Positions 1 to 64,000 of a DNA stretch of 64,000 bases are shown here, one piece after another; position 1 is the first letter of the stretch, and the number at the start of each line of letters is the position of its first letter. The stretch spans positions 4,483-68,482 of the IMG/VR virus record IMGVR_UViG_3300046798_000096; one strand, 5' to 3'. The position numbers and the translations under genes were made by a program. Origin of the DNA: a virus. The notes beneath the pieces were generated by a model. That model did no database searches, was not told the origin of the DNA, and was given only the letters and a program-made list of their open reading frames with translations.

Positions 1-3000
1 TGGAGACAAAGAACCACTGACTAGTGTTTCCTGTGGCACCACTGAACACATCAACAACGTTACCAACTGTAACGTTAGTAGTTCCATATGAGGCGATGAC
101 ACCCTTTGAAAAGTCTTCATCCTCCCACATGATACCATGAGAGTTGTTGGTGGCGGGCAACGCCATCAACTGAGTAACTGTCAGCTGGTCCAATTCGCTG
201 ATGTCCCCTGCACCATCAGTAAACGTGCCTAACAGCTTACGCCCTGAAGCAGTCTGCGCGAGTTTGGTATAGGCCAGTGTATTGGTAGTAACCTGGGCGT
301 TAACCAACTGAGCAGCAACGATGTTGGCACCCACTCTGCCAAGAACAGTGTTGGTCCCGACAGCAACAGCAGTAGCGTTGTCTGTGGATGCCGTGGCGTT
401 GGCCAAGACAGTGTTCGCTGCGATGGTCTGCAGGCTGGCGATCGGAACCGTATCCACAGGGAAGTCCGCAGCCTGCAGCACTGACCATTCGAGCGCCGTG
501 TTTGCCGAGTTGTTCCTGAGATGCTGCAGAGCTACCGTTGCAGCCAGGTCCGTTGGATTGGCCGCAGCGTTCGTCGCGTTGGCCTTGACGGACTTCGCAG
601 TCATGTCCGCGAGCAGCGCGTTGGTGATCTGATCTGCGCCGATGTTGTTCGTGACGAGTGTGCCGAAGCCCAGGTCGCCTGAGCCCGACCGACGAAGCAC
701 CTGGTCTGCAGCCGCCGTTGCGAAGAACAGGGAACCCGCAGCGCGCATGAGCATGCTCTGCGCCGCGCTAGTGATCTGCCCGATGTTGCCTGACGTCCTG
801 GCTGGAATGGACTCAGCAGATAGAGCGACCGGCGTGTATGGACCTACGCCAGCAGTCGCGTTCGCGGCGAAGGTGTTCGCTGCCACGTTGGCGAACGTGG
901 CTCGCAGCTCGGTCTCGCCGTTCACTGCATCGTCGGTCGGCGTGAACAGGATGTCCGTCGTGTCCAGGAAGTTCGCCGCAGCTCGCTGCGTCTGGTCGAC
1001 ACCATCCACGCGAATGACGTGGCCTGGGCTGCCACCAGGAGGAACTGCGAACGAGCCATCAGCTCGCAGGAAGTTCACAGTGCCGCCAGCGCTCGCCGGC
1101 ACGAGACCCTTGGCAGCGCCGAACACATCGAGCAGTGAAGTTGCCTGCGTGCCCGTCAGCTCCTCGATGTCACCTGCACCTGCAGTGATGCGACCCAAGA
1201 TGCGGCTAGTGGCGGAGACGTTCTGGATCTTGGCATACGTCCACAGGTCGTTCGCAGCCATACCAACGGTGAGACCGCCCCAGTTCAGCGTCGTAGCTGT
1301 GCGTCGAAACACGGTATCGTCTGCAGCAGACGCGATGTCCGTGGGATTCGCCGAAGCGTTGGTGGCGTTGCCTTTCACAGATAAAGCTGCAGCGTCCGCG
1401 AGCTTTGCGTTGGTCACCGCATCGGCTGCGATGGTCAGAGCCAAACCATTCTGCGTGCTCGTCACGTCGCCCGTATGGGCGCCGAGCTGGAACGTGTGAG
1501 ACGTCGGATCCCAGATGATGCTGGTGGAGTCGACGGTCAGGAATGCAACAGCCGTTGGCGTTGCAGTGCCTGCCGTAATGTTCGCAAGGAACGTGTCCGT
1601 AGCGATGGTCGCGAGCGCCGTTACGGGCACCACGTTCGCTGGGAAGTCACCCGTGGTGAACACGGACCATTCGAGGCCGGTGTTCGCAGCGTTGACCCTG
1701 ATATGCTGGAATGCTGCAGAACCCGCGAGCGCTGCCGGCACTGCCGATGCGTTGGTCGCATTCGCAAGCACGCTCTTTGCTGCAAGCGCACCGAACGCCG
1801 TAGTGTTTGAATCCTGCGTCGCCGTGATGGCGCCGGTCAGTGCTCCGCGTTGAATGTCGTTGGCCCCAACGACAAGCGAACCGCCAGCTCCGACTGCAAC
1901 ATCAAGCGTGTGCGTACCGAAGACAAGTCCTGCGCCTGCAAGAGTACTGAGATTGACCGCAACAGGCGCAGCCGTTGAGCCAGATACGTTACCGAGGAAG
2001 GTGTCGTTCGCAATCGTCGCGAACCCAGTAAGGGGAATAGGAAACGTGGCAATCTGACGATCAGCGTTTGTGTCGTCCGTGAAGAATGGATTATTCGGTG
2101 TATCATTCTTCACCCAGAATAGCGCTTGAGCTGCAGCCATCGAAGGTGTCGAGGCAGCAGCTTCAGTGAAACGCAGAAATCCTGTTGGTAGTATGACTAC
2201 TGGAGCTTGCAGCGAGATGCTGCCTGCAGTAGCCGTGACATTGACTCCAGTAGCACCCGTTGCATTGATGACGTCAGTTGCACTAGCGATGTCAATGACA
2301 CCAGCGGAAAGCAGCGCAATATCGTTCGTCAGCGTCGAACTTCCCATGTGAAGGAAGCCGCTGGGCGTGACGGTCATGTTGCCGCCGCACGTCATCACGA
2401 TCTCGTCGAGCGCGGTAACGTTGATGTCACTGTCATCGCTAGTCAGGTTCAGGCTATCAAAAGCTCGAACCGTCAGGCCACCAGCGGTGATGCGAAACAA
2501 GCTCGTGTCGAAACCAACGAGTTGGATGTCCTCCCCAGCATTCAAATGCCAGTTCTTGTCGGCCTCGAACAGGAAGTTGTTGTTGGTGCGCGCTTGGCCT
2601 GTAGCTACACCACCAGCGAGTGTGCCCCACTGGATGAACTGTGCATCGTCAATGATGGGGTTCGAAGCGCCCGAGTGGTTGTCGATGAGGAGTGTGTCAT
2701 CCCATCCTGCAGTGCCACCCGCTCCGGAGTTGGTGATGGTGATGTCCACCTCACCATCCGTTGGGTCATCAACTACCGCGAGCGTGATGCCCGTGCCCTC
2801 TATGAGGTTCAGGCGGCGCTGCGTCGAGATGGTGGCGCCCGTGCTGTTCTTGCGAACACCGACGCCATCCCAATTAATACGGCCCGCGTTTGCTGGACGG
2901 ATCGCAACGATCAGACCAGCAGAACGAGCTGCTCCGTAGGTGAACGCGCTCGGGTCCTCCGTCTGGTTCAGCGCCGTCTTGTACGCGAACCCGATGCGGC

Positions 3001-3772
3001 AGTTGATGCTCGCCGTCGCGCTCGCGATGGCATCCTGCCCCGTGCCGATGTAGCCGGCAGGGAACGCGGAGATGGTGGATGCCGCCTCGATGTCGAGACC
3101 AATGACCGCGAGGTAGAAGGTGTTGGTGGCCTCTGCGACCGCCCAGCTAGGCGTGACCGAGCCGATGTCCAGCGACGTGCCTGCACCGCTGTCGTTGACG
3201 GCAGAGGTGACCTCCATGTCACCGCTGGCCTTGTCGAGCAGCCAGTCGTGAACGATGGCGCCGGAAGCAGTACCAAAGGTGACGGTCTCGGTGGCTCCCT
3301 CTAAGCCAGTGATGACTCGCTTGTAGACAGCAATGATAGAAGCGCTAGTGGCTTGGCTCCCAACATGCGTCCACGCTGCGGGAGGCGTGATGGTCGTAAG
3401 ACCACCGGTGGCAATGGCAACTGCTAGTACGTCCCCTGCTACCAATCCAGGTGGATAGGTATAGGTGTGGGACGTCGCAGAGACCGAGAACGCTTGCCCG
3501 CTAATCCCTTTGATCTCTGGAGCGTTGCCGCCCGCGACGCCAGACAGGTACGACAGGCCGAGGCCTGCGAACGTGGCCATGCTCCACGGAACACCGGCGC
3601 GCACGACTTCGGACAGGTTGCCGAAGAGCGTACCAGGAGGCTGCAGTGAGAAGTCATTGCCGCCGAGCCCTACGATGCGCGCAACGCGCGTACCGGCAAG
3701 GACTTCAATGCCGCCCGAGATGACGAGCTGGCCGTCAGGAACGAGCGGATGCGGTACCTCGGTGAACGGCAC
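1..3772 (-). CDS. Large virion fibre/decoration protein (>1250 aa, 3' end runs off the window)
   Basis: Manual translation: GTG at 3772 (SD-like AAGGTGAG) is open to position 1. It is absent from the ORF track because it has no stop in the window. Ala/Thr/Gly-rich, with repeats such as NAKLADAAALSVKGNATNASANPTDIA and QH(I/L)RxNxANTxLEWSV; lies downstream of the capsid genes. Confidence 0.8.
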   Translation of the reverse strand, partial: MPFTEVPHPLVPDGQLVISGGIEVLAGTRVARIVGLGGNDFSLQPPGTLFGNLSEVVRAGVPWSMATFAGLGLSYLSGVAGGNAPEIKGISGQAFSVSATSHTYTYPPGLVAGDVLAVAIATGGLTTITPPAAWTHVGSQATSASIIAVYKRVITGLEGATETVTFGTASGAIVHDWLLDKASGDMEVTSAVNDSGAGTSLDIGSVTPSWAVAEATNTFYLAVIGLDIEAASTISAFPAGYIGTGQDAIASATASINCRIGFAYKTALNQTEDPSAFTYGAARSAGLIVAIRPANAGRINWDGVGVRKNSTGATISTQRRLNLIEGTGITLAVVDDPTDGEVDITITNSGAGGTAGWDDTLLIDNHSGASNPIIDDAQFIQWGTLAGGVATGQARTNNNFLFEADKNWHLNAGEDIQLVGFDTSLFRITAGGLTVRAFDSLNLTSDDSDINVTALDEIVMTCGGNMTVTPSGFLHMGSSTLTNDIALLSAGVIDIASATDVINATGATGVNVTATAGSISLQAPVVILPTGFLRFTEAAASTPSMAAAQALFWVKNDTPNNPFFTDDTNADRQIATFPIPLTGFATIANDTFLGNVSGSTAAPVAVNLSTLAGAGLVFGTHTLDVAVGAGGSLVVGANDIQRGALTGAITATQDSNTTAFGALAAKSVLANATNASAVPAALAGSAAFQHIRVNAANTGLEWSVFTTGDFPANVVPVTALATIATDTFLANITAGTATPTAVAFLTVDSTSIIWDPTSHTFQLGAHTGDVTSTQNGLALTIAADAVTNAKLADAAALSVKGNATNASANPTDIASAADDTVFRRTATTLNWGGLTVGMAANDLWTYAKIQNVSATSRILGRITAGAGDIEELTGTQATSLLDVFGAAKGLVPASAGGTVNFLRADGSFAVPPGGSPGHVIRVDGVDQTQRAAANFLDTTDILFTPTDDAVNGETELRATFANVAANTFAANATAGVGPYTPVALSAESIPARTSGNIGQITSAAQSMLMRAAGSLFFATAAADQVLRRSGSGDLGFGTLVTNNIGADQITNALLADMTAKSVKANATNAAANPTDLAATVALQHLRNNSANTALEWSVLQAADFPVDTVPIASLQTIAANTVLANATASTDNATAVAVGTNTVLGRVGANIVAAQLVNAQVTTNTLAYTKLAQTASGRKLLGTFTDGAGDISELDQLTVTQLMALPATNNSHGIMWEDEDFSKGVIASYGTTNVTVGNVVDVFSGATGNTSQWFFVS

Positions 3773-3789
3773 CGCTCACCTTACTACGG

Positions 3790-4140
3790 TTACGGGTTCC
3801 GCGGTATCAGGTACTGCGGGTCTTTCAGGCCGGGCGAGGACCACCAGTAACAGTTCGCCGACATGCCGGTACCCGTGCGCGACTTGAACGCCTTCACCGG
3901 CAGCGGCACTGGGCGCGTCTCGCCGACGTTCAGCTCCACCACGAAGTCCGTGTCGTCTTCGAGGGTCACCGTCACAGCCCCCGCAGTACCAGCGCAGTGC
4001 AGCTCGACGAGCTGGGCACCGAAGGGTGGGAACTTCGAGATGGTCTGCAGCGACGTGGTCGTCGCGATGGCAGCATCAGCGAAGCTCTTGCCCTGATCTG
4101 CCGGCCTGTCTTGGTAGTAGCGGGGTGCGGCTTGAGGCAT
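3790..4140 (-). CDS. Hypothetical virion-associated protein
   Basis: 116-aa ORF tightly packed in the head operon, with good codon bias. Confidence 0.65.
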   Translation of the reverse strand: MPQAAPRYYQDRPADQGKSFADAAIATTTSLQTISKFPPFGAQLVELHCAGTAGAVTVTLEDDTDFVVELNVGETRPVPLPVKAFKSRTGTGMSANCYWWSSPGLKDPQYLIPRNP

Positions 4141-4143
4141 GGC

Positions 4144-4665
4144 TCACTTTCCTGCAGGCAGTACTCGGGTGCGCCGCGCAGCACGAATGCGCGCAGCAGT
4201 GTTCTTGTGGAGAGCGCAAGGGCCCACCTGGGCTGGTCCACCTGCGTCGGAGATGATCTGGTCGAGGTGCTGCTGGCGCTTGAACTTCAGCAGGTCTTGC
4301 TTGTTCTGCGAGTCGATCCACTTCATGTTCGCGCGAGTCAAGTCGTGCGCGTCTCGGATGCGCTCCTCGTACGCGACGACGACCTCGGCCTTGCGCTTGG
4401 CTACCTCTTGCGCTTCCTTCGCCTTGCGCATGAGCTCGTCCGCAGAGAACTGAGCAGCCTCGGCCTCCTCCCGAGCAGCCTCAAGATTCGGCAGCTCGGG
4501 CTTGCTGCGCGAGAACAAGGGCGCTGCCCTCGTCACCTGCTCTCGGGTGATGTTGGGCAGCAGCTTGCCAACAACGTCCAACCGCGGAGCCCCATCTTCG
4601 GTCCAGTGATCGTCGACCTCGGGGTCGAGCGTTTCGAGAGCAGAGAGGATATCACTGGCGTTCAT
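4144..4665 (-). CDS. Head-module protein with N-terminal HeH/LEM-like motif and coiled coil
   Basis: LDPEVDDHWTEDGAPRLDVV...ITREQVT motif, typical of small phage head-completion proteins after the capsid gene. Confidence 0.6.
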   Translation of the reverse strand: MNASDILSALETLDPEVDDHWTEDGAPRLDVVGKLLPNITREQVTRAAPLFSRSKPELPNLEAAREEAEAAQFSADELMRKAKEAQEVAKRKAEVVVAYEERIRDAHDLTRANMKWIDSQNKQDLLKFKRQQHLDQIISDAGGPAQVGPCALHKNTAARIRAARRTRVLPAGK

Positions 4666-4691
4666 ATGGGGCTCCTATAGCGGTGGGGTTG

Positions 4692-5264
4692 TTACGACAG
4701 GGCGTTCTTGCCGAAGCCTACGGTCACCAGTCGAACACTGCCGCGAACGCGAACAGTGATCAAGCCGGAGACGTCAGCATCGGGCAGGGTCATGTTCAAG
4801 AACACCGCCAAAGCTCCGGCGTTGTTGTTGAACGTACCTGCCGCTGCAGCGAGCGCACCTGCGATGGTGTTGATGCCATCGAAGGCACGCTTGACGTGCG
4901 GTGACACACCAGCCACAGCTGCTCCAGCAGCCGCTGCAGTCAGCAGATTGATCTCGGTGGTAGCGAGAGTCAGATCTGCCGTTGCTGTGGTGCCGAGCGC
5001 AGCAGTGACGTTGTACGTATCCGAAAGCAAAGCCGACGCCGGGTCCTCGGTGACATCCAATTGCAGGACGCCACCGAGAACGAGAAAGTCGCCTCTGGGA
5101 AGGCCGCAGAGCGGAGTCGAGGCAAACTCGACAGCACCGCCTACGTTGCTGAACGTCACCAGCTTGTTGAAGGTGACGTAGGTCAGCTTGAGCGGATCGG
5201 AGCCAAGGTCATTACCTTGGCCGATCCGGTCAAGCCGCTGCTTGGAGCCAGACGAGGCGACCAT
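4692..5264 (-). CDS. Putative capsid decoration/cement protein
   Basis: Coupled to the capsid stop (TAATG); beta-rich, Ala/Thr-rich, 190 aa. Function inferred from position. Confidence 0.5.
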   Translation of the reverse strand: MVASSGSKQRLDRIGQGNDLGSDPLKLTYVTFNKLVTFSNVGGAVEFASTPLCGLPRGDFLVLGGVLQLDVTEDPASALLSDTYNVTAALGTTATADLTLATTEINLLTAAAAGAAVAGVSPHVKRAFDGINTIAGALAAAAGTFNNNAGALAVFLNMTLPDADVSGLITVRVRGSVRLVTVGFGKNALS

Positions 5265-6316
5265 TACGCTTCACGACTCCTAACACGAACGATCTTGTAC
5301 ATCTTGCGCTCGGGGTAGATGCGCGACCAAGAAGCAGCTGCCTGCAGCTCGGCATCGCTCGGGCCTGCACCTGTGGAAGCAACCTTCCACTGATAGCCGA
5401 CCGGGTGCAAGCACCACTCCCACCGGTTGTAGACGACCGTCTCGCCGTTGCCGTTGCCGGCGCCCGCGTGGCGTTCCTCTTCCAGGGGATTCTTGTGCTG
5501 GCCTTGACCAAGCACGAAGGCACCAGCACCGAAGTAGTACGTGTCGTACACACCGGTGGTGATCTCCGTCATGTCGTCGTCGATGATGACGCGCATCCCC
5601 ATGAAGGTCGTGTACAGCGTCTGACCCTGCGAGTCCTTGACGGTCTCGATGAGGTCTTGCAGCGAGATACCCGCCTCGATGATGGAGTGCATCAGGATGA
5701 TGCCGAGCTTGCGCTTGTTGTCACCCAACAGCTGGATGGCCTTGATGTGCGCCGCAGCACCGAAGGTCGTAACCCCGGGTTGGAACACACCCGCACCAGC
5801 AGCGTCGCTGATGTCCAAGGTCATGTCATTGGTGACGTGGATGTCGGTGCCCGTCGGAGCAGCCGCGTTGTCGGCGAAGATGCCCTTGCACTGGAACAGG
5901 AACATCTCCTGCAGCTTCCACGACCGGTAGGTCGCGATGCGGCCGAGGATGAACGCCAGCGGATCACCATCGAGGTCCAGGGAGTCCGTGAGGTCGGTGA
6001 CGCCCCAGCTCTGGTTGCGGCTCGTGCGAGCTGCAATCTCTTTGCTGGAGGTCAGGCCCTGCGGGACCGGATCGTTGGTGCCGCCGGAGAACAGGATGGA
6101 CGCGGTCTCCGTCGGCTGACGGGAGGCGACGTTCGCCAGGTCGTTCCAGAACGGCATCTCAAAGAGAACGCCGCCCTTTTGCATGAAGCGGTCCATGCGC
6201 GGAGACGCCACGATGACGCCGGACTGGACGAGCGCATTGACCTTGGTGGTCAACACGTACGCCATGCGATCGAACTTCAGCGGGATGTACCCGCTCAAAC
6301 TGGTAATGAAGGCCAT
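5264..6316 (-). CDS. Major capsid protein
   Basis: 350 aa, follows the scaffold gene; ALVQSGV...GG..FEMPFWNDL motif of PA73/KL1/YuA-like coat proteins. Confidence 0.9.
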   Translation of the reverse strand: MAFITSLSGYIPLKFDRMAYVLTTKVNALVQSGVIVASPRMDRFMQKGGVLFEMPFWNDLANVASRQPTETASILFSGGTNDPVPQGLTSSKEIAARTSRNQSWGVTDLTDSLDLDGDPLAFILGRIATYRSWKLQEMFLFQCKGIFADNAAAPTGTDIHVTNDMTLDISDAAGAGVFQPGVTTFGAAAHIKAIQLLGDNKRKLGIILMHSIIEAGISLQDLIETVKDSQGQTLYTTFMGMRVIIDDDMTEITTGVYDTYYFGAGAFVLGQGQHKNPLEEERHAGAGNGNGETVVYNRWEWCLHPVGYQWKVASTGAGPSDAELQAAASWSRIYPERKMYKIVRVRSREA

Positions 6317-6362
6317 TGGTCACACACTCCTGACGTTGATGTTACGACGGAGGCGCCTGGCC

Positions 6363-6400
6363 ACCAGTACTCATCGCCCTCCTGGGGTGATGAGTACTGG
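6363..6400 (-). promoter_or_regulatory. Stable hairpin in the scaffold-capsid intergenic leader
   Basis: 12-bp perfect stem CCAGTACTCATC/GATGAGTACTGG plus inner pairs. Confidence 0.6.
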
Positions 6401-6436
6401 GATCCTACCACTCCTTTATTCAGGTATCCAGCCGAA

Positions 6437-7291
6437 TCACGAAAAAACGTTGACCTCGGGGATGCCATTGTCGGGGTGGTACGGGTCATCCACACCCACA
6501 CCAGCTGCTTTGGCGAGCGCCTCGGCACGCTTCGGGTCCTTACTCTGGATCTCGCCCTGCTTGCCGATGTTCCAGGTCTTGGCTGCCCACGGATTGGCTC
6601 CCGAAGGACCACCCTTGCCGTTGTTGCCCTTGGCGTCGCCACCAACGGACTCGCCGAGCCAGTGCGTCTTTAGACCGTCGTCAAACATGCCGCGTAGAGC
6701 CTGCTGCAGCGGCAGCCCGCTCTTCTTGTCGATGACCTTGCCGTCGACAATCTGAGCATTGCGCTCCGCCCACACCAGCGCATCCGGATCCTCACCCGTG
6801 TACGTCGTCGGCGCACACTTTAGAGCCACACACGCCTCGCGCATCGCCTCGTGGATGGTGCGCGTGGTGCCCTCTCGGGCGAAACCCTCGTTGGCGGTCT
6901 TCAGCGTGTCCCGCTCTGACGACAGCGTCTTGATCTGCTCCTGCAGCGGTGCAGTCGCGACCTTCAGGCGTGCTTCCACAGCCGCATCGATCTTGACCTT
7001 GTCCTTAGTGCCAACCGCTTCCAGCTCGGTCTTCGTGGCTTCCAGCTCGGTCAGTGCAACTCGCACCTCATCGGGCTTCAGATCACCGAACGCGGAGAGC
7101 TGTTGCTTCAGTGCAACGTTGGCTGTGCGATGCGCAGCGTTCTCCGCTCGGACCGTCTTGACGATGTCGAAGTCGTCCGCCATCTCGATGGCAGTCAACT
7201 TGAACTTACCGTCCTTTTGAACGGTATACATGTCGTGGAATGCGGCATCGACGCCGTCTAGGCTGTCGACGTACCTCTTGAGTGGGTCCAT
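6437..7291 (-). CDS. Capsid scaffolding protein
   Basis: N-terminal LKRYVDSLDGVDAAFHDMY..KDGKF, long coiled coil, C-terminal NPWAAKTWNIGKQG..DPKRAEALAKAAG; lies between portal and capsid genes. Confidence 0.85.
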   Translation of the reverse strand: MDPLKRYVDSLDGVDAAFHDMYTVQKDGKFKLTAIEMADDFDIVKTVRAENAAHRTANVALKQQLSAFGDLKPDEVRVALTELEATKTELEAVGTKDKVKIDAAVEARLKVATAPLQEQIKTLSSERDTLKTANEGFAREGTTRTIHEAMREACVALKCAPTTYTGEDPDALVWAERNAQIVDGKVIDKKSGLPLQQALRGMFDDGLKTHWLGESVGGDAKGNNGKGGPSGANPWAAKTWNIGKQGEIQSKDPKRAEALAKAAGVGVDDPYHPDNGIPEVNVFS

Positions 7292-7302
7292 ATAGCTCCT
7301 GG

Positions 7303-8841
7303 CTACTTGTTCTTCTTGCTGGTTGTTCTGGTCTTGCCACGTGCACTAGTGCCAGTGGGGTTCGCTGCAGACTTCACTGCACCACCCGCCGGGGCTGGTG
7401 GAGTGAGTTGCTTCGGAGTTTTGCCGGCAGGGTTCGATGTGGGAGTACCCGTTGCCATGATAGCAGGCGGTTCGCCCTTCAGCAGCGTCATCGCTGTCTC
7501 GAAGTCAGTGGTGGATATACCACGTTCGCGCGCCATGCGATGCAGATCTTCATCGGTGATGGGGTAACCCATGTTCTTCGCCTGCATCAGCTCCACCAGC
7601 GTCTTGGCGAACAGCTCAGGGTTGACGAAGTTGGTGTTGGGCCTGACCACCACCTCCTCGGGATCCTCTCCCAAAGCCACTGCGAGGTCTCGCAGTGCCT
7701 TCGTGATGGCTTCGCCACACGTCTCCGCCACCGACGAAAGCGTCGCTGTCTGAGACGCGAGACGAGTCTTCAGCGACTCGCCCGATTCGCGCTGAAGGCT
7801 GCGCGTATCGATCATCTGCCCACCAAGACGATCGGAATCGTTCGTCTTGTTGGCCACATGAGCACGCATTTCAGCCAAACCAGCAGCATTAATGCCGATC
7901 CAGTAGGCCTTGCTGCCCGCCTCCGGCGTCAGCGTCGCCCCAGAGCCGATTGCATACTTCTTGTCTGGGTCCCCACCCTCAATCACCAAAGTCTCCTGAC
8001 TCTGGTCATGCAGCTGCTGCTCATGATCTGCACTGTTTCTATATAGCGAGAAGCACTTGAGCGCTAATTCGAGGTATGGAGGTGGTCCCGGTGTTACTTC
8101 CGTGTCTTCCGAATTCACGAAGTAGAATGGAAGGAATGGCAATGGTGACGATAGAATCGTCGGAGTCCTCATCTCGCTCTCGTCGAACGCTTCGTTGAGG
8201 AACTGCCCGTTCTTGTAGACCCCTCCCGGCGCTGGGCTAGACACCGAGCCCAGGGAGAGCACGCGGTGCTTCACGACTTCGGTCGCCTCGAAGTCGTCGC
8301 CCATGACCTCCTCCGTTTCGTCCAAAACCACGAGACGGAGGAGTTGATACCCATCAGCTGTGCGCTCACCCTCATCCCAGTTGATGATGTACTCGGTGGT
8401 GTACAGGCAAAGGTACGGCTTCGGCACCCCGCGGGGCCCCTTCGACGGCAGATCGATGAGGAACCCGCAGCGACCCACCAAGAGCTGCTCGAAGTTCACC
8501 TTCGCCATGAAGTCCTGCAGCGTCTGACCACTGTAGGTAGCGCGATTGATCAGGTACTTCATCCGCTTCGGTAGTTCGATGGTGGCGTCCTTACCCCACA
8601 AGATGCCAAGAGCAACACGGACCATGTTGCTCATCTTGTGTGGGAACTCTGCACGCTCAATATACGAACAATACCGCTGCTTCTGCTCTTCGTCCGTCTT
8701 CCACTGCTGCATACCCACCGTCGGAGGTAGGTACTCCTCGCGCAGCTCCTTGACGTGCAGCTCCCCCTCATAGGCGTCGCGGCACTTTTTCCAAGCGCAC
8801 TTGTACTTCTTGTACAGACGGTGTTGTGACGAGACGGCCAT
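7303..8841 (-). CDS. Portal protein (DUF4055-type)
   Basis: 512 aa directly after TerL; W..CRDAYEGE..VK....YLP and Y..Y..RA.F motifs. Confidence 0.9.
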   Translation of the reverse strand: MAVSSQHRLYKKYKCAWKKCRDAYEGELHVKELREEYLPPTVGMQQWKTDEEQKQRYCSYIERAEFPHKMSNMVRVALGILWGKDATIELPKRMKYLINRATYSGQTLQDFMAKVNFEQLLVGRCGFLIDLPSKGPRGVPKPYLCLYTTEYIINWDEGERTADGYQLLRLVVLDETEEVMGDDFEATEVVKHRVLSLGSVSSPAPGGVYKNGQFLNEAFDESEMRTPTILSSPLPFLPFYFVNSEDTEVTPGPPPYLELALKCFSLYRNSADHEQQLHDQSQETLVIEGGDPDKKYAIGSGATLTPEAGSKAYWIGINAAGLAEMRAHVANKTNDSDRLGGQMIDTRSLQRESGESLKTRLASQTATLSSVAETCGEAITKALRDLAVALGEDPEEVVVRPNTNFVNPELFAKTLVELMQAKNMGYPITDEDLHRMARERGISTTDFETAMTLLKGEPPAIMATGTPTSNPAGKTPKQLTPPAPAGGAVKSAANPTGTSARGKTRTTSKKNK

Positions 8842-8849
8842 AGGTCGAA

Positions 8850-10325
8850 CTATACGCCTGTGTGGCTGCCAGAGCCAGTGTATCGCGGCTGCTCATACAC
8901 GAAATACCGTGTTTCGTCGCCTGCGTGGTCCTCAGCCTCGGTATCCACGTCATCCATGTCGTCTGGGTCGCGTGGAAGCGATAGTACGGTGCGTAGCCAC
9001 TCCGTACAGTAGGGCCCAACGACGAAAAGTCCTGGTCGCTCTCGAGGATTGCCTGACTTTGGTGGTACTGCGTTCTCCAGATACTGACGCATCGCTAGCC
9101 AACCTAGTTTTCTACTACCTGAAGACTTGTCGGATAGCTTCCACTTGATTCCGGGGAACTCACGCCCAGTAGGCAGCCTAATAGGCGCTTCCATATCCTT
9201 CTGGACACTATGTCCGTTGGAGATGGTAACGATGGAGCCGTCAGCAACACCCTTCGTAACACGTTCCTGAATCTTCCACTGTAGCTGACGCTCCACCATA
9301 CCTCGTGCAATGGTCGCCGCATCGAGCTTTAGGCCAACGTTGATCTCGTTGGGATGGCACCCGTACCACTCGCGGATGCGGAACAGGTCCCCTTTTACGG
9401 TACTGCGCATCTGCTGCGTGCGAGTCTTGTAGTCCGACCCATCCGAGATAGCCCACCAGCCGAGACTGAAGGGCTTCGATGACCCCCAGTCGAATCCCGG
9501 TCGGATCTTCCACGACGGCGGCACGTCGAAGGGAAGCAAGTTGTGCACAGGCGTCTGCCACAAGTCGTCGAACATGCCGCCGGCTACGATATCCCAGCTG
9601 CCCTCTAGCCACGCCTTCCGCTCTGCTTCCGAGCGACAGGATGCCCGCAACTTGTCCATGTACATGGGGTCCGCGGCGAGCAGAATCTTGTTCTCGCGGA
9701 TGTCGCTGTGAATGGACATCCGGTCCGGCAGAGCGTTCCCGTCGTCGTCCTTTAAATTCCGCTGTACCCGGCGGTCGCGAATAGCAAGGTGCAGGTCGTA
9801 CCGGCGCTTCACCCAACCATGTCCCGGTCCATACGGATTGGTAGTTGAGCGAATTCTCATGGGGATTCCACTGTGGGAAGACCTCACAGTGGACATCATC
9901 TTGGTAAGTACTACTGGTGTAGCCCAATTGGTCAACTCCTCCAGCCCGAGCCATGAGTACTCATGGCCGTGATAGTTCTCATAGTCGTCATCGCGCATGA
10001 AGTGCCGCAACAACAACATCTCGCCCGTCTTCCAATTCCACACACAATCGGTGTTGTTGAAGACAGCGTCCTTCCCGAAGATGCGCGGGAACCACTTTTT
10101 CGACTTCGCGATGACGTCCGCGAGCTGCTTGTACGTTTTTCGGAAGAGAATTCCGCGCCAAGCGGCGCCGAACCCTCTTCCGCACTCCTTTGCGAAGTCC
10201 ATGAGGAGGCAGTCGGTCTTCCCACCTCCGCGCGTGCCCTCGTAGAGCGTCTCGAAGATGGGACACGACAGAAAAGCGACCTGGGAGCCCGCTTGAGGCT
10301 TCCAAACGACGTCGGAGACGTTCAC
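8850..10325 (-). CDS. terL: Terminase large subunit
   Basis: Walker A GTRGGGKT, RGILFRKTY, Walker B LEELT, TTNPYGPGHGW, nuclease GFDWG and C-terminal EDHAGDETRY. Confidence 0.95.
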   Translation of the reverse strand: MNVSDVVWKPQAGSQVAFLSCPIFETLYEGTRGGGKTDCLLMDFAKECGRGFGAAWRGILFRKTYKQLADVIAKSKKWFPRIFGKDAVFNNTDCVWNWKTGEMLLLRHFMRDDDYENYHGHEYSWLGLEELTNWATPVVLTKMMSTVRSSHSGIPMRIRSTTNPYGPGHGWVKRRYDLHLAIRDRRVQRNLKDDDGNALPDRMSIHSDIRENKILLAADPMYMDKLRASCRSEAERKAWLEGSWDIVAGGMFDDLWQTPVHNLLPFDVPPSWKIRPGFDWGSSKPFSLGWWAISDGSDYKTRTQQMRSTVKGDLFRIREWYGCHPNEINVGLKLDAATIARGMVERQLQWKIQERVTKGVADGSIVTISNGHSVQKDMEAPIRLPTGREFPGIKWKLSDKSSGSRKLGWLAMRQYLENAVPPKSGNPRERPGLFVVGPYCTEWLRTVLSLPRDPDDMDDVDTEAEDHAGDETRYFVYEQPRYTGSGSHTGV

Positions 10326-10362
10326 TTTCTATCTCCGAAGCCCTGTGAGCAGTAGAAAGGGC

Positions 10363-10851
10363 TCATCCAAACGTCATTATGGTGTGTGCAGTGTCGATAA
10401 CAGGGTAAATGGAGTGCGAATACATCAACGCTTCGACACCCTGACCCACTGCTACCTTATCACCACGAGCTTCCCACCCACTCAAGAACGCCATCGCCTC
10501 TGTATCCGCTAATCCGATAGCATAATAGTCGACTTTTTCACTGATGAAAGTCACATAACCCTGGCAATCCACTCGAACCAGCGCCCTGGTCCGTGACAAG
10601 CCCAGGGCGATGACCCCGTCGCTCTTGTGGTCCGCCAGAATCTGCGAGACTTGGTCCACCACGTCGCTGTCGACCTTGAGATGGCGCCTCAATTTCTGAC
10701 CAATGATGGCCTCTCCAGCTGTGGCCCACAGCCAGTTGTTGCAGGGCGACCTGAATATCTTGTTCACCTCAGATGGTAGCTTGTGGTCGTTGCATTGCTG
10801 ACCCTGGTCAGCAATCATCCATCCATCTCTGTGGGCTAGTACTAGTGTCAT
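10363..10851 (-). CDS. HslV/proteasome-beta-like (Ntn-hydrolase) protease
   Basis: N-terminal M-T-LVLAHRDGWMIAD (Thr nucleophile after Met removal), NKI motif, later AIG.A..A.AFL. Confidence 0.6.
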   Translation of the reverse strand: MTLVLAHRDGWMIADQGQQCNDHKLPSEVNKIFRSPCNNWLWATAGEAIIGQKLRRHLKVDSDVVDQVSQILADHKSDGVIALGLSRTRALVRVDCQGYVTFISEKVDYYAIGLADTEAMAFLSGWEARGDKVAVGQGVEALMYSHSIYPVIDTAHTIMTFG

Positions 10852-11123
10852 CTTCTATCTCCGATGTGAGGAGTAGAAGGCACTGCGTGTAGTGACTTGC
10901 ACTCCGGACACGACTCTGGGGCGAACGCCACCACATGCCGCCGGTGCGATGATGGGTTCTTCTCGTTGGATATGACTGGGTCGTCGCACTTGAAGTGCGC
11001 GCCGCAGTGGTTGCAGAGGATGAGCAGCGAGAAGTTCGCTGCCCATGCCCTGGCGCTGGGTGAATTCTGAGCCATGCGCGGGCTATGGCTCGCGCATAGA
11101 GGGGGACAGGGAGGTGACTTCAA
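10848..11123 (-). CDS. Small zinc-ribbon protein
   Basis: CNHC and CPEC pairs; stop overlaps the next start. Start position uncertain. Confidence 0.5.
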   Translation of the reverse strand: MKSPPCPPLCASHSPRMAQNSPSARAWAANFSLLILCNHCGAHFKCDDPVISNEKNPSSHRRHVVAFAPESCPECKSLHAVPSTPHIGDRR

Positions 11124-11670
11124 CTCCCGTCGCCGGGATATCAGTCGACTCCGGGAGGACTTGCGTCTCCTGGAGTCGCTTGAACTGCGCCTCCCACTCG
11201 TCCGGTGCGAGGATGGCCGGCGCGAGCATCACACCAGACCGCACCGTCAGGTCGATGTTCGTGCGTTCCTGATATTCAGGCCCGTGCGCGCGGAGCACCA
11301 TCGCTCTGAGCTGCGTCTCGTACCGCTTGCGCGTGGAGCGCTCACCCGTAGGCCCGAAGATGGTCTCCTCGAAACCATTCATCGCCTGCGTCTCCAACTT
11401 ACGCACACGCGCCTCGCGGTACTTGTCGTACGCTGCGTCGAACGCCTCCTGAAACTCAGGGTCGTTCTTCATGTGCTCGGATACTGTGTTGGTAGCCACT
11501 CCAGCATGCAGTGCTGCTAGAGTCCGTTTCCCATGCTTCTCTATCTGCTCCAGATAGATAGCCTTTAAACGGTCACAGAACTTTACCGTCCGCCGTTCCC
11601 TCGTCTGGTAGCGCCAATTGGTCTTGTCCGCTACTTCGACTGCATATCCACTATTACCTTCTCGCTCCAC
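11083..11670 (-). CDS. terS: Terminase small subunit
   Basis: HTH-like N-terminus (RTLAALHAGVATNTV...DPEFQEAFDAA), LETQAMNGFEE and R..RYETQL..MVLRAHGPEYQE; SD AGAGGA; upstream of terL. Confidence 0.8.
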   Translation of the reverse strand: MEREGNSGYAVEVADKTNWRYQTRERRTVKFCDRLKAIYLEQIEKHGKRTLAALHAGVATNTVSEHMKNDPEFQEAFDAAYDKYREARVRKLETQAMNGFEETIFGPTGERSTRKRYETQLRAMVLRAHGPEYQERTNIDLTVRSGVMLAPAILAPDEWEAQFKRLQETQVLPESTDIPATGVEVTSLSPSMREP

Positions 11671-11926
11671 TCCTCTAGTGTTGCCTATCTATCTCGGCTT
11701 TGCGAGTAGATAGATCGCTGCTTAGGTGCCACACTACGACTGTTGTGTTGAGCGGCTGGCCGTTCATATTAAGAAAACGGCTGGCTGATTTTTTTTATTT
11801 TTTGGAGCTGGTTTACAGGGGGAGGTTGAGGGGCCCCTGGCCTGCGAGCCATGTAGGTCTTGGCACGACCCCACCCCCTCCCGGCCCTGTGCCCCTCACA
11901 TCGAGGGGCATGCTCCCTACCTCTGC

Positions 11927-12139
11927 CTACAGTGCGCCTAGCCTGCGCACCCTGCGCACACTGCGCACAGCCTCCCTCACAGCCTCCCTCTGTGTGCAGC
12001 CGCGCCCCTCTGTGGTGCGGTATGCGACACCCGTCTCCAGGCAGTGTCGAGTCACGACACACCGCTCGTCGCCCGGCGCGCTGGTCCGGACGTTGAGCTG
12101 ATAGATGAAGGTATCCGTCTTAGTCGCTGCGTTGTTCAT
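11927..12139 (-). CDS. Hypothetical early protein (leaderless)
   Basis: ATG at 12139 lies 6 nt after a TATAAT box; hairpin TGCCCCTC/GAGGGGCA after the stop. Confidence 0.65.
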   Translation of the reverse strand: MNNAATKTDTFIYQLNVRTSAPGDERCVVTRHCLETGVAYRTTEGRGCTQREAVREAVRSVRRVRRLGAL

Positions 12140-12145
12140 ACATAT

Positions 12146-12174
12146 ATTATAGCGCACCAGCTGCACCAGTGCAA
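12146..12174 (-). promoter_or_regulatory. Sigma70-type promoter TTGCAC-17-TATAAT
   Basis: -35 at 12169-12174, -10 at 12146-12151, exact 17-bp spacer. Confidence 0.8.
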
Positions 12175-12223
12175 CCACCCCTATGGGTGATTACACCTGT
12201 TCAGTGGTACCAGGAGCGCTAGC

Positions 12224-12255
12224 GGTGTTAGGTGCACCATGTGTGCACCTACACC
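12224..12255 (-). terminator. Hairpin after the 12266 ORF
   Basis: GGTGT(T)AGGTGCAC/GTGCACCTACACC 13-bp stem with one bulge. Confidence 0.5.
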
Positions 12256-12265
12256 AGTGCACGTG

Positions 12266-12538
12266 TCAGCCTCGCACCCCTAGGCGTGCCACCACGTGGG
12301 TCACACCTACACGCACCCTCGTGTAGGTGAGGGTGGACTCTCCTACCACAGTGCGCACCATGGTGCGCCGTGGTGGGAAGGTGCGCACCATGGGCAAGGT
12401 ACCCTCACAGGTGACGACGTACTGGCCGACCGAATCGGCCAGCTGGCGGCGCTCACACTCGGCCGCTTGGCCAGCGGTGCACCACAGGGTGCAGAGAAGA
12501 GCGAACGTTGCGAGAAGAGCGGCGAAAAAACGAAGCAT
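12266..12538 (-). CDS. Secreted protein with signal peptide
   Basis: Start MLRFFAALLATFALLCTLWCTAGQAA (signal-like, AQA-type cleavage site); SD GGAG; promoter at 12597-12625. Confidence 0.6.
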   Translation of the reverse strand: MLRFFAALLATFALLCTLWCTAGQAAECERRQLADSVGQYVVTCEGTLPMVRTFPPRRTMVRTVVGESTLTYTRVRVGVTHVVARLGVRG

Positions 12539-12596
12539 GGTCTGTATCTCCGATGGTTGGGTTAGAGGGTCTGCGGCGACTAGCGCCACCACAGAC

Positions 12597-12625
12597 ACCA
12601 TGCCTACTAGAACGGCTAGCGTCAA
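12597..12625 (-). promoter_or_regulatory. Phage early promoter TTGACG-CTA..-CATGGT
   Basis: -35 at 12620-12625, 17-bp spacer, -10 at 12597-12602; member of a repeated family. Confidence 0.7.
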
Positions 12626-12631
12626 TAGGGC

Positions 12632-12796
12632 TTAAGGCTTTTTATCACTGTCAGGTGCTTTATCGCCACCTAGCAGCCGGCACAGTGCACGCGCTAGCGT
12701 GGCCTGACGTGCGTCCGTCAGGTCGACCCCTAGCGCAGCACAGTGCGCCTCGAATGAGGCGCCCTGTGCCGGCGTTGGGGCGGGTTTCGTGCTCAC
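12632..12796 (-). CDS. Hypothetical protein (54 aa)
   Basis: Manual: GTG overlaps the upstream TGA (GTGA); MSTKPAPTPAQGASFEAHCAALGVDL... Confidence 0.5.
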   Translation of the reverse strand: MSTKPAPTPAQGASFEAHCAALGVDLTDARQATLARALCRLLGGDKAPDSDKKP

Positions 12797-12969
12797 TCCC
12801 ACGGTGCGCCCCGTTGCGACCGATCGGGCAACGGCTCTCGGAGTTGGCGCTTGGTACGGTACAGCAGGTTGCCCGCTGCAGTGCGCACGATGATGTGCTT
12901 CCCGTCCAGCGAATCACCCACGATGGTGACGTTGGCCCACACTCCACTAACTTTCGTGCTGCGAATCAT
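12793..12969 (-). CDS. Hypothetical protein
   Basis: SD AGGAG before MIRSTKVSG. Confidence 0.6.
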   Translation of the reverse strand: MIRSTKVSGVWANVTIVGDSLDGKHIIVRTAAGNLLYRTKRQLREPLPDRSQRGAPWE

Positions 12970-13030
12970 GTTGTGCTCCTGAGGTTGACGGCTAGGGGTC
13001 GTTCCCATGAACGACCCCGCGCCGCTAACC

Positions 13031-13297
13031 TTAAGCGCCGTACAGCGTGACAGGGATGGTTGGCAGCTCTAGCCGCGCTTGGCTCGCGAGGTGCCTCGCC
13101 ACGTTGACCGGGTGGTGCACGTACGCCGGGAAGGTGCGCTTGGTAACCGTCGCGATTGACTCGCACACGACCGACTCACCATTCGGCAAGCGCTTGCGCT
13201 CGTTTACCCGAACCTGCTCGGGAAGCGTGTGCACCGTGGTAACAACTTCGGACTTCGCGGCGTTACAGACAATCTCGATGCTCGTAATGGTTGCCAT
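13031..13297 (-). CDS. Hypothetical protein
   Basis: SD GGAG; promoter at 13351-13378. Confidence 0.65.
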   Translation of the reverse strand: MATITSIEIVCNAAKSEVVTTVHTLPEQVRVNERKRLPNGESVVCESIATVTKRTFPAYVHHPVNVARHLASQARLELPTIPVTLYGA

Positions 13298-13350
13298 GTT
13301 TTTTCGTGCTCCGGAGGGTTAGGGGCAGGTCGTTGCGACCCACAAGACCT

Positions 13351-13378
13351 ATCATAGTCATAGAACGGCTAGCGTCAA
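13351..13378 (-). promoter_or_regulatory. Phage early promoter TTGACG-CTA..-TATGAT
   Basis: 16-bp spacer; shares ACGGCTAGCGTCAATAG with the 12.6-kb copy. Confidence 0.7.
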
Positions 13379-13642
13379 TAGTGTCTATAGACTTTCTGCA
13401 CCGATGGTGACGATTGTTCCGATGGTTAGGTCGGCTGTTCAGTGATGACGCGCGCGACCCCTATCCCAGGCCGGCTGGCAAGCCCAGAGCCCGTCTCCAC
13501 CTCCCTCACTTACTCATCTTCCTACTCCGGCCATAAAACCGATCAGCTGAACCAATATACAGAACTAGTACTCAAGACTTTGCAAAGGACAAGTATACTA
13601 CTAGGGATATATACCACACTAACCGGTGGCAAGTGTGGGACT

Positions 13643-14116
13643 ATGGTTCTGTATGTTGCCAACCTAAAACCACCCGCCAACCGACCCATGACACCTTCAA
13701 TCTGTCACCCGGACCGCCCCAACTTTGGACAGGGCTACTGCGCGCCCTGCTACCAGCGTCGCCGGCTCGAACTAACCCGCGGCAAAGCGGCGGAGTGCCA
13801 CCCAGAGCGGCGCTTCTATGCTCGGGGCTTGTGCAGTGCCTGCTACCAAGCCAAGCGCCGAGCGGGCCAACTGGCGCCCCTAGTGCCGCTCCGAGAGCGC
13901 AAGCAGCAAGCGGCCGACCTATCCACGCTGAAGCGTCTAAAAGACATAGGGCCTAAGACAGTAAGCGAGCCACGTTGGCGCACACTATCGCGCAATCGCT
14001 TACTGCGGCCCGATGTGTTTCCGAAGCACCTAACGCCACCACACACACACGAGGACACCCAAGCGCTCTGGGCTTGGCTGCAGACTTGGGAACCACCCAA
14101 TTGGGACGACCTATGA
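13643..14116 (+). CDS. Protein with two tandem CHPxR..GxCxxCYQ zinc-binding motifs
   Basis: CHPDRPNFGQGYCAPCYQRRR and CHPERRFYARGLCSACYQAKR; start uncertain. Confidence 0.6.
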   Translation: MVLYVANLKPPANRPMTPSICHPDRPNFGQGYCAPCYQRRRLELTRGKAAECHPERRFYARGLCSACYQAKRRAGQLAPLVPLRERKQQAADLSTLKRLKDIGPKTVSEPRWRTLSRNRLLRPDVFPKHLTPPHTHEDTQALWAWLQTWEPPNWDDL

Positions 14117-14511
14117 CACTGAAAAAAACACACGACCCGGCCGGACTTCTCACAATGCTTCGCTCTAACTGCACAGTAGAAAGCGGGCATTCAATCTACA
14201 CAGGGCCATTGAAGGTGCAGCTAGGCGGACGGCTGCTGAAGCCTGCTACAGCATGGTGGATACTGACATTCGGCCAGCAGCCGCCAGACAAGCCTTTTAT
14301 TGTGCAGACCTGCAATGTAGCCGGCTGCATAGACCCGGATTGTCACACGCCTAGCAGGTCACCACATGGGGTTATGCCTGACACTGCGACGGACAAGCGC
14401 ACCAAAGAGCAGGCGCAAACGGCCAACGTTCTGGAGTGCATCCTAGCGCGACTCGACTCGATTGACGCTGCGCTAGCGCGCCTAGATGCAAAGCTAGAGG
14501 GTCTGCAGTAG
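14113..14511 (+). CDS. Degenerate HNH (HNH_3-like) endonuclease with C-terminal coiled coil
   Basis: ATGA-coupled; IYTG...AWWILTFG..P...IVQTCNVAGCIDPDC resembles HNH_3, but the catalytic His residues are missing. Confidence 0.5.
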   Translation: MTLKKTHDPAGLLTMLRSNCTVESGHSIYTGPLKVQLGGRLLKPATAWWILTFGQQPPDKPFIVQTCNVAGCIDPDCHTPSRSPHGVMPDTATDKRTKEQAQTANVLECILARLDSIDAALARLDAKLEGLQ

Positions 14512-14633
14512 CAAGCTAGAAACGACCGAATCAGCCTAACCCCTTGAAAACACTTGTTCGGCCTGCTGTCCGCTGTGCTGCCTGGTAGCAAGCTCCCCGA
14601 ATCGCCACGATTCGGGGAGCATTCTGGGCCGTC

Positions 14634-15623
14634 TCAGCCCTTCGCGAGTATCGTTTGGGCCACCGAAAGCGCCCGCCCTAGCAGGACACCACCCTGCCCA
14701 AACATGTTGGTTTCGAAGCGGTGGGCGTCTGTCGTATCCTTGCGGCCCCGTTCGTGCGTGGCGTGCTCCGTGATGGCATTGAAAGCGCCCCACAGGGTGC
14801 CACGCGAGAAGTGAGCGCCGCGACCAGCCTCGAACAGTTCCACGAGTCGATCCGTTCCGCGAACGACAATCTTCTCGTTGTCCGCGGCTCCCTCGTGGAG
14901 CACCTCGCGGAAGTACGCCGTTGCCTGTGCATCGTTGATCGTGTGCTTGGCCAAAGCCTGGAAGATGTCAGCTTGGACTCGCATCTGGGCACGCTGGACG
15001 TCGAACAAGTCGCGAGCGGCTTCCATGTTGATCATGCAGTTCCGGGTGTGCCGATGCTTCAACAAGTCCGAAGTCTGCAGCATGACGTCCAGCGTATTGC
15101 TGCACACCACCCGAGTCTTGCTGAATCCGAGTCGCAGTGCGAGCGAAGTATCGTGTGCGTGCGCCATGTTGACGTACTGCTGAATCACATCGCCCGGAAC
15201 GATCTCCACCTCGGAGCCGACGATCTCAGCAGTGAGGCAGATGCGCTTACCGCCTCGCAGGGAGACCGAAGCACTGCGGCGAACGAGTCCAGCGTCGATC
15301 CACGGCTGGAAGAATTGCTCTAGCTCGATGTTTTGAATGTTGTGCCGTTCGGCGCCAACGATTCCGAGCACACCGTAGTCATTCTCGGAATCAGCCGTTC
15401 GGTCGTTGCGAGTGTTTGCACAGTGCGACGGGATGGCGTGGAAGCGCTCGCACCCATCAGCGTCGACACGCTTGATGTAGATCGGCTCCTTGTCGACCGA
15501 CCAAGCCATATCGGAAGCCTGTACAGACTCCTCTGGGCTTGCGGGCGCTACCTCCAGCACGTTTCCCTGATGGTGCCAAGCGCCAAGACCAACGAAGTAA
15601 CCAGAGTCGAATTCTGCAGGCAT
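14634..15623 (-). CDS. DUF932 family (TIGR03299-like) protein
   Basis: MPAEFDSGYFVGLGAWHHQG start, SLRGGKRI, RVVCSNTL, GTLWGAFNAITEHATH motifs; SD GGAG. Confidence 0.85.
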   Translation of the reverse strand: MPAEFDSGYFVGLGAWHHQGNVLEVAPASPEESVQASDMAWSVDKEPIYIKRVDADGCERFHAIPSHCANTRNDRTADSENDYGVLGIVGAERHNIQNIELEQFFQPWIDAGLVRRSASVSLRGGKRICLTAEIVGSEVEIVPGDVIQQYVNMAHAHDTSLALRLGFSKTRVVCSNTLDVMLQTSDLLKHRHTRNCMINMEAARDLFDVQRAQMRVQADIFQALAKHTINDAQATAYFREVLHEGAADNEKIVVRGTDRLVELFEAGRGAHFSRGTLWGAFNAITEHATHERGRKDTTDAHRFETNMFGQGGVLLGRALSVAQTILAKG

Positions 15624-15770
15624 TGCTTTCATCTCCAAGTGAAACGCAGGAGTGAAAGACTCCTGCGTGTTTCTAGTGACACCATCTCGGTGCCACACAA
15701 TTACTATCCTCTGAGTCCCCTTTAAGGTCCACAACTATCTACACGGCTGGTGTAGATAGTGTCGATGGTC

Positions 15771-15799
15771 TGTCTGGAGTGCCACACTTCCAGACAGGT
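15771..15799 (-). terminator. Hairpin after the 15802 ORF
   Basis: CTGTCTGGA/TCCAGACAG stem immediately after the stop. Confidence 0.5.
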
Positions 15800-15801
15800 T
15801 A

Positions 15802-16068
15802 TTACTCTGTTTCTTCCGTGCGCTTGATCAGATACTGGCCACGGCGCACCCTGGTAGCATCATCATCCGATCGAAGGTGCCACTGCGAGCACACGGCGCA
15901 CTGATACGGCCGTAGCTTTATCCCATCTTCCAGCTTGATTGCTTTCGCTCGGGATTGTGCAGCCTGCCTATCCCTGTAGCGATACTTTGCTTTGCAGATC
16001 TCAGCATGCCGGTCTATCTGCTCGCGAGCCCAGACCTTAGCTTTCGGTTGTGCCTTGCTCCTAGTCAT
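15802..16068 (-). CDS. Small zinc-finger protein
   Basis: C..KYRY...A.......LRPYQCAVCSQWHL motif, common in phage hypothetical proteins. Confidence 0.65.
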   Translation of the reverse strand: MTRSKAQPKAKVWAREQIDRHAEICKAKYRYRDRQAAQSRAKAIKLEDGIKLRPYQCAVCSQWHLRSDDDATRVRRGQYLIKRTEETE

Positions 16069-16462
16069 AAAACACCAGCGTTTCGACTCGGCCACCATCG
16101 AAAAACAGTTGAATACCGCTGTAGGTCCAATCTGCACTAGCAGAGTAGAGAGCTGCACCGCGCACACCAGACAGCATGCAATCACCGGTGCGTGGCCAGA
16201 ATTCCAGGCCACCAGTTAACAAGCCTGTCTCCAGGCATGTTGGAGAATCGAACGAGTAGGCTCCCTGCTTCACTGTGAGACACAGCCTAGCAGCGGAGCA
16301 CCATTGCCCCTCTAGCTCCGTTGCGAGCACGGGGCCAGAGTCGCACTTATTGCTTCCGTCTGGAAACGTGCACTCGGTGGCTACCACGCACGCTGGAAAG
16401 CTTAGCGCCACTAGCCAACTCCAAAGAGCGGCTCTTTGGTGTTTCTCGACTCGGGTTAACAT
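16061..16462 (-). CDS. Putative lipoprotein / Cys-rich exported protein
   Basis: Hydrophobic stretch ending in FPAC (lipobox-like), followed by several Cys; SD AGGAG. Confidence 0.5.
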   Translation of the reverse strand: MLTRVEKHQRAALWSWLVALSFPACVVATECTFPDGSNKCDSGPVLATELEGQWCSAARLCLTVKQGAYSFDSPTCLETGLLTGGLEFWPRTGDCMLSGVRGAALYSASADWTYSGIQLFFDGGRVETLVFYD

Positions 16463-16580
16463 CTCCTATCAATCCTTTACCGTTGCCGGTCAGTTCATAA
16501 ACAACGTGCGTCCCGTCGCACACCGCAACGGGACGCACTAGGCCTAGCTCCACTAGGAGCGCTAACTCTTCCTGTGTCAC
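16347..16580 (-). CDS. Hypothetical protein (winged-helix-like, leaderless candidate)
   Basis: GTG lies 6 nt after CAGCGT with TAGACC 17 bp upstream; L..LVELGLV..V....VYELT..GK resembles a wHTH wing. Overlaps the next ORF. Confidence 0.4.
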   Translation of the reverse strand: MTQEELALLVELGLVRPVAVCDGTHVVYELTGNGKGLIGDVNPSRETPKSRSLELASGAKLSSVRGSHRVHVSRRKQ

Positions 16581-16612
16581 GCACTTACGCTGATTCCGAA
16601 TCAGCGTAAGGT

Positions 16613-17082
16613 CTAGCGCTTTTTGAAGTTGAAGCAGTGCACTGCGCGCGAGCCACCCGGGCGAATGATTCGGACTCCAAGCTTGGAGTCCGAATCAGCG
16701 AGCTTGCGAGCCGCAATCAGCAGATCACTAGCTTTCGGCCCCTTCCAGCCGGTATCGTTCCACGTCTTGCGATCGGTGCAGGTCTCGATCTGGAAGCGCA
16801 CGCATTCACCGGCAACCGGTGAATGCGCACCTCCGAAACACTTCTCCGGAATGCTGAACTGATTGCAAAGCTTGCGCTTGCTGCGTTCCAGGCCTGCTCG
16901 GCTGCGTCGTTGCTGATCGGTCGTTGCACTGATATCGCTATTCATATCGCTTGTTTCTCCCTTGAATGCATTCCAGCCGTGGCGTTGACACGCCAAAGTT
17001 CCGTATACGTTTAGTTCGTATACCCACATGTTATGTCCACATTGTGGGCATGAAGGCTTAATGTCAATCACTACATTCGTCA
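16613..17082 (-). CDS. Hypothetical protein
   Basis: Open frame; alternative start with SD GGGAG at 16945; N-terminal CPQC..C..H. Confidence 0.55.
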
Positions 17083-17357
17083 TGATGGGAAACGTTGCAC
17101 GTACCGCTACCGGTCGCATGATACTTGCTCCCGCAATCGTGGCATTCGTGCTCTTCTAGCGCATACTGGCGCCTACCGTGCTCGTCCAGATGGTAATCAA
17201 CCATCTTTAGGTCAAGCCTGAAAACCCTGGTAGGGTAGTGCGGCTGGTTGTTGCGGTACTCGTGGCAAAGCTCGATTGCTTTCCACCCCAACGGAACGAC
17301 ATTAGAGCCGACCGTTTCCCATTGCTTGCCCCTCAATTGCTCGACTCGGTAAGTCAT
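17064..17357 (-). CDS. Hypothetical protein with C-terminal Cys/His cluster
   Basis: SD GGAG; promoter at 17409-17437. Confidence 0.6.
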   Translation of the reverse strand: MTYRVEQLRGKQWETVGSNVVPLGWKAIELCHEYRNNQPHYPTRVFRLDLKMVDYHLDEHGRRQYALEEHECHDCGSKYHATGSGTCNVSHHDECSD

Positions 17358-17408
17358 ACTTTCGTCTCCAAACGTAGTGTAGGAGCGAAAGGGCTCCCAT
17401 CGCTGTTA

Positions 17409-17437
17409 GTTGTGGTGTCGCTAGGACTTAGCGTCAA
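17409..17437 (-). promoter_or_regulatory. Phage early promoter TTGACG-CTA..-CACAAC
   Basis: 17-bp spacer; the -35 contains the upstream gene's TGA. Confidence 0.6.
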
Positions 17438-17700
17438 CCAGTTTTCTGTTCGCTGCTACACGGAGCGCTGAATATCTGCTGACTCGCGTTGTCATACTCG
17501 TATTCACCATCGAACCAACGCAGCTTGTAACCATTCTCAGTGATTCGGGCTAGTTCTTCCCGAGCACCCTCATAGCTGGTTGTGGTGTAGGTGCTGAAAA
17601 ACACCGGTAGGTCATAGTTCCACGCCATACCGATATACTGCACGAGTCCGGGTGTGTGCTTCGGGCGAAACCGTGTGATGCGATACGTTAGGTCACTCAT
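17434..17700 (-). CDS. Hypothetical protein
   Basis: SD AAAGGCGG before MSDLTYR; promoter at 17723-17751. Confidence 0.6.
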   Translation of the reverse strand: MSDLTYRITRFRPKHTPGLVQYIGMAWNYDLPVFFSTYTTTSYEGAREELARITENGYKLRWFDGEYEYDNASQQIFSAPCSSEQKTG

Positions 17701-17722
17701 TGTTGCCGCCTTTCGTTCTGTA

Positions 17723-17751
17723 ATTCTGTCCTGCAGTACCGTTAGCGTCAA
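17723..17751 (-). promoter_or_regulatory. Phage early promoter TTGACG-CTA..-CAGAAT
   Basis: 17-bp spacer; member of the repeated family. Confidence 0.7.
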
Positions 17752-17771
17752 CCATCTATCTAGCACTGCTA

Positions 17772-17815
17772 CAGAAAAGCCCCGAAAACACGGGGTTTTC
17801 AGGGCTTTCTGTAAG
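17772..17815 (-). terminator. Intrinsic terminator
   Basis: AGAAAGCCC..GAAAAC/GTTTTC..GGGGCTTTTCT stem with U-rich end. Confidence 0.6.
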
Positions 17816-17916
17816 ACATGCTCCCATGGCTTCCAACATTACGCCGGAGCCCGAGTGGGAGACTTATTCCGCGGTACTACCGCACTAGCGAACCATGAGG
17901 ACACCTCGCACGAGGG

Positions 17917-18078
17917 TTAAGGGGACTGCTCTAGCAGGACTGCTTTGGACAACCTGCGCCGAGCACGCGCATAGGAGCGTTTGAACCACTTGCGATCATG
18001 CTTCGTGTTTCCAGCGTAGAACTGGCATTCCCAGTATTCCGATCGCCAACGATTCAGGCTCTTTGCTGCGCGATTCAT
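17917..18078 (-). CDS. Small basic protein, 53 aa (leaderless)
   Basis: Manual: MNRAAKSLNRWRSEYWECQFYAGNTKHDRKWFKRSYARARRRLSK...; ATG 6 nt after the -10. Confidence 0.6.
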   Translation of the reverse strand: MNRAAKSLNRWRSEYWECQFYAGNTKHDRKWFKRSYARARRRLSKAVLLEQSP

Positions 18079-18084
18079 GCAGTA

Positions 18085-18113
18085 ACCATGCTCCTAGCAG
18101 GACTTAGCGTCAA
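18085..18113 (-). promoter_or_regulatory. Phage early promoter TTGACG-CTA..-CATGGT
   Basis: 17-bp spacer. Confidence 0.7.
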
Positions 18114-18267
18114 ACTGTTTTGAGGTATACGGCTGCAATGGTGTATCCCGCTGCAAAGCATATCGCCACCACAGCAACGCAATCGACTAGGCGAAGCTTC
18201 CACAGCACTACTGCTAACACCACCCAAGCTACAGACAGCAAGAGCAGCAATCCCAGTAGCCGATCCA

Positions 18268-18507
18268 TTACTTTGGATTCCTCGAAAGCTCTCGTGCACG
18301 CTGCTTTTCCGCTGCGTTCATGGTGCTTCCAGCAATGCGAGCGCTTTCCAGATAATCCTGATAGTTCGTCAGGTCGTTAGGGGAGCCGAGGACCACATCA
18401 AGTTTGATGCGTTCCTCGTCAGCTGCCCAGCGTGCCTTTACTGCGAGCGCACCCCTAGCGACCTGCTTTTTCCGGTCGCCATAGAAGATCGAACTGTCAT
18501 TGCTCAT
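18268..18507 (-). CDS. Hypothetical protein (leaderless candidate)
   Basis: TGGACG-CTA..-17-CACAGT promoter (18513-18541), 5 nt before the ATG. Confidence 0.6.
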   Translation of the reverse strand: MSNDSSIFYGDRKKQVARGALAVKARWAADEERIKLDVVLGSPNDLTNYQDYLESARIAGSTMNAAEKQRARELSRNPK

Positions 18508-18737
18508 TGGTTACTGTGTGGCGCTTTGGACTTAGCGTCCAGAACTTTTGCATTCACTAGCGCGTTGTGTGCTTCTGCTTCCGTTAGGAACAATGCCGCT
18601 AGGACTCCTGCAGCCTTGCACTGCGCATAGACTTCGCGCCGAGTAACCCAGGGATACTCGGTGCCAGTCTCTGTTACTCGGGAAAAAACCGTGCTTCCCT
18701 CCTGCGTCCCTGCATTGAAGTAATACCAGCGTTTCAC
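18504..18737 (-). CDS. Hypothetical protein
   Basis: ATGA-type coupling at both ends. Confidence 0.6.
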   Translation of the reverse strand: MKRWYYFNAGTQEGSTVFSRVTETGTEYPWVTRREVYAQCKAAGVLAALFLTEAEAHNALVNAKVLDAKSKAPHSNQ

Positions 18738-19438
18738 TGGACCACCGACAAGCTAACCCGGCCTGAAACCGTGCTGGACACTTTGCGCCGTGCGTATCCG
18801 TGCGCACGGAAGCCGATCGCGTACTGCCGATCGCTGCGAGCGCAAAGCTTGCACTCGGCGCAAGACGTTTCGCGGTACTGCGCTGGACAGGTGACCACCC
18901 GAATTCCAGCCGGCGTTAGGGTGACTCTGGGCTCGCGCTCACCCTTTTCCAACATGGGAAGCACCACAACGGTAGGCAGTGCCAAGCCCAGAGAGTCTAC
19001 AGCGGCCAGGGAATCGCAGGAAACGTTGACCGTGAAGCCGCGAAGGTTCGCGTCTGCAATTGCTGCGCGGTTTTCCCGGGTGAGAGTGTGGTGCGTATAG
19101 GTGAAGCCTTGACGGCCTGCGTTGGCTTCAACCAGGTCGGCCAGCGCTTGCTGATTGATCTGGCCGTCCTTGTCGCGCGGCAAGTCGCCGGCCGCATTGT
19201 GTCGCCACGTCTGACCCTCGGGGAGCGCTGCGATCTGCTCGCAGAATTCGGGCCACTGGACGCCGCGCTCGTCGACTTTGGCCCAGTGCAGTCTCATGGG
19301 CCAGCCTTCCGCATAGCAACCGTTACCCATGAAGGGACAGGTCACCGGGCAGCTACCAGCCTTAGCGGTCAAGCTGACCGGAATCGGGCCCGTCTTCTCG
19401 TTCCCGGACTTCATCGTTAGGTGAACCATCGGAGTCAT
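18734..19438 (-). CDS. Cys-rich Fe-S/radical-SAM-like phage protein (DUF7227/GP88-like)
   Basis: KSGNEKTGPIPVS...CPVTCPFMGNGCYAE, WRHNAAGD, FTYTHH, CPAQ...CAECKLCAR. True start is probably 19438 (6 nt after the -10), not 19486. Confidence 0.65.
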   Translation of the reverse strand: MTPMVHLTMKSGNEKTGPIPVSLTAKAGSCPVTCPFMGNGCYAEGWPMRLHWAKVDERGVQWPEFCEQIAALPEGQTWRHNAAGDLPRDKDGQINQQALADLVEANAGRQGFTYTHHTLTRENRAAIADANLRGFTVNVSCDSLAAVDSLGLALPTVVVLPMLEKGEREPRVTLTPAGIRVVTCPAQYRETSCAECKLCARSDRQYAIGFRAHGYARRKVSSTVSGRVSLSVVQ

Positions 19439-19444
19439 GGAAGT

Positions 19445-19473
19445 ATCATGAGTCCCATCGGTGTTAGCGTCAA
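19445..19473 (-). promoter_or_regulatory. Phage early promoter TTGACG-CTA..-CATGAT
   Basis: 17-bp spacer; ATG follows 6 nt later. Confidence 0.7.
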
Positions 19474-19482
19474 CCACTAGTT

Positions 19483-19827
19483 TCAAACTAGTAGAATAAC
19501 CATCTCACCCCACGAACTATCCCAGCCATCGTAGCAGCGATCTACTGCTTGTTTTTTAGTCATGACTTCGGGCGCGTCAGCAGTGTATAGCTCCGTGCCG
19601 TAGTCGCCCATACCGACCACAACGACCACATCTAGGTTAGGGCCGTTTAGCAGCATTACGGCGTAGTCGTGCGCTTTCATGACTGCCTTTTTCGGTGCCT
19701 GGCAAGTACCAGTGCCACGCATGCTGCAGCCGCTCACACAACTACCGTCCGGATTGTGTGAATGCCCTTGTTGCTGCGCATACTCTTGCAATGCCTCACG
19801 CTCGGCTGTCAGGTCACTTGCTTTCAT
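19483..19827 (-). CDS. Hypothetical protein
   Basis: Coupled chain of early genes. Confidence 0.55.
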   Translation of the reverse strand: MKASDLTAEREALQEYAQQQGHSHNPDGSCVSGCSMRGTGTCQAPKKAVMKAHDYAVMLLNGPNLDVVVVVGMGDYGTELYTADAPEVMTKKQAVDRCYDGWDSSWGEMVILLV

Positions 19828-20095
19828 ATGCTTCCATGCACTCTTTGCAGTTCACGTTGTGGGCATACTCGGGATTGATCAGATAGCGATCGTCGGGAAT
19901 GTCCAGCGAAGCGCCGCACAGCAGCGCGCAGTTGTGCTCCCAGTGCACTACGTTCCGTGCCTGCAGGATCGCTAATGCCCTGCCCCAAGCATCACGAAAG
20001 CCTTGCGCGTAGTCGCTACCGGGGCCCGGCTGCGCTTCGCTGTAGTCGCGCTTAGCTTGCTCATACGCTTCCGAGATTGCCTCTAGTGCGGTCAT
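19814..20095 (-). CDS. Hypothetical protein with C-terminal Cys cluster
   Basis: SD AGAGGG before MTALEAISE. Confidence 0.55.
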   Translation of the reverse strand: MTALEAISEAYEQAKRDYSEAQPGPGSDYAQGFRDAWGRALAILQARNVVHWEHNCALLCGASLDIPDDRYLINPEYAHNVNCKECMEAYESK

Positions 20096-20376
20096 TGCTG
20101 CACCCTCTGGAAAGTGTGAAACAGATCGATCACTGAAACAATGAGCGGTACTGCAAACACGCACAGCATTACGTATGCCAGTACCGGTGGCATGCCTGCC
20201 CCGTAGTTCTCCACATCATCTAGATCTCTGCGCTGCATGCTCTTGCACACAGAGACGATACAGACAATCCAATCCACACACAGATAGATGATGCCAACCA
20301 GTATCGCTACGCGAACGGCCTCACCCGGCTGATTCATCCAAGCGGGAGCGATTGAATTGATCCAACGGACAAGCAT
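20092..20376 (-). CDS. Membrane protein (2 TM)
   Basis: SD GGGAG; two hydrophobic helices. Confidence 0.6.
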   Translation of the reverse strand: MLVRWINSIAPAWMNQPGEAVRVAILVGIIYLCVDWIVCIVSVCKSMQRRDLDDVENYGAGMPPVLAYVMLCVFAVPLIVSVIDLFHTFQRVQQ

Positions 20377-20390
20377 GGTGTCTCCCAATG

Positions 20391-20990
20391 AAAACCGAAA
20401 CACCCACAAGCTTTCTACCCACGCATTGCTGCGTTTCAGGGGCGCGCCCTAGTCGGCTTGTGGGGTGTTTCGGGCTTACCTCGGCCAATCGCTCCCGGAC
20501 CGGCCCTTGCGGACCGGTAGCCCGGAAACGGGATGGTTGTTCGAAGCAGCGAGCCGCACGCACACCACAGTGCGCACTGAGACACTTGGGTCTAGAGCAC
20601 CAAGCGAACGACAACAATAGAAGACTGCTCACCGCCCGAAACGTAGTGAATGTCTCTCTACCAGCATACTGGCGGGTTTCCCCGCTCGTGCTGAGGTTCA
20701 TCACTGTCTTCCACCCTCGGGCCTAGCGGGGTGAGTTGTCGTGAGTGTGTGCAGCTCGACGCTTCGAACACCTCCTAGTGGCCGGCACCCGATCGTGACA
20801 CGCCCTAAAGCATGTTCGAGTCACGTCCTTATTCCACGGTCATGAGTCGTGGTTTATCGGTTGCGTGTGTCTGTGGCCATCAGTCGAGGGCCAGCCACTA
20901 GGAGGTGTTTCGGCCAGCGCCAGCAGTAGAGCACCTGTGCGGTGGTTGCTGCTGCGCGCCTGGCCAGGGCTTTTCAACCCCTTACGTTCT
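20391..20990 (-). ncRNA. Large highly structured non-coding RNA candidate (~600 nt), family not recognised
   Basis: Gene-free gap with more than 10 nested stems (17-22 bp long-range helices), three GNRA tetraloops and four U-G wobbles that work only on the minus strand; see findings. Confidence 0.7.
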
Positions 20991-21008
20991 TATCCAAAGC
21001 GAAGCGCT

Positions 21009-21368
21009 TTAGATAACCTCCACCTCTTTGCGCGAGCCCTTGAACGACCACGTAGTCGTCTCGGGGCCATCGCCGACGCCGGCCTTGATGTGGGTGGTGA
21101 TCGACAGCACCTTGCCGTTGTAGTTGAACGGGCCTTTGCTGCCGGTACCTTCCGCAACGCGCTTGACAGCATCGCTGCGCAGCTGCTTGGCCGTCTCGAC
21201 GGCTGCTTCGGCCGCTCGCACGTCGGCGTCCGCGACTTCGTACGCAGCGAACAGGGCGGCTTTGCGGGCCTTCTTCTCTTCGGGCGACTCTTCGACGATC
21301 AGCTCGTTGTCCGAAACGACTTCGCTGGACGGTTCGACTGCGGCGACTCTGTTGGTTCTCTTGCTCAT
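21009..21368 (-). CDS. Highly expressed-looking hypothetical protein (acidic N-terminus, coiled coil, beta C-terminus)
   Basis: Strong codon bias, SD TAGGAG, own promoter; directly upstream of the ncRNA candidate. Confidence 0.75.
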   Translation of the reverse strand: MSKRTNRVAAVEPSSEVVSDNELIVEESPEEKKARKAALFAAYEVADADVRAAEAAVETAKQLRSDAVKRVAEGTGSKGPFNYNGKVLSITTHIKAGVGDGPETTTWSFKGSRKEVEVI

Positions 21369-21416
21369 GTTGTAGTCTCTCCTACCACTGTTTGCCGTGG
21401 CGTTTGATGTGCTGCT

Positions 21417-21445
21417 ACTCTCGCTGATTCAGCGGTTAGGGTCAA
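21417..21445 (-). promoter_or_regulatory. Promoter TTGACC-CTA..-GAGAGT with CGCTGA-A-TCAGCG dyad in the spacer
   Basis: 17-bp spacer; dyad at 21422-21434. Confidence 0.55.
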
Positions 21446-21707
21446 GCCAAACTTCTACTTTTTCTTTGCTCCCCCAAGCACGACTATCGGCGTGGTTGTA
21501 CAGGAACGCCACGTACACGGGAACCAGCCAGAGGTTATGATCGTCTGCTGCCTGAATGGCGCCCCTCAGGTTGTTGCTGAGCACGTGCAGCAGGAAGTCC
21601 CCTGGCATGATCTTGTGCTCCAGGTAGCTCACCAGGTCGTACTGCATGTACTCGGGGATTCCCTTGCCGTGGAACGTGAACGTCTGCAGGGTTTGCTGTA
21701 GGGACAT
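21429..21707 (-). CDS. Conserved phage hypothetical protein
   Basis: IPEYM...YL.....PGDFL..VL.NNL..A...AD..N...V.FLYN.A...AWGS.E.V..W pattern, widespread in phages. Confidence 0.7.
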   Translation of the reverse strand: MSLQQTLQTFTFHGKGIPEYMQYDLVSYLEHKIMPGDFLLHVLSNNLRGAIQAADDHNLWLVPVYVAFLYNHADSRAWGSKEKVEVWLDPNR

Positions 21708-21794
21708 GTTTTCTGTTTCTCCTATCGATCTGTTTCGCCACGAAACCAACGGCTAGCCAAAACACTAGCCATAGAAGCCACTCTTTTGCTGGGG

Positions 21795-22019
21795 TCACCC
21801 CGCTGCGGTCTCCGCAGCGGGAGCGAGCACAGGATGCTGCGCAATGACGAGCGCGGAATTGATTGCACCCTGAACGGCTGCCAGGGATCCGAACAGGATC
21901 AGCAGCTGGGATATCGTCAGGATGTTATCCTTATTGGTCGCCAGGTCCTGCTGCACCATCTTCTGGGCAACATCCACGCAGACCAGCATATCCATCAAAA
22001 CCTTGATTGTTCGTTCCAT
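21795..22019 (-). CDS. Hypothetical (membrane/helical) protein, leaderless candidate
   Basis: TTGACA-CTA..-17-AATAGT (22027-22055), 7 nt before the ATG. Confidence 0.55.
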   Translation of the reverse strand: MERTIKVLMDMLVCVDVAQKMVQQDLATNKDNILTISQLLILFGSLAAVQGAINSALVIAQHPVLAPAAETAAG

Positions 22020-22026
22020 GCCAGCC

Positions 22027-22105
22027 ACTATTACTCCTGCACCATCTAGTGTCAACTATCTGTCTACAACTTCTAGTTGCGCTTATCCCTCTGGTACTCC
22101 ACACT
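22027..22105. promoter_or_regulatory. Divergent promoter pair
   Basis: Minus: TTGACA(22050-55)-17-AATAGT. Plus: TTGCGC(22077-82)-17-CACACT(22100-05), 7 nt before ATG 22113. Confidence 0.6.
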
Positions 22106-22112
22106 CTTTCTT

Positions 22113-22454
22113 ATGTCGTGCACAAGCTGCTCAAAACAGCCAGGGTACCCACACCACTGCGTCTTGAGGGTTGGTCCAGGTGGGTTTACTAGCCGATCCA
22201 ATGAATGGCGCAGAGATCAAGTTTGGACGCTGTGCTGCAAGGCATCCGCGGTGAAAACTATGGATGGCGAAGCATTCCTGGCACTGTTGAACGAGCGCGA
22301 CAAGTCCCGACTGCGCTTCCAGCGCAGTCGGTCCCCGATGTTCGATCAGGGCCTCGACGGCTACCAGCGTGCGCTGTACGAAGAGTGGCAATCCCTGGAG
22401 ACTGCCGTCGCTGCAGAGATTGCGAAGGAGCGCACGTCATGTGGTACCCCGTAA
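22113..22454 (+). CDS. Hypothetical protein with N-terminal Cys cluster
   Basis: Leaderless geometry; alternative start at 22260. Confidence 0.5.
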   Translation: MSCTSCSKQPGYPHHCVLRVGPGGFTSRSNEWRRDQVWTLCCKASAVKTMDGEAFLALLNERDKSRLRFQRSRSPMFDQGLDGYQRALYEEWQSLETAVAAEIAKERTSCGTP

Positions 22455-22732
22455 TACCCATCACTGCAACTACCCGTGTGAAGCACACGCACACTACACG
22501 GGCCCGCTCGCTACTGAAGAGCAGAAGCTTTCACTACGCGAGGGTAAGCCGAGCCGGTAGGCATATGGGACTGTGGGCTCGGCCTTCCGAGTGGCGTGGC
22601 GTCTTTCAACGCCACGTGAAAGACCTTAGACCCGTCGCTGGTGAGCGCTTCATCTGGGGTGCAGACAATCGCTGGGTGGATACGACAGACAGCACGCGCG
22701 GAAAGAAGAATAGGAGACACCATGGACGGTAA
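22439..22732 (+). CDS. Hypothetical basic protein
   Basis: SD AAGGAG. Confidence 0.5.
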   Translation: MWYPVIPITATTRVKHTHTTRARSLLKSRSFHYARVSRAGRHMGLWARPSEWRGVFQRHVKDLRPVAGERFIWGADNRWVDTTDSTRGKKNRRHHGR

Positions 22733-23183
22733 CACGTGGACCAGCAACCATAAGGTTGCCGAGGCGATCAACAAGAGCCAGGACGCCAGCGGCTGCACTA
22801 TCACGCTGCTGGCTGAAGACGGGGAAGAATTCGACGAACTGGTCGGAGACCTGGCAGGGTGCTGCACGGAACAGACGCTGCGTGGGTCTTACGTCGTAGA
22901 CTTCGCTGGCTACGAAGAGGGAAGTGTGCGCTGGTATGTGCAGCTTGCCTTGCGCTCGCTGCACAACCACAGCATCCCCCGATTGAGCCATGCCGAGCGA
23001 AATGGCCTGCGTAATGCCACAGGCGGCTGGTCTCAGCACGTGGAAGAGTCGCATGACCAACTGGCTGACAATCTGACGAAAGCCTGCGAGATGCTGGCCG
23101 AGTACAAGCGACAGACAGCCCACTACAAATCCTTCACTCAGCTGAACGCAGAAGCAGAAGCACTCCTGGAGACGATGCGATGA
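22722..23183 (+). CDS. Hypothetical protein
   Basis: SD TAGGAG; coupled to the next gene. Confidence 0.6.
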   Translation: MDGNTWTSNHKVAEAINKSQDASGCTITLLAEDGEEFDELVGDLAGCCTEQTLRGSYVVDFAGYEEGSVRWYVQLALRSLHNHSIPRLSHAERNGLRNATGGWSQHVEESHDQLADNLTKACEMLAEYKRQTAHYKSFTQLNAEAEALLETMR

Positions 23184-23638
23184 CACCAGAATTCAAGCGA
23201 CAGATCGTGCAGGCAAAGTACGACCTAGGGGAAGAGATCACCCAGGAAGACGTGGAGATCCTGGCCACCGGCTGGGGAAACCTACAGGGATGGATCATCT
23301 CGGTGGAGAAAAGGCTGCGCGCCATGGATCCGCCAGAGGACACGGAATCGCTGATAGAGCAGCTGGACGAGGCGCTGTGCACGCTGCTGCACATTGGCGA
23401 CGAGGTAGGGGAGCATTCGCCTCGAACACACCTGGACCTGTTCTACGCTCGCGCTGCGCTACAGATTCAGCGTGACGCCAACGCCGATCTGGATAACAGA
23501 CAAGGTCAGCTGCGGGTTAAGCTTGCCCAAGCAGTGACTGCGCTGCGTGGCCTGACTGTCATGAAGAGCCAGGACGCTGGGAACGTTGTGGATGCTCAGA
23601 GCGTGCATGAGATTGCAGACGAACTGGAGCAGCTGTGA
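23180..23638 (+). CDS. Hypothetical coiled-coil protein
   Basis: ATGA coupling. Confidence 0.6.
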   Translation: MTPEFKRQIVQAKYDLGEEITQEDVEILATGWGNLQGWIISVEKRLRAMDPPEDTESLIEQLDEALCTLLHIGDEVGEHSPRTHLDLFYARAALQIQRDANADLDNRQGQLRVKLAQAVTALRGLTVMKSQDAGNVVDAQSVHEIADELEQL

Positions 23639-23841
23639 CACCAAAGCTCTGGACACTGGAAACCAACCAATCAGGTACCTTCATCCGAGAAGCCACCGAG
23701 CCACCACCGAAAGCCCCTAGGCGGCTTTCGGTGCGCTTCGCCTGGTACGACTTGTGGATCGGAGCCTACTGGGACCGCAAGCAGCGCGTGCTGTACGTGT
23801 GCCCGCTGCCCATGCTGCTCATCACCATTGGAGACCACTGA
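23635..23841 (+). CDS. Hypothetical protein
   Basis: GTGA coupling; FAWYDLWIGAYWD motif seen in phage hypothetical proteins. Confidence 0.6.
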   Translation: MTPKLWTLETNQSGTFIREATEPPPKAPRRLSVRFAWYDLWIGAYWDRKQRVLYVCPLPMLLITIGDH

Positions 23842-24017
23842 TGCTGACCATTGCACTACTGATCGTGATGCACCTGTACGGCGCTGCGTTGATGTACAGC
23901 TACACTCCACTGGCGCGCTTCGCATCGCGCGCCATGGGGCAGCGCTGGCTGTACTGGTTCATGATCCTGACCTGGGAGTACCAGGCCACGTACATGCTGC
24001 TGTGTAGGAAGCGGTGA
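23841..24017 (+). CDS. Small membrane protein
   Basis: SD GGAG; two hydrophobic segments. Confidence 0.55.
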   Translation: MLTIALLIVMHLYGAALMYSYTPLARFASRAMGQRWLYWFMILTWEYQATYMLLCRKR

Positions 24018-24350
24018 CTAGGGCTTGAACCGAAAGCCTGAGTCCTGCTCGCCGATGTGCTGCGTGCCCTCGAAGTCACTGTCCCAAGAGTCAGGCAGCT
24101 GGAAGCCCCTCTTGTAGTCGACGGCGACGGTCTTCTGGACGTTGATGCCCCGTGGTAGTTGCGACTGCACCCACGCGCCGAGTCGTCGCATCCCGGCGAC
24201 TCGGCGAAGCTCCGCCCCCTGGGCTTGCCAGTACGATTCCAGTGCGATCCAAAAGATCAGCATTGACAAGCCCAGGATGGCCCACAGCATGGACCACTTA
24301 CTTAGCACGTCTGATGGGTCGTTCCAACTCAGCGTGCATAAGCTCGCCAT
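24018..24350 (-). CDS. Membrane protein (1 TM)
   Basis: WSMLWAILGLSMLIFWIAL helix; convergent with the plus cluster. Start uncertain. Confidence 0.5.
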   Translation of the reverse strand: MASLCTLSWNDPSDVLSKWSMLWAILGLSMLIFWIALESYWQAQGAELRRVAGMRRLGAWVQSQLPRGINVQKTVAVDYKRGFQLPDSWDSDFEGTQHIGEQDSGFRFKP

Positions 24351-24806
24351 GTTGTGGGTGATGCTGACACGCCCCGAGGCCGACCCCAGCGCTGCCCCAG
24401 CGATGGGGGATCGCCGTGTCCTTCTTTCCGACCATGCCCGAGCACCAGCACGTGCGCCGTGTTTGCTTCGGCGTTGCCTTGCGCACGTGCTTGCACATTG
24501 GTCGAGAGGGGCGCCCACCGTCCTTGCAGCACAGATTACACCACATGCTGTGCACACCGAACGTCTGTGCACCAAGGCTCCATGAAGTGACTGCTCTCGA
24601 AGAGCAGCGAACTGCAGGGGTGCACGTAGCGTGAAGAGTAGAGGCACACCCAGGTGCCCCCACGCGAGTCTTTGCGCCCAGCGCAGCGCTCGCGTGCCTT
24701 GCCCTCGCGGCACGCCCCGACGTCATGCGGCTGCATGAAGAACGGGGCGTACTTGGGGATGTCAGTGGGCACTCGAAGGTACCCACTGAACGTGCAGCAG
24801 CGGCGG

Positions 24807-25370
24807 TTATTGGCGGGGCTTTCCATAGTAGTAGGCACTGCTTGGCACAGAGACGGGAAGATCATCTCCCGGCTTCTTGGTGTAGTCCACCTTGCGTATC
24901 TCGGTGACGTTGCTGTCTTGCAACTTCACCATTGTGCCAGACTCCATCTGGTAGGTAACGCTTTCCAAGGCGACAGGGCCTGGGAAGTACTCCTTGGTGT
25001 CGTCCTCGCAACGGCAGGGGCCAGAACGATCGTCCTTGCCCAAGGTAACGCTGTCAGCGAGCTTGGCCTGCGCCTGTTCGAGCGTGTCAGTGGTGTAGCC
25101 ACGCTTCACGCAGTAGTCGTGGATCTGCTGCTCACGGTTGCGAAACTCCGGGTGAGCCTTCACGTGCGTGCAGTCCGCGGCAACTTCCACCTCCATCTCG
25201 ATCACCTCTGCCTCCATCTCGACCATCACTCTGTCTGCTGGGTTCATGGTGATCTGCAGCTTGGTGACTGCGTTGATGGGAGTCTCTATTCCTTTTTCGT
25301 CTCGGTAGACGATGCTTGCGTCGCTGACATCTCCGGTGGGGCACTTGATGATGAATCCGGGTCTGGCCAT
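24807..25370 (-). CDS. Hypothetical protein
   Basis: SD AAGGA; good codon bias. Confidence 0.65.
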   Translation of the reverse strand: MARPGFIIKCPTGDVSDASIVYRDEKGIETPINAVTKLQITMNPADRVMVEMEAEVIEMEVEVAADCTHVKAHPEFRNREQQIHDYCVKRGYTTDTLEQAQAKLADSVTLGKDDRSGPCRCEDDTKEYFPGPVALESVTYQMESGTMVKLQDSNVTEIRKVDYTKKPGDDLPVSVPSSAYYYGKPRQ

Positions 25371-25930
25371 GATACGTTCCTTACGTTGTACTCAATGTTG
25401 TAGGCTCTATAGTCTGGAAGGACTCGGCGGGCAACGACGTTGCTTTCACGGTACAAGGAGACATCCCACAGCCCGTCTTGCTCTGGGGTGCCACTGATCC
25501 TGAATCGAGCGCCAGAGCGCAAGCGCGGCACTTGATTCAGGCTCTCATACGTTAGGAACCCCAACGTACTGCCCCAGCACATCTTGCGAATCTTTCGCTG
25601 CTGGTGGTCTGTGAATTCAGTGAAATCGTCGTCCAGCCACTGGTCGTCTCTCCACACCAGGATGATGCCATTACGAGCACAGCGTATCAGCTCTGGCTTC
25701 TGTGGTAGATCCAGACCCCATGCTTGAGTGATGTAGACCAGCTCGACCCAGTCACCCATCTTCTCCTTCGAGATCAGGAAGAAGTCCTTGGGTTTACCCC
25801 TGGTTAGCACATGCAGCCCACACTTTGGGCATGGGCTCACGCGAGCTACGTAGCCGATCTGCCAAGGCAAGAGCCTCGGGCACTTGCAGCAGTCAGCCCA
25901 CGGTGTCAGTGCGTGGCGTCGGTAAGTCAT
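25286..25930 (-). CDS. Hypothetical protein
   Basis: 214-aa ORF with an N-terminal Cys cluster. Confidence 0.5.
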   Translation of the reverse strand: MTYRRHALTPWADCCKCPRLLPWQIGYVARVSPCPKCGLHVLTRGKPKDFFLISKEKMGDWVELVYITQAWGLDLPQKPELIRCARNGIILVWRDDQWLDDDFTEFTDHQQRKIRKMCWGSTLGFLTYESLNQVPRLRSGARFRISGTPEQDGLWDVSLYRESNVVARRVLPDYRAYNIEYNVRNVSWPDPDSSSSAPPEMSATQASSTETKKE

Positions 25931-26168
25931 CCCACACCGAGCGTAGCAGAATCATCTCCATGGTCATATGCTCGAATGGCTCGCTCCAGTCTGGGAGGAT
26001 AGGCACGCCCAGAAACTTACGCACCTCTTGTTCCACTTCGATGACGCATGTGTCGTACTCCAACTCTTTGAGCAGGATCGGATTTAGTAGCCATAGCTTC
26101 GGTGCAATGCGATACTGAAACATCGCATCCAGGGCGCTTTTCACGGGGTTTTTGTCGAGGATCAGCAT
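25893..26168 (-). CDS. Hypothetical protein
   Basis: First gene of the minus cluster next to divergent promoters. Confidence 0.5.
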   Translation of the reverse strand: MLILDKNPVKSALDAMFQYRIAPKLWLLNPILLKELEYDTCVIEVEQEVRKFLGVPILPDWSEPFEHMTMEMILLRSVWDDLPTPRTDTVG

Positions 26169-26219
26169 AGTATGGTAAGTGTTGCACGACCATCGGGTTT
26201 ATGTCAAGGTGGGTAGTAT

Positions 26220-26411
26220 ATGTTCTACTACGGAGAGCGCTTGGTGTTGGGGTATAACATCGTGGAAACTTTGGAAGAGTATGACATGGCAGTCAGCATC
26301 GATAGCCCCGATGATGCAGTAATCACTATGATTAGCATACTGAACGAAGAGCTGCTCACCCATTCACGTATGCTAGTGCAGGTGCAGGAGCACCAGGTGT
26401 ATGCATCCTGA
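26220..26411 (+). CDS. Hypothetical protein
   Basis: SD AAGGTGG; acidic, 63 aa. Confidence 0.5.
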   Translation: MFYYGERLVLGYNIVETLEEYDMAVSIDSPDDAVITMISILNEELLTHSRMLVQVQEHQVYAS

Positions 26412-26604
26412 GGCGGATCTAAAGGTTGCGCTTAGCCGGGTGGCAGCGTATCAACGGGAATGTGACATCCAGGGTAGGAAGCTCTCGGAAATTGAAACAG
26501 TGTTAAGAGAAGCATCGAATGAGGGGGTTGGCGATGATATTGGCTCTTTACACTACAGGGACCCAGTGCTACAACGCCTGGCATCAATCCTGGGATCCAG
26601 GTAA
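26401..26604 (+). CDS. Hypothetical protein
   Basis: SD CAGGAG; overlaps the previous stop. Confidence 0.5.
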   Translation: MHPEADLKVALSRVAAYQRECDIQGRKLSEIETVLREASNEGVGDDIGSLHYRDPVLQRLASILGSR

Positions 26605-26618
26605 AACAAGGGAAACGA

Positions 26619-27455
26619 ATGCGATATTTGATTCTGGCGGTTCTGTTTGCGTTGGGCTGCTCCGGCGAGTACGACGACGAAGGCGCGATGGGTGAGGACG
26701 ACATCGGCCAGGCCGAGCAGGCTCTCGGTATCCAAGGCAACGGCGCTGCGGGTTGGACGATGGGTGTCATCAGAAACAAGTCTCCCGCGCTGTCGTCCTG
26801 CACTCTAGCCCAGGCGACGAGCGCAGAGTGCATCCTCCCGCGCAACCGCGTCATGAACTACTGCATTGCTATGCTACCGGCCTTCGGTGGATTCACCAAT
26901 GCGACCGAGGTCGGTGAAGTGCGCGCGGCGCTGGCGCCGAACGTGGCGGCCATCAACGCGCAAGTAAACGCATTCGGTGACCCGTCCACCAACTGGGTGC
27001 TGACGGTCTCGCCGAGCGGGGCTACTTGCCCACCCGTGGACATTACACATACGACGATCGTCAAGTTCTCTGTGCCTGGCTCTGGCAGCAACAATCTGTC
27101 GGACTACCTGTCTGTAAGCCTGTCCCCGCTGTTGCAAGCGCCGTTGACGGAGAACCCGGCGGGATACAACGGGAGCGCGTACGTCAACCAAGGCTCGTCC
27201 TTCACCATTGACCTTGCCGACGTGCACGCCAAGAACTCGCCCTTCTTGCTTCAGCAAGCGTGCGCAAAGGGAGCGCTAGCGGTCATCGGCGTTGGGGCTA
27301 CCGGAGCCAACACCGGCTTTGCAACTGCCGCCACGATCCAGACGGGCGGATTCGCGGAGATGACTGCTGGCCAGGCATGCCGGCTCGACAAATACACGAC
27401 GATTGGCTCGACTACGCTGGACTGGTCCTCGTCCAGCACCTGCGCGAACAACTAA
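26619..27455 (+). CDS. Lipoprotein, catalytically dead metzincin-like paralogue
   Basis: Lipobox LALGC, acidic linker, DIGQAEQAL; KGALAVIGVGA aligns with the neighbour's HEGLHMLGFGH. Confidence 0.7.
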   Translation: MRYLILAVLFALGCSGEYDDEGAMGEDDIGQAEQALGIQGNGAAGWTMGVIRNKSPALSSCTLAQATSAECILPRNRVMNYCIAMLPAFGGFTNATEVGEVRAALAPNVAAINAQVNAFGDPSTNWVLTVSPSGATCPPVDITHTTIVKFSVPGSGSNNLSDYLSVSLSPLLQAPLTENPAGYNGSAYVNQGSSFTIDLADVHAKNSPFLLQQACAKGALAVIGVGATGANTGFATAATIQTGGFAEMTAGQACRLDKYTTIGSTTLDWSSSSTCANN

Positions 27456-27462
27456 CGACTCG

Positions 27463-27476
27463 GCCCTTCGGGGCCC
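27463..27476 (+). terminator. UUCG-capped hairpin between the lipoprotein genes
   Basis: GGCCC-TTCG-GGGCC right after the stop; no U-tract, so it may be a stabiliser. Confidence 0.4.
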
Positions 27477-27594
27477 CCGCATGCGCGCCGCTGAAAACTC
27501 GACCGGGTCGACGTCTGCAGACGTTCCGGGGAAGGTACCGCAAGGGGCGGCGCGCAGTCGGAGGCCAAGCAGGCACTCAGAAAGTGAATCATCG

Positions 27595-28596
27595 ATGAAA
27601 CTGAACATGCTATTTATTGCAGCGCTGCTGGTTGGGTGCGGCGCTGCATACGAGGCGGATCCGGACGACTCCGGCGGCTGGACGTATATCGACGGCACAG
27701 CGGAGAGCTACGAGAACGCTCCAAACATTCCGGCGTTCCAAGACCCTGACTGGGTAGAGGGGGACATCGGTCAGACGACGCAAGCGTGGTCGAGTAAAAA
27801 GTTCCACGGGGACGCGGCAGGGCTCACTTGCTACGGACCGGCCAGCGCCGGAAAAGTGTGCATATTCCCCCCGTTCAAGCAGGCCAACGTCACGACTCCA
27901 AACTGGAGCGCAGACACTGCGTCAAGCAATTGCGCGACCCAGCGGGCGAACCTGCTGGCGTTCGGTGGCACACAGGCCGAATTCGATCTCACCAAAGACG
28001 CATACGTCGCAGGCATGGCGACCCTGAACGGCATCGGGACAGGTGTCGTGGTGCATGTCAACAACGCCTCCGGAACGAACATGACTCTGCCAATCCGGTG
28101 CGCCAACTTGTTCCCAGCTCTTGGCGTTTTTGCTGAGGCAAGCGTGGCCAATCAGGTGCACGTCCAGTTACCTGCATTCCAAGGTATCGATCCTCTGTAT
28201 GCCCGCCAGTATGTAGTGTCCGGCGCGGGCACAAGCGCGCACCAGATCGATATCGTGTCTATCTGGGATTTCGTCACTAGGCCGACCGGTGGGAGCAATC
28301 CCGGCTGCGGCCTACCGCCAGGCAATAACCGAAACCTGAAACTGGCCGAGGTAGCGACATACGTCGGCAAGCACGAAGGTTTGCACATGCTCGGCTTTGG
28401 GCACTTCGCTGAGGGCATCATGTCCGTCGTCGAGTGCAATGTCGGCACACACGGGCCCACGGGTAAAAAGGTCCTCGATTCCGTGGTTCCGCCCGGATTC
28501 GGGGAAGCCCTGAGCAATTACAACGGCAGCGCGTCCGGCGGGGTATCCATCACCGTGAACAGCTCAGACCCGCTCGATAGCTGGGGCCCTTTCTAG
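27595..28596 (+). CDS. Lipoprotein zinc metalloprotease (metzincin/matrixin-like)
   Basis: Lipobox LLVGC, DIGQTTQAW, extended zinc motif HEGLHMLGFGH (28372-28404) and Met-turn GIMS. Confidence 0.8.
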   Translation: MKLNMLFIAALLVGCGAAYEADPDDSGGWTYIDGTAESYENAPNIPAFQDPDWVEGDIGQTTQAWSSKKFHGDAAGLTCYGPASAGKVCIFPPFKQANVTTPNWSADTASSNCATQRANLLAFGGTQAEFDLTKDAYVAGMATLNGIGTGVVVHVNNASGTNMTLPIRCANLFPALGVFAEASVANQVHVQLPAFQGIDPLYARQYVVSGAGTSAHQIDIVSIWDFVTRPTGGSNPGCGLPPGNNRNLKLAEVATYVGKHEGLHMLGFGHFAEGIMSVVECNVGTHGPTGKKVLDSVVPPGFGEALSNYNGSASGGVSITVNSSDPLDSWGPF

Positions 28597-28598
28597 GA

Positions 28599-28928
28599 TC
28601 AGGGAATCGCTGGGAAGCCAGTAGTACGTACGTGGAACATGGTGTCCTCGTCGCTCTCTTGAGCGGCCTTCACCACACCCTGGCCTAGCCAGTGCCACGA
28701 GTAGTAGCCCCCTGCGATGGTGATCGGCACCCTCGCAGTGAACACCCCTACGGAGTCGTTGACCACGTTGGTTCCTGGCACTGCCAGTGTCCACGTGTCA
28801 GACACAACGATTCCGTCGGGGCCGGTGTAGCGGAAGATGACCGGATCAGGGTTCTTCAGCACGCCCTCTTCATCGCGAAAGGTGGCGGTCAGCACCTTCT
28901 CATCGCCGACGTCACACTCAATCGCCAT
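28599..28928 (-). CDS. Small virion structural protein (BppU-N/Ig-like)
   Basis: VGDEKVLTATFRD..G.L..PDPV.F....PDG pattern; last gene of the decoration cassette. Confidence 0.55.
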   Translation of the reverse strand: MAIECDVGDEKVLTATFRDEEGVLKNPDPVIFRYTGPDGIVVSDTWTLAVPGTNVVNDSVGVFTARVPITIAGGYYSWHWLGQGVVKAAQESDEDTMFHVRTTGFPAIP

Positions 28929-31900
28929 TGTTCGCCTCCACTACTACAGTAACATCTGCAGAGCCAACAGTCACGTTGAGCAGCAACGCTACCACGGTCA
29001 GCACGCTGACCGCGGCACCCAAAATTGACACAGCGAGCGAAGCTCCCTCCCTGGGCTCGACGACAAGCTCCGGTCCACCGACAGTGACCACGGCGGATGG
29101 ATCGACGAGGGCAAGCCCAGCGTGGCCTGAGCCGCTGCCGGTGAAGGGGATGCCGGTCAGCGCCAGGGTCGCTTCGTACAGGTTGATGGCGGTGCCTGAG
29201 CCGCTGCCGGTGAAGGGCACCCCGGTGAGCGCGAGGGTGCACGAGACCTGGGAGGCAATGCCGGCTCCAGACCCAGTGAATGGCACGCCTGTCAAGGCTA
29301 AAGTGCCAGTGAGCTTCGCGACGCCCACACCGCTGCCGGCGAAGGGAACACCCGTCAGGGCCAGGCTGGCGGCGAGCTTCGCGACGCCAGTGCCGCTGCC
29401 GGCGAAGGGAACACCCGTCAGCCCCAGCGTGCCGAACGTGCTTGCCTGCCCCGTTCCTGCCCCGGCAAACGGTACGCCTGTCGTCGCCAGGGTGCCTTCG
29501 ACCTTGGCGACGCCAGCGCCCGAGCCGGTGAAGGGCACCCCCGTCAGCGCGAGGTTGGCTGTGGGGTTGTTCGAGGCTGACCCGACCCCCGAGCCGGTAA
29601 ACGGTACGCCGGTCAGCGCCAGGTCAGCGGCGAAGGTGCCCCGACCGACCCCCGAGCCGGTGAACGGTACGCCGGTCAGCGCGAGACTGGCGTCGAGCTT
29701 CGCGACGCCAGTGCCGAGGCCCGTGAAGGGCACGCCTGTCAGCGCGACAGTGGCCTCCACCTTGGCGGTGCCCGTGCCCGCGCCCGTGAACGGCACCCCC
29801 ATCAGCGCGAGCGTACCAGCCACCTTGGCGGCGCCTGTGCCCGCCCCGGTGAAGGGCACGCCGGTCAGCGCGAGACTGGCGTCGAGTTTCGCGACGCCAG
29901 TGCCAGAGCCCGTGAACGGAACGCCCGTGAGCGCGAGGGTCGCCTGGTTCTTCGCGACGCCCGAGCCGGCACCGGTGAAGGGCACACCCGTCAAGCCCAG
30001 GGTGCCGAGCACGCTGTTGACGCCGGTGCCTGCTCCGGTGAAGGGTACGCCGGTCAGCGCCATCGTCGCGGCGAAGGTGCCACGCCCGACGCCGGTACCG
30101 GTGAAGGGTACGCCGGTCAGCGCCAGGCTGGCGTCGAGCTTCGCGACGCCAGTGCCAGAGCCAGTGAAGGGCACGCCCGTCAGAGCCATGGTCGCTGCGA
30201 CCTTGGCTGTGCCCGTACCGCTGCCAGTGAAGGGCACGCTCGTCAGCGCTGCTGTAGCTTCGATCTTCGCAACGCCAGTGCCCGAGCCAGTGAAGGGAAC
30301 GCCCGTCAGCGCTGCAGTTCCGTCTACCGATCCTGCACCACCCGATGCAGGTCGCAGTGCGATGGTGATGGAGCCGTGCGAAGCATTGGTATTGGTGGTG
30401 TAGACACCAGGGTTCTCTGCACCTGCAGAGGTGAGTGCCTTGTAGCAGACAGTAGCTCTGCTGCCGTTGTCAGCACCACCACCAGAGTTAGTGTCTACAG
30501 TACCAATAGGGTCTGTGTAGCCAGACGACTTGACTAGCGTACCAGTATCACCATCCATAAAGCCGATCGCAACGATCATGCAATTGGGTGTGACAGTGGT
30601 GATGCTTGCTGGATCTGGTGGAGCTGCTGTACCACTGGAGGTTGTAGCAGTGGTATCGATAGGCGTCGTTGTATTGACGCCACTGAAGGCCATGGACTGA
30701 GCAGTCAGGCCATAGCCAGAGCCGCTGCTAAGTCCGTTGGTGAATGTTACGGTGCTCGGGTCACCAACGATCTTGAAGCGACCGTACGCAGCGCACTCGG
30801 GCGCTGTGGTGGTGGTACCAACGACCTGCGAGCCCAGGAAGGTCCACGGTACCCCGTTGGTTGTGGGCGTGTTTGGAGTGCCATCCTGCGTGGTGGTGAT
30901 GAAGACGACGATGTAGTCGCCAACAGCAGCGAGCGGAGGCATCGTGGCTACGACGCTGGTTGCAGGAGCACCCTGCTGAACGTCGTGGTCCCAGTCGACG
31001 AAGCTGATGGTACCGAACGAGCCCGCAGTGCCTGCGCCGCTGCCGGTAAAGGGCACACCGGTGAGCGCTGCAGTGCCTGTGTTCTTCGCAACACCAGCGC
31101 CGCTGCCGGTGAACGGCACACCGGTCAGTGCTGCAGTCGCCGTGACTGCTGGGTTCAGCATCACGGTCGACATCACCTGGCGAATGGACTCGCAGGTAGA
31201 GACGACTGACGTGGAGCCGGTGGCCGTGACTTCGCGAGCCACGTTCATCATGAACGCGCCACCGGTCGGGAATGAGCACGAACCACGACCCATCGCACGC
31301 ACGCCACCGACCGTGAAGTTGGTGAAGTGCGGGTTGTTGTTCTTGTTGCTGGCGCTGAGGATCAGTGAGCCAGCAGCGTTGACAGTAACCGTCGTAGTGA
31401 CAGTGGTAGCTGCTGCAGTGTTGGCGTTGTTGACCTCATCAACGTTGGTAGCCTGGTCAGTGTTGCCGACCAGGATGGCGTTGATGTAGCACTCGCCAGT
31501 CGCGCTGAGATTGACGACGAGATTGTTCGCACCGTTGGCAGGCAGCGAAGCTTCACGCAGCGTCCACCACTCCGTGCGTGCCGTGTTCGTCGATGCAGCG
31601 GTGTTCGTGCCGTCCGTGACCAGGGCCATGGACACGCCGCCGTACGTCATCGAGCTGACGGTGGGCGCCTCGGTCATGACCGAGACCATCAAGCGACGGT
31701 TGCTACCGGCGACCTGCGTGAAGCTGTTCGTGGGCGCAGTGCCAGAAGCAGAGTAGAAGCCCGTGCTTGCCAGGATGGGCTGCAGTGGTGCAGCAGGCGC
31801 AGTGCGGATAGCTACAGTTGCAGCAAGGTAATTGTCAGACTGCGCTCGGGTAAAGGTGCCGGGGTTCTCTGAGCCAGCATTCAGACTGCGCTCACCAAAG

Positions 31901-32442
31901 CCCTGGACAACGCGATTGGTCGTTGTTGCATCGGTGGATGTCTGCAGCGAAGCGTTGGTGGTGTAGTTCGTTGGTGCAGCACTGATCGTACCTGCTGCTG
32001 CAGTGCAGTCTCCGGAGGCAATCGCCAGCCAGAGCGTATCCTCTGTTGCCCAGTCAGCAGGGTCCAAGACCGGAGGGTCTGGGTTGGTAGTGGTGGCCGT
32101 TGCTGTAGCGAACGCAGGCGGTAGGTTCGGGTCATAGCCAGTCAGGCGTAGCGTACGACCAATGAAGTTTTCTGCAGGCCCGGCTACAGAAAGCGTACCT
32201 TCGCCACCAACAGCGACTTTGTAGAAGAACGTGAGCCCTGCTCCAGAGCTGAAGGAGCTGAACAGTACGTTCCAGCCAGCGAGACCGCTGCCATAGGTCA
32301 GCGCACCGATGCCATCATTAGAGATGGCGGCGACCAGAAGCTCACCAGCGGCTATGCTCGCTGGAAGCGTAGCCGTGTACGCCCCAGCAGAGTTACCTGT
32401 GGAAGCGTTAGCGTTCCTCGCCTGAACGACGGGGAATGCCAC
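28918..32442 (-). CDS. Large fibre/adhesin-like virion protein (1174 aa) with three beta-sandwich domains and 21-aa repeats
   Basis: LPASIAAGELLVAA- and MPPLAAVGDYIVVF-type modules; 21 copies of LALTGVPFTGSGTGVAKLDAS-like units. Confidence 0.8.
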   Translation of the reverse strand: MAFPVVQARNANASTGNSAGAYTATLPASIAAGELLVAAISNDGIGALTYGSGLAGWNVLFSSFSSGAGLTFFYKVAVGGEGTLSVAGPAENFIGRTLRLTGYDPNLPPAFATATATTTNPDPPVLDPADWATEDTLWLAIASGDCTAAAGTISAAPTNYTTNASLQTSTDATTTNRVVQGFGERSLNAGSENPGTFTRAQSDNYLAATVAIRTAPAAPLQPILASTGFYSASGTAPTNSFTQVAGSNRRLMVSVMTEAPTVSSMTYGGVSMALVTDGTNTAASTNTARTEWWTLREASLPANGANNLVVNLSATGECYINAILVGNTDQATNVDEVNNANTAAATTVTTTVTVNAAGSLILSASNKNNNPHFTNFTVGGVRAMGRGSCSFPTGGAFMMNVAREVTATGSTSVVSTCESIRQVMSTVMLNPAVTATAALTGVPFTGSGAGVAKNTGTAALTGVPFTGSGAGTAGSFGTISFVDWDHDVQQGAPATSVVATMPPLAAVGDYIVVFITTTQDGTPNTPTTNGVPWTFLGSQVVGTTTTAPECAAYGRFKIVGDPSTVTFTNGLSSGSGYGLTAQSMAFSGVNTTTPIDTTATTSSGTAAPPDPASITTVTPNCMIVAIGFMDGDTGTLVKSSGYTDPIGTVDTNSGGGADNGSRATVCYKALTSAGAENPGVYTTNTNASHGSITIALRPASGGAGSVDGTAALTGVPFTGSGTGVAKIEATAALTSVPFTGSGTGTAKVAATMALTGVPFTGSGTGVAKLDASLALTGVPFTGTGVGRGTFAATMALTGVPFTGAGTGVNSVLGTLGLTGVPFTGAGSGVAKNQATLALTGVPFTGSGTGVAKLDASLALTGVPFTGAGTGAAKVAGTLALMGVPFTGAGTGTAKVEATVALTGVPFTGLGTGVAKLDASLALTGVPFTGSGVGRGTFAADLALTGVPFTGSGVGSASNNPTANLALTGVPFTGSGAGVAKVEGTLATTGVPFAGAGTGQASTFGTLGLTGVPFAGSGTGVAKLAASLALTGVPFAGSGVGVAKLTGTLALTGVPFTGSGAGIASQVSCTLALTGVPFTGSGSGTAINLYEATLALTGIPFTGSGSGHAGLALVDPSAVVTVGGPELVVEPREGASLAVSILGAAVSVLTVVALLLNVTVGSADVTVVVEANNGD
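29130..30320 (-). repeat. Coding tandem repeat, ~63-nt unit, 19 copies (two more at ~31020-31140)
   Basis: Recurrent gccggtgaagggcacgccggtcagcgc, degenerate at third codon positions. Confidence 0.9.
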
Positions 32443-32445
32443 GGA

Positions 32446-32790
32446 TTACCCCACGTCTAAAAACATAGCTGCCGCAACTTCACCTTCACTGGCATCGAAT
32501 GAAGCTGCCGAAACAGTGATCCTGTCTCCAATCCTGAAGTCAAACGTACCCAGGTGGTATTCTTTTGTGTGGTGAGGAGCCATGGACACAAACAACTGTT
32601 CCGCAAACCCACCACGGAAAAGGGTAACAGTGAACGTCATCTGCAGCCCGGTCTGAGAATTTTGACCAGCGTATGTCAGAAGACAACGAACGGCTGCAGA
32701 AAAAGTCTTGTTGAATAGAACGTTAATTAGCTCGCCGATACCCACACTGGCAGGATTAGGGGAGCCACTTGAATAGATCTCAGTTTGCAT
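32446..32790 (-). CDS. Hypothetical beta-rich virion-cassette protein
   Basis: Start MQTEIYSS with SD GAGGA; lower GC than its neighbours. Confidence 0.6.
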   Translation of the reverse strand: MQTEIYSSGSPNPASVGIGELINVLFNKTFSAAVRCLLTYAGQNSQTGLQMTFTVTLFRGGFAEQLFVSMAPHHTKEYHLGTFDFRIGDRITVSAASFDASEGEVAAAMFLDVG

Positions 32791-32798
32791 GGTCCTCG

Positions 32799-33575
32799 TT
32801 ACGACAGCGGTTGAGTGAACGTACCGGACGTGATCTGCACGAGACCAGCGGACACGATGCTCAGCGTGTTCAGCACCATCACACCAATGGAGGATGCCAC
32901 GGATGCAGCCAGCGTGAAGGAGTAGCTGGACAGAGTCACTGGCACACCGTTGGCGAAGATGTTGGTGTCGAAGTTGATGTCTTGGCCGCTGGTGCCCACC
33001 GAGCCGCGCCAGATCTCGGTGTTGCCTGATGTACGGAACCGGAACGCTGTGCACGTGCCAGATGCCGAGGCGTTGGCCGTCGGCGCTGGGCTCGTGTTCA
33101 TCGCCGCAGCTCCAGCCGAGGCTGCAGCAAACGCCGTGGCGTTCAGCGGTAGAGAGGCGAGCGGGGTGCCGAACGTCGCGTCGGTGGCGAACTGGATGTG
33201 GCCGCTGGCTCCAATCAGCGCAGTGACTGCGTTGATTGCAGCGTTCCTGGCAATCGTGTCCAGGGTGATGTCGGAACCGTCTGCAGTGAGCGACGTGTTC
33301 CCAGAGATGACCGGCGTGCCGCCGCTTTGCCGCGCTCTCCAAACAGCAGCTGTGCCAGTGTTGTCCGCGCTGGTGTCCTGCAGCGGAGTGCCGAGCAGGG
33401 TACAGACGCCGGAGCTAGCCGCCGAGAAGGCGGGGTTGGCCAGTGTGATGGTGGCGAGGATGGATGCAAACGCGGTCGTCGCAATCTGGATGTTCCCTGG
33501 ACCGGAGACATCGAGCAGGTCGACAATCGCGTCAGCTGCTGCGTTCTGAGCCGCTGCGGTGATGGTTTGGGCCAT
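32799..33575 (-). CDS. Virion structural protein with nested domain duplication
   Basis: Two copies of the (R/Q)NAA.DA...G.I...LA...L..PAF.AAS.G...A..TGTA..FR...G....G.V..G.D..L.T..I..G..V...S..T module. Confidence 0.75.
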   Translation of the reverse strand: MAQTITAAAQNAAADAIVDLLDVSGPGNIQIATTAFASILATITLANPAFSAASSGVCTLLGTPLQDTSADNTGTAAVWRARQSGGTPVISGNTSLTADGSDITLDTIARNAAINAVTALIGASGHIQFATDATFGTPLASLPLNATAFAAASAGAAAMNTSPAPTANASASGTCTAFRFRTSGNTEIWRGSVGTSGQDINFDTNIFANGVPVTLSSYSFTLAASVASSIGVMVLNTLSIVSAGLVQITSGTFTQPLS

Positions 33576-33633
33576 GCCGCCTAGGATACCCTAGGCGGCT
33601 ACTCCCAGCCACCTCTAAACACAGCCGCTGTGT

Positions 33634-33876
33634 TTAGTCGGCTTTCTTGACCTTGGCCTTCTTCTTCTTGGGCTTGGCGGTGGCCAGACCGTGATGCACC
33701 AGCACCTTGTTCCGGTGGATGGACAGGGTCTGCGTGCTCATCCCGTACTGCTCGGCTGCATCCTGAAGCGTGCATCCGGACTCGGTGAAGTACTTGAGAG
33801 CCTCGTCCTTCTCGGCCTCGGTGAACTGTCGGCGTCCCGCGGTGAGCAGCAACTTGGCTGTGGTCTGATTCAACAT
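33634..33876 (-). CDS. HTH DNA-binding protein (IS3 OrfA-like HTH) with Lys-rich tail
   Basis: RRQFTEAEKDEALKYFTESGCTLQDAAEQYGMSTQTL; SD GGAGAG. Confidence 0.65.
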   Translation of the reverse strand: MLNQTTAKLLLTAGRRQFTEAEKDEALKYFTESGCTLQDAAEQYGMSTQTLSIHRNKVLVHHGLATAKPKKKKAKVKKAD

Positions 33877-33889
33877 TTCGATTCTCTCC

Positions 33890-34738
33890 CTAGACTGAAA
33901 TATCAGCCTTGATGGCTGGATGAGGGTCGTAACCCTCAAGGTTGACATCAGCATAGGTGAAGCCATCGATGTTGTCAACCAGCGGGTTGAGTCGTAGTCG
34001 CGGAATGGGACGCGGCTCTCGGTCCAGCTGCTCCATCATTTGGTCGACGTGGTTGTTGTAGATATGAACGTCACCAAAGTTATGAATGAAGTCGCCGACC
34101 TCATAGCCACACACCTGAGCGATCATGTGTGTCAAAAGTGCATACGAGGCGATGTTGAACGGCACGCCCAGGAAGAGGTCTGCGGAGCGCTGGTGCATCA
34201 GCAGGGAAAGGCGCGGCAGCTGCGCTGGCGAGTTACCCAGCTCGACGTAGCACTGGAAGAAGCAGTGGCAGGGTGGCAGGGCCATCTGGTGCAGCTCTGC
34301 GGGGTTCCAGGCCGTGACGATGTGGCGACGGCTGTCCGGGTTCTTCTTCAGCCCTTCGATCAGCTCAGCGATCTGGTCGATGGCTTGCGCTCCCTTGTAC
34401 CGGTAATTGGCGATGTACGCATTGCGCGTGCGCTGCCAATTGCGCCACTGGGCTCCGTAGACAGGACCCAGGTCTCCGTCTTCCTTGGTCCACTCATCCC
34501 AGATGTGGACGTTTCGCTCCTGCAGCTCCTTCACGTTCGTCGAGCCACGCAGCATCCATAGCAGCTCCTCGACGATGATGCGGAACGCGAGCTTCTTCGT
34601 CGTCAGGAGAGGGAAGCCTTCCTGCAGGTCGAAGTTGATCGACTCGCCGAACAAACTCCTGGTGCCGGTACCAGTGCGGTCCTTCTTCTGGTGACCGTAG
34701 TCGAGCACGCGCTGAGCAAGGTCTAGGTATTGGTGCAT
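33890..34738 (-). CDS. thyA: Thymidylate synthase
   Basis: [52 protein letters not shown]: all canonical. Confidence 0.97.
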
Positions 34739-34744
34739 GGCTCT

Positions 34745-34951
34745 CTATTCTCTTTCATCGACGTAGCAGATGTCGTGTACGTCAGCGAAGGACTTGCCGA
34801 CCAGGCGAAGTGCATGGTCGGCAGAGTCTCCGAAGATAGCTCGCCACACAGTGGGGTTGTCCTTCCACTGCACGAGCCACTTGCTGCCTTCATCAGACGG
34901 GCCACGCTCGGTGAGCTTCTTGCCCGCATCGATCTCTTTTTGACTGGGCAT
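34745..34951 (-). CDS. Hypothetical protein
   Basis: Small ORF in a coupled run. Confidence 0.5.
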   Translation of the reverse strand: MPSQKEIDAGKKLTERGPSDEGSKWLVQWKDNPTVWRAIFGDSADHALRLVGKSFADVHDICYVDERE

Positions 34952-34994
34952 AGGTTTGCTCCCCCAACGTTTGATGTACCTGCGGCTGGCCAAC

Positions 34995-35252
34995 TCAGTT
35001 CGGGTTGGGAACTGCCGCGTTGAAGTTCTTGATGTCGCGCTCGACCTGCAGCTTCTGCAGCCCGAGGATGATCTCATTGGCGCGCGTGGCCTGCTCGCGG
35101 TGCGCCGCCTGGGCTCGGATGTCACGCGCCTGAGCTTCGAGCAGCTCTGCCTTCGCGTTGCATTCACGCACCGTTGCTTCATACAAGGTGCTGCCCTCGG
35201 TCTGATCCTTACGAGCAACACGCTCGTCGTCCTTGTGATTGGTTTCGCTCAC
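34995..35252 (-). CDS. Coiled-coil hypothetical protein
   Basis: GTGA-coupled to the Fis-like gene. Confidence 0.55.
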   Translation of the reverse strand: MSETNHKDDERVARKDQTEGSTLYEATVRECNAKAELLEAQARDIRAQAAHREQATRANEIILGLQKLQVERDIKNFNAAVPNPN

Positions 35253-35449
35253 GATGCTTTCTTTCTCAGTCCGTACTGGACCAGCTTGCGGTAGAGGGTT
35301 GTTCGGCCGATACCCAAAGCCTTGCAGGTTCGGGTGATGTTGGAGTTGTAGTGCTTGAACACGCCACAGACATGTTCGCGCTGCAGCTCTTCCAGAGTTT
35401 TGAACTTCCCGTCGGTGCGTGTGCAGATAATAGTGCTCAGCTCGGTCAT
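35249..35449 (-). CDS. Stand-alone Fis/NtrC-type helix-turn-helix protein
   Basis: TLEELQREHV..V...Y.SNITRTCKALGIGRTTLYRKL.QYG matches the HTH_8 C-terminus of sigma54 enhancer-binding proteins. Confidence 0.85.
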   Translation of the reverse strand: MTELSTIICTRTDGKFKTLEELQREHVCGVFKHYNSNITRTCKALGIGRTTLYRKLVQYGLRKKAS

Positions 35450-35937
35450 CTAACTAGATCTCCCAATTCGATTGGTTGGTACCAGTCCCCCTTGACGACC
35501 TTGCCTTGTTCGTCTTTCACGGGAACACCATCTTTGAGTTTGCTCATGTTCGACAGATAGAGGCGTCGCATCCCTTCGTCGAACACAGGTTCCAAGCCCA
35601 GGGAGAGCACGCTGCCGTCGCCTACGAACCTGCTGTCCAGCAGTGCATCGAAGGCGGCTTCGATGTCGTTGTCGCCCATGGCCTGAGCGAACTCGGTCAG
35701 CTCCTCGGTCATGAGTGCCAGCCGCTGAATGCAAACTGGCTTGTCATCGCTGTCCCGCAGGAAGTCCTTCAGGGCGCGCGTGACGATTCCCAATTGTCGC
35801 GCCGCGACGCGCATTTCGTAGCGCGCATCAGCGCTGGAGCCTGGGATGGACGGCTTACTCGGATTCGGGTACTCGAACACCTGGTGGAACTGCTTCACCA
35901 GGGACAGGCTGCGGTCTCCTTGAGGTACGTCTTCCAT
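35446..35937 (-). CDS. MazG-like/PRA-PH-like NTP pyrophosphohydrolase
   Basis: VKQFH..F, LMTEELTEF, DALLD, SNMSKL.DG.PV.DEQGKVVKG motifs (DR2231-like). Confidence 0.85.
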   Translation of the reverse strand: MEDVPQGDRSLSLVKQFHQVFEYPNPSKPSIPGSSADARYEMRVAARQLGIVTRALKDFLRDSDDKPVCIQRLALMTEELTEFAQAMGDNDIEAAFDALLDSRFVGDGSVLSLGLEPVFDEGMRRLYLSNMSKLKDGVPVKDEQGKVVKGDWYQPIELGDLVR

Positions 35938-36124
35938 TAGGGTCTACTTCTCTCTTGCTGATCTTGTACTCGCAGTTGCTGCCATTATCAGCTGCTGCCT
36001 TGCGAAGTCTCTTAGCTACATTCTTCACTTTGTGCAAGAAGAATGATTCGTATGGCCACTCCCACCACTTGGTACGACCATCACACCTCTGCAGGATGAT
36101 GTACTTGTAGAGTGGTTTGCTCAT
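35855..36124 (-). CDS. Hypothetical basic protein
   Basis: ATGA-coupled start; the 3' end overlaps the MazG gene. Confidence 0.45.
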   Translation of the reverse strand: MSKPLYKYIILQRCDGRTKWWEWPYESFFLHKVKNVAKRLRKAAADNGSNCEYKISKREVDPNGRRTSRRPQPVPGEAVPPGVRVPESE

Positions 36125-36543
36125 ACAATCAGCGCTGCAATCAGTTGCGACTCGCTGATGTTAACCCAGCTCCTGATCTGCAGTACATTGTTGGAGTCCA
36201 TTTCAGCGATGTTGCCTCTGATGCCACCCTCGAACAGTAGCATGGTGCTGGAGCTCCACTCGCTGCCGTTCAGGCCGACCTTCATGCTGAGTAGAGCTTC
36301 GTACTCCCGCAGCAGTGCTCCGCCCTCGGAGCCTACGGTGCATTTTAGCGCGGAGCACATGGCGTACATGAGTGGCTTGTTTGTGGCCAGAATGTACTCA
36401 GCTGCCAGCAGGTAGTAATCGATCGCATCCTTCACGACGGTGTTGGGATGCTGCTGGCAGTACAGCTGATGGTCCAGGCCACATACGAGCAGCCGTCGAC
36501 TGTGCGCCTCATGGTAGCGGCGCGAGATGTTGGTGTTCTTCAC
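36121..36543 (-). CDS. Hypothetical protein
   Basis: GTG coupled to the upstream stop; SD GAGGAG. Confidence 0.5.
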   Translation of the reverse strand: MKNTNISRRYHEAHSRRLLVCGLDHQLYCQQHPNTVVKDAIDYYLLAAEYILATNKPLMYAMCSALKCTVGSEGGALLREYEALLSMKVGLNGSEWSSSTMLLFEGGIRGNIAEMDSNNVLQIRSWVNISESQLIAALIV

Positions 36544-36794
36544 GACTTCTCCTCGGCGGGCTTCTTCCTCAGCTCGTATCCCTGAGTGGCAGCCAGCTCG
36601 GCAAGCAGAGTCCATGGGAACAGCGAAGCGTCGCTGTAGCCATTGTAGCCGCTGCACCGCAGTGCACAGTTGACTCCTTCACCGTCGGCGCTCCACTCCG
36701 CCTCGCGACCCCCACCAGGGTTCTTCTCGTAGACGCACCACTCCCTCTCAGGGTATGTGACCTTCCATCCATCTGGTTTGAACTGCTGGTCCAT
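36540..36794 (-). CDS. Hypothetical protein (leaderless candidate)
   Basis: TTGACA-CTA..-17-CATCAG, 7 nt before the ATG. Confidence 0.55.
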   Translation of the reverse strand: MDQQFKPDGWKVTYPEREWCVYEKNPGGGREAEWSADGEGVNCALRCSGYNGYSDASLFPWTLLAELAATQGYELRKKPAEEKS

Positions 36795-36796
36795 GC

Positions 36797-36830
36797 CCCT
36801 ACTGATGCCGCATCAGTAGGGTAGTGTCAA
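36797..36830 (-). promoter_or_regulatory. Promoter overlapped by an 11-bp perfect dyad (candidate operator)
   Basis: CCCTACTGATG-CGG-CATCAGTAGGG between the -35 and the ATG. Confidence 0.55.
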
Positions 36831-36844
36831 CCCTCTAACTCGTG

Positions 36845-39130
36845 TTAGAAGGGTCGTGTCTCTGAACGATTAGCGACGATACGAGTCTTTCTCGTTCCAG
36901 AGTCCTGAATCACTGATAGCTCGTTCTCCGTGACACCCTTGATGTACACGCGAGCCGTCTTGCCAGTGCTACTGAGCACATAGTCGTCACATGACTCCCA
37001 GTCCAGCTGTTGCATGGCTCCGTCGACCACGCCTGCCTGGTTCGACCGGCGCTCGATCGGGATGTCGATCAGCGACCAGACGTCGTTGCTGCTGATGACA
37101 CCCTCGTGCCCGTCCAGCTGTGACTGCAGCATGTCGAAGATGGGATCGGCTACTCGGTGCGCCTTCTGCACGAGTCCTGCTTGTTCGTACAGGTGTTTGG
37201 ACAGCCGGATGCTCTCGCCCGAGGCTTCACGGAGTGAAGCCTCGGCCCACAGTTGATCTCTGTCTGCAGCGATGGCATCAGGCACCATGTCGCACGTCAG
37301 ATCGATAGGCCAGTAGCGTCTGTTTCCAGTTGGGTCCTGTAGAAACCTTCTTGAATTAGTAGTGCCGAAGAGCACGAACTGACGTGGCACTTCCGTAGCA
37401 AACCTTCCGTAAGCAAGCCGCGCGCGGTCAGAGCACCGTGACAAAAATGCCTTCATGTGCTCCGCGTCACTCTTGCGCATGCCCTTTAATTCAGCAGCCT
37501 CCACGATCCACTTGCCGGAAAGTCTTTCTAGGATGACCTTGGAGTCAGCAGCCAATGGCAAATCATCACAGAACCAATTCTCGTCTGGGCAGAGTCGCTT
37601 CAGGCTCTTGCTCTTCCCTTTACCTTGGTGCGGAGAGATCAACACCAACATCTCGTCAAACTCGCAACCCGGTTTGCGCACTCGCCTCACTGCTGCGAGA
37701 AGCAGCAGCCGTGAAACGGCGCGCGTATACTCGGTATCGGCGGCACCGGCATGTTTGATCAGCCACTCGTCGAGACGAGGCACGCCATCCCACTTCAGAC
37801 CATCAAGATAATCGAGTACAGGATGAAAGCTATTCAACACAGCCATGTCAGTGATCACGTGCGTGAAGAACTCCATCTTCGGCATGAAGTGATACCGATC
37901 GTCCATCTGCAGCCACAGCCGGCGCAAGGAGTCGTCCGTCAGCATTGGTCCGAAGCCCTCCAGCCCCGTCATGTGGATGCGATCAGAAAATCTATCCTTC
38001 TGGAGAGTGACCCCCATGAGCTGCATGGCGAGTCTAATATTATCCTGCGTCGGATACGGAACCCCAGCATCGTTGCGTACAAAGTCCCCATCGGCAGCCC
38101 GCTGGTGGTGCGGCGCCGTAGCATCGCGCAGGGCATCGCCGACAGTGCGCGCAGCGTGCTCACCTTTAATGGCGTCAGCGTGGGCCTTCTCGACCTGCCG
38201 CCGAGCGTAGTGCTCCGGGCCTGGATGTCCCTTGTCGAGCACGCTGGCGCTGATGAGCCACTCCTTGTCCAGCAGCAGGCTGAGGATGATGTGGTCAGGA
38301 ACAGCGAACCGGATCAGCTGGCAGATGCAGTCGTACAGCCAAGCGCTACGGGAGTCGTCCCCCTTCTTGGGCTCGCCAGGGACACGACCCTTGGCGATGA
38401 CCGTGCGCACGCGCATGGGCACCTTCCACTGGTCGAGCATGGAGAGGTCCGTGATGGTCTGTAGGGGCTGCTCATCCCCGCCAAGCAGCCCCTGCTTGGC
38501 AGGCTTGCTCTTCTTGAAGGCCGTGATCGGGTACACCCGGCTCTCGTCAAAGAGCACCAGCTCAGCGAGGGTAGGGACCCGGCCCTTGGCGCGCTTCAGC
38601 TCACCCGGCATGTTCATGGTGCCGGGCAGCCGCATGAGCCGGTCGATGTTGTGGCAGTTGTCGCCGCCTAGGCGCTTCTCCAGCTCGACGTTGAAGAGCT
38701 TGGCCTCTTCTGCTGCCTCGACACTCCCATCGAGCACGATGGGCGTGTCGAGGCGCCAGAGCCCTTGGAAGCCCCCACCCGAGAAGATGATGACCGTGGG
38801 TGCCGGCGTGAAGTGCTGCAGCAAGCCCAGGGCGCGACTTCTGAACGTGACGTCGGCCGTCTCGGTCGGGAGAGGATCGAGGTCAATATGTAGGTAATGG
38901 ACGGCAGCAACGTCAGTTCGCTTCAGCTTCTTCCGTGCGTTGGCATCACGCGCGGGGTTGACGTGGAAATAGACGTTGCGCTGGCCGTTCCAGGCTTCTA
39001 TCCACTGCTCCGCAGCTTCAGGGTCGCTGAAGCTGCGGGTGTCGAGCTTGTCTCTGTCTGGGGTTGCTGCGCTGAGGCACCATGGGCCACCCGGGTAGAG
39101 CAGCTGTAGAAACTCGACGGAAGCGTGCAT
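36845..39130 (-). CDS. Primase-helicase (RepB-like AEP primase + VapE/VirE helicase)
   Basis: NVYFHVNP, LHIDLD, FSGGGFQGLWRL, DRLMRLPGT; C-terminal FDEMLVL...QGKGKS, GTTN...DPTGNRRYWP. Confidence 0.9.
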   Translation of the reverse strand: MHASVEFLQLLYPGGPWCLSAATPDRDKLDTRSFSDPEAAEQWIEAWNGQRNVYFHVNPARDANARKKLKRTDVAAVHYLHIDLDPLPTETADVTFRSRALGLLQHFTPAPTVIIFSGGGFQGLWRLDTPIVLDGSVEAAEEAKLFNVELEKRLGGDNCHNIDRLMRLPGTMNMPGELKRAKGRVPTLAELVLFDESRVYPITAFKKSKPAKQGLLGGDEQPLQTITDLSMLDQWKVPMRVRTVIAKGRVPGEPKKGDDSRSAWLYDCICQLIRFAVPDHIILSLLLDKEWLISASVLDKGHPGPEHYARRQVEKAHADAIKGEHAARTVGDALRDATAPHHQRAADGDFVRNDAGVPYPTQDNIRLAMQLMGVTLQKDRFSDRIHMTGLEGFGPMLTDDSLRRLWLQMDDRYHFMPKMEFFTHVITDMAVLNSFHPVLDYLDGLKWDGVPRLDEWLIKHAGAADTEYTRAVSRLLLLAAVRRVRKPGCEFDEMLVLISPHQGKGKSKSLKRLCPDENWFCDDLPLAADSKVILERLSGKWIVEAAELKGMRKSDAEHMKAFLSRCSDRARLAYGRFATEVPRQFVLFGTTNSRRFLQDPTGNRRYWPIDLTCDMVPDAIAADRDQLWAEASLREASGESIRLSKHLYEQAGLVQKAHRVADPIFDMLQSQLDGHEGVISSNDVWSLIDIPIERRSNQAGVVDGAMQQLDWESCDDYVLSSTGKTARVYIKGVTENELSVIQDSGTRKTRIVANRSETRPF

Positions 39131-39193
39131 GTGGAAGTCAAAGCTCTCTGGTCTGTTACGGGTCTACGAGTGTTTCACCAAGCGCACGTTACG

Positions 39194-39724
39194 TCAAGGA
39201 AGCCCCAGATCCTCGTTCAGCTCTTTCATGGGGATGGAGAGCGCGGTGCACATGGCAGGTCCACGACCTTCAGCAGGCACGAAGGTCTTCAGCTCTGGCC
39301 AGATCTCGATGAGTCGAGCGACGGTGGTCACGCTGTTCATGACTGCCATGCACTTCTGCTTCAGCTCGTAGCGCTTGTCCGTAAGAGCTTTGTCCTTCTC
39401 CTTCCACTTCTGCCAGGCCTTCGCCATCTTTGGGCACAGATCGTTGTTCCTGTACCTGCAGTGGTTCTCTGGGACACGTCGCGTTGTCGACAGGTCTACG
39501 GAGTAGCTGACACCTTGGTAAGTGAACCCAATGGTTTCGGTGTAGCTAAACCACTCGACGGGAGACTGAGTAAGCAGAGCCATTTCCTCGACAGTGAACC
39601 AGCTATCGTACAGCTGCTCAGCGAAGGTTACTTTGTCCTGCTGCAGCTGCTTGAACTGGTCGTCGAAGCGCCGAGACAGCAGCTCTGCGCAGATGGACTC
39701 GCGCATGTCCTTGGTGAGCCTCAC
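39194..39724 (-). CDS. Nmad5-family protein (nucleotide-modification-associated domain 5)
   Basis: MRLTKDMRESI...VMNSVTTVARLIEIWPEL pattern. Confidence 0.75.
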   Translation of the reverse strand: MRLTKDMRESICAELLSRRFDDQFKQLQQDKVTFAEQLYDSWFTVEEMALLTQSPVEWFSYTETIGFTYQGVSYSVDLSTTRRVPENHCRYRNNDLCPKMAKAWQKWKEKDKALTDKRYELKQKCMAVMNSVTTVARLIEIWPELKTFVPAEGRGPAMCTALSIPMKELNEDLGLP

Positions 39725-40221
39725 GACATCACCACTTCCAGCTCACCCCAGATGGTGGGCCACTTGGCGAGCATGTCGTTGAGCTGCCCGCGCATCACGA
39801 TCCAGTGCGCCTCGGGCATCTTGTGCAAGCAGCGTTCGAATGCATCCGACGGAGGCCGCACCATGACGAGGCGCGTGGTGAACCCATACGCCTTGGCGAT
39901 GCCGACGTAGGGCGCGATGCTGTGCACGTTGACGTTGGTGTTGTCCACGACCACATCCGAATGCTTCATCTGCAGGTGTACCGGGGTGCCACCCTCCGGC
40001 TGACCCAGCATCGCAGTGATGAAGTGCGAGCGGCAGTGCTCGACGAAGTTGCGAATGCACTCTCCGTGAGCCAGTGGAGCGTTCTTGGGGTCGAACTTGT
40101 ACTCGCCGCTCTTCTCGTGGAAGTGATCTGCTGAGCAGACTCGTGCGTCAGAACAGTTCGCCTTCACCCACGTTGTCTTGCCCGCTCCGGGGAGTCCGAT
40201 CATGATGATTGCTGTTGGCAT
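39721..40221 (-). CDS. P-loop kinase (AAA_33, polynucleotide-kinase-like)
   Basis: GLPGAGKTT, SADHF, VVVDNTN. Confidence 0.85.
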   Translation of the reverse strand: MPTAIIMIGLPGAGKTTWVKANCSDARVCSADHFHEKSGEYKFDPKNAPLAHGECIRNFVEHCRSHFITAMLGQPEGGTPVHLQMKHSDVVVDNTNVNVHSIAPYVGIAKAYGFTTRLVMVRPPSDAFERCLHKMPEAHWIVMRGQLNDMLAKWPTIWGELEVVMS

Positions 40222-40387
40222 CTAACTTCTCCAGTAACTGTTGTGTGCTCGTCCAATACTCTTGCGCTTCACCGCAGCGTGGGCACTCACACGCTGCTGC
40301 GCATCCCTCCCACGACACCTGACACTTCTCGCACTCCATGTGCTTGGAGTACATGTGATGCGCCGCGAGGTTACCGAGGTAGGTCAC
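40148..40387 (-). CDS. Small zinc-finger protein
   Basis: CEKC..CECPRC. Confidence 0.45.
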   Translation of the reverse strand: MTYLGNLAAHHMYSKHMECEKCQVSWEGCAAACECPRCGEAQEYWTSTQQLLEKLDANSNHHDRTPRSGQDNVGEGELF

Positions 40388-40825
40388 TTAGACCGCCCTT
40401 GCGGCCAGTAGCGCTTGGACTCCGAAGTCCGGCAGTAGGAATGTGGCATCGTGGACGCTATCGAGGCCCACACGATCCGTTTTACGAGCATGGGGGTTGG
40501 GGTCATGCAGGAGCACGCGCCCGAGGTAGAGGACGCAGTGCATTCCGCGCGATGTGGGCCCGCCGGCAATCCACGGGATGGACGGAGCACATCTGTCGAT
40601 CCACGCAAAAAGTCCTTCAGGATCTGCTCCGAACTCCTGGGTAAGGGCGGCGTAGCCCCTGGGCTTGAGCCACTTGAGGAATTCATCATACCACTCCGCG
40701 TCCTCGTACAGGTAGCAGAAGTTTGGGACTTCTGTCACTGGCAAGCCCAGGAGGCTGGCCACACATGCAGCGAAGCAGTTGCCTCGGGGTGTGCCGAATG
40801 TTGTTTGGTCTACGAGCTGTATCAC
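40388..40825 (-). CDS. Papain-like (C39-type) cysteine peptidase homologue
   Basis: QT..GNCFAACVASLL, HCVLY, HDPNP: a Cys-His-Asp arrangement. Confidence 0.55.
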   Translation of the reverse strand: MIQLVDQTTFGTPRGNCFAACVASLLGLPVTEVPNFCYLYEDAEWYDEFLKWLKPRGYAALTQEFGADPEGLFAWIDRCAPSIPWIAGGPTSRGMHCVLYLGRVLLHDPNPHARKTDRVGLDSVHDATFLLPDFGVQALLAARAV

Positions 40826-41016
40826 TTGAAGGCCTGCAACTGATCGATGACTGCCTTGCGAGCAGATGGAAAGTGAGGGGCACCACTACCTTGGAACCAT
40901 CGGTAGAACGTGCTCTTACCGATACCAAGGTAAGCGCAAAGCTCACGAATAGTCCGTGCCTGCCCTGGTGTGGTGCAGGCTTGGGTAAACTGTCTATGGA
41001 ACTCATCTTTAGACAT
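40822..41016 (-). CDS. Cro-like HTH protein
   Basis: TIRELCAYLGIGKSTFYRWFQG..P. Confidence 0.7.
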   Translation of the reverse strand: MSKDEFHRQFTQACTTPGQARTIRELCAYLGIGKSTFYRWFQGSGAPHFPSARKAVIDQLQAFK

Positions 41017-41518
41017 CTGCGAACGACTCGAAACTTTCTCGGACTATTAGTCCTGCTTCCCAGGTGCCCTTCACCCAGGCTCTAGCGTCCTCTAGCTCCT
41101 GCCACGTCTTCGACAACCAGCGCGTGATCTCCGAGGGTGGCATCCCCTTCACCCATCTCACTAGTGCTGACTTGTACAATTCTTGGCGTGTCACCGTATG
41201 CTTGTGGCGAAGGACCCCAGAGTCTGGTGCCGCGAAGAGGATCCACTCTAAACGGTTCGCTTGTAGTAATACAAATGCGGGTCCGCAGGCTCTCCATCGT
41301 CTGTTTAACCAGCGGAACTGATCCTCGGTCAAGGGATGCTCTAAATTCACCGGCGTCGATGAGCGCACGGGCCAGCGCTTCAAGCATTTCGTCTCCACTA
41401 CACTCGTCGTGCAGAAGTAGTCGGGGACCCCCGGCCCCGTTAGCGGGCTCTCGATAGGCCACGGGTCTAGCTCCTGCGTCGCTTGTATCAACGTTCGGCG
41501 TGTTGCTTTCTCTGACAC
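41009..41518 (-). CDS. PD-(D/E)XK Holliday junction resolvase-like nuclease
   Basis: ES..TGPGVPD...VETK...L...Q..W...R...G..FVLLQ. Confidence 0.75.
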   Translation of the reverse strand: MSEKATRRTLIQATQELDPWPIESPLTGPGVPDYFCTTSVVETKCLKRWPVRSSTPVNLEHPLTEDQFRWLNRRWRACGPAFVLLQANRLEWILFAAPDSGVLRHKHTVTRQELYKSALVRWVKGMPPSEITRWLSKTWQELEDARAWVKGTWEAGLIVRESFESFADV

Positions 41519-41840
41519 TACTTAGCTTCCTTCTCCGGCAGGCCTTCACTCGCAGCCAGATAGCGGCCCAGTGCTCGCCAGTCCTCGCTGCTACGACCAA
41601 ACAGAATGCGCGAACGGGTTTCTCCTGCCTGGATGAGTTGCAGCTCAGGCAAGCGGTCACTAAGTTCCTTGAGTCGTGCAGTCTTGCCCGCTGCACGCCC
41701 GTGGTACCGCGGAAACGCAATTTCGGTCGTAAGTGATCGAGCGTGAGCGTCGAGTCCGGTGAGTTGCAGTATACGCACCGAAAGCCATCGCGGGCGTAGA
41801 TCCTCTGTCGCTTCTCTTTGCGAATCCCTGAACGACTCAT
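41082..41840 (-). CDS. HNH endonuclease (first ~107 aa), frame continues across the resolvase gene
   Basis: RDGFRCVYC...TLDHLRP...NLVTACLSCNSSR; SD GGAG. Confidence 0.8.
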   Translation of the reverse strand: MSRSGIRKEKRQRIYARDGFRCVYCNSPDSTLTLDHLRPKLRFRGTTGVQRARLHDSRNLVTACLSCNSSRQEKPVRAFCLVVAARTGEHWAAIWLRVKACRRRKLSSVRESNTPNVDTSDAGARPVAYREPANGAGGPRLLLHDECSGDEMLEALARALIDAGEFRASLDRGSVPLVKQTMESLRTRICITTSEPFRVDPLRGTRLWGPSPQAYGDTPRIVQVSTSEMGEGDATLGDHALVVEDVAGARGR

Positions 41841-42168
41841 CTGCCCACTGCTCCACTAGTTGTTGGATGAAGTTCGGTGTAGGTGTCTTACCTGGTAGTC
41901 GGCCCAGGTTGTACAGGTAGTCTTCGCGGGTGTAGTGCTCCAACTGCTTGGCAGTCATATGCCACTGGTGAGATCCAATGGGATTACCAGTAGCATAGTG
42001 TTTGAACTTATGACGCAGCTTCTGCATTGTAGCGTGCTGCGAAGCGTTCCAGTCCGCAAGCTCGTCGATGTAGATCTGCTTGTAGGTGTGACCATCGACG
42101 TCACGACCAGCTACTGCCCAGAACACACTCTTGCCAGGCTGACGCCCGAGGTCGATGCCGTACTTCAT
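41518..42168 (-). CDS. Miniature terminase-ATPase-like protein
   Basis: GRQPGKS, GHTYKQIYIDELADW, ATGNPIGSHQW; coupled by ATGA upstream and TAGTG downstream. Confidence 0.55.
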   Translation of the reverse strand: MKYGIDLGRQPGKSVFWAVAGRDVDGHTYKQIYIDELADWNASQHATMQKLRHKFKHYATGNPIGSHQWHMTAKQLEHYTREDYLYNLGRLPGKTPTPNFIQQLVEQWADESFRDSQREATEDLRPRWLSVRILQLTGLDAHARSLTTEIAFPRYHGRAAGKTARLKELSDRLPELQLIQAGETRSRILFGRSSEDWRALGRYLAASEGLPEKEAK

Positions 42169-42290
42169 GGCCAGCACTTCACAGGTCCATAGGTCCACTG
42201 GTTTTCAGACACACGGGCCAGGTGCTTTCCTTCTCGCTCTGCGACCACAATTCCGAGGTCGCCTTCAGGGCACACCAGCATCAAGTCCAT
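42165..42290 (-). CDS. Small hypothetical protein
   Basis: 41 aa after polA, coupled to the next gene. Confidence 0.4.
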   Translation of the reverse strand: MDLMLVCPEGDLGIVVAEREGKHLARVSENQWTYGPVKCWP

Positions 42291-42319
42291 CACGTTACCG
42301 TAGACGTATGCCCATCGAA

Positions 42320-44425
42320 CTACGCGGCGGTCATAATGGGTGCGTGCTTCGGGCAGTACTTCTTCTTGCTGCTGATCGCATCCTCGATGCATGTGTGATG
42401 ATAGCATAGGTCCATCTCTCTTCCCCAAGAGGGCCCAATGGTCTTGTCCACTCTGTACGGTACGTACTCGCTGATGACAGCGTTACGCATGATGTTCACT
42501 ACCGATAGAATCTCTTGTCGGCTCTTGGTGCTGCCCTGCAGTGAGTCGTGCACCACCAGCTGAAGGTAAAGATGAGGGATCTGTTCGATAGTGTCAACTA
42601 GGGACTTCTTCACTTGATCCGCTGCTGAGCCTTGAATCAACATGTTCAGGCACTTGTGCACCCAGTCATACTTGCCGCCGGGGGTCAGCGGCAGATGTAG
42701 GTGCCGGCCGAGCAGGGTGATGATCTCCCCGTACTTCGCGCCGCTCTTCTTCGCTGCTTGAATCAAGCCACGAAGGAACGGGGCGCGCTCGTGGAACTGG
42801 CGGATGATCTCCTTGCCCACGGTACCTGCACATTCGTACACGTACACGTTGTCCTCGTGGAGGCCTTGGCGGAACGCCAGCGCCTTCCACTCCTCGTCGA
42901 AGAAGCGCTCCTGCTTGTCTCGCCAGGGCCCCCAGGACACGCTGTACTGCGTAGGAAGGCCCAGCTCGCGGCACAGCTTCGCCTCACCCATCGAATAGAT
43001 GAGCCCGAGGTAGATGCTCTTCGCTCTCTTGCGCTCCAGGCCCGTCTGCTGCGACATGTAGTCGTGGTTGTCCAGCAGCGGGTCGTCATGATAAGCCTGC
43101 GCCACCTTGCGCGCACCAGGCAGGTCGAGCTTGGCTGCCCAGTGCGTGGCCAGGCGGGGCTCCTGCTGCGAGAAGTCAGCGCTGAACCAGTGGTAGCCTT
43201 CCTCTGGCTCGAAGATGTCCTTGAAGCGCGTGGACCAGTCCTGACGTGAGGGCACCTGAGTCAGGTTCGTGTGCTCGGCGCTGAACCTGCCCGTGCGTGT
43301 GCCCTTGTTCTCTTCCTTCTCGTCTTCATCACTGTCATCGACCATCTCCAGGCTGCGGTCACCCTTGGGGCTCCGAGTCTGGTTGTAGACGCAGTGGATG
43401 CGACCCTTGGTGATGTGAGCTGCAGCAGGGCGACTGAACTTCGCGCGCAGGTTCGTCATCTGCTTGCCGCGGAGCACAATCTTCCCCAGCTCGTGCGGGC
43501 AGTGCTCTAGGAAGTTCTCCGTGATCTTGTACTTGCCCTTCTTCCCCCTGGGCACGGCGACGCCCACCGACTCCAGCACTGGTCCGATGGCAGCGTTAGT
43601 GTTGAAGCTGTCGAGATGCACATCGCGGTTAGTCAGATGCTTGATCTTCGCAATCTGCACCTTCTCCTCGACGATGGACCACGTCTCGATCTCCTGCAGC
43701 TTCTTCTCGTTGACCTTCACACCACGGTGGCGCATGTCCACGATGATAGGAGTCACGCGAGCCTCGATGTCACACAACTCCTCCAGAGACATTGCAGCTA
43801 TCTTCTGCATCATCTTCGGGAACAGTGCTAGCGGAGCAGCAGTGTCAGAGAGGTTGTATGGAATGACGTAGCCTGCTGGCAGCTTCCACATCTCAGCCAT
43901 CGGGTTCTTGAGCCCGAACGCCTTGGCAGCTTCAATCAGCGCGGTCTTGTCTTTCCCTGGAACGCCCCAGCGCTTGCACAGCGCATCGAGCCGAGCTGAG
44001 CGCTCTAGCTCGTTGATGAGCGTATCGAGGATCTGCACGCAGTAGTGGCGTTTGGCTTTGGGCCACAGCACGCCGTTGACCTTCTCCCAGCAGAAGTCGT
44101 AGTACCGGTTGCAGCCGAGCACCTTGCCCTCGTAGGCGCCCGCGTTGTCTCGAAACCAAGCCCAGGCTGCCTCGGGGTTCTCAACGTTGCCGCCGCCATG
44201 GTGCTTCACGGGGAGGTACACCGAGGGGCCGTGGTCGATGGCTACGCCGATGCCGCAGACGTAGCTATCGTCCCGGTAGCAGCCTGGACCTAGCTCCTCG
44301 ATGTCCTCGTCCTTGCACTCCAGGTCTACCGCGATGATGGACGCATCTCGGAACCGGGGCCACTCATTCGGTCTTGGTGCTGCCGCCGTTATCGTCGGCG
44401 CGAACATCGGGATCTGGGTAGGCAT
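42320..44425 (-). CDS. polA: DNA polymerase family A with 3'-5' exonuclease
   Basis: Exo I VDLE; TGRFS...NL.QVP; motif A ADFSQQEPR; motif B R..AK.I.LGLIYSMG; NMLIQGSAAD; motif C VHD. Confidence 0.93.
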   Translation of the reverse strand: MPTQIPMFAPTITAAAPRPNEWPRFRDASIIAVDLECKDEDIEELGPGCYRDDSYVCGIGVAIDHGPSVYLPVKHHGGGNVENPEAAWAWFRDNAGAYEGKVLGCNRYYDFCWEKVNGVLWPKAKRHYCVQILDTLINELERSARLDALCKRWGVPGKDKTALIEAAKAFGLKNPMAEMWKLPAGYVIPYNLSDTAAPLALFPKMMQKIAAMSLEELCDIEARVTPIIVDMRHRGVKVNEKKLQEIETWSIVEEKVQIAKIKHLTNRDVHLDSFNTNAAIGPVLESVGVAVPRGKKGKYKITENFLEHCPHELGKIVLRGKQMTNLRAKFSRPAAAHITKGRIHCVYNQTRSPKGDRSLEMVDDSDEDEKEENKGTRTGRFSAEHTNLTQVPSRQDWSTRFKDIFEPEEGYHWFSADFSQQEPRLATHWAAKLDLPGARKVAQAYHDDPLLDNHDYMSQQTGLERKRAKSIYLGLIYSMGEAKLCRELGLPTQYSVSWGPWRDKQERFFDEEWKALAFRQGLHEDNVYVYECAGTVGKEIIRQFHERAPFLRGLIQAAKKSGAKYGEIITLLGRHLHLPLTPGGKYDWVHKCLNMLIQGSAADQVKKSLVDTIEQIPHLYLQLVVHDSLQGSTKSRQEILSVVNIMRNAVISEYVPYRVDKTIGPSWGREMDLCYHHTCIEDAISSKKKYCPKHAPIMTAA

Positions 44426-44798
44426 TGATCATGTCCTGCAGGATTGCTTTGAGTCCCATCAAGTCGTTCAGGTCTTGCCAGGTCAGAACAGTGCGCACAG
44501 CTTCTCGCTGCAACGCGCTCATCTTCCACTCTTCACAATACTCCTGACACGGGGAGTACAGCTTGACACGCAGTACTGCCGGCACTCTATTCCTGCGCTC
44601 GAATAGGTGGTACTGCTCTTCCAGCTTGTCCACGTAGTGGACGGCCTTCTCCAGATCCTGCTTCCCTCCCTTCTGTCTGGTGACGTAGTGCAGGATGTCC
44701 ATCTCATACGTGCCAATGCCGTACTTGTCCCAGTCCCACGGCTGGAACTTCTTGCCCTTGTAGTGCTGCCCGCCCACCTGAGTGTCGTTGGCGCTCAT
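44364..44798 (-). CDS. DUF3310 (SaV-like, putative nucleotide kinase) protein
   Basis: ANDTQVGGQHYK...QPWD...HYVTR.KGGKQDLEKAVHY. Confidence 0.85.
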   Translation of the reverse strand: MSANDTQVGGQHYKGKKFQPWDWDKYGIGTYEMDILHYVTRQKGGKQDLEKAVHYVDKLEEQYHLFERRNRVPAVLRVKLYSPCQEYCEEWKMSALQREAVRTVLTWQDLNDLMGLKAILQDMINAYPDPDVRADDNGGSTKTE

Positions 44799-45316
44799 AC
44801 CTTCATCTCCTTCTTGGCGATGGGCCCGTACTCCCCACCAGATTCCTTCTCGAACAGGCAGATGAGGTTCAGGTCGAAGGCCACTGCCGGCACAGTAGCT
44901 CTGCAGAACGCCTTCTTGCTCTTGAGCAGCGTGATGTGCGGGGTGTATTCGTAGTCGTGAGGGCCCTCCACCACAGTGCGCCCTGGCACGAGGGCACGCT
45001 TCAGGTCTCGATGGACGTGCTGCAGCATCCGGGTGGGGTCGATCAGCGTGATGACCAGGCAGCTGCCGCCACCGAAGCGCGCGAAGCCTTTGAAGCCAGT
45101 GGGCGCTGGCGGCATGTCATCCGATAGGTGTCCAAACACGCGAAGAGCAACCTCAGAGGTTTGCTCTCCGAGGTAGAGCGCGGTGATGTGGAGGTCTTCT
45201 GGCTTGCCCATCACCCCTTCCATGATGTTAGGGCGCAACTCTTCCAGAGCTTGCGTTGCACGCTTTGGAAGAGGGTATCCGATGTAGTACTTGTTCACGT
45301 CAATCTCACTTTCCAC
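44795..45316 (-). CDS. 2H phosphoesterase (LigT/ThpR/Acb1-like)
   Basis: Two HxT motifs: DLHITALYLG and YTPHITL. Confidence 0.85.
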   Translation of the reverse strand: MESEIDVNKYYIGYPLPKRATQALEELRPNIMEGVMGKPEDLHITALYLGEQTSEVALRVFGHLSDDMPPAPTGFKGFARFGGGSCLVITLIDPTRMLQHVHRDLKRALVPGRTVVEGPHDYEYTPHITLLKSKKAFCRATVPAVAFDLNLICLFEKESGGEYGPIAKKEMKV

Positions 45317-45552
45317 CCACGCCGCTGTAGCTGCTGCTTGAGCTGTTCTGTAGTTGCTTCGGTCAGGCCCCTAAGTACCACTGGTACCAACTCAGGCCTG
45401 ACATCATGGATCTCGTATGTTAGACCGGTTCCATATCCGTCGATACTGGCAATGGCCTCTTCAGGGGTAGCACCCCTGGCATAGCGGGTATCCACAGGAG
45501 GGCCTTTATGGCAAGTGTAGTCCCTAAAGTACTGGATGATGTACCAGTTCAT
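45295..45552 (-). CDS. Hypothetical protein
   Basis: ATGA-coupled. Confidence 0.5.
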   Translation of the reverse strand: MNWYIIQYFRDYTCHKGPPVDTRYARGATPEEAIASIDGYGTGLTYEIHDVRPELVPVVLRGLTEATTEQLKQQLQRRGWKVRLT

Positions 45553-45872
45553 GTGTTCTTGAATCCCGGTAGAAACTTGACTCCAACAGTGTTGACGACT
45601 GCAGGGCGCCACGTGTGACCGCAGTGCTGGCAGGAGTGAGTGTGATGAATCTTGGTGGCCCACTCACCCTCATCGATGTGCCTGTGCGCGCAGATGGGGC
45701 AGTGGATCAGCATCGGGATGGGATCACCGTTAGACTTGCCCTCCAGGCAGAACGCCTTGACGTTCTTCTGTTGCACGTACTCGTGGCAGCACAAGCATAG
45801 CTGGCCTAGGAACATGCCCTGGTCTGTTCGATTCTCGCAGTCCTTGACCAGGCACTTAATGCTGAGTGTCAT
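45549..45872 (-). CDS. Cys/His-rich zinc-binding protein
   Basis: C.V.DC, CLCC, HCPIC...H.D.GEW....HHTHSCQHCGH.W motif. Confidence 0.6.
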   Translation of the reverse strand: MTLSIKCLVKDCENRTDQGMFLGQLCLCCHEYVQQKNVKAFCLEGKSNGDPIPMLIHCPICAHRHIDEGEWATKIHHTHSCQHCGHTWRPAVVNTVGVKFLPGFKNT

Positions 45873-47137
45873 CGCCCCACCTTCACCTTTCTGCGCGCTC
45901 GCGTGACTCCGGTGTACAGCCAGCGGTGAGGGAACTCACGGCAGCAGCGGTACGACTCGTCCATCAGCACGATGTCGTTGCCTTCAGAGCCCTGGAACTT
46001 GTGTACCGTCACCGCCTGAGCTGACACCATGCTCTGCGCTCCCTGCGCGTCCATCCAGTGGATGTCCTCGCCCTTGAGCACCTTGGTGTGCACGAGCGCT
46101 TGTCTAGTAGGCTGTGTCACATCCTCGCTGCGTAAGGTCAAGCACAGCCGCTCCCCGTCGGGCGTGAAGTCGTGCACTTCCTCGGCGTACCAGATTTGCC
46201 CGTTGAAGAAGCCCTCCTTGCTGTTGCGCAGGCACATGAGCTTCTCGCCGACCTCGACCAGGTCTGTGTAACCCTTCTCCTCGCGCAGGCGCCGGTTGTA
46301 GTACTGCCGCGTCTCGTTGATGCCCACCAGCATCTGGTCGGCCTCCAGGCATTCCTGCAGCGTGACGTCGTTCGAGACCTCACTCTCCCCGTACTTGCCG
46401 ATGGGCAGACCCTGCCCGTTCTTCACACGGTGCGCCATGTGGATGATCGGGTTATCCTGGGCTTGCCGATGGGGCTCGGTGAGGTGGGAGTCTGGTTTGC
46501 GGTCGATGAAGTGACCCTTGTCCTTCACGGGTGGCAGCTGATTGGGGTCCCCCATGACCAGCATCTTCACACCAGCCTCGCGGCAGATCTTCTCGATGTC
46601 CAAGCCCAGGCGGGTGCCGATGAACGAGCACTCGTCCACGATGATGAAGTCCAGGTCCCGCATCGGGCTCTGCGTGTTCAGAGTGAACTGTGGCGCCGAC
46701 AGTGCGTCGCGCTCTTCCGCGATGCTCCGCCGCAGCTCTTCTATCTCTGCGCTGAGTGTGGCCTGCAGGCGCTTCATGGAGGCGAGCTGCTCTGCACCCT
46801 CGCAGGGCTGCTTCTGCAGCCTGTCCAGCTCTGCAGCAGCCTGCACGTAGCGCGCCTCGAAGCCTTCCAGGCGCTTCTTGCTCTGCATCGCAGGGATGTA
46901 CAGGTCACTGTGCAGCGTGCCAGCGTCGTGGTGGCCCTTGGCGCGAAGAACGGAAGCAGCCTTGCCAGTGTAGGCGTAGGCTTTGCACTGACGGCCGCGT
47001 ACGATGTTGGGGAACTCTATCGACAGAGTGGTCTTCCCTGTACCAGCATCACCGAAGAGTAGGAAGCACGGCTCGTCGTTGTCTGCGAACCGCGTCAGCG
47101 CTTTGAGGCACTGCTCCTGCTGAGGTGACCAGGCCAT
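45869..47137 (-). CDS. RecD/Dda-like SF1B helicase
   Basis: W...Q, GDAGTGKT, AYTGKAASVL, IIVDECS, GDPNQLPPV, HRQAQDNPI, TVHKFQGSE, YTGVTRA. Confidence 0.9.
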   Translation of the reverse strand: MAWSPQQEQCLKALTRFADNDEPCFLLFGDAGTGKTTLSIEFPNIVRGRQCKAYAYTGKAASVLRAKGHHDAGTLHSDLYIPAMQSKKRLEGFEARYVQAAAELDRLQKQPCEGAEQLASMKRLQATLSAEIEELRRSIAEERDALSAPQFTLNTQSPMRDLDFIIVDECSFIGTRLGLDIEKICREAGVKMLVMGDPNQLPPVKDKGHFIDRKPDSHLTEPHRQAQDNPIIHMAHRVKNGQGLPIGKYGESEVSNDVTLQECLEADQMLVGINETRQYYNRRLREEKGYTDLVEVGEKLMCLRNSKEGFFNGQIWYAEEVHDFTPDGERLCLTLRSEDVTQPTRQALVHTKVLKGEDIHWMDAQGAQSMVSAQAVTVHKFQGSEGNDIVLMDESYRCCREFPHRWLYTGVTRARRKVKVGR

Positions 47138-47305
47138 CTACTTGCCCTCGGGTGCTGCACGCTTGTCAGCTTCGATGAAGAGGAACAGGTCGTTGAGGTG
47201 TCCGATGTAGTCGCGCTGCTTGGTCTTCGGCAGTGCCTTGAATATCTCCTCGGCTGCTTCCTTGACCGCTGCTGCTTCCTGCTTGGTGAACTCACCTTGT
47301 GCCAT
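47138..47305 (-). CDS. Small helical hypothetical protein
   Basis: SD TGGAG; strong codon bias. Confidence 0.6.
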   Translation of the reverse strand: MAQGEFTKQEAAAVKEAAEEIFKALPKTKQRDYIGHLNDLFLFIEADKRAAPEGK

Positions 47306-47314
47306 CGTCGTCTC

Positions 47315-47523
47315 CAATAAAAAGCGCCCCAGCAGTGCCCCGGGGGAAGGGTTGACTGCTGGGGCATGGTTGGCGCCCCGCCACCACTCGCAAGCGTACA
47401 TGGTGATGGGGCAGAAAGGTTGCTCGGGCTTAACCCACCCGAGCGAAGTGCCTATGGCCTAACGGCCTCACAGGGGATCTATGTGCAGCTGCCTGCCCGA
47501 CTACTACGCAGCGTAGCAGTCGG
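47315..47523 (-). ncRNA. Multi-hairpin intergenic RNA element after the SSB gene, ending in a terminator-like stem
   Basis: Five stems; the last is an 11-bp stem followed by UUUUU. Confidence 0.45.
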
Positions 47524-48417
47524 CTAGAAGTGCCGCTTCTCGGTGGCGCCTTCGTCTTCGGTCTTCTCGTAGGCCTCGGCGTCGAAGTCGGCCTTCGCGC
47601 TGCCTGCCAGGATGGCCTTGCGGAACTCGGCGCCCTTGAGCAGGAGCGGGTGCACCTTGTTCGGGTCCTGCGGGTCACGACCGGGAACCAGCGTCTGGAA
47701 GTACGTCGCGCCTTCCACACCCGGCATGAACTTGACGTTCTTGAACAGCTTGCCGGAGCCCTTCTGGACTGCCTGCACGCTGGTCATCCGAGCGCGAGCC
47801 GCGAACAACGGAGGCCCACCGCGCACCTGGTCGATGGAGCTGATGAAGTCCTGCGTCGGCTTGATCTTGCTCTTGTTCGCGCCGAAGATGAAGTACCCCT
47901 GCGTGTCGTCACCGCGCTCGGTGAGGATGTGGGCGTACAGGTAGCGCGTGTCCACCAGGAAGTGCTCGCCGATCTTCAGCGGGGCTTCCTTGGTCGAGAT
48001 GTGCGTACCGTTGTTGTGCCGGATGGCCTCTTCCACCTCGGGGTCCGTGAACTGGTAGCGCGCAACGATGCCGCCACCCTTGTCGCGGTCACGCCAGAGC
48101 ACCATCACGCGCTCGATGTGAATGGGCTGGATGAGCAGGCCCACCTCGCCGGGAATGACCTCCTTGGTCACGCTGTTGAGAAAGTCGCCCGCCTTGATGC
48201 CGGGAATGGTCTGCTGCTCGACCTCGGGGCTGTTGGTCTGCATGAGGTTGAGGAACGGGATGCTCTTCTCGTTCGCCGGCAAGTCCTTCAGGCCTGCGCC
48301 TGCGAACTCACCCCAGCCCTCGACTGGGCCGCCTGGATCGGCGAGCACCATGCCGCCGCTGGCCGCCATCGCGGGAACCAATGCCGTCGACTCTTCCACC
48401 TTGGATTGTTTTGCCAC
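47524..48417 (-). CDS. Single-stranded DNA-binding/annealing protein (YuA-like)
   Basis: FAGAGL.D......IPFL.LMQTNSPEV family motif, acidic C-terminal tail; position beside the helicase. Confidence 0.7.
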   Translation of the reverse strand: MAKQSKVEESTALVPAMAASGGMVLADPGGPVEGWGEFAGAGLKDLPANEKSIPFLNLMQTNSPEVEQQTIPGIKAGDFLNSVTKEVIPGEVGLLIQPIHIERVMVLWRDRDKGGGIVARYQFTDPEVEEAIRHNNGTHISTKEAPLKIGEHFLVDTRYLYAHILTERGDDTQGYFIFGANKSKIKPTQDFISSIDQVRGGPPLFAARARMTSVQAVQKGSGKLFKNVKFMPGVEGATYFQTLVPGRDPQDPNKVHPLLLKGAEFRKAILAGSAKADFDAEAYEKTEDEGATEKRHF

Positions 48418-48462
48418 GTTACTTGTTCTTTCGTTGTGTTGTTGAGCTGAGTAGCGCCTTCG

Positions 48463-49110
48463 CTACTCAGCTGATCTGCGGGCCTTCTTGGCCTTCTTCT
48501 CTTTGATCTTGAAGGACACCTGCTCTACCACATGGATGCCGAACAGGCCAAACTGATCCTTGGTGATCTTGCTCGCCTCCACCATGCGTGCGCACCAGGC
48601 GCTGTAGCGCGAGGACTGCACGGTTTCCTGAACACTGTACGCAAGTCCAGCTTCGTCGAGCTTGGCACGTGCTGCAGCCAGCTCTGCTTCCTGCCCTGCA
48701 TTGAAGGGCAGCGTGACGTCGTTGGTGAGCAGCGCACCGAAGCCGTTGTCCTTCATGAACTTCAGCACGTACTCTCGATTGCCCTTGCTGAGAGCACCGC
48801 CTGGGTCCTTCTCGCGCTCGAACACAGCGGTCTGTCCGTTCGCCAACTCCAGCTTGTATTCCGTCAGGTTGCCAGCGCGCTTCATCAGCTCCGGCATCTC
48901 GCCGAAACGAGTCTTGTTGCGCTTGGCAGTGACTTCCTTGAGCACCTCTACCTGACGCTCCACCTCTGCATCCTCGCGGATGAACCGGAGTGCCATCGCC
49001 TCCAGCTCCTGCATGATGTTCTGCGGCAGCTTCTCGTCACGCACAGCGGCGTACGGGTCTTCCCCTGGTGCCAGCACTTGCTCGTTCAGTTCCATCGTCT
49101 GTGTCTCCAA
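48463..49110 (-). CDS. Conserved replication-module protein
   Basis: MPELMK..G...Y.L..G...; FMKDNGFG.L..N.V...F..G.E pattern, typically upstream of SSB in these phages. Confidence 0.65.
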   Translation of the reverse strand: METQTMELNEQVLAPGEDPYAAVRDEKLPQNIMQELEAMALRFIREDAEVERQVEVLKEVTAKRNKTRFGEMPELMKRAGNLTEYKLELANGQTAVFEREKDPGGALSKGNREYVLKFMKDNGFGALLTNDVTLPFNAGQEAELAAARAKLDEAGLAYSVQETVQSSRYSAWCARMVEASKITKDQFGLFGIHVVEQVSFKIKEKKAKKARRSAE

Positions 49111-49214
49111 TAATAGGGGAGCTGGCGTCGGGTGCTCTGCCTCATCAGCAAAGTCGTTTGGTTCAGGCCGGCAAGGACCCCGTGTTTTTCCCGACCCTCC
49201 GTCAGCTCTCAGTT

Positions 49215-49243
49215 GTTCTATCCCTGGTCCTGCTTAGTGTCAA
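49215..49243 (-). promoter_or_regulatory. Promoter TTGACA-CTA..-TAGAAC with ~100-nt structured leader
   Basis: 17-bp spacer; the leader at 49115-49208 folds into a long stem. Confidence 0.6.
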
Positions 49244-49586
49244 GAGGCTTCCGTACTCTTGATCTCAGTAGCTCACCACACTCATACTGCGACCCCTGAA
49301 ACGCATGGTCCACCGTCAAGCCAGTAAACTCGTAGCCGCGGTACTTGTCAGCTTCGGCCAGGTCCGTCAGTACTGATGACCGAGCAATACGTACCACACT
49401 TCCATCAGGCTTAGTCCAGATGGACTCCACATGATGGAACTTACCACCAATGCGCATACAGAGGCGGATCACTGCACTCAAATCCTGCGTACACCAGACG
49501 AACAAACTGCCGTCCCTGCAACGCTCCAGCTGCCGCGTCGTTCGCCCGGTACCACGATGCTCGTCTGCTAGTACACCCACAGGCAT
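49218..49586 (-). CDS. Miniature terminase-ATPase-like protein
   Basis: Start MPVGVLADEHRGTGRTT; IWTKPDGSVVRI, DKYRGYEFTGLTVDH, LLRSRVR. Confidence 0.55.
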   Translation of the reverse strand: MPVGVLADEHRGTGRTTRQLERCRDGSLFVWCTQDLSAVIRLCMRIGGKFHHVESIWTKPDGSVVRIARSSVLTDLAEADKYRGYEFTGLTVDHAFQGSQYECGELLRSRVRKPLDTKQDQG

Positions 49587-50389
49587 TCCTGCACCTCTCC
49601 TCTCTTCGATGCGCCCACGGTGCGCTTCAGCGAGACCGTCTCCCTGGGCTTGCCGTAGACCTCCAGGCTCGCGTCGGTGTCCGAGCCACAGACGATGACC
49701 AGCGCACCCTTGCGAGCGCAGTGCTTGGCCTGTGCAGCCAGAATCGTGTGCTGCCGCAGACCGAATCCTTCGAGGGTGTAGTCCTCGAACAGATCCAGGT
49801 AGGGCGGGTCGAAGAACACGACGTCCCCTTCGCCGCACTCCCTGTTCAGATGCGTGTGCGGAGCGGTCGCCAGGATCTCGAACGGGGTGGCACTCAGGGT
49901 GGCCCTGGCGAAGGCTGCCGAGCCCAGGAGTAGCTGGGCCGTCGGGAAGCTGGCCAGCGTTCGGGGTAGGTTGTTGCCCGTCTTGCCGAGGGGCGTGTTC
50001 AGGTGGCCTGCCTTGTTCACGCGCCACAGGCCGTTGAAGCACATGTGGTTCAGTGCCAGGAACTGCGCTGCGCGCTTCGCAGGCTTCGTCGTCTCGCGCG
50101 TGAGGTTGAACTGGTCCCGGATGGTGTAGTAGTTCTCATCGCGCAGCTGCTCTAGCTGCGCGATGACACTGCGTGGCCGCTCCTTGATGGCGCTGTACGC
50201 CTCGATGAGCGCTACGTTGGCGTCGTTCAGGTAGGAGATGCCTTCGACCCGCTCGTGCAGGTCGAAGAACACTGCTGCTCCGCCAGTGAAGGACTCGAAG
50301 TAGTTCCGGATTCGCCTCTTTCCGATGATCTCAGAGATAACCGGCAAGAGGCGGGTCTTGCCTCCCACCCAGCGTAGGATGGGAGTCAC
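49568..50389 (-). CDS. DNA adenine methyltransferase (Dam/D12 class)
   Basis: LRWVGGK, ESFTGGAAVFF, ND.N, FLALNHMCFNGLWR.N..G..N.P.G, FDPPY. Confidence 0.9.
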   Translation of the reverse strand: MTPILRWVGGKTRLLPVISEIIGKRRIRNYFESFTGGAAVFFDLHERVEGISYLNDANVALIEAYSAIKERPRSVIAQLEQLRDENYYTIRDQFNLTRETTKPAKRAAQFLALNHMCFNGLWRVNKAGHLNTPLGKTGNNLPRTLASFPTAQLLLGSAAFARATLSATPFEILATAPHTHLNRECGEGDVVFFDPPYLDLFEDYTLEGFGLRQHTILAAQAKHCARKGALVIVCGSDTDASLEVYGKPRETVSLKRTVGASKRGEVQECLWVY

Positions 50390-50586
50390 AGAGGCTCGTC
50401 CATGCCAGGTATCGGCGGTAGGACCCCCGCCTCCAGTCTGACCTCGAACATATCGTTCTGCCTGTCCAGATGAACGCTCATCACCTTGACAGGCACTGCA
50501 TCTGGCCTGCGCTCAGAGTCCAGGTACATCTGCACAGCAGCAATGATGGTGGCTTCGTTGAGGCTCAGCTTGTTGTTGCCAATCAC
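50386..50586 (-). CDS. Hypothetical protein
   Basis: GTGA-coupled. Confidence 0.55.
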   Translation of the reverse strand: MIGNNKLSLNEATIIAAVQMYLDSERRPDAVPVKVMSVHLDRQNDMFEVRLEAGVLPPIPGMDEPL

Positions 50587-50795
50587 GCGAGCTTCTCCTT
50601 CTCCGCCCACCACAGCTGCACCACGAGGTTGCCCGAGTCTCCACGCTTGTAGACCTCCGAGTCGTCATGGATGACGGACTGCGGGATCCAGCGCTGCGTC
50701 GGCGTGCCCTCGATGACGACGCAGATGGCCTTCGTGGAAGAGCCGACGCAGCGGGCCTTGCCTAACGAAACGCCAGCAGGCGCTTCGTTGGTCAT
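50583..50795 (-). CDS. Conserved small phage protein
   Basis: STKAI.......WIPQSVI.D.SEV....D.G.L.V..WWA pattern. Confidence 0.65.
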   Translation of the reverse strand: MTNEAPAGVSLGKARCVGSSTKAICVVIEGTPTQRWIPQSVIHDDSEVYKRGDSGNLVVQLWWAEKEKLA

Positions 50796-51154
50796 TGGTG
50801 CAGCCCCATGCGTGCGAGCTTCAGTGCGAACGTCTCCAGCTCCTGTCCCTTGAGGCCATCAGTGTGGGCTTTGGTCAGGATGGCCAGAGCCAGCGCTTGC
50901 TTGGCTACGTGCGTATCGAAGATGTGCAGCAGCGCGTCCAGCTCCACCTTGTTCAGAGAGAACCCGGAGATGCTGGTCTTGGCGTTGAGGATCTGAAGCT
51001 GCTTCAGCTCTTCAGTCTGCGCTGTGACGAAGTCACTCAGCTCTTGAGGGGTCAGGTTGGCGCGCTTCGCCAGCTGCACCAACGGCGTAGTAACGATCTT
51101 TGGAAGCGCTTCTCCAGGTGGGAGGCGGGGCTTCCGCGGTGTCTTGCGTTTCAT
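50792..51154 (-). CDS. Hypothetical helical protein
   Basis: SD AAGGAG. Confidence 0.55.
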   Translation of the reverse strand: MKRKTPRKPRLPPGEALPKIVTTPLVQLAKRANLTPQELSDFVTAQTEELKQLQILNAKTSISGFSLNKVELDALLHIFDTHVAKQALALAILTKAHTDGLKGQELETFALKLARMGLHQ

Positions 51155-51335
51155 CTGTAATCTCCTTTATCGTGAACGAGACGAATCGATCGGTAACCCA
51201 TTTGGTCCCAATGAACGAGACCGAAGCAGCATTACGAAGAACAGACCAATCGTACTCAGCATACCGCTTGAGTAGCACATCCAGCTGGTCCTTGTCAACC
51301 AGCTGTGTAGAACGAAGATAGAGCCCCCAGATCAT
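51033..51335 (-). CDS. Hypothetical protein
   Basis: ATGA-coupled; the 3' end overlaps the next gene. Confidence 0.4.
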   Translation of the reverse strand: MIWGLYLRSTQLVDKDQLDVLLKRYAEYDWSVLRNAASVSFIGTKWVTDRFVSFTIKEITDETQDTAEAPPPTWRSASKDRYYAVGAAGEARQPDPSRAE

Positions 51336-51682
51336 TGGGGTACCCGGCTGTCAATGACAACGTACTCGTTGTTACGAGAGTGCCATTGCAGGGTCTGGAG
51401 GTTTGGAATCTTGGAAGCAGCGAGGATCATAGCGGTCCAGAGCATGAAGTGATGGGAGCCCATCGGAAGAAGGAAGTCCTTCTTGTAGTCAAACTCCGAG
51501 AGCCCCTCTGTGAGTTTGGCGATGCAGGCATCTGAATCCCACACGTCGCTGTTACGGTCAAGCAGGATGACCAGCTCTCCGTACTCCTGCGCCTTGTCGA
51601 AGGACTCGAACTTCGGCACCGTGCGCCGCAGCACCGGGTCGTAGCGCGTGGGAACCTGTGGAATGTAGACTCGCGGTTTCAT
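51332..51682 (-). CDS. Conserved protein downstream of the SNF2 helicase
   Basis: VYIPQ.P......A.EYGELV.LL...L..F...DFLL..G...W pattern seen in YuA-like phages. Confidence 0.65.
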   Translation of the reverse strand: MKPRVYIPQVPTRYDPVLRRTVPKFESFDKAQEYGELVILLDRNSDVWDSDACIAKLTEGLSEFDYKKDFLLPMGSHHFMLWTAMILAASKIPNLQTLQWHSRNNEYVVIDSRVPQ

Positions 51683-53115
51683 AGTAGCTCCGAGAACTTA
51701 TCCCCGAGGATGGAGCGTACCACATCTTCGTTGGACAGGTGTGTGTCGATGATGATCTCGTCACAGGTGTCCTGCGCGATGCAGTAAGTATAGTGGACGG
51801 CGTTGTGCTGCCCAATGCGGTGAGACCGGTCCTGGGCTTGCTTCAGCGCCACCGGATCCACGTCCACCCCGTGATGCCACTGCCGCGCTGCCTCGGTCAG
51901 CGTGAGGCCTGTTCCACCGACCTTGGGGTTGCTCATGAAGAACTGCTTGTCGCCCCTCTGGAAGGCTTCCAGGTTGGCTGCGCGCCCCTCATCGTCGATG
52001 GCTCCGTCGTACCTGGCGACCCTGTCCAAGCCCAGGCGTGCCTGGATGAGATCCGCGTCGTGGCGGAACCGGGTCCAGATGATGCCCTGGGTGTTCGAGG
52101 CATCGCACCAGTCCATGCAGGCATCGATGCGGGGCCACTCGTCGTTGATGGGGTGGTGCTCTCCGGTCAGCGTGTTCTTGATGTAGCCCGATGACACCTG
52201 CAGCAGCTTGCGGAGCATGACGAGCTTCGTCTTGATCTCCACCTCTTCCCCGCTCTGCAGCTCCAGGCGTAGGTCTGTCTGTAGCTGGTTGTAGGCTCGG
52301 CGGTGCTCTACGGGCAGCTCGATGTAGTGGCGCGAGTGCAGCTTCGGTGGCAGGTCTGGCAGCACGTCTGCCTTGAGCACACGCACCGAGATCTCCTTGA
52401 GCCACTCGCTCAGCTTGTCCAGGTTCTTGTACCGGATGAGCTTGTTCCATCCGTTGAGCGCCAGCCAGTCGGCAAAGTACGCCTTGAAGCACATGAAGTC
52501 TGGGATGCCGTGGCGCTTCCAGAACTCACCATCGAGGAACTTGATCTGCGAGTACACATCCATCGGACCCTCAGCACCCATGGGGGTGCCTGTGCCGATG
52601 GTCTTGAACTCAGCGTAGTTCCCTGAAGCGACGATAGTCTTGGTGCGCACAGCGCCTGGCGACTTGATAAAGTGACTCTCGTCTAGGATGTACGCCACCT
52701 TCCTCTTAGTCAGGAACTCCTTGACGAACTTCTTTCCCTGATCAGTAACAAATGCATGGTAGCTAATACAAACAATAGCTATGCCATCTTTGTAGGACAT
52801 AATGTCCTTACGCTCGATGGCAGCGCTCTTGTTCTTAGCCTGCTTGGTGGAGTAGATGAAGACCTTGTACGGGATACGATCAGGCCAGTGCTTCGGCATC
52901 TCCTTGACGGCGAAGTTGCGCTCGACACCCTTGGGAGCTACGAGCAGCAGCGCGTCCACGCGGCCCTGTTCGTAGGCTTGGGCAACCCGGTCGATGTACG
53001 TCTTCGACTTGCCCGTCCCCTGATCGTTGAACACCGCTAGTGCCGGGTCTTCACCGTGCTCGATGAAGATGGTGTGCTGGTGCTTCAGACTTTCCGACTT
53101 CTCTTGATAGCTCAC
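51679..53115 (-). CDS. SNF2-family (SF2) helicase
   Basis: DQGTGKS, LLVAPK, ILDESHFIKSP, GTGTP, GGTGLTLT, QAQDRSHRIGQ. Confidence 0.92.
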   Translation of the reverse strand: MSYQEKSESLKHQHTIFIEHGEDPALAVFNDQGTGKSKTYIDRVAQAYEQGRVDALLLVAPKGVERNFAVKEMPKHWPDRIPYKVFIYSTKQAKNKSAAIERKDIMSYKDGIAIVCISYHAFVTDQGKKFVKEFLTKRKVAYILDESHFIKSPGAVRTKTIVASGNYAEFKTIGTGTPMGAEGPMDVYSQIKFLDGEFWKRHGIPDFMCFKAYFADWLALNGWNKLIRYKNLDKLSEWLKEISVRVLKADVLPDLPPKLHSRHYIELPVEHRRAYNQLQTDLRLELQSGEEVEIKTKLVMLRKLLQVSSGYIKNTLTGEHHPINDEWPRIDACMDWCDASNTQGIIWTRFRHDADLIQARLGLDRVARYDGAIDDEGRAANLEAFQRGDKQFFMSNPKVGGTGLTLTEAARQWHHGVDVDPVALKQAQDRSHRIGQHNAVHYTYCIAQDTCDEIIIDTHLSNEDVVRSILGDKFSELL

Positions 53116-53136
53116 AATGTCTCACAATTCTGTAAT

Positions 53137-53249
53137 CTATCTGCGCTCCAGAGACTCCCTGCGGCGGGTGCCTGTAGGTCCGTCCTGCAGTATGCTAGCT
53201 CTGCATGTGCGAGTTACACTAACGCAGGGTCTCTCCGGAGCGCAGATAG
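53137..53249. other. Long intergenic hairpin (~25-bp stem)
   Basis: CTATCTGCGCTCC/GGAGCGCAGATAG 13-bp perfect stem plus AGAGAC-CCCTGCG/CGCAGGG-TCTCT. Confidence 0.6.
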
Positions 53250-53258
53250 GAAGTGTTT

Positions 53259-53309
53259 CTACCGGTAGCCGCCCTTGACCTTCTTGGTCTTTTTCTTCTT
53301 GCTTGCCAC
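53259..53309 (-). CDS. 16-aa Lys-rich micropeptide candidate
   Basis: SD AAAGGAAGAGG + GTG; MASKKKKTKKVKGGYR*. Confidence 0.45.
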   Translation of the reverse strand: MASKKKKTKKVKGGYR

Positions 53310-53463
53310 GGCACCTCTTCCTTTCGACTTGATGGTTAGTGCTGCCACGTCGGGTCCACAGCGCGTGGACCCCGCTTCTCGATGATCTCGCTGAGCCGTT
53401 GCGCTGCAACACGTCGTGCGTGATACGGGCACGGTGCAAAGCCGGAGTCCCGAAGTTCTCGCT

Positions 53464-53616
53464 TCAGTTCTTCGGCTTCAGCATCGACTTGAGATCCTCG
53501 ATGCGAGCGGCGCGTTCCGCCTTCAGCTCGCGCCAGCAGAAGTACAAACCTATGCCAAGCACCAAGGCAACGGGCCCTGATGCGATGAGAGAGTCCAGTA
53601 CTTTTGGCCATTCCAC
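53464..53616 (-). CDS. Holin-like protein (1 TM, charged C-terminus)
   Basis: Manual: MEWPKVLDSLIASGPVALVLGIGLYFCWRELKAERAARIEDLKSMLKPKN; SD GAGGA; downstream of the endolysin. Confidence 0.6.
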   Translation of the reverse strand: MEWPKVLDSLIASGPVALVLGIGLYFCWRELKAERAARIEDLKSMLKPKN

Positions 53617-53625
53617 AGTATCCTC

Positions 53626-53769
53626 TTACTGGGTCCCTGCGTCCAGCAACGCAGGCGACGGTGGAGGGCAAACGCCCTGAGGAACAGGGATCAGTCCCTG
53701 CTGAAATGCAGCACCGAGAACGATGCTGAAGAGAGTCACGCCTACCGCAATCAGCTTGTTTTTGGTCAT
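53626..53769 (-). CDS. Small membrane protein (holin/antiholin/spanin-like)
   Basis: Manual: MTKNKLIAVGVTLFSIVLGAAFQQGLIPVPQGVCPPPSPALLDAGTQ; own promoter TTGCAA-17-CACGCT 6 nt before the ATG. Confidence 0.6.
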   Translation of the reverse strand: MTKNKLIAVGVTLFSIVLGAAFQQGLIPVPQGVCPPPSPALLDAGTQ

Positions 53770-53816
53770 GCCGTAAGCGTGTCATGATCGTAACTATGTT
53801 GCAAGAGTAAGCGTAG

Positions 53817-54440
53817 CTATCTGGTGCCAGCTGTGGCGCGAAGGATGAGCGGTGCGTCCTTGACGATCGCGCTGTATTGCTCGGATGGCACACGCCTGAA
53901 CTGCAAGTCCTTGGTCAGCCGCGAGGTGAGCCGCACCCGGTTGTCCGAGTTGCCTTCCATCCCTGCAACACCCTCAGGGGTGAAGCCAACGACTGGAAAA
54001 ACATGCCCTGTATCATCGTCGTTGACCCATCCTGCTAGATCGCCCGGCTGCACGTCATTCGCCGCTACCAGCTCGAACTGCTCCAGGCACTGCTTGGCCG
54101 ACATGGTGCGCTTGCAGGACACGCCAGCCTGAGTCAGCAGCATGTACACGAACGCGGCGCACCAGGGGTCCGGGTACGCATCGCCAGGTGTGCCACCAGC
54201 GTTGCGTATCCAGTCGTCGATCAGGGGCCCACGATTGCTTCCAAGCGGGCTCTCAGCGGTCCCTCGATAGAAGCATGCCGTGCGCACGATGATGCGCCGG
54301 TAGCGCGGCAGGTCGTCGATGGCCATCGCCCACTTGGTGCGCGACCCGAGGTCACCGTCATTCAGCAGCAGGGCTCCATTCCAGTCCCTCTGCCTGGGCT
54401 CGCCCTCTTGCCACAACTTGATCTGCGCTCTCGTCATCAT
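53817..54440 (-). CDS. Endolysin, CHAP-family amidase/peptidase
   Basis: E...SNRGP.ID, PWCAAFV, PGD, GHV, EGN; N-terminal DGDLG.RT PG-binding-like remnant. Confidence 0.85.
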   Translation of the reverse strand: MMTRAQIKLWQEGEPRQRDWNGALLLNDGDLGSRTKWAMAIDDLPRYRRIIVRTACFYRGTAESPLGSNRGPLIDDWIRNAGGTPGDAYPDPWCAAFVYMLLTQAGVSCKRTMSAKQCLEQFELVAANDVQPGDLAGWVNDDDTGHVFPVVGFTPEGVAGMEGNSDNRVRLTSRLTKDLQFRRVPSEQYSAIVKDAPLILRATAGTR

Positions 54441-57400
54441 GTGAACGTCTCCCTCTGAGCTAGTTCACGGATCATAGCAGGAGAAAGCACAGCGCAATAG
54501 TGCCGAAGATTGTCAGCAAACCCAATAAGCCTGCCACCACCACCGCCGAACTGGCTGCGGAATGCACGCAGAAGCGATACCGTCCTGTTGGGTACTCCGG
54601 TTGCTTCGTCCACCATCACACCGTCGAGATACAATCTCATGGTGCCACCCGCACTGTACGTCAGCGCGCAGTGGTGCCAGGCGTTGATGGTGAACAGGTT
54701 GGTGACTACATAGAATGTACGGGACCCAGAATCACCATGTCCAGCTCTCAGCTGTGTGGAGCCATCAACTTCAAAGAACTGATGCCCTGTGGTGTCTGAG
54801 CTGAGGATGGTTCCTGTGCCAGTGCCAGTCGACTTGTTGACAGTGCAGACGATAGTGTAGCCGAAGTCCAGAGCTCGTGGAGAGATGATAGTGGTGGGCA
54901 GACCCTCACTGATGTTGGTACCTTCGTAGACAAAGCCACGTAGAGGATCCACGCCAGCGTCAGCTGCTACAGTCAGGAGGTTCGGCGTCTCGTAGGCTGA
55001 CTTGTCGAAGAAGACTTCAGCTGATGCAATGGAGCTGCTGATCGGAAGGAACAGCATCAGCGCATCAGCGTGGTAGTACATGAACGAGTAGTTGGCACAC
55101 GTCATCGTGTGAGTGTTCTTCTCGTTGTTGTGCTCACGGTCCATGACCTGGAAGGCCTTGGTCGGGTTGTTCTGATCCTTGACGATGAGGTAGGTCGTCT
55201 TGAGCGCAAGCCCAGGGTCGGAGTTGAGCGCTAACGCCGGTGCGTGGCCGAGCACCACCGAGTATTCGTCAGTGCCAGCGGAGCAGGGGATGGATTCGAC
55301 GGCGCCGAACGCATGCTGCACGAAGATGGTGAACGTGCCTCCCGTGAGATCCACAGGCTGGCTGGTGGTCAGGATGAGACCCACCACCTTCTCGACGTCA
55401 CCGTCCTGCACGTCAGGGCGCGTGTTGTCCTCGACCAGGATGCGCTCCATGAGGCGCAGCGTGCCTGCCTCTTCGAGCGCCTCGAACTGTACGGACTGGT
55501 TCTGGTGATCCTGCCGCGCCTGCTGCCGATGCCCGTGCCAGATGGCTTGCTTGCGATGCCTGAGGCCAACGATGCGAGACTGCAGCGGCGAGACAGGCTG
55601 CGCAAGCACGCGAGGGAACAGCGAGGGAGGGATGTATGTCTCTGGCCCCGTGTCAGGATCCATGAACTCCTGCTCCACGCCATCGTTGTCACCGAGGCGG
55701 CCGAACGTGATAGCTCGCGCTTCAGAGCCGGGCACCTTGTTGCGATGGTTGAAGATGTACGTGCTGGCGTCCGTTGCAACGTCAGGGCTAGCCTTCATCA
55801 CATCGCCCTGACGGAACGGAATGACGAAGCAGGCTGCGCAGATGGTAGCAACAGTCTCCTCTGCAGACATGTTCAAGTCGTCCAGCGTATAGCTGAATGC
55901 AGCTGCTGCTGGGTCTCCGAATGACTCGCGGATGAAGGCGAACGCATTCGCAATGGTCGCGAAGTCAATCTCAGCGTTCTTGCGATTACCGATGTACTCA
56001 TCCTTCAGCACATGGAAGACCATGTTCTCAGTGAAGTTGCCAAGGTCGACTGGCGTAGTGAACGAGACACCATTCCACGACAGTGTGGCCCGCGCTGCTT
56101 TGCAGTTCAGCTGGCGCTTCTCCACTCGCTTCGAAGATGGGTTACCTACGATGCGAGTCTGGATGGTAGTAATATCGGTAGCAGCGAAGTCAGGCTTAGA
56201 GACGGAGTAGCACTTAGAAACTTCAACGTCGTCATGGATCTGACCTGTGTATGCAGTGCTCTTGAGAATCGACGCAGGATCATTAGAGATGATAAACGTC
56301 GGCGTCCTGAAGAACGCTGTAGACGTTGGGTCCAACTCCATCTTGCGGAACGCAGCGCTGGTGCACGCGAACTGCACCAGGCAGCGGCCTGGCGTGATGC
56401 GTGGAAACTTGACCGTGACACCGCGAGTCTGGTTGCCCAGCATAGAGCCGCTGATGCTCTGCTGGAATGACTCCGTAGGATCCGCAGTGGGTGTACCTGC
56501 TGCATCGCATGGCGTGATGAAGCAAGCCAAGACGTGAGTCAGTACAACGCGGTTCGCAGTGTCCTCTGCGTAGAGCCCCTCGTTCGCAACGAAGTTGACC
56601 CACAGCTCCTCCATGTTCGGGTCGTCAATGAAGATGCCTGCATCGGCAGACAGACCTCCTGTCTTGTACCCAACGATCCATCGATTCTGCGCCGCGATGG
56701 CAACGTTCTTGTTGCGCACCCCAGTTCCGGTTCCGACCTCAGTGCTGTACGCAGCGATCTTGTCCCACTCCGCCTGTAGCGATGCAGGCACGCTCACAGT
56801 CAGCTGCACGTTCAGCTCATCAAACACAGTGACCGCGGTCACTGTGACAGGCGCCAAGTCGACTCGCCCATTCTCCGGGAACCCTACGATGTTAGGATAA
56901 GGTCCGGGAGGACTGACACCATCGGCTCCAAAGGCGTAGCCTGCACTAAGATCTGGCTTGGGTGAGGTCAGCGTTGCAAGCTTGCCCCAGATGATCTGCA
57001 GCTCGTCATCGATCTGTATCAAGCCTGTGATGTTGCCGGATGAGCCGTTGGTGGGCAGATCGATGGTACCTACACCAGACCCTAGATACCTGAAGGATGC
57101 ATGCTTCCACTTGCTGCCGCTCTGCAAATCAGCGAAGGTCTGAAGACCACTGCCATACACGGTCAGCGCCTTAATGGATCTCAGCGGACGATTCTCTGCA
57201 GACGTTACCGGGATGATGGTGTACACATCCTCGGTGATCATCTCGCCTACAACCAGTAGTGGCGTTCCACCACCAGGAGCTTCCCCAGGAGGGTACACGA
57301 CAGCAGCGGCTCTGGTGATATCCTCGAAGTCAGTGTCACCATCCTTGATAGAGGTAGGAGAATTTAGGCCCCTACCGATGCACATGTACGAGTACTCGAC

Positions 57401-57874
57401 AGGCTCGTTGTTTTCCCAGATGGTGTAGGGGTACTGAATCAAGTCGGGGATGGAGCGCACCACACCCAGGATGTCAGGGATGCGCTGATTCAAGCGCGCC
57501 TGGTTCTCTCGCTGCGACAGCTGGTTGTTGTTCGACCCCTTGGAGAACACTTGCTCCAAAGGCTTTGGCTTGTCCTGCGTGAGCTGGTTGACCGTGTACG
57601 AGATGAGCAGGATGGCTCCCGTCAGCAGCAGGGTGCCAGGATCCGCAGGGTAGACGATCGCGTAGAATGGCCCCGGCATCTTCGCCAGTGCATCGATGCT
57701 GCGCTTGTCTCCTGGCGTGACGTCGTTCGCCAGCGCTACCTCCTTGTGGTACAGGCGCGCAGTCTTGGGCCACACGGGCAGCTGCTCCATGAGCACATCC
57801 CGCATGTCCTCCGCCTCGAACTCCTCGTAGGCGTTGACATCGAATGGGTTGGTGGAGATCCAAACTGTCTGCAT
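54437..57874 (-). CDS. Tail tip/central hub protein (gpJ-like) with C-terminal LamG/ConA-like domain
   Basis: Start MQTVWIS; SNNNQL..R.NQAR...RIPDI.G.VRS.PDL motif; C-terminal WHHCALTY..G...LYLDG...DNLR.Y..VLS. Confidence 0.85.
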   Translation of the reverse strand: MQTVWISTNPFDVNAYEEFEAEDMRDVLMEQLPVWPKTARLYHKEVALANDVTPGDKRSIDALAKMPGPFYAIVYPADPGTLLLTGAILLISYTVNQLTQDKPKPLEQVFSKGSNNNQLSQRENQARLNQRIPDILGVVRSIPDLIQYPYTIWENNEPVEYSYMCIGRGLNSPTSIKDGDTDFEDITRAAAVVYPPGEAPGGGTPLLVVGEMITEDVYTIIPVTSAENRPLRSIKALTVYGSGLQTFADLQSGSKWKHASFRYLGSGVGTIDLPTNGSSGNITGLIQIDDELQIIWGKLATLTSPKPDLSAGYAFGADGVSPPGPYPNIVGFPENGRVDLAPVTVTAVTVFDELNVQLTVSVPASLQAEWDKIAAYSTEVGTGTGVRNKNVAIAAQNRWIVGYKTGGLSADAGIFIDDPNMEELWVNFVANEGLYAEDTANRVVLTHVLACFITPCDAAGTPTADPTESFQQSISGSMLGNQTRGVTVKFPRITPGRCLVQFACTSAAFRKMELDPTSTAFFRTPTFIISNDPASILKSTAYTGQIHDDVEVSKCYSVSKPDFAATDITTIQTRIVGNPSSKRVEKRQLNCKAARATLSWNGVSFTTPVDLGNFTENMVFHVLKDEYIGNRKNAEIDFATIANAFAFIRESFGDPAAAAFSYTLDDLNMSAEETVATICAACFVIPFRQGDVMKASPDVATDASTYIFNHRNKVPGSEARAITFGRLGDNDGVEQEFMDPDTGPETYIPPSLFPRVLAQPVSPLQSRIVGLRHRKQAIWHGHRQQARQDHQNQSVQFEALEEAGTLRLMERILVEDNTRPDVQDGDVEKVVGLILTTSQPVDLTGGTFTIFVQHAFGAVESIPCSAGTDEYSVVLGHAPALALNSDPGLALKTTYLIVKDQNNPTKAFQVMDREHNNEKNTHTMTCANYSFMYYHADALMLFLPISSSIASAEVFFDKSAYETPNLLTVAADAGVDPLRGFVYEGTNISEGLPTTIISPRALDFGYTIVCTVNKSTGTGTGTILSSDTTGHQFFEVDGSTQLRAGHGDSGSRTFYVVTNLFTINAWHHCALTYSAGGTMRLYLDGVMVDEATGVPNRTVSLLRAFRSQFGGGGGRLIGFADNLRHYCAVLSPAMIRELAQRETFT

Positions 57875-57879
57875 GGGAC

Positions 57880-58239
57880 TCACTTCGTGGTGTAGAAAAG
57901 AATCACCGGGAACCCCGCAGTGGCGAGGCTGAGCGACTGGTAAGCAGCGCCGTTGCGTCGGAGATGTAGCACACCTCCCGAGTAGAACACACCGATGTGC
58001 GGCACGTCGTTCGCCCGCTGCATGAGCACCAAGCACGGACTCTCTGGGCTTGCCAACTCCTTGAAGTATGGCTGCTGCTCAGTGACGTGCATCCACACTG
58101 ATGCCCTGGTGTACCCAACAGGCCTGCACTGCTGGATGTCCTGGCCGGTGATGTCCTTCCAGACTTCCTTGGCCATATCCCAGCACTCATACTTGCCAGG
58201 TACGAACTGCTTGCTGAGATAGTTGTCCACCTCGAACAT
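57880..58239 (-). CDS. Tail tip assembly protein (NlpC/P60, gpK-like)
   Basis: YECWDMAKEVW...PHIGVF..G.VLH. Confidence 0.8.
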   Translation of the reverse strand: MFEVDNYLSKQFVPGKYECWDMAKEVWKDITGQDIQQCRPVGYTRASVWMHVTEQQPYFKELASPESPCLVLMQRANDVPHIGVFYSGGVLHLRRNGAAYQSLSLATAGFPVILFYTTK

Positions 58240-58240
58240 A

Positions 58241-58792
58241 TCAACCAGTCTTGAAGAACGCACGCATCATCGGAAACTCTTTGATGGTGTACTTCCTGCC
58301 AGTCCTGGTGACTGACAGTCGTGTAGCCACTGCTTCGAACGAGCACCCAGTCTTGCTGTGAGTGATGGTGGTAATCTCGTGCGTGGTTGGCCCAAAGATG
58401 AGAGACACATCGTCTGACCTGTACACTCTGTACTTCACCAGCGGCTTGATCTGCATGGCGTTGGCGGTCATCACCAAGTCGATCTCTTGCGGGATCAACG
58501 AGCCCAGGTCGCCGATGTCCACTTTCAAAATTTGGTCCAGGTCGTTGCCGGTTCCGATCTTGGTGATGGCGATGGGCAGGTACTCGTACTCGAAGGGGCC
58601 CACTGCACCCTCGTGCATCACGATGATGCCGCGCTTGTTGTTGCCGTAGATGTCCAGCGCTGCCAGCTCGTCCTGCTCCGTGTTGCGCACGATGCGGAAC
58701 GTCTGGCTGAACTTGGGGTGGCTGATCTCTAGCAGCTCCAGCTGAGCCACAGCCGGAGCACTACCGAGGAAGTAGTCGTGATAGGCAGTCAT
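58241..58792 (-). CDS. Minor tail protein (DUF1833/gpL-like)
   Basis: LELLEISHP.F....RIVRN; VKYRVYRSDD. Confidence 0.8.
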   Translation of the reverse strand: MTAYHDYFLGSAPAVAQLELLEISHPKFSQTFRIVRNTEQDELAALDIYGNNKRGIIVMHEGAVGPFEYEYLPIAITKIGTGNDLDQILKVDIGDLGSLIPQEIDLVMTANAMQIKPLVKYRVYRSDDVSLIFGPTTHEITTITHSKTGCSFEAVATRLSVTRTGRKYTIKEFPMMRAFFKTG

Positions 58793-59457
58793 TCGGGCAT
58801 CAACACTACGGCGCCGCCGGAGATGAGGGTTGTCTGACCGGGCACGGTAGCAAGCACAGCCCATGCTGCAGCGAGTGGGCCAGGCACAGTGATCTCTCGT
58901 ATCGTGTCACTGGGGGCGCCAGAGATGGTGTAGAAGCCATCCAAATTGACAGCTATACCAGAGACCACTGCTGAGCTACCAACGATCTGCACAGTCCTAC
59001 CGACAGGGAACTGCGTTGCCTTCTGAACACCGACGGCAACGAACTGAGGAACTGTGACGTTCTTCAGCTGCACGGCTGCAGCAAGGATTGGGTTTGGGAA
59101 CACCTTGAACTGTCCCTGCACGACATGCAGAAGACCCTGGTTTTCAGCCAGGAACGGAGGCTCACCCGTGACTTGGCACTTGTAAGTAATCACGTGGTGA
59201 GTATCAATCTTGAGCCCCATGCGGAACTGTAGCGTGCAGTCTTCCAAGCTCTCCCTGAAGAACGCCATCAGGCGAGTGTACTGCGATTCAGTGCACGAGA
59301 ATCTGCACATGACGTAGTGACACATGCCGACCTTGTCGCGGCGCATGCGTGGAGCGCCACCATCCAGCTCGACCTCAATGAAGGACTGACCAGGCTTGTA
59401 CTGGTATCCACCTTGGTCTGGAGGATTGATGCCAGTCGGGATGAAAGGTGTGGCCAT
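58789..59457 (-). CDS. Distal tail protein (gpM/Dit-like)
   Basis: Follows the tape measure; P.QGGY.......VELDGG.PR.R motif. Confidence 0.7.
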   Translation of the reverse strand: MATPFIPTGINPPDQGGYQYKPGQSFIEVELDGGAPRMRRDKVGMCHYVMCRFSCTESQYTRLMAFFRESLEDCTLQFRMGLKIDTHHVITYKCQVTGEPPFLAENQGLLHVVQGQFKVFPNPILAAAVQLKNVTVPQFVAVGVQKATQFPVGRTVQIVGSSAVVSGIAVNLDGFYTISGAPSDTIREITVPGPLAAAWAVLATVPGQTTLISGGAVVLMPE

Positions 59458-62258
59458 TAGCGTTGAATCCTTGCGCTCGTTTTGCGCGTCAGTGTGCGCG
59501 CCAGGCGGCTGTTCGGGTCGTTCAGTGTAGCCGCTGCAGCCCTGCCAGCTTCCTTGCGCGCCACTTTCTTGGCGATGATGGCCACCTCATCAGGTCCCAT
59601 CTGGACTACCTCGTGCTCTACGCCACCATGCTGGTTGATGACAGTGACCTTCATGCCGCCACCTACAGAGCCACCCTTGCTAAGATGGTTCAGCAGCCCC
59701 AAGTTGCGGCTGGTGGTATCAGCGTCCACCACGTATTCACCACCGTGGTGGTAACCAACAATCTGAGACTTGCGACCAGGAGCATATCCGCCACTTGCTC
59801 GGCCTGTGCCAGGAAGAGCAATGTTGCCAACCGGAGTTGGAATACCGCCACCAGTGCCGCTGAGAATCGCCATGCGGATGGTGGCCTGAATCAAAGCCTG
59901 GATGACCTCGACCTCGATCGTCTGCGCCAGGTCATGCATGACCTTTTTGAAGGAGCCCCCGAACACGATGGCAGAGGCAGTCGCTCGCGAGAAGCCCTGC
60001 ACGATGGTGCCGTCTGGGCCGAAGATGCCATCCAGATCCTTCTGGAGTTGCCCGATGCCTTCCATCTCTTCCAGCCACGCCTTGCGCGCCGGCTTGATGT
60101 TGCTCTGCTGCAACTCGATCAAGTTCCTAGCTGACGCGGCCTGGTTCGGGCTCAGGTACCCGGTGCGCTCTCCCACTCGTACCTGCTGACGAGCGCGAGC
60201 CTGCTCTGCCTCAGTGCCCAACTTCGGGAACAGCTCAGGGCTGTTGACACCAACCTTGATGTCTCTCTGCAAGCGGCGCTGGTCGTTGTTGAAATCCGCA
60301 ACGAAGTCCTTCCACTCTTGACGCGCCTGCTTGATCTCAGCCCAGCGCTTCATCTCCTTCTGGAAGAACTGCTCGTTGGCCTTCTCGCGCGCTTCAGCGT
60401 ACTGGATGTTCTCCGTCAGCTGACGCACGTAGTCGCGCTCTGCCGCGGTCAAATGAACACGGATGTCTTCTTTGGTCTTGCCTGCCTTGATCTCCTTCTG
60501 CGTCAAGCTGCGCTGCAGGTGGTCCTCCACCTTCATGATCTCTACGATCTGCTCGCGCTCACGACGATTGCGGTTCAGGCCCTTCCACTGAGACTCCAGA
60601 TCTTCGACAGCTTCAGCGAACGTGGGCTGATAGGGAACCGATGGGCCGCGCTTCACCTTGCCAGGAGTATTGATGTCGTGGTCTGACTGCTTCTTCAGTC
60701 TAGCCAGCTCATCTACCCGCTTGTACTCCTCTTCCTGCGCAAGTCTCAGCTTGGCGTCTCGTGCAGTCAGGTTTTCGATCTCCACGTGCGCAGCGTTCAT
60801 CTCTTTGGTGCCGCGTCGCCGAGTGGTTCCGTCCTTGTTCTCAGTGATCTGATCAGCTCGCCTGATCACCTTAAACTCACCGTCTTGATAAACTAGACGC
60901 TTCTTTACATCCAGATAGTCAAGGATCTGCTCCTTGTAGTCATGCAGCACTACAGCAGCTGCTGCCGTGCCTGCAATAAATGCAACGAATGGGTTACCAA
61001 TTGACACAATGGTCAACAAACTACCTGCTACGACAGTGCCCATTGCTGCTAGAGCTTTTCCTGCCGTAGTGACGATGTTCATGTTCTCAGACAGATACAG
61101 CAGAGCATCAGCTAGAGACCTGCTGATGCCAGTACCTCTGTTGAACTCATCGATGGTAAAGATCATCTGCGTATGCAGATTCTCCCACGCTTGAGAGATA
61201 GTCGGGATAGTCTTGCCAAACTTCTTCTCCATGTCATCAGCAGCGGACGCAATGGAGTACGACATCACAGCTGCAGTGATCCGACCGTCCTCTCCGAGCT
61301 TCTTCAACTCAGTGCGCGGCTTTCCTGTGGCCTTGGCGATCATGTCCAGCACTGCAGGCAGCTGCTCGGCGACAGAACGGAACTCATCTGCAGACAAGCG
61401 ATTGGACGCCATCGCCTGCGACAATTGGATCAATGTAGCGTGAGCTTCCTCGCCTGTTGCACCAGACACCGCGATGGTCTGCTGCAACGTCTTAGTGATT
61501 CCAATCACCATAGACGAGGACAGGCCTAACGCTCGCGTTGCTTGATACATGCGCGCGTAACTGCGAGTCGTGAGATCAAACTCAGAGCGGGTTGCTAGTG
61601 CAACCTCACGCAGGCGACCTGTGAGGGTCGTCATCTCCCCTTCGGACTCGGTGACTTGGCGCAATCGGTTGCGCGTGTTCTCCATCGCATCGCTGAGCGT
61701 GATGAAGTCGCCCGCGAGCTCACGAACACCGAAGACACCCAGGGCGCCAGTGACTAGGCCAATGCCCTGCTTCCACTGCCCGCTAGACGTACGCTCAGCT
61801 TTCGCTGCAGCTCTGGCATCAGCGGCAGACTTGCGATCGATGGCGCGCTTGGCAGCCGCTGCTGCGCGATCGTCGGCAATCTTCGCCCGGTTTCCCGCAC
61901 GAACAAACGCTAGCTCCTCTCGGGCAGCAGCCTTGGCAGACTGCACCTTCTCTCGCGCAGCAGCCGCTGCTGCGCGAGCCTGGGCTCGCTCAGACGCGAT
62001 GATGGACTGAGCAGCAGCCTTGGCGGACTGCATGCGCGCCTGGTCGGCCATCTTCTGAGAGTTGATGGCGATGCGCGCAGCATCACGAAGGTTTGTGCCG
62101 TTCCTGCTGCCGAAGTTCGACTCCCTGAGAGCCTTGCGGAACTCAGTCGAAATCTGCTGAGCAGCTCGCGTACCTTCCTTACCAATGTCGAACAGCTCCT
62201 TCTTGAGCTGCTGAGTACCGACACCCTCGACAGAGACTTGGAGCTTGACGTCAGACAT
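59457..62258 (-). CDS. Tape measure protein
   Basis: 933 aa, Ala-rich helical; tape-measure domain SGATGEEAHATLIQLSQAMASNRLSADEFRSVAEQLP. Confidence 0.93.
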   Translation of the reverse strand: MSDVKLQVSVEGVGTQQLKKELFDIGKEGTRAAQQISTEFRKALRESNFGSRNGTNLRDAARIAINSQKMADQARMQSAKAAAQSIIASERAQARAAAAAAREKVQSAKAAAREELAFVRAGNRAKIADDRAAAAAKRAIDRKSAADARAAAKAERTSSGQWKQGIGLVTGALGVFGVRELAGDFITLSDAMENTRNRLRQVTESEGEMTTLTGRLREVALATRSEFDLTTRSYARMYQATRALGLSSSMVIGITKTLQQTIAVSGATGEEAHATLIQLSQAMASNRLSADEFRSVAEQLPAVLDMIAKATGKPRTELKKLGEDGRITAAVMSYSIASAADDMEKKFGKTIPTISQAWENLHTQMIFTIDEFNRGTGISRSLADALLYLSENMNIVTTAGKALAAMGTVVAGSLLTIVSIGNPFVAFIAGTAAAAVVLHDYKEQILDYLDVKKRLVYQDGEFKVIRRADQITENKDGTTRRRGTKEMNAAHVEIENLTARDAKLRLAQEEEYKRVDELARLKKQSDHDINTPGKVKRGPSVPYQPTFAEAVEDLESQWKGLNRNRREREQIVEIMKVEDHLQRSLTQKEIKAGKTKEDIRVHLTAAERDYVRQLTENIQYAEAREKANEQFFQKEMKRWAEIKQARQEWKDFVADFNNDQRRLQRDIKVGVNSPELFPKLGTEAEQARARQQVRVGERTGYLSPNQAASARNLIELQQSNIKPARKAWLEEMEGIGQLQKDLDGIFGPDGTIVQGFSRATASAIVFGGSFKKVMHDLAQTIEVEVIQALIQATIRMAILSGTGGGIPTPVGNIALPGTGRASGGYAPGRKSQIVGYHHGGEYVVDADTTSRNLGLLNHLSKGGSVGGGMKVTVINQHGGVEHEVVQMGPDEVAIIAKKVARKEAGRAAAATLNDPNSRLARTLTRKTSARIQR

Positions 62259-62686
62259 TACAGAACCTTGATCTTTCTAGCTTCCGTAATGGCTATCACT
62301 GATGCCGTCTCGATGAATCCTGCAGGCGCTTGTGCAGATGAACCTGCATTCAACTCAGGCAGATAGTGCAGCTTGCTCTGCAGATGGAAGTTAGGCTCCG
62401 GTGACTTCGATGCTTGAATTACCTTTCTGTTCTCTACGATTCTGTATTCGCCAGTGGTGTCGAAGGGACCCACCATCTCAGGCTCTGGGATCTGAGTATC
62501 GCCCTCAGTGACACGCAAGCTATTCCGCGCTCGGCCAGTAAGAACTGGCGTCACGCGGATCACTGTCTCCTGAACCACGTCCATGACGTGCTTGATCCCG
62601 TCAGTGAAGTTCTTCTCCACCTGCTCAGCAATGGCACGGCACTGCTGCTCGAAGTCGCCGCTGTAGCGCCCGTACCTGTTCGCCAC
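62258..62686 (-). CDS. HK97 gp10-like tail completion protein
   Basis: TPVLTGRARNS, HYLPELNAGSSAQAPAGFIE. Confidence 0.8.
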   Translation of the reverse strand: MANRYGRYSGDFEQQCRAIAEQVEKNFTDGIKHVMDVVQETVIRVTPVLTGRARNSLRVTEGDTQIPEPEMVGPFDTTGEYRIVENRKVIQASKSPEPNFHLQSKLHYLPELNAGSSAQAPAGFIETASVIAITEARKIKVL

Positions 62687-63022
62687 TCACTTCTTCTCCC
62701 GGTGCTGCAAGAACGCAGTGTCCATCGCAGACAAGTAGTACCACAAGTCGCTGAACTGCTCTCGAAGCATACCATGGGCGCAACTCCAAGCCCAGGCCGC
62801 GGACCAGAGGATCCGCCCGTCGCCCATCCCTGCGCGGTCGCCGCACAGGTCCCAGAAGGCGTTCAGGTAGACCTGCAGGTGTGGCCAGAGCTTCGGAGCC
62901 TCCTGAAGGAAGTCAGGAGGCTCCGGCATGTCAGCGTAGTTGCCCGCTGCCCAGCTCCGAGCGACTAGACGCTCATGCGATCCATGCTTCAGCTGGTAAG
63001 CAAGGACCGAGATCAGTTTTTT
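62687..63022 (-). CDS. Tail assembly chaperone, -1 frameshift extension (gpGT-like)
   Basis: The -1 frame is open from the slippery site into PEPPDFL...FWDL..DR..G.G.I.W. Confidence 0.8.
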   Translation of the reverse strand, partial: KKLISVLAYQLKHGSHERLVARSWAAGNYADMPEPPDFLQEAPKLWPHLQVYLNAFWDLCGDRAGMGDGRILWSAAWAWSCAHGMLREQFSDLWYYLSAMDTAFLQHREKK

Positions 63023-63474
63023 GCTGCTGCCTCGCGGCCACTGGCGAGGTAGGTCTCCAGCGACTGCGCCTTGTCCCGGATCTTCAGGAAGAAGTCGTGA
63101 CGGTTGCCCTGCAGCAGCGCCACGATGTTGTCCGGCGTCGCCGGCATCACCTTGCCATCTTCGTCCGTGCCGAGACCGTCCACAAGCAACAGCGTCTCCG
63201 GATCACGGAAGCGCCAGCGCTTGATCACGTGCTCTGCGTACACGCGATACGTCAGCTCGCGCGCCTTGGCCTCCGGCATCTCGCCGAGATCCATCACCTG
63301 GTTGTAGGGTGCGAAAGCCGCGGTCAGGGCGTTGTGGTACTCCTCGTTCGACACGCCCGCTCGCGCGAGCGTGAGGACGCAGACGCCGAAGTCGACGTCT
63401 ACGCCCTTGGACTCCTTGACGGGATCCGTTTCGTACTTGGAGTACAGGTCTCGGACAGTGGCTTTCTTGGTCAT
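63013..63474 (-). CDS. Tail assembly chaperone (gpG-like)
   Basis: Y..Y.TD...E..GV...G...LARAG..N..Y; ends AAKN*. Confidence 0.85.
   Translation of the reverse strand: MTKKATVRDLYSKYETDPVKESKGVDVDFGVCVLTLARAGVSNEEYHNALTAAFAPYNQVMDLGEMPEAKARELTYRVYAEHVIKRWRFRDPETLLLVDGLGTDEDGKVMPATPDNIVALLQGNRHDFFLKIRDKAQSLETYLASGREAAAKN
63016..63022 (-). promoter_or_regulatory. -1 ribosomal frameshift heptamer A AAA AAC
   Basis: GCA AAA AAC TGA at the chaperone 3' end; canonical siphophage G/GT arrangement. Confidence 0.8.
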
Positions 63475-63502
63475 GTCTCTGGTCTCTCTGTTGGTGTGAG
63501 TA

Positions 63503-64000
63503 TCAGGTGAGGGTGCTGGCGATGGCCGGCACGAAGTCGAAGAAGCACATCATCAGCGTGTGGTCCAGGCCTGCGTCGACCTGCTCGCCGCTGTTCGCTT
63601 CCCCGGAGAGGGGCAGCGAGATGGGCTCATCCTTGGTGACCTTCGCACGAGCGTCGCCTAGCGTCAACAGCGGCATATCGGCAACGAACGCACTGTTGGT
63701 CGTGGACGAGCTGCTGACCACCTGGATGATGTCCAGCGTGACGTCTGCGTTGTTACGCGCAGCTTGCTGAGCAGCGACCGTGAGGAACAGCACCTCCAGG
63801 TCAGCAGTGACCTTGAAGTCACCAGCGACCAACTCGAAGTGACCGAAGGTGCCGATGACATCGATACCCTTGACACCGTTGTTGATGGCCAGCTTCAGCG
63901 AGAGCACCTCACCAGCCAGCGACGCGGGGGCGACGTTGTTCTGGCTCACCGACGCCAAGCGGATGCGCTTGACGCTGGAGCTGGTGTTGTACGCCGGCAG
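63503..64000 (-). CDS. Major tail (tube) protein, C-terminal part (5' end outside the window)
   Basis: Frame open to the window edge; G.F.V.ADLEV.F....A..A.RNNADVTLD motif; precedes the tail chaperones. Confidence 0.85.
   Translation of the reverse strand: MPAYNTSSSVKRIRLASVSQNNVAPASLAGEVLSLKLAINNGVKGIDVIGTFGHFELVAGDFKVTADLEVLFLTVAAQQAARNNADVTLDIIQVVSSSSTTNSAFVADMPLLTLGDARAKVTKDEPISLPLSGEANSGEQVDAGLDHTLMMCFFDFVPAIASTLT

Follow-up and report, generated by a model that had tools for sequence, protein, structure and literature searches.

Locus and flanking genes

The window analysed here, 64,000 nt in length, comes from a complete 69.3-kb IMG/VR virus with terminal repeats. Genes for portal, terminase, primase-helicase and DNA polymerase are recognised in this phage. 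The polymerase is 36–38% identical to those of its best GenBank phages, which are Pseudomonas siphophages, and as a query in IMG/VR it returned no relatives. Near-identical pieces of the region described below occur in soil, estuary and sediment metagenomes. The region is a structured gap within a run of small leftward genes, and is flanked by ORFs of 119 aa (upstream) and 94 aa (downstream).

The 119-aa gene occupies 21009–21368 on the minus strand and ends at 21009. The locus can be recognised in every related phage by a homologue of this gene, and a profile search assigns 108 cluster representatives to the family at E≤1e-3. One weak row of this family is labelled ‘host-nuclease inhibitor’, and in one relative (L065) the homologue comes after a YqaJ exonuclease gene. 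The protein itself has no match in Pfam or PHROG. Its AF2 model (pLDDT 85) consists of a disordered N-terminus, one 47-residue helix and a three-stranded sheet, a fold with no PDB or BFVD match at E≤0.001. A sigma-70-family gene (Sigma70_r2/r4) is found a few genes upstream of the homologue in L011 (361–978), L013 (994–1614) and L071 (1–148); among the window ORFs tested in 21795–25930 there is no Sigma70_r2/r4 Pfam match. The candidate promoter at 21445–21417, from which the first-pass annotation suggested that the RNA and the 119-aa gene may be transcribed together, was not flagged by a promoter scan. The downstream 94-aa gene (20092–20376, minus strand) encodes a protein with hydrophobic stretches, and is kept only in L007, the closest relative of this locus.

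Coding potential and folding of the gap

The stretch between the two genes (20391–20990) had been described as a large gene-free gap, and it is real, with no credible gene inside it. Three internal ORFs, 20321–20704 (−), 20388–20726 (+) and 20840–20977 (−), have no Pfam match and none of them is kept in L007. The plus-strand ORF, the sole one for which this was measured, is flat in GC content by codon position. Folding is far stronger than expected from composition. The minus-strand MFE is −292.6 kcal/mol, against −239.6 ± 5.4 kcal/mol in dinucleotide shuffles (z −9.9), and the plus strand, included in the shuffling check that had been proposed, gives z −8.7. Five sub-domains, folded singly, reach z values of −3.3 to −6.6 each against dinucleotide shuffles. 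Other soil and estuary runs show four variants, two of which replace C by U opposite a G within a helix; the Logan runs hold near-identical 151-nt pieces only, from which no covariation is obtainable.

A second long intergenic helix occurs elsewhere in the window, at 53137–53249 on the minus strand. It has 16+6 bp with about 60 nt enclosed (z −5.4), lies directly upstream of the next leftward gene, and is a candidate processing site of the RNase III type.

A cmscan of the whole window against Rfam 15 gave no match at gathering scores. The region itself gave only noise at E≤10, and the three related loci with long spacers (L007, L009 and L013, described below) gave nothing at E≤1. ARAGORN finds no tRNA or tmRNA in the window and no tRNA in L007, L009 and L013, and there is no Rfam tRNA match in the region or in these three loci. 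These searches agree with the earlier statement that no diagnostic motifs of group I or group II introns, RNase P or tmRNA are seen; with no such match in Rfam or from ARAGORN, the RNA is none of these, nor is it a tRNA. A weak RNaseP-T match (17.6 bits against a threshold of 60) merely reflects the closing helix and hairpin of the arm-start helix discussed below. An intron was also considered and rejected: the 119-aa protein is full length relative to its spacer-free homologues, and the 94-aa gene has its own Shine-Dalgarno sequence and ATG.

Helices and domains of the window RNA

Read in the direction of the minus strand, the structured region is preceded by S0, an 11-bp hairpin of the MFE structure (20991–21015) in which the stop codon of the 119-aa gene lies. 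S0 is kept in L007, where the compensating changes in the alignment comprise one double and two single ones; in L009 and L013 the position is taken by a different hairpin. Next is module A (20908–20984), recognised by homology to L009 and L013, which consists of a GNRA hairpin (20981–20966) followed by a long hairpin (20965–20912). The long hairpin is the 5' hairpin of the first-pass annotation, and is present in the MFE.

The H3 domain (20768–20908) is apparent both in the MFE and as an inverted repeat (z −6.6). Its main helix, which closes a three-hairpin junction and starts with the word CCGAAACACC (20913–20904), had been given as about 22 bp; the helix exists, but has 19+5 bp and pairs 20908–20884 with 20792–20768. 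Among the smaller pairings that had been listed, CCACG/CGUGG is present in the MFE and both GAAGAC/GUCUUC and CGUGAC/GUCACG are absent. No homologue of the H3 domain occurs in any relative, and it is specific to this phage.

The central domain (20541–20767) has a closing helix of 8+10+3 bp in the MFE structure. The expected pairing of 20758–20749 with 20559–20550 is found there, as is that of ACGACAAC with GUUGUCGU. The closing helix and the ACGACAAC/GUUGUCGU pairing enclose module C (20734–20711), a GAAA-capped hairpin (20693–20662) and further hairpins. The hairpin GCGGG-GAAA-CCCGC was correctly recognised but misplaced, its position being 20672–20685 and not 20662–20675. Another hairpin of the central domain, CAGCA...UGCUG followed by GACAUUC, is collinear with L007 543–574. 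As domains, H3 and the central domain are without homologue, so the evidence for them is purely thermodynamic.

The 3' part begins with an 8-bp hairpin with a GCAA tetraloop at 20499–20518, which is the ACCGGUCC-GCAA-GGGCCGGU hairpin (20518–20499) of the MFE. It is followed by the 5' arm of a long-range helix to the start region of the next gene (20474–20496; seen in the MFE and in the pairing probabilities) and by a terminal helix (20391–20473). This last helix, like that of H3, begins with CCGAAACACC, as had been pointed out; it pairs 20473–20456 with 20411–20395 in 11+6 bp and is followed by UUUU, all of which is present in the MFE. Two small hairpins, one with a GCAA loop, are enclosed, so that the 17-bp helix has a branched interior of 57 nt. 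Overall there are four GNRA loops, one more than had been counted, the extra one being GAAA at 20975–20972.

The terminal helix is terminator-like and stands before the 94-aa gene, making it a candidate intrinsic terminator. A terminator scan did not list it, the interior being too long for the rule of the scan. At the same place L007 has a hairpin followed by UUUUU.

L009 has two perfect helices, 470–490 with 640–660 (21 bp) and 659–682 with 766–789 (24 bp), both of which start with one 14-nt word and end with one 9-nt word, mirroring the CCGAAACACC pair. Thus in the window and in L009 two distinct long helices each open with the same word of 10–14 nt and close with its complement. The repeated words at the feet of these helices permit alternative pairings, and may be a switch or the trace of a duplicated hairpin. 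L009 shows a further complementarity, between the 5' part of module C and the 3' strand of module B.

Related loci and conserved modules

Four related loci are known, each directly downstream of a homologue of the 119-aa gene. The closest relative, L007, is a 1.1-kb contig found by protein look-up, with flanking proteins at 87% and 86% identity to those of the window. The spacer has 375 nt, against 630 nt in the window, and carries module B in place of module A. Beyond their two ends the spacers of L007 and the window are not significantly alignable (local score 24, shuffles 19.5 ± 2.5). In L009 and L013 the gene is followed by long gene-free stretches of 720 nt and 450 nt.

Module A of the window (20984–20908) is homologous to L009 783–856 and L013 3147–3219. 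Across these three phages it has 23 pairs, with 97% of the cells paired and 10 of the 23 pairs changed on both sides. Its paired fraction, covariation score and number of doubly changed cells each exceed those of all 500 shuffles; one of the 500 reaches ten doubly changed pairs, and slid controls give 0–2. All three sequences share the terminal loop GCACA and the bulge CUCUA without change. The CM for module A (R1) scores 86–95 bits in the window, L009 and L013 and matches only there. Module B lies at L009 853–987 and L013 3018–3150, and is matched by L007 475–609 at 46 bits (E 1e-12). It has 29 pairs, 98.9% of its cells paired and 14 of the 29 pairs changed on both sides, figures that are flattered by the model-fitted alignment. 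It is not detectable in the window, where the best score is 3.5 bits (E 0.3), in the terminal helix (20391–20473). With just three sequences behind each, modules A (in the window) and B (in the relatives) are nonetheless kept by compensatory substitutions. Covariation among homologues, which had been named as a check on the RNA, is supported for A (10/23) and B (14/29). Module C is a hairpin (window 20738–20712) that is 96% identical over 27 nt to L009 520–546; its loop core UAGGCC-GA recurs in L013 on a different stem.

Conserved U-G pairs of modules A and B on the gene strand fix the RNA strand, and argue against an element that acts at the level of DNA. An element without RNA function, such as a replication origin, a cruciform, repeats that bind protein or the remains of palindromic mobile elements, would agree with the long inverted repeats, with the 10-bp word repeated in alternating orientation, with the same design in L009 and with the fact that the plus strand folds well too. 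However, in DNA and in an RNA of the opposite strand the conserved G-U pairs would become A-C mismatches, the compensatory changes preserve pairing and not sequence, and there is no AT-rich tract or iteron array, which leaves a DNA-level element highly improbable. The claim of a structured minus-strand RNA is borne out: the RNA folds on the gene strand, where both the conserved G-U pairs and the compensatory changes of the relatives lie.

The set of modules and their order vary between phages. The window has A and then C, L009 has C followed by A and B, L013 has C, B, A, and L007 has only B of the three. Circular permutation fails to explain the order, since C,A,B cannot be rotated into C,B,A. 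L013, with all three modules, folds no better than its shuffles (z −1.2), in contrast to L009 (z −14.2), which indicates that the extreme stability comes from lineage-specific, nearly perfect helices of 19–28 bp. In L009 the long helices measure 21, 24 and 28 nt. These helices are conserved neither in sequence nor in place.

The variation bears on the view taken in the first-pass annotation, in which the whole region, some 600 nt, adopts a single global fold as a large, ornate ncRNA of a new class akin to GOLLD and ROOL. In favour of such an RNA are the extreme stability, the four GNRA loops and a locus that resembles those of tRNA-island RNAs; CCGAAACACC could even close the whole molecule through its 10-nt complement (20913–20904 with 20404–20395). 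What recurs among the phages, however, is parts alone, in varying content and order. The spacer of the nearest relative is different, most of it being replaced, L013 has all three modules but is not unusually stable, and the 3' end is tied to the next gene as part of its mRNA. A single conserved class of this kind is not upheld, and a single-fold RNA appears unlikely.

Module A can also be compared with the nut and put signals of processive antitermination, in which case it would allow read-through of the hairpin-plus-U-run before the 94-aa gene. Its first hairpin has a GAAAA pentaloop in L009 and L013 (GGGU-GAAAA-GCCC) and, in the window, a GAAA tetraloop on a 6-bp stem. We take this GAAAA/GAAA loop to resemble that of lambda boxB. 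The bulge GCUCUAC recalls boxA, and the module belongs to an early operon and lies upstream of the terminator-like hairpin. Against this, order and spacing are reversed, with the boxA-like GCUCUAC downstream and inside the second hairpin, and no arginine-rich N-like protein is recognised among the neighbours. L007 keeps the hairpin-plus-U-run without module A, and the terminator scan did not flag the site. An antitermination role for module A is accordingly very unlikely.

The site after the 119-aa gene differs strongly among more distant relatives. L010, L011, L012 and L066 have no long gene-free spacer directly after the gene, and L010–L012 and L065–L070 show no similarity to the modules. 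L071 and L072 have a hairpin-rich spacer from which modules A and B are absent. In L014 and L016, where the homologue has 116 aa, two to four tRNA genes lie at the syntenic spot, the window itself being without tRNA. They include tRNA-Thr, Leu, Val and Lys, and the site after the gene covers 1408–1488 and 2570–2644 in L014, and 686–766, 915–1520 and 1525–1782 in L016. The L016 site also holds an ORF for a LAGLIDADG_2 homing endonuclease.

The family is very rare, with nothing found in IMG/VR, in 185,579 species genomes or in INPHARED. Among 50,697 phage records, blastn detects nothing that matches the region, and the flanking proteins found no relatives in IMG/VR and JGI metagenome contigs. 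Patterns for modules B and C have no match in IMG/VR. The module A pattern matches in L018 and in 46 genome contigs, but none of these can form the stems and their number is that expected by chance. A match to the hairpin pattern in L008 lies inside a portal gene and is also due to chance. The gene-free gaps upstream of DUF7227 gene relatives (L002–L005) are AT-rich and repeat-bearing, and are unrelated.

The 3' helix over the start of the 94-aa gene

The Shine-Dalgarno sequence GGGAGA (20386–20381), the ATG at 20376 and codons 1–11 of the 94-aa gene lie within 20344–20386 on the minus strand. The arm at 20496–20474 pairs with positions +3 to +33 of this gene, that is, with the start codon and codons 2–11, to form a helix of 12+4+2+5 bp, inside which lie the terminal hairpin, its U-run and the Shine-Dalgarno sequence. 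The probability per pair is 0.87–0.996, and the mean remains at 0.85–0.97 across different 3' ends.

L007 has a counterpart, in which the arm forms the best duplex found anywhere in the spacer by an unconstrained search. Local folding of either phage gives the arm-start helix as the MFE; when longer contexts of L007 are folded, alternatives better by 2.5 kcal/mol compete with it. Cognate arms and start regions have ΔG values of −33.5 and −34.3 kcal/mol and are 9–13 kcal/mol more stable than swapped combinations (−20.5 and −25.3). Of the 19 pairs shared by the two phages, 11 are identical, three are changed on one side and five on both, and none is left uncompensated. All five double changes are synonymous codon changes that are compensated in the arm. 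The 3' end of the spacer thus pairs in cis with the beginning of the following gene, and compensated synonymous changes preserve the helix. Within the first 13 codons the window and L007 have seven synonymous and no replacement differences, indicating that the ATG at 20376, which gives 94 aa, is the true start. In the database the downstream protein is called from Met14, with 81 aa (window 20337–20376).

Comparison with known systems

In phages, GOLLD and ROOL are found close to tRNA islands (PMC5737381; bioRxiv 10.1101/2024.12.08.627333). The RNA described here is, like them, a GC-rich, multi-junction phage RNA of several hundred nucleotides with GNRA loops, likewise without an assigned function, and its locus may be of the tRNA-island type, in that relatives, though not the window, carry tRNAs at the site. 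Unlike GOLLD and ROOL, it has no match to an Rfam model in the window or in the relatives. Stems and pseudoknots follow a fixed order in GOLLD and ROOL; here the modules are swapped and reordered, and the 3' end is part of an mRNA leader. Membership in either family therefore fails, both on the Rfam models and on the fixed architecture.

There is also some resemblance to the R-sites of T7 early mRNA, in which long, partly irregular helices stand between small early cistrons and may affect translation of the adjacent gene. The RNase III sites of T7 are single hairpins of about 60 nt. The present region differs in its 600 nt, its conserved non-helical loops and its multi-way junctions, and cleavage is putative. 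RNase III signals call for helices of about two turns (20 bp or more), a length attained among those predicted for the window (19+5, 8+10+3, 11+6 and 12+4+2+5 bp).

Masking of a start region over a long distance occurs in other phage mRNAs, as in the leader of the MS2 maturation gene and the alternative structures of lambda cIII. In these as in the present case an upstream segment pairs with the start codon and first codons. There is no sequence relation, and here the helix encloses a hairpin domain of 79 nt together with the Shine-Dalgarno sequence, within a larger cassette. The tRNA cluster of T4 contains species 1 and 2, stable non-tRNA RNAs that are released from a longer transcript. By description alone, the window RNA may be likened to these as a structured non-tRNA RNA in an RNA-gene region of a phage, but ARAGORN finds no tRNA genes in the window, unlike the T4 cluster.

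Proposed organization and function

The best explanation for the region, which we put forward tentatively, is a mosaic cassette of separately folding, swappable RNA modules that are probably released from an early transcript, and whose 3' part masks translation of the next gene. Lying immediately downstream of the 119-aa gene, the cassette would be transcribed together with the leftward early genes on the minus strand. The site after this gene would be a hot spot for RNA genes, occupied in other relatives by tRNA genes or by nothing. Modules would be cut from the early transcript, probably at the helices of 19–27 bp and by a host enzyme of the RNase III type, and might then persist as stable RNAs, binding a factor of host or phage, as is supposed for GOLLD and ROOL. 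The 3' helix would keep the small hydrophobic 94-aa protein untranslated until it is opened or cleaved. Processing and any trans function of the modules are matters that we purely infer, and a purely cis-acting role would explain the same data.

The main rival to the mosaic cassette is an intercistronic leader that acts only in cis, much as in T7 early mRNA, with signals for RNase III or other processing, stabilisers of mRNA ends and a translation mask, and with no trans-acting RNA. The arm-start helix is clearly cis-acting, a hairpin covers the upstream stop codon in all relatives, the helices of 19–27 bp fit RNase III substrates, and there is another such helix at 53137–53249. The spacers of L071 and L072 are hairpin-rich too, yet are without modules A and B. 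However, A and B keep invariant loops and bulges despite unrelated downstream genes, which exceeds the need of a processing stalk, and several relatives manage without any spacer, or have tRNA genes at the same site. A leader of this kind is a serious possibility, but on balance we consider it somewhat unlikely.

In a more speculative version, which is rather improbable, a phage RNA particle or decoy would be built up from the modules, comparable to the nanocages of GOLLD and ROOL but modular. The candidate joining loops are the invariant, self-complementary CUGCAG of module B, GGCC in the loop of module C, and the GNRA-type loops of module A. They would join RNA copies or bind a host factor, leading to a higher-order assembly, in which the paired ‘foot’ words of the long helices could serve as a conformational switch.

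Two motifs supported by covariation (A and B) and a hairpin with a conserved loop (C) are new relative to Rfam. They are so far known from only four loci, in uncultured soil and environmental phages. What looks like a large ncRNA candidate in a phage can thus be a set of shuffled modules, in a slot that holds tRNA genes in relatives, and the cassette of modules links structured RNAs to tRNA islands, as with GOLLD and ROOL. The arm-start helix offers a clean natural case in which synonymous changes at the beginning of a gene are compensated in an upstream untranslated segment.
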